This document shows positions 1 to 9,660 of a stretch of DNA of 9,660 bases, piece after piece (the stretch's first letter is position 1; every line of letters begins with the position of its first letter). Source of the DNA: a virus (taxonomy: Duplodnaviria; Heunggongvirae; Uroviricota; Caudoviricetes); the IMG/VR virus record IMGVR_UViG_2529292829_000015; one strand, written 5' to 3'. The translations under genes and the position numbers were made by a program. Under the pieces are notes generated by a model that did not search any database, had not been told where the DNA came from, and worked only from the letters and a program-made list of their open reading frames with translations.

Positions 1-7754: not shown

Positions 7755-8879
7755 TTACTTCTGGTTATCATCACTGTTCATCCAGTACATGATGCCTAGC
7801 CTTGATATGGTTTTCTTATCTGATTCTGGAAGTGAGTTGTAAAACGAGCGCCAAGCAGAAGAGCGTCTTACAGTTGTATCAACGATGCTTTCTGGTGCTT
7901 GTTTTACTGCCAGCCTTGCTGCTTTCTGGAATTCTGGTGAGCTAATTAGCTTTTCTGCAGATTCAATTGATTCAGCGCCGCCCATCGCCCTGATTTTGCT
8001 GGCGACTTTTGCCCCAATTTCTGACCCAGCAACAGCACCTACTGCACTGAACGGTCCTGACACAGTTGAACCAACCGCAGTGCCAATGCGTTGGGCATGG
8101 TTAGCAACAAATTCATTTGCCGCAGTGACGCGATTAAACCGTTTGACGAACTCGTTTAGTCTTCCTGTAGTTATCTCGTAAGATTTTGCGTCTTTTATAG
8201 CCTTTGCGACCTTATATACATCGTTCAGACCTGACATAGTCTCTTTTGGTAAATGTCGGGCAAGATTGCGCATCTGCCCGTTTGCTAACATGTTTTGATA
8301 CCAGTCAGCAAACCCTGCAGGATTAAAATCAGCGCCACGTTTTCCGTTCGAAAGCATATCCCGAAGACCTGTTCCCAGTAGCTCGGTTCTTAGCTTCCTG
8401 GACGGCGTGTTTTGCATCAATTCACGAAATCCTTTGGCATCGCCTTTCGACATTGCCTGTAGTGCTGTAGTTGCTTTGCGAGAAACATCACCGTTCAGCG
8501 TTCTGCCAGTTAGATTAATCATTTGCTCTTCCATGCTTTTTCGCATCTGAACAAGCCTCTGAGCAACTTCAAAATCACGTAATGCGTTTGTCTCTGACAG
8601 CGCCGCCTTTTGATCATCGGCGAGCGAACCGTAAAGCCTCGATAAAGCAGCGCGATCAGCATCTTTATATGGTCCAGAATTCTTATGAAGTGCATCACCA
8701 ACAAGTCGTCGTTGCTTATTGAGATTTGCATAAGTTAATGCGCCGTTCTTGCCTGGATTAACTGCCCGAAATACTCTCTTTTCAATAGGGTCAAGGTTTT
8801 TCATCCCGCCAAGATCTTCTGCCACCTGTTTGAGCATTGACCTTGTTGATGGCGCATCAATTTTTGCACCTGCAGGCAT
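7755..8879 (-). CDS. Phage protein of uncertain identity; possibly an N-terminally truncated internal virion/DNA-ejection protein of a P22-like phage (position equivalent to gene 16/20)
   Basis: Long minus-strand ORF (six-frame track 7755-9047) encoding an Ala/Gly/Lys-rich, probably helical protein. It is convergent with mnt and oriented like the late genes relative to the tailspike. None of the candidate starts (9047, 8879, 8837, 8804) has a convincing RBS, and the 5' extension overlaps the divergent 114-aa gene. The start at 8879 is provisional and the product assignment is a positional inference. Confidence 0.45.
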   Translation of the reverse strand: MPAGAKIDAPSTRSMLKQVAEDLGGMKNLDPIEKRVFRAVNPGKNGALTYANLNKQRRLVGDALHKNSGPYKDADRAALSRLYGSLADDQKAALSETNALRDFEVAQRLVQMRKSMEEQMINLTGRTLNGDVSRKATTALQAMSKGDAKGFRELMQNTPSRKLRTELLGTGLRDMLSNGKRGADFNPAGFADWYQNMLANGQMRNLARHLPKETMSGLNDVYKVAKAIKDAKSYEITTGRLNEFVKRFNRVTAANEFVANHAQRIGTAVGSTVSGPFSAVGAVAGSEIGAKVASKIRAMGGAESIESAEKLISSPEFQKAARLAVKQAPESIVDTTVRRSSAWRSFYNSLPESDKKTISRLGIMYWMNSDDNQK

Positions 8880-8953
8880 AAAGGTGTTCGCGATAAAGGT
8901 GAATATCAGCAATGAATAACAATCCTCGCACTCGCGGGGATTTCTTTTATCTG

Positions 8954-8980
8954 AACTCGCTACGGCGAGTTTTGTTTTAT
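8954..8980 (+). other. Hairpin (AACTCGC-TACG-GCGAGTT) followed by a T-rich tract, immediately upstream of the 114-aa gene RBS; terminator-like or operator-like element
   Basis: 7-bp perfect stem at 8954-8960 / 8965-8971, then TTGTTTTAT. Sits in the divergent region between the minus-strand ORF and the 114-aa gene. Confidence 0.3.
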
Positions 8981-8991
8981 GGAGACAAGAA

Positions 8992-9336
8992 ATGTCAGAT
9001 TTGGCTATGAAGATTTTGAAATGGCAATCGACTGGCGATGTCGGCATCAGTAGCGCAACTCTTGCCTCAATCGCATGTGGACTGAAAAAGAATATCTATG
9101 GTCATCACTTCGGCGCTCCACATGATGCAGCCGATTTCCGGCGATGCGTTGCACTTGTTGAGCAGATTCCAGAAATCAGAGATTCATTCGACAAGGTTGC
9201 AAAGCGCGTTCCGGCATTCAAAGGAATCCTCAACGAATGGGATTCACTCGTTGCTCTGTTGAAGTCTGAAATGAAGACGTACGGGAACAAAGCACCAGAG
9301 ACTTACAGAAGAATCAGCGAGCTACGCAAGGACTAA
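8992..9336 (+). CDS. Hypothetical protein, 114 aa, no recognisable family
   Basis: ATG at 8992 preceded by GGAG with ~7-nt spacer, TAA at 9334-9336, followed by two consecutive terminator-like hairpins. Soluble-looking with no obvious motif. Confidence 0.6.
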   Translation: MSDLAMKILKWQSTGDVGISSATLASIACGLKKNIYGHHFGAPHDAADFRRCVALVEQIPEIRDSFDKVAKRVPAFKGILNEWDSLVALLKSEMKTYGNKAPETYRRISELRKD

Positions 9337-9339
9337 CCC

Positions 9340-9370
9340 GCCTCACACTCGATGAGGCATTTTCATTTAT
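9340..9370 (+). terminator. Rho-independent terminator candidate (GCCTCA-7 nt loop-TGAGGC, then ATTTTCATTTAT)
   Basis: 6-bp perfect stem at 9340-9345 / 9353-9358, 4 nt after the stop of the 114-aa gene, followed by a U-rich tract. Confidence 0.5.
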
Positions 9371-9392
9371 CAAGATATCCAGACCTACCATC

Positions 9393-9417
9393 GCCGCATC
9401 AATGCGGTTTTTTTATT
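9393..9417 (+). terminator. Second terminator-like hairpin (CCGCA-TCAA-TGCGG) followed by a T7 run
   Basis: 5-bp stem (6 with a G-U pair) at 9394-9398 / 9403-9407, then TTTTTTT ATT. Lies immediately upstream of the 16-bp tRNA-derived repeat. Confidence 0.4.
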
Positions 9418-9424
9418 ACCTGAT

Positions 9425-9440
9425 TTGCAGGTTCGATTCC
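9425..9440 (+). repeat. 16-bp direct repeat, copy 2 (TTGCAGGTTCGATTCC); candidate att-core remnant or recombination junction
   Basis: Exact copy of argW positions 46-61 (window 1054-1069). Not part of a foldable tRNA here, and the adjacent sequence does not continue into the tRNA 3' end. Confidence 0.8.
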
Positions 9441-9459
9441 CTATTCGGAGATAGCACTC

Positions 9460-9660
9460 ATGCAACACGAACTACAGCCTGATTCCCTGGTTGATTTGAA
9501 ATTCATCATGGCCGATACTGGCTTCGGTAAAACCTTCATCTATGACCGGATTAAGTCCGGCGACCTGCCAAAAGCCAAAGTTATCCACGGGCGAGCAAGA
9601 TGGTTATATCGTGACCATTGTGAATTCAAGAATAAGCTTTTAAGCCGCGTCAATGGGTAA
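9460..9660 (+). CDS. torI: AlpA/Xis-family winged-helix recombination directionality factor (TorI-like excisionase)
   Basis: 66-aa ORF, ATG 9460 with GGAG 9 nt upstream, TAA at 9658-9660 (the window ends at the stop). The pattern L...DTGFGKTFIYDRIKSGDLPKAKV...RARWLYRD fits AlpA-family HTH proteins. Size and argW/intS context fit KplE1 TorI; the gene symbol rests on context and recollection and is not verified. Confidence 0.7.
   Translation: MQHELQPDSLVDLKFIMADTGFGKTFIYDRIKSGDLPKAKVIHGRARWLYRDHCEFKNKLLSRVNG

What the first reader, a model, noticed from the sequence alone, without database searches (positions are those of the whole stretch)
8992..9336. Well-expressed-looking 114-aa gene of unknown function, insulated by hairpins on both sides
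This ORF has the best RBS geometry in the right half of the window and is followed by two consecutive terminator-like hairpins. It is preceded by another hairpin plus T-tract only 12 nt before its RBS, which could be an attenuator or operator. It is a standalone unit between the phage-remnant gene and the excisionase-like gene, the kind of location where prophages carry accessory (moron) genes such as exclusion or anti-defence factors. I do not recognise the protein and found no evidence for any specific function.
Basis: inference. Interest (0 to 1): 0.45.

Follow-up and report, generated by a model that had tools for sequence, protein, structure and literature searches.

The report
Orphan phage gene between conserved terminators
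This is a real, conserved but functionally unknown early gene of lambda-like phages, stranded in a decayed E. coli prophage between terminator hairpins already predicted in phage lambda; it is ordinary in its setting, but its protein family is large, unnamed and has no known fold relative.

Summary
The ORF (8992-9336, +, 114 aa) is real. It is 97% identical to the unannotated HK022 gene p30, matches phrog_1229 end to end, is under purifying selection (dN/dS 0.11-0.17) and occurs in 963 of 5426 complete E. coli genomes. The window is a decayed P22/HK620-like prophage at argW. ORF114 is the last gene of the phage leftward early (exo-xis) region, just upstream of the excisionase gene torI. Four terminator-like hairpins flank it, two on each side, all on the + strand. 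The upstream pair is 97% identical to phage lambda and equals the predicted terminators t3 and t4 of the lambda exo-xis region. No promoter was found, and the early promoter and antiterminator are deleted here, so this copy is probably silent. The "moron" and "well expressed" readings are not supported. "Standalone cassette" is supported: homology with other phages breaks at the hairpins, and an imperfect direct repeat brackets the gene. Function stays unknown. There is no Pfam, NCBIfam, PADLOC or PDB match. A very confident AlphaFold model (pLDDT 96) has no structural neighbour. The family has about 2,700 clusters across many phyla and no conserved neighbour gene. Best guess: a stand-alone early accessory protein made only from antiterminated transcripts.

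The parts
7755..8878 (-). Context: 5'-truncated DNA-transfer (ejection) protein pseudogene. Its upstream end is the deletion joint of the decayed prophage.
   Evidence: phrog_6704 6e-63 and phrog_770 'DNA transfer protein' 1e-49, matching only the C-terminal half of the profiles. RefSeq marks it a pseudogene 'missing N-terminus'. Homology to the intact prophage in strain EC16 starts at 8879.
8879..8919 (+). Last 41 nt of an ASCH-domain gene (stop TAA at 8917-8919). In intact relatives this gene precedes ORF114.
   Evidence: 97% identical to EC16 locus L002 6000-6040, the 3' end of the annotated ASCH-domain CDS 5756-6040.
8921..8951 (+). Hairpin 1 (stem-loop 8921-8942) plus U-rich tail. Equals the predicted rho-independent terminator t3 of the lambda exo-xis region.
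   Evidence: 9-bp stem, -13.1 kcal/mol, z -5.2. Window 8916-8985 is 97% identical to lambda 29361-29292. The t3_lambda sequence is in Table 4 of PMC4195576.
8953..8980 (+). Hairpin 2 (stem-loop 8953-8972) plus U-rich tail. Equals the predicted terminator t4 of lambda, and abuts the ORF114 ribosome-binding site.
   Evidence: 8-bp stem, -11.9 kcal/mol, z -4.4. t4_lambda sequence. The A/G variant at 8967 keeps pairing as U-A or U-G.
8981..8984 (+). Shine-Dalgarno GGAG, 7 nt before the ATG.
   Evidence: Read from the sequence. Invariant in 9 aligned contexts. Unpaired in the centroid structure; two of its bases (8982-8983) pair weakly in the minimum-energy structure.
8992..9336 (+). ORF114: 114-aa, 12.7-kDa, basic (pI 9.2) all-helical protein of the phrog_1229 / HK022 p30 family. 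Function unknown.
9340..9371 (+). Hairpin 3 (stem-loop 9340-9358) plus T-rich tail. Its 19-mer is invariant in 8 contexts, including K-12, which lacks ORF114. Its 5' arm and loop repeat those of hairpin 1.
9393..9418 (+). Hairpin 4 (stem-loop 9393-9408) plus U7 tail: the excisionase-proximal terminator-like element. It holds the same position as lambda t5 and resembles it.
   Evidence: The HK022 copy continues into the same tail and xis leader as lambda t5.
8909..8934 (+). Left copy of the imperfect direct repeat bracketing ORF114. The right copy is 9326-9351. The core CCTCRCACTCG sits at 8924 and 9341.
   Evidence: 26 nt, 77% identical, spacing 417 nt. The core occurs only twice in the window against 0.01 expected. 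In related loci it occurs only at these flanks, and once in K-12.
9460..9660 (+). torI, the excisionase (recombination directionality factor) of the KplE1/HK620-type module: the gene that the hairpin series ultimately gates.
   Evidence: RefSeq annotation in the identical record. 93% nt identity to K-12 from 9340 onward. phrog_66 excisionase 4e-8.

Best explanation
ORF114 is an intact single-gene cassette from the far end of the leftward early (pL, 'exo-xis') operon of a lambdoid phage. It survives in a heavily deleted P22/HK620-like prophage at argW.

Shown: it encodes a conserved, selectively constrained, compact all-helical protein. The family is large, widespread in phages and prophages, and wholly uncharacterised (phrog_1229; HK022 p30). 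The gene lies between two tandem terminator-like hairpins upstream, which equal lambda t3 and t4, and two downstream, which lie just before the excisionase gene torI.

Inferred: in an intact phage the gene has no promoter of its own. It is transcribed, together with the excisionase gene, only by antiterminated RNA polymerase coming from pL, that is, early in lytic growth or after induction. In a lysogen the hairpin series blocks stray transcription. This matters in this type of recombination module, where production of TorI alone triggers excision. In this island pL and the antiterminator are gone, so this copy is most likely silent. It was probably kept by hitch-hiking next to torI and attR, not by selection on the host.

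Speculative: the protein acts alone, since it has no conserved partner gene. Its target is probably something universal such as nucleic acid, nucleotides or core machinery, because the family spans phages of many bacterial phyla. It would act through the surface formed by the invariant residues S20, P43, D45, D48, R51, C52 and W83. Its role would be as a non-essential early accessory or host-takeover factor.
For: Gene reality:
- phrog_1229 E 2e-51 over residues 1-114.
- 97% identity to HK022 and mEp043, with homologues in Salmonella, Yersinia, Vibrio and Arthrobacter phages.
- dN/dS 0.11-0.17.
- 2,686 clusters at E<=1e-3.
- 963 of 5426 E. coli genomes carry it.

Location:
- The island map is yfdC-argW-intS-gtrABC-tailspike-mnt-pseudogene-ORF114-torI-dsdC.
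- In the intact relative EC16 the order is cIII-kil-recombination genes-abc2-ea22-DUF551-ASCH-ORF114-torI, all on one strand.
- The gene is last or near-last before xis/int in HK022, mEp043, 2851, c341 and SE22, with at least four different integration modules.

Hairpins:
- Searches give positions and energies.
- 97% identity of 8916-8985 to lambda 29292-29361, which are t3_lambda and t4_lambda predicted by ERPIN and RNAmotif (PMC4195576).
- c341 annotators mark a rho-independent terminator a little upstream of the homologue, in that phage's divergent stretch at the hairpin-1 position.
- In HK022 and mEp043 a different hairpin with a T-run sits directly before ORF114.

No promoter.

Stand-alone protein:
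- No recurrent neighbour in 38 locus groups.
- The taxonomic spread runs from Proteobacteria to Chloroflexota, Bacteroidota, Acidobacteriota, Patescibacteria and one archaeal MAG.
- Invariant residues are listed.
- The model is confident: pLDDT 96.2, pTM 0.89.
Against: - No expression data were available. Termination and antitermination at these hairpins are predicted, not measured.
- Hairpin 3 has a U-poor tail in most phages (CTGTTCATTTCT), yet its 19-mer is invariant. It may therefore be something other than a terminator, such as a protein-binding, RNA-processing or recombination linker element.
- The simple consensus scan can miss weak or non-sigma-70 promoters. The mnt-like gene at 7444-7737 is on the same strand and could send some read-through transcription towards ORF114.
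- The molecular function is a guess. Most invariant residues look like helix caps (G-x-S-S; D-P-x-D) and core tryptophans, so they may be structural and not an active site.
- The high prevalence in E. coli genomes could reflect a lysogen benefit.
Confidence: 0.6

Rival explanations
1. ORF114 is a true moron: an independently transcribed gene expressed from the prophage that benefits the lysogen, for example by superinfection exclusion or defence. The hairpins would serve to insulate it from the phage operon.
For: - The cassette is bounded by hairpins and by a direct repeat.
- It is present in 18% of complete E. coli genomes, with up to 4 copies per genome.
- It is kept intact in an island that has lost most phage genes.
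- It lies in variable accessory regions next to methyltransferase and Lar-like anti-restriction genes in some phages.
Against: - No promoter-like site was found.
- The 77 nt upstream are fully occupied by two terminators, with only 8 nt between stem 2 and the RBS.
- There is no signal peptide or membrane segment, as judged by eye from the sequence; this was not run through a predictor.
- Distant homologues overlap their neighbours by 1-4 nt inside early operons, including in 60-kb Vibrio phages in whose inspected 8-kb stretch no integrase or repressor is annotated.
- No PADLOC hit.
Confidence: 0.12
2. ORF114 is a small DNA-binding regulator (helix-turn-helix-like) that modulates excision or the lysis-lysogeny choice, like other exo-xis genes.
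For: - The protein is basic (pI 9.2).
- The N-terminal segment 'helix-TGDVG-ISSxTL helix' resembles a helix-turn-helix turn plus recognition helix. This is a reading by eye.
- It is adjacent to xis/torI in at least six lambdoid phages.
- Exo-xis genes as a group affect lysogenisation and induction (PMC3824215 and PMC8614690 abstracts).
Against: - The gene accompanies at least four unrelated int/xis types. In PY54, Vibrio, Arthrobacter and metagenomic phages it is not next to recombination genes at all.
- No Pfam helix-turn-helix model matches any of 75 members.
Confidence: 0.13
3. ORF114 is a small enzyme or ligand sponge. Its pocket would be built from the invariant Ser20/Ser21, Asp45, Asp48, Arg51 and Cys52, acting on a nucleotide or signalling molecule, for example in counter-defence.
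For: - Seven residues are 100% invariant and five more are at least 90% conserved across 75 sequences that share only 24% mean column identity. One is a lone Cys next to an Arg.
- The family spans phages of very different hosts.
- It is a stand-alone gene in variable early regions.
- One relative carries two tandem copies of the domain, which hints at a dimer (P0063).
Against: - The invariant residues fit helix N-caps and core positions.
- There is no similarity to any known sponge or enzyme fold in the PDB.
Confidence: 0.15
4. The hairpins are mainly recombination linkers or RNA-processing and stability elements ('boundary sequences' that let cassettes be swapped between phages), not working terminators.
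For: - Mosaic breakpoints coincide with them.
- Hairpins 1 and 3 share the core CCTCRCACTCG and bracket the cassette.
- The 22-nt T-tract plus RBS joint is duplicated around the 55-aa gene inserted in HK022, mEp043 and lambda.
- The hairpin 3 19-mer is invariant while its U-tail is not.
Against: - All four have the orientation-specific T-run on the transcribed strand only.
- Two independent programs call t3 and t4 terminators in lambda.
- The two roles are not mutually exclusive.
Confidence: 0.25

Closest known systems
HK022 p30 / mEp043 gp29 / c341 gp20 / phage 2851 EP2851_02 (PHROG family phrog_1229)
   Same: Same protein: 94-97% identical, 114 aa. Same place, last or near-last early-left gene before xis/int.
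   Different: Nothing of substance differs. Here the gene sits in a deleted prophage remnant. The family has no assigned function in any source searched.
Phage lambda exo-xis region (ea22, ea8.5, the 55-aa ORF lambdap35, orf60a/61/63/73) with predicted terminators t3, t4 and t5
   Same: The same operon segment. The double hairpin 8916-8985 is 97% identical to lambda t3/t4. It is followed by the same GGAG joint, then a small cassette, then an xis-proximal hairpin. Exo-xis genes are early-expressed, non-essential and mostly of unknown mechanism.
   Different: Lambda has the 55-aa ORF in the slot and lacks ORF114. HK022 and mEp043 have both. ORF114 shows no sequence similarity to any solved structure; solved structures of Ea8.5 homologues, recalled from memory, would have been among the chains searched.
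Morons of lambdoid prophages (Hendrix's definition, from general knowledge: a gene inserted between two genes that are adjacent in related phages, with its own promoter and terminator, expressed from the prophage)
   Same: An extra single gene that is present or absent between conserved flanks and is followed by terminator-like hairpins.
   Different: No promoter of its own was found, and terminators lie directly upstream. Relatives are embedded in early operons.
KplE1 (CPS-53) / HK620 / Sf6 recombination module (IntS, TorI, attL/attR at argW)
   Same: Same insertion site. Same intS at attL and torI at attR. The torI leader, including hairpins 3 and 4, is 93% identical to K-12.
   Different: ORF114 is not part of that module. 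K-12 carries yfdT/ypdJ instead, with homology starting 4 nt after the ORF114 stop.

Membership tests
phrog_1229 / HK022 p30 family | End-to-end profile match | tested here: met
   E 2e-51, residues 1-114 against profile positions 1-113 of 116. All 75 aligned relatives hit the same PHROG.
phrog_1229 / HK022 p30 family | Family-invariant residues (S20, P43, D45, D48, R51, C52, W83) present | tested here: met
   All are present in the window protein; the numbering is its own.
Lambdoid exo-xis (distal pL operon) gene | Lies between the recombination genes (exo/erf) and xis, on the same strand as the pL operon | tested here: met
   Intact relative EC16: cIII, kil, Rad52-like, ssb, exonuclease, abc2, ea22, ASCH, ORF114, torI, all on the + strand. 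HK022 and mEp043 show the same order.
Lambdoid exo-xis (distal pL operon) gene | Transcribed from pL early after infection or induction | not testable with these tools
   No expression data. This is inferred from gene order and the absence of a promoter.
Moron | Own promoter | tested here: not met
   No sigma-70-like site between 7600 and 9660 on either strand. The conserved upstream block is occupied by two hairpins. The scan is consensus-based, so weak promoters are not excluded.
Moron | Own terminator downstream | tested here: met
   Hairpins at 9340-9358 and 9393-9408 with T-rich tails. Their activity was not measured.
Moron | Inserted between genes that are adjacent in related phages | tested here: met
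   In lambda and K-12 the flanking elements are present without ORF114.
Moron | Expressed from the repressed prophage | not testable with these tools
   Needs transcript data.
Rho-independent terminator | G+C-rich stem, 3-8 nt loop, U-run directly after, on the transcribed strand | tested here: met
   Four sites, with energies of -8.3 to -13.1 kcal/mol. Two equal the lambda t3/t4 predictions. The tails of hairpins 1-3 are interrupted U-runs.
Rho-independent terminator | Terminates transcription | not testable with these tools
   Needs in vitro transcription or Term-seq.
Helix-turn-helix DNA-binding proteins | Significant sequence or fold match to an HTH family | tested here: not met
Known defence-system proteins (PADLOC) | Profile match | tested here: not met
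   0 families at E<=10. No anti-defence library was available, so anti-defence families were not tested.
Lambda Ea8.5 family | Sequence similarity to solved Ea8.5 homologues | tested here: not met
   No PDB sequence hit below E 0.1, with either the single sequence or the profile. In lambda, ea8.5 lies upstream of t3/t4, not in the ORF114 slot.

The most novel reading that the evidence does not exclude
The ORF114 family (about 2,700 sequence clusters, absent from Pfam and NCBIfam, confident model with no PDB neighbour) is a new protein fold. It would carry a new phage counter-defence or host-takeover activity aimed at a universal target, using the invariant Ser-Ser / Asp-x-x-Asp / Arg-Cys / Trp constellation. 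The terminator-gated cassette layout next to the excisionase gene would then be the way lambdoid phages confine it to the induced state.
Probability: 0.25. Interest if true: 0.6.

Novelty: new member of a known kind. Interest (0 to 1): 0.3.

Why it matters
For this window it matters little. The gene is a near-identical copy of a catalogued hypothetical phage gene. It probably lies silent in a prophage remnant, and the flanking hairpins are conserved lambdoid exo-xis terminators already predicted in lambda.

Two points have wider use.

1. The protein family is large and spans phages of many phyla, yet it has no name, no Pfam model and no structural relative, despite a very confident model. It is a clean, cheap target for structure determination and phenotype screens in well-behaved model phages such as HK022 and mEp043.

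2. The layout shows how single-gene cassettes are exchanged at terminator/RBS joints just upstream of the excisionase gene. It also shows that up to four tandem terminators stand between upstream transcription and torI, in a module where TorI production alone triggers excision.

Tried and rejected
Searches for a function that found nothing:
- Pfam, NCBIfam and PADLOC scans of the protein: no hit.
- Pfam scan of 75 family members: noise only.
- PHROG scan of the same 75 members: four families, all 'unknown function'.
- PDB sequence search with the single sequence and with the profile: nothing below E 0.1.
- Rfam on 8700-9660: two sub-threshold chance hits.

Domain fusions:
- 20 longer relatives were scanned in Pfam and 10 in PHROGs. 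The extensions are heterogeneous and unannotated.
- Several E. coli 'fusions' to MazG-like, ERF, Ea22 or Kil sequences are most likely deletion chimeras in decayed prophages.

Gene neighbourhood:
- 62 viral loci, then 82 viral plus genomic loci, were examined. No neighbour recurs in more than 3-4 of 27-38 locus groups. The commonest, judged by eye from its sequence, is a tyrosine integrase two genes downstream.
- Contexts of the long-form relatives P0074, P0078 and P0085 were uninformative.

Literature:
- Searches by locus tags and accession numbers gave nothing.
- The paper on Rho-controlled KplE1 maintenance (Menouni 2013, PMC3761637) is not held, so its content was not used as evidence.

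Ideas considered and dropped:
- ORF114 as the positional allele of ea8.5. Lambda ea8.5 lies upstream of t3/t4.
- The upstream hairpins as an artefact of the deletion joint. The joint is at 8878/8879, and the hairpins are native to intact phages.
- A promoter hidden in 8915-8991. The only -10-like TTTTAT at 8975-8980 would start transcription inside or after the RBS (by eye).

Full report
**1. Where the window comes from**

The window is identical to E. coli strain 027_SK3 (NZ_CP067311). It covers yfdC, tRNA-Arg argW (1009-1083) and a small island inserted at argW.
- The island holds intS, gtrA, gtrB, a serotype-specific transferase, a tailspike (minus strand) and an Arc/Mnt-type repressor gene.
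- It then holds a 5'-truncated DNA-transfer protein pseudogene (minus strand), ORF114 and torI. dsdC follows outside the window.
- It is therefore a strongly deleted relative of the P22/HK620/KplE1 group of prophages.
- An intact relative in strain EC16 shows the missing part. On the same strand as ORF114 it carries cIII, kil, a Rad52-like annealase, ssb, an exonuclease, abc2, DUF2737, ea22, DUF551 and an ASCH-domain gene, then ORF114 and torI.
- Homology between the window and EC16 starts at 8879. The deletion joint is thus at 8878/8879, and 8879-8919 is the last 41 nt of the ASCH gene.

**2.

The ORF is as described: 8992-9336, ATG start, 114 aa, with GGAG 7 nt upstream.
- The scan finds four terminator-like sites between 7400 and 9660, all on the + strand and all flanking this ORF: 8921-8942, 8953-8972, 9340-9358 and 9393-9408.
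- Folded alone they give -13.1, -11.9, -9.1 and -8.3 kcal/mol, with z-scores of -5.2, -4.4, -3.9 and -3.0.
There are two.

**3. It is a real gene**

- The protein matches phrog_1229 end to end (E 2e-51).
- It is 94-99% identical to genes in HK022 (not annotated in the record used), mEp043, Stx phages and Salmonella phage c341. It is 30-62% identical to genes in other Salmonella, Cronobacter, Yersinia PY54, Vibrio and Arthrobacter phages.
- Pairwise dN/dS against five close homologues is 0.11-0.17.
- The gene occurs in 963 of 5426 complete E. coli genomes, with up to four copies, always annotated 'hypothetical protein'.

**4. The upstream hairpins are known elements**

- Window 8916-8985 is 97% identical to phage lambda 29361-29292, minus strand.
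- These are the rho-independent terminators t3 and t4 predicted in the lambda exo-xis region by Bloch et al. 2014 (PMC4195576, Table 4). That paper notes the region is believed to be transcribed from pL.
- The layouts compare as follows:

| Phage or locus | Order of elements |
|---|---|
| lambda | ea8.5 - t3 - t4 - 55-aa ORF (lambdap35) - t5 - xis |
| HK022, mEp043 | t3 - t4 - the same 55-aa ORF - a t5-like hairpin with a T-run - ORF114 - hairpin 3 - (HK022 only: hairpin 4) - xis |
| This window, EC16, 2851 and SE22 (c341: divergent at hairpin 1) | t3 - t4 - ORF114 - hairpin 3 |

- Downstream of hairpin 3, the window and EC16 continue with hairpin 4 and torI. The other phages differ after hairpin 3.
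- A little upstream of its homologue, in the stretch where c341 diverges at hairpin 1, the c341 annotators marked a rho-independent terminator.
- The only variation in stem 2 (A or G at 8967) keeps the pair as U-A or U-G.
- Hairpin 4 has the position and general form of lambda t5. In HK022 it continues into the same tail and xis leader as t5.

**5. It is a cassette**

- K-12 has yfdT/ypdJ in place of ORF114. Its homology to the window begins at 9340, four bases after the ORF114 stop, and runs through torI at 93% identity.
- Homology with other phages ends between 9366 and 9413, and begins at 8915-8935 or 8964.
- The two flanks are related. 8909-8934 and 9326-9351 are 77% identical over 26 nt. 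Each starts in the last codons of a gene and runs into the 5' arm and loop of a hairpin, and similar T-rich tails follow.
- The core CCTCRCACTCG occurs only at these two places in the window, against 0.01 expected. In related loci it occurs only at the corresponding flanks, and K-12 has a single copy.
- The hairpin 3 19-mer GCCTCACACTCGATGAGGC is invariant in eight contexts while its tail varies.
- The 55-aa gene of lambda, HK022 and mEp043 is likewise bracketed by a duplicated 22-nt T-tract/RBS joint.
- These terminator/RBS joints therefore appear to be the places where single genes are swapped in and out.

**6. It is probably not a moron, and probably not expressed here**

- No promoter-like site is found on either strand between 7600 and 9660. 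The conserved block upstream of the gene is filled by the two hairpins.
- The early promoter and antiterminator region is deleted in this island.
- The only same-strand gene upstream is the mnt-like gene (7444-7737). Any read-through from it would cross 1.1 kb of untranslated antisense RNA and then two terminators.
- In more distant relatives the gene is usually packed against same-strand neighbours, often overlapping them by 1-4 nt.
- The most economical reading follows. In intact phages, ORF114 and the excisionase gene are reached only by antiterminated transcription from pL, and the hairpins keep them off in the lysogen.
- All of this is inference from anatomy. No transcript data were available.

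**7. The protein**

- It is 12.7 kDa with pI 9.2.
- There is no Pfam, NCBIfam or PADLOC match.
- There is no PDB sequence match with the sequence or with a 75-member profile.
- An exhaustive profile search finds 2,686 clusters at E<=1e-3 and 477 at E<=1e-10. None has a Pfam domain for this region or a name other than 'hypothetical'.
- Relatives occur in genomes of Beta-, Gamma- and Alphaproteobacteria, Acidobacteriota, Chloroflexota, Bacteroidota, Patescibacteria, Actinomycetota and Desulfobacterales, and in one Methanoperedens MAG. BFVD also holds a distant structural match (20% identity, Foldseek E 0.03) from a giant virus.
- With 75 sequences AlphaFold gives pLDDT 96.2 and pTM 0.89: seven helices (3-14, 19-28, 46-58, 60-72, 74-81, 83-97, 102-112) and an ordered loop at 29-45.
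- Across 75 sequences with 24% mean column identity, S20, P43, D45, D48, R51, C52 and W83 are invariant. W11, G18, S21, L55 and P60 are nearly so.
- G-x-S-S and D-P-x-D look like helix N-caps and the tryptophans like core residues. The invariant Arg-Cys pair is harder to explain structurally.
- One relative has two tandem copies of the domain, which hints at dimerisation.
- N- and C-terminal extensions in other relatives are heterogeneous and unannotated.

**8. Context gives no partner**

- In 27 and then 38 dereplicated locus groups, no neighbouring gene family recurs in more than 3-4 groups. The commonest looks like a tyrosine integrase, two genes downstream; that assignment is by eye from its sequence.
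- Neighbours are typical variable early-region genes: annotated exonucleases, a DNA methyltransferase, Lar-like anti-restriction genes, an HNH nuclease, helicases and primases, plus RdgC-like, MazG-like and further methyltransferase ORFs recognised only by eye.
- The protein therefore most likely works alone. Given its host range, it probably acts on something common to many bacteria or to phage DNA metabolism. That is as far as the evidence goes.

**9. Comparison with known things and verdict**

- The gene is a member of the catalogued but uncharacterised phrog_1229 / HK022 p30 family.
- Its setting is the lambdoid exo-xis region. The genes of that region are early, non-essential, and collectively influence lysogenisation and induction by unknown mechanisms (abstracts of PMC3824215 and PMC8614690).
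- It fails the promoter criterion for a moron.
- It is not part of the KplE1 recombination module.
- The finding is real but ordinary in its genomic logic.
- What remains open is the function of a large, unnamed protein family with an apparently new fold.

Noticed in passing
window 9425-9440 (also 1054-1069); L003 (K-12) 12276-12291; L002 6546-6561: An exact 16-nt copy of the argW tRNA T-arm (TTGCAGGTTCGATTCC) lies 20 nt upstream of the torI start codon. The recognised attR core (pawZ in K-12) lies downstream of torI. In the tRNA the two pieces are contiguous, so torI sits between two fragments of the tRNA 3' half. None is expected by chance. The copy is conserved in K-12 and EC16 but absent from c341, HK022 and lambda. 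It may be a relic of an older attachment site.
   Followed up: partly
L004 (mEp043) 3806-3973; L008 (HK022) about 2810-2975; lambda 29118-29285: A 55-aa ORF (lambdap35 in lambda, gp30 in mEp043) occupies the slot directly after t3/t4. In HK022 and mEp043 it lies between the double hairpin and ORF114, bracketed by a duplicated 22-nt T-tract/RBS joint (window 964-985 of the 8000s, i.e. 8964-8985). Many E. coli prophages show the same extra 'hypothetical protein' (two-piece matches).
   Followed up: partly
window 9340-9358: The 19-mer GCCTCACACTCGATGAGGC is 100% invariant in eight contexts whose surroundings are only 81-96% identical, including K-12, which lacks ORF114. Its 3' tail changes from U-rich to U-poor. 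Conservation beyond what a simple terminator needs suggests a sequence-specific role, such as protein binding, RNA processing or a recombination linker.
   Followed up: partly
window 7444-7737 (+): The 97-aa protein has an Arc-type ribbon-helix-helix N-terminal part (PF03869, 4e-14) and an Mnt C-terminal part (PF11423, 3e-14), so it is an Mnt-like repressor without the arc/ant partner genes. RefSeq starts it 33 nt later (the 261-nt CDS corresponds to 7477-7737). It is the only plausible source of + strand transcription towards ORF114.
   Followed up: no
window 7755-8878 (-) and the listed 430-aa ORF 7755-9047: The mechanical ORF list extends the truncated DNA-transfer pseudogene across the deletion joint and antisense into the 5' end of ORF114 (to 9047). 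This extension is an artefact of the joint, not a gene.
   Followed up: yes
proteins P0015, P0017, P0030, P0031, P0047, P0048, P0197 (E. coli): Many E. coli database proteins join part of ORF114 to pieces of MazG-like, ERF, Kil or Ea22 proteins. They are most likely in-frame deletion chimeras from decaying prophages, which would show that deletion end-points often fall inside ORF114.
   Followed up: no
proteins P0074, P0078, P0085, P0123; loci L013, L083, L084: A subfamily carries the ORF114 domain at the N-terminus plus a conserved extension of about 150 aa that is unannotated and ends in a basic R-(R/K)-A-A motif or a close variant (RRKVA in P0085). It is found on short metagenomic contigs, one next to thymidylate kinase and a CheW-domain protein, so it may be a cellular version and not a phage one.
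   Followed up: partly
window 5337-7403 (-) and 3829-5280 (+): The tailspike gene and the 483-aa polytopic membrane protein downstream of gtrA/gtrB (probably the serotype-specific transferase) both differ from the K-12 island. K-12 has yfdI and tail-fibre remnants there.
   Followed up: no

What the first reader, a model, noticed from the sequence alone, without database searches (positions are those of the whole stretch)
9425..9440. Exact 16-bp copy of the argW T-arm 8.4 kb downstream, between tandem terminators and the excisionase-like gene
TTGCAGGTTCGATTCC occurs at 1054-1069 inside the tRNA and again at 9425-9440. An exact 16-mer match in a 9.7-kb window is very unlikely by chance. tRNA-targeting integrases leave identity blocks like this at att sites, but a canonical attR should also carry the tRNA 3' end (CTGCAGGGGACACCA), and that is absent here: the second copy is followed by CTATTCGG. 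The repeat is therefore either an unusually short internal core, a relic of a second or older integration event, or an internal junction of a mosaic element. Its position directly upstream of the excisionase-like gene and after two terminators also suggests it could overlap the RDF promoter or operator.
Basis: seen in the sequence. Interest (0 to 1): 0.62.

Follow-up and report, generated by a model that had tools for sequence, protein, structure and literature searches.

The report
tRNA-like box upstream of torI
The repeated 16-mer is real, but it is not the prophage's attachment site (that lies just past the window's end); it is the E. coli form of a short tRNA-T-arm-like box kept in front of the excisionase gene in many enterobacterial argW prophages, probably a control site for excisionase expression.

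Summary
TTGCAGGTTCGATTCC occurs exactly twice, in argW (1054-1069) and 20 nt upstream of torI (9425-9440), against about 0.01 expected by chance.

The att-site reading is refuted.
- The window stops at the torI stop codon. The canonical attR core CTGCAGGGGACACCAT lies 74 nt further on in the source strain, in K-12 and in every relative examined.
- 911 of 5,426 complete E. coli genomes carry the empty site joined at that core. None carries a junction formed at the 16-mer.
- Published in vitro excision uses an attR fragment that excludes the 16-mer.

What is there is a conserved 14-nt box, CAGGTTCGATTYCC. It sits about 9 nt upstream of the RDF ribosome-binding site in Escherichia, Citrobacter, Enterobacter, Pantoea, Serratia, Edwardsiella and Salmonella phage g341c. 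Its flanks are unconserved and it is tandemly duplicated in some lineages. It lies at the left edge of the exchangeable torI-attP-intS cassette, next to a truncated P22-type xis. It contains the published TorI-binding pentamer GTTCG and duplicates the tRNA segment next to the crossover.

Most likely it is an operator-type site through which TorI and/or IntS gate torI expression. That step is inferred, not shown. Novelty and interest are modest.

The parts
1009..1083 (+). argW, tRNA-Arg(CCT), the integration target
   Evidence: ARAGORN; annotated as tRNA-Arg between yfdC and dsdC in genomes with the empty site
1054..1069 (+). 16-mer copy 1, the T-arm of argW (5' T-stem GCAGG, T-loop TTCGATT, first CC of the 3' stem)
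1069..1084 (+). attL core CTGCAGGGGACACCAT, the published 16-nt KplE1 core. It abuts copy 1 and shares C1069. The inferred 7-bp overlap is TGCAGGG (1070-1076)
   Evidence: PMC2951348; PMC8787464; inverted repeat GGTGTC-TGCAGGG-GACACC in g341c and Erwinia phage 49
1090..1180 (+). P' arm with the five TorI sites: I1 1090-1097, I2 1110-1117, I3 1153-1160, I4 1163-1170, I5 1173-1180
   Evidence: coordinates; spacing (12 nt, 2 nt) and pentamers GTTCG/GTCCG/GATCG match PMC2951348
1200..1244 (.). IntS arm-type sites (GGGTAAAA, GGATAAAA, and 2 x TTTTACCC inverted) overlapping PintS
   Evidence: HK620 attP repeat annotation; conserved GGGTAAAA in P arms
1245..2402 (+). intS, a heterobivalent tyrosine integrase
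   Evidence: Pfam Arm-DNA-bind_3 + Phage_int_M + Phage_integrase; 98.7% identical to the CUS-3 and HK633 integrases
9342..9389 (+). remnant of a P22-type xis (codons 6-21, LTLDEAFSFIKISRPT); mosaic joint at its 3' end. It contains the first 'terminator' hairpin, 9340-9358
9393..9415 (+). intrinsic-terminator-like hairpin (9393-9408) plus T-tract; the shared cassette sequence begins in its 3' half
   Evidence: homology breakpoints at query 405 (window 9404) and comparison of leaders
9425..9440 (+). 16-mer copy 2 (the finding)
9428..9441 (+). conserved leader box CAGGTTCGATTCCC (consensus CAGGTTCGATTYCC; invariant core GTTCGATT). It contains the TorI-type pentamer GTTCG at 9431-9435 and the attB left half-site GATTCC
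   Evidence: cross-genus conservation and information profile; tandem copies in L127, L130, L131, L134; g341c; TorI-site comparison
9446..9449 (+). Shine-Dalgarno GGAG of torI
   Evidence: conserved about 9 nt after TTCGAT in most lineages
9460..9660 (+). torI, the recombination directionality factor (excisionase). The window ends at its stop codon. The attR P arm and core follow at window-equivalent 9661-9749
   Evidence: annotated torI; PDB 1Z4H 'Tor inhibition protein', E=2.5e-42; attR core at L001 3735-3750, window-equivalent 9734-9749

Best explanation
The second 16-mer is not a recombination site. It is the E. coli-lineage form of a 14-nt cis element (CAGGTTCGATTYCC, invariant core GTTCGATT) that belongs to the exchangeable torI-attP-intS recombination cassette of argW-targeting phages and prophages (KplE1, HK620, Sf6, CUS-3, g341c and relatives). 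It lies in the torI leader, between an intrinsic terminator and the ribosome-binding site. Its sequence reproduces the T-arm of argW, the stretch of attB immediately left of the 7-bp crossover region, and it contains the pentamer GTTCG that defines TorI-binding sites. The proposed mechanism is that the box is an operator-type protein-binding site. Through it the cassette's own DNA-binding proteins hold down or fine-tune torI expression from read-through transcription, so that excision is not triggered by leaky RDF synthesis. TorI (negative autoregulation via GTTCG) is the most likely binder. IntS, through core-type recognition of its attB-like half-site, is possible as well or instead. Shown: the repeat; its position; the true att sites; conservation and duplication of the box; its dispensability for the recombination reaction itself. 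Inferred: that a protein binds it, which protein, and the regulatory outcome. The extra 5' TTG that brings the identity to 16 nt is lineage-specific and is probably residual homology to a longer tRNA-derived ancestor.
For: Not an att site. The canonical core CTGCAGGGGACACCAT is 77 nt after the RDF stop codon in the source strain, in K-12, in HK620 attP and in all 34 RDF variants examined. 911 of 5,426 E. coli genomes have the empty site at that core and 0 of 5,426 have a 16-mer junction. The published 135-bp attR that supports in vitro excision begins about 197 bp downstream of the 16-mer. Kapi1, Sf6, HK620 and KplE1 share that attP. Functional element. The box is present at about -30 from the ATG in Escherichia, Enterobacter, Citrobacter, Pantoea, Serratia and Edwardsiella (TorI 74-85% identical), while the flanks are unalignable. 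The information profile shows a sharp block CAGGTTCGATTYCC with flanks near zero, and the same method recovers the known arm-type site and core in the P arm. It is retained in g341c, where the RDF is 51% and IntS 61% identical and the arm-type sites differ. Independent tandem duplications occur in L127, L130, L131 and L134. Lineages lacking it carry other leader motifs, for example a 29-bp palindrome, which marks this as a regulatory slot. Link to TorI and IntS. TorI sites are 8-mers built on GTTCG/GATCG/GTCCG, and TorI bound at I3-5 represses PintS. 23 P'-arm sites give yAGTTCG(C/T). The box equals the attB sequence abutting the inferred overlap TGCAGGG, which is flanked by GGTGTC/GACACC half-sites. 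IntS is heterobivalent. Left-edge position next to a truncated P22-type xis in two independent joints.
Against: There is no binding or expression data for this box, and PtorI was described as uncharacterised. The box is not a typical TorI site. All 23 P'-arm sites have a pyrimidine after GTTCG, whereas the box always has A, and the invariant ATT and YCC extension is not a feature of attL sites. E. coli has a single copy, whereas TorI sites act in phased arrays, and the tandem copies elsewhere are spaced 13-16 nt rather than 10 or 20. As an IntS site it is only a lone half-site, and the part nearest the would-be cleavage point is the least conserved (GATTCC against GATTTCC). Several lineages do without the box (L016, L017, L022, L024 type), so it is not essential. 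Within-E. coli polymorphism is too low to show constraint. The constant spacing of about 9 nt to the SD could instead point to an RNA or translational role.
Confidence: 0.5

Rival explanations
1. RNA-level leader element. In the read-through torI mRNA the box (CAGGUUCGAUUYCC) acts in cis. Either its UUYCC pairs with the SD GGAG(AU) to limit translation, or it forms a T-arm-like hairpin that affects mRNA stability or processing.
For: Spacing to the SD is nearly constant (about 9 nt). UUYCC is complementary to GGAG. The predicted probability that the SD is unpaired is low in many lineages, 0.00-0.30. Edwardsiella and Serratia versions form a T-arm-like hairpin (GACAGG-UUCGAUUC-CCUGUC; CAGG/CCUG), and E. 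coli, Citrobacter and L156 have a CCUG...CAGG hairpin with one G-C to U-A change.
Against: Fold energies are no better than shuffled controls (z from -1.4 to +1.1). The predicted structures differ between lineages. In Edwardsiella the SD is free (P unpaired 0.86). The E. coli anti-SD helix is only 4 bp. The most invariant positions (GGUUCGAUU) are not those that pair with the SD. Tandem duplication of the whole unit fits a binding site better. No Rfam family matches.
Confidence: 0.2
2. Non-functional relic. A fragment of argW captured by an ancestral cassette, for example from a longer attP identity block or an aberrant excision, and simply inherited.
For: The box is 13 of 14 identical to the T-arm of the very tRNA the cassette targets. 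Different lineages keep different extra flanking matches to the tRNA (E. coli TTG on the 5' side; Serratia and Pantoea TG on the 3' side; a T-arm-like stem in Edwardsiella), as expected from decay of a longer tRNA-derived ancestor. In non-E. coli lineages the P arm next to the core also reads TTCGATGTA, which resembles the T-loop. Some lineages have lost the box.
Against: The flanking leader is randomised across lineages while GGTTCGATT is invariant, at the same level as the known arm-type sites. The box survives in g341c despite 49% RDF divergence. It has been duplicated independently at least twice. A tRNA origin is compatible with later exaptation, so this rival concerns function only.
Confidence: 0.12
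3. cII-activated PI-type promoter, as annotated in the HK620 GenBank record: a cII box (ATTGCCTGATTTG) whose second TTGC is the start of the 16-mer, driving 'phage integration' transcription.
For: The HK620 record AF335538 annotates 'promoter: phage integration' and 'cII protein' binding exactly here. HK620 and CUS-3 read TTGC-CTGAT-TTGC. TTTTTATTGCCTG is fairly widespread after the terminator.
Against: The spacing is N5, not the canonical N6 (lambda cII consensus, from established knowledge). The window and K-12 have TTAC in place of the first TTGC. Other genera lack the second TTGC (TCCAGG, GACAGG) yet keep the box. No sigma-70 -10/-35 pair is found. A promoter upstream of torI would make RDF together with Int, which is wrong for integration. 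The annotation predates the recognition of hkaC as the RDF.
Confidence: 0.06
4. The 16-mer is an att core, either the true prophage boundary (as annotated for CUS-3) or a secondary or older core still used by IntS.
For: It is an exact direct repeat with one copy in the target tRNA. The CUS-3 GenBank record labels exactly this 16-mer 'attL core' and 'attR core'.
Against: See the best explanation: 0 of 5,426 genomes have a 16-mer junction against 911 empty sites at the canonical core. Chromosomes carrying the CUS-3 right end continue into torI and then CTGCAGGGGACACCAT and dsdC. HK620 virion DNA has torI between the 16-mer and the attP core. There is no inverted-repeat core architecture and no arm-type site within 9250-9660. 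It is not needed in vitro. Recombination there would destroy argW, because the 3' end would not be restored.
Confidence: 0.02

Closest known systems
att core of the KplE1/HK620/Sf6/CUS-3/Kapi1 recombination module (CTGCAGGGGACACCAT, 3' end of argW)
   Same: Both are 16-nt direct repeats of argW sequence with one copy in the tRNA and one at the torI end of the prophage. In the tRNA the two blocks are contiguous (1054-1069 and 1069-1084).
   Different: The canonical core flanks the whole element including torI, restores the tRNA, has inverted half-sites around a 7-bp spacer and adjacent arm-type sites, and is the junction in 911 empty sites. The 16-mer has none of these properties and is never a junction.
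TorI (RDF) binding sites I1-I5 on KplE1 attL, through which TorI represses PintS (Panis et al. 2010, PMC2951348)
   Same: It contains the defining pentamer GTTCG with a purine before it, in the same orientation, within the same cassette. It lies just upstream of a recombination gene whose expression must be tightly limited.
   Different: It has A instead of a pyrimidine after the pentamer and a conserved ATTYCC extension. It is a single copy in E. coli rather than a phased array. Binding has not been tested.
Autoregulating RDFs that double as transcriptional repressors (P2 Cox, 186 Apl; from established knowledge, not tested here)
   Same: This is the proposed logic: an excisionase binding near its own gene to limit its own synthesis.
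   Different: Cox and Apl act at characterised early promoters. Here no promoter is identifiable at the site, and torI appears to depend on read-through of an upstream terminator.
Lambda PI / cII-activated integration promoter (the HK620 record's annotation)
   Same: Its position next to the int/xis genes, and a TTGC repeat in the HK620 and CUS-3 sequences.
   Different: The spacing is wrong (N5), it is not conserved in the window, in K-12 or in other genera, there is no -10 element, and it lies upstream of the RDF rather than inside it.
tRNA-derived identity blocks in the attP of tRNA-targeting integrases
   Same: The sequence is homologous to the T-arm of the target tRNA.
   Different: It is separated from the real identity block by the RDF gene and the P arm (about 295 bp), it is not at the crossover, and only its central 8-9 nt are maintained.

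Membership tests
att core (attR) of a tyrosine-integrase prophage | The same sequence bounds the whole mobile element, and excision leaves one copy at the empty site | tested here: not met
   Empty sites in 911 of 5,426 genomes are joined at CTGCAGGGGACACCAT; 0 of 5,426 have the junction expected from the 16-mer. torI, a cassette gene, lies outside the 16-mer-bounded interval.
att core (attR) of a tyrosine-integrase prophage | Inverted core-type half-sites around a 6-8 bp overlap, with arm-type sites nearby | tested here: not met
   GATGTC-TGCAGGG-GACACC is present only at the canonical core. There is no arm-type site (GGGTAAAA or its inverse) in 9250-9660.
att core (attR) of a tyrosine-integrase prophage | Required in the recombination substrate | tested here: not met
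   The published 135-bp attR (primers attR-IHF2 and attR-XbaI) supports in vitro excision. It maps to K-12 locus positions 2297 onward, while the 16-mer is at 2085-2100. This rests on the literature plus mapping, not on an experiment of mine.
TorI (RDF) binding site | Pentamer GTTCG, GATCG or GTCCG (mutating it abolishes TorI action) | tested here: met
   GTTCG at 9431-9435; definition from PMC2951348; invariant in every lineage that has the box.
TorI (RDF) binding site | Flanking preferences of known sites: A (or G) at -1 and a pyrimidine at +1 | tested here: not met
   Among 23 P'-arm sites, position -1 is A in 16, C in 5 and G in 2, and position +1 is C in 16 and T in 7, never A. The box has G or A at -1 but always A at +1.
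TorI (RDF) binding site | Arrays of two or more direct repeats with helical phasing (10 or 20 bp) | tested here: inconclusive
   E. coli has a single copy. Tandem direct copies occur in L127, L011 (13-nt period) and L130, L131, L134 (16-nt period).
TorI (RDF) binding site | Demonstrated binding by TorI | not testable with these tools
   This needs EMSA or footprinting. No paper in the searchable library prints or discusses the sequence.
tRNA gene or pseudogene | Cloverleaf, or at least contiguous homology beyond one arm | tested here: not met
   ARAGORN finds only argW. Identity stops sharply at both ends of the 16-mer. There is no tRNA hit in Rfam at E of 10 or below.
cII-activated promoter (lambda PRE/PI type) | TTGC-N6-TTGC straddling a weak -35, with a -10 about 13 nt downstream | tested here: not met
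   HK620 and CUS-3 have N5. The window and K-12 have TTAC. Other genera lack the second TTGC. No promoter-like site is found in 9200-9660.
KplE1-type recombination cassette (xis-attP-int order, argW target) | intS next to attL; torI next to attR; 16-nt core at the argW 3' end; GGGTAAAA arm sites; five TorI sites in the P' arm | tested here: met
   attR itself lies outside the window but is present in the 100%-identical source genome.

The most novel reading that the evidence does not exclude
The cassette deliberately carries a decoy copy of its chromosomal target's T-arm (the attB left half-site) in the leader of its excisionase gene. TorI and/or IntS would bind both the leader box and the identical T-loop sequence in argW (attB/attL). 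That would couple RDF synthesis to the occupancy state of the recombination proteins. It would also imply a previously unmapped RDF or Int contact on the tRNA side of the att site, for example TorI on the T-loop blocking re-integration.
Probability: 0.2. Interest if true: 0.6.

Novelty: new member of a known kind. Interest (0 to 1): 0.35.

Why it matters
There are three practical consequences and one scientific one.

1. The repeat is a trap for prophage-boundary calling. The CUS-3 GenBank record uses it as the att core and so omits torI and the real attR. Many automated prophage calls, and this window, stop at torI.

2. The published attL-KpnI primer ends in this 16-mer, so it has a second perfect 3' target upstream of torI.

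3. The F404 deletion shows how loss of torI together with half the core can lock such prophages in place.

Scientifically, control of torI is the acknowledged gap in the otherwise well-dissected KplE1 system: PtorI was called 'non-characterised', and excision is governed by RDF supply. A sharply conserved 14-nt box between the terminator and the ribosome-binding site, containing a TorI pentamer and mimicking attB, gives a concrete and easily mutable candidate for that control.

Tried and rejected
1. I first thought the exact abutment of the 16-mer (1054-1069) and the core (1069-1084) in the tRNA meant that a 31-nt tRNA block had been split by insertion of torI. I rejected this as a general feature. 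In Serratia, Pantoea and Edwardsiella the leader box matches the T-arm past C1069 (…GATTCCTG), so there is no special breakpoint there.

2. Recombination or deletion between the two 16-mers: no genome shows it.

3. Consistent RNA structure: folds are not significant and are heterogeneous.

4. Sigma-70 promoter: none found. I also found no convincing leaderless-mRNA or alternative-sigma reading by eye.

5. Constraint within E. coli: 82 haplotypes are too similar to tell.

6. Generalisation to modules aimed at other targets. I sampled IntS-family phage integrases at 29-39% identity (VW-6S, Acba_16, CF126a, Va_p41, Tyrion, RcMaeve, YeP6). Only Acba_16 has the xis-attP-int order, and none has a T-loop-like copy upstream of an RDF. 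The sample is too small and too distant to settle the question.

7. Protein-word search for distant TorI relatives reached only 60% identity or above, all argW-type.

8. The Menouni 2013 (PMC3761637) and King 2007 (PMC1951898) papers are not held, so I could not check whether a torI transcription start or the CUS-3 junction mapping is reported there.

9. An inverted AGTTCG inside torI codons 3-5 (9468-9472, minus strand) looked like a partner site, but it is E. coli-specific and within the background density of about 2 per kb.

10. The weak Rfam hits (isrK, ncS025; E=1.5) over the xis remnant and terminator are far below threshold.

Full report
**Observation**

The pattern TTGCAGGTTCGATTCC occurs exactly twice in the window, at 1054-1069 and 9425-9440, both on the + strand. 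There are no extra hits even with two mismatches, and the chance expectation is 0.01.

The first copy lies in tRNA-Arg(CCT), 1009-1083. It spans the end of the variable loop, the 5' T-stem, the T-loop and two bases of the 3' T-stem. The second copy is followed by CTATTCGG, the SD GGAG (9446-9449) and the ATG of a 66-codon gene at 9460.

**Where the window comes from and where the real attR is**

The last 661 bases match E. coli 027_SK3 at 100%, and the final gene is annotated torI. The protein is the 'Tor inhibition protein' of PDB 1Z4H. The gene after argW encodes a heterobivalent tyrosine integrase, IntS.

The window is therefore an argW prophage remnant of the KplE1/HK620 type, about 8.65 kb long. 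It carries intS, gtrA, gtrB, a further glycosyltransferase-like gene, a tailspike gene, an Arc/Mnt gene, two hypothetical genes and torI.

The window ends at the torI stop codon. In the source genome the sequence continues for 74 nt and then reads CTGCAGGGGACACCAT, followed by dsdC. K-12 does the same. This is the published 16-nt KplE1 core (PMC2951348) and the attP of HK620, Sf6 and Kapi1, which lies between xis and int (PMC8787464; HK620 record). No copy of this core other than the one in argW exists in the window.

**Direct tests of the att-core reading**

- I built the junction expected if the two 16-mers recombined (argW up to 1069 joined to 9441 onward). I also built the empty site expected from the canonical core (argW through 1084 joined to the dsdC flank).
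- Among 5,426 complete E. coli genomes, none has the first junction and 911 have the second, some at 100% identity.
- The published in vitro excision assay uses a 135-bp attR whose upstream primer lies in the last codons of torI, about 197 bp downstream of the 16-mer (PMC3509656; mapping).
- There are no arm-type sites and no inverted core architecture around 9425-9440.
- The canonical core region reads GATGTC-TGCAGGG-GACACC here, and the perfect inverted repeat GGTGTC-TGCAGGG-GACACC in phage g341c and Erwinia phage 49. From this I infer a 7-bp overlap TGCAGGG.

The GenBank record of phage CUS-3 labels exactly this 16-mer as 'attL core' and 'attR core' and ends there. Chromosomes with an identical CUS-3 right end continue into torI, the canonical core and dsdC. 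So that annotation stops one gene short.

**What the sequence is**

I retrieved TorI relatives through the protein, not through the motif. The sources were one genome per species (24 loci) and IMG/VR. This gave 93-100 distinct leaders.

A box CAGGTTCGATT(C/T)CC lies about 30 nt before the ATG in these groups, where TorI is 74-85% identical:
- Escherichia
- Enterobacter
- Citrobacter-type lineages
- Pantoea
- Serratia
- Edwardsiella

An information-content profile over 14 genuine lineage representatives (85% identity or less to each other; a fifteenth match was spurious) shows a sharply bounded block with flanks near zero. The same procedure on the 77-nt P arm recovers the known arm-type site GGGTAAAA, the core and its adjacent half-site.

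The TTG that extends the E. coli match to 16 nt is not general. Others read TTC-CAGG, GA-CAGG or CA-CAGG. Conversely, Serratia and Pantoea match the tRNA further on the 3' side (GATTCCTG), and Edwardsiella has a complete T-arm-like hairpin. The abutment of the 16-mer with the core at C1069, which I noticed early, is therefore not a general feature.

Three lineage groups carry tandem direct copies of the box: L130, L131 and L134 with period 16, and L127 and L011 with period 13.

Salmonella phage g341c has a strongly diverged cassette (IntS 61%, RDF 51% identical, different arm-type sites) that still targets argW. It keeps AAGTTCGATTCCC in the same place.

Lineages without the box include the L024/L161 type, L166-174, L017, L022, and L016, where it is deleted. 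They have other leader motifs, including a 29-bp palindrome, and retain ordinary GTTCG sites in the P' arm. The box is thus a selected but replaceable regulatory-slot element.

**Mosaic context**

Window 9342-9389 encodes LTLDEAFSFIKISRPT, codons 6-21 of a P22-type Xis, after which the homology to P22 stops. K-12 has the same remnant with a stop codon, and g341c is cut at codon 18, only 9 nt before the box.

The first 'terminator' of the finding (9340-9358) lies inside this dead gene. The second (9393-9408 plus T-tract) is terminator-like, and sequence shared among E. coli cassettes begins in its 3' half. The box is the first conserved feature at the left edge of the exchangeable torI-attP-intS cassette.

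**Mechanism**

The literature defines TorI sites on attL as five 8-nt units built on GTTCG, GATCG or GTCCG, and shows that TorI bound to I3-5 represses PintS (PMC2951348). I located these in the window at 1090-1180 with the published spacings.

The box contains GTTCG preceded by a purine, in the same orientation. It also duplicates the attB sequence immediately left of the inferred overlap, where the integrase's left core-type contact should be. A 13-nt identity between a conserved element and the T-arm of the very tRNA that is targeted cannot be coincidence. It means common descent from tRNA sequence, shared recognition, or both.

I therefore favour an operator-type site through which TorI and/or IntS limit torI expression from read-through transcription.

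Against a simple TorI site:
- All 23 P'-arm sites from five lineages have a pyrimidine after the pentamer, whereas the box always has A.
- The box has a conserved ATTYCC extension.
- E. coli has only one copy.

Against an IntS site:
- It is only a lone half-site.
- Its core-proximal part is the least conserved.

RNA-level models were tested by folding twelve leaders. Energies are not better than shuffles (z from -1.4 to +1.1) and topologies differ, although the SD is often weakly paired with UUYCC.

The cII-box and integration-promoter annotation in the HK620 record is not supported. The spacing is N5, the first TTGC is TTAC in the window and in K-12, other genera lack the second TTGC, and no promoter is detected.

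My confidence is about 0.97 that the 16-mer is not an att site, about 0.85 that the box is a selected functional element, and about 0.5 that it is a protein operator for TorI and/or IntS.

**Comparison with what is known, and novelty**

The cassette itself is a textbook member of the KplE1 family. No paper in the searchable library prints the sequence, and PtorI was described as uncharacterised. Two potentially relevant papers were not available.

I sampled seven distant IntS-family phage modules to see whether leader copies of a target T-arm are a general design. Only one shares the gene order and none has such a copy, so the question stays open.

I rate this a new member of a known kind: a cis-regulatory site within a well-studied recombination module. 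Interest is modest. The more novel reading is given a probability of about 0.2. In that reading the box is a deliberate attB decoy, and the tRNA T-loop itself is contacted by the RDF or the integrase.

Noticed in passing
window 9342-9389 (hairpin 9340-9358): A truncated P22-type xis (codons 6-21, LTLDEAFSFIKISRPT) is fused to the torI cassette. The first 'terminator' of the finding lies inside it. K-12 has the same remnant with an in-frame stop, and g341c is cut at codon 18.
   Followed up: yes
L003 3013-3052 (E. coli F404, NZ_OY754364): A deletion joins …TTGCAGGTTCGATTCCctattcgg directly to ACACCATcc…, at a GGA microhomology. It removes torI, the P arm and the left half of the attR core, so this prophage should be unable to excise.
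   Followed up: partly
CP000711.1 positions 1-16 and 40192-40207 (L005, L004); L243 1194-1520: The CUS-3 GenBank record annotates the 16-mer as the attL and attR core and ends 20 nt before torI. Chromosomes with the identical right end continue into torI, the canonical core and dsdC.
   Followed up: yes
L006 1522-1560 (HK620, AF335538): The depositors annotated a cII-binding site and a 'phage integration' promoter over the start of the 16-mer. The TTGC repeat has N5 spacing and is not conserved outside HK620/CUS-type sequences.
   Followed up: yes
window 1049-1069 and 9425-9440: The published primer attL-KpnI (…GCTAATTGCAGGTTCGATTCC, PMC3509656) ends in the 16-mer, so it has a second perfect 16-nt 3' match upstream of torI. 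This is a possible source of extra PCR products.
   Followed up: no
L001 3727-3756; L240 1119-1137; L241 1112-1130: The attR/attP core region is an inverted repeat around a 7-bp spacer: GATGTC-TGCAGGG-GACACC in E. coli, and the perfect GGTGTC-TGCAGGG-GACACC in g341c and Erwinia phage 49. This suggests the overlap is TGCAGGG and that the tRNA's GATTCC is the weak B half-site.
   Followed up: partly
P arm, about 25-35 nt 5' of the core (for example L001 3710-3722): A conserved block CAAtCcCcTGc sits in the 77-nt P arm of all lineages, besides the arm-type site GGGTAAAA. Its role is unknown to me.
   Followed up: no
IMG/VR loci of length 901 or 892 (for example L034, L035, L038): Many automated prophage predictions end exactly 3 nt after the torI stop codon, as this window does. 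They miss the P arm and the attR core.
   Followed up: no
L014 (Actinomycetes MAG) and L029 (Parachlamydiaceae MAG): Enterobacterial-type torI cassettes with the leader box sit on short contigs binned into unrelated phyla. This is probably contamination or mis-binning.
   Followed up: no
window 9468-9472 (minus strand): An inverted AGTTCG lies inside torI codons 3-5, 37 bp from the leader pentamer, flanking the SD and ATG. It is E. coli-specific and within background density, so it is probably fortuitous.
   Followed up: partly
leaders of L024, L026, L161-L165: TorI lineages lacking the T-arm-like box carry a 29-bp palindrome (CCTGTGAAGTGACAGCGTCATGTCACAGG) in the same slot. This suggests a different, dimeric regulator of RDF expression.
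   Followed up: no
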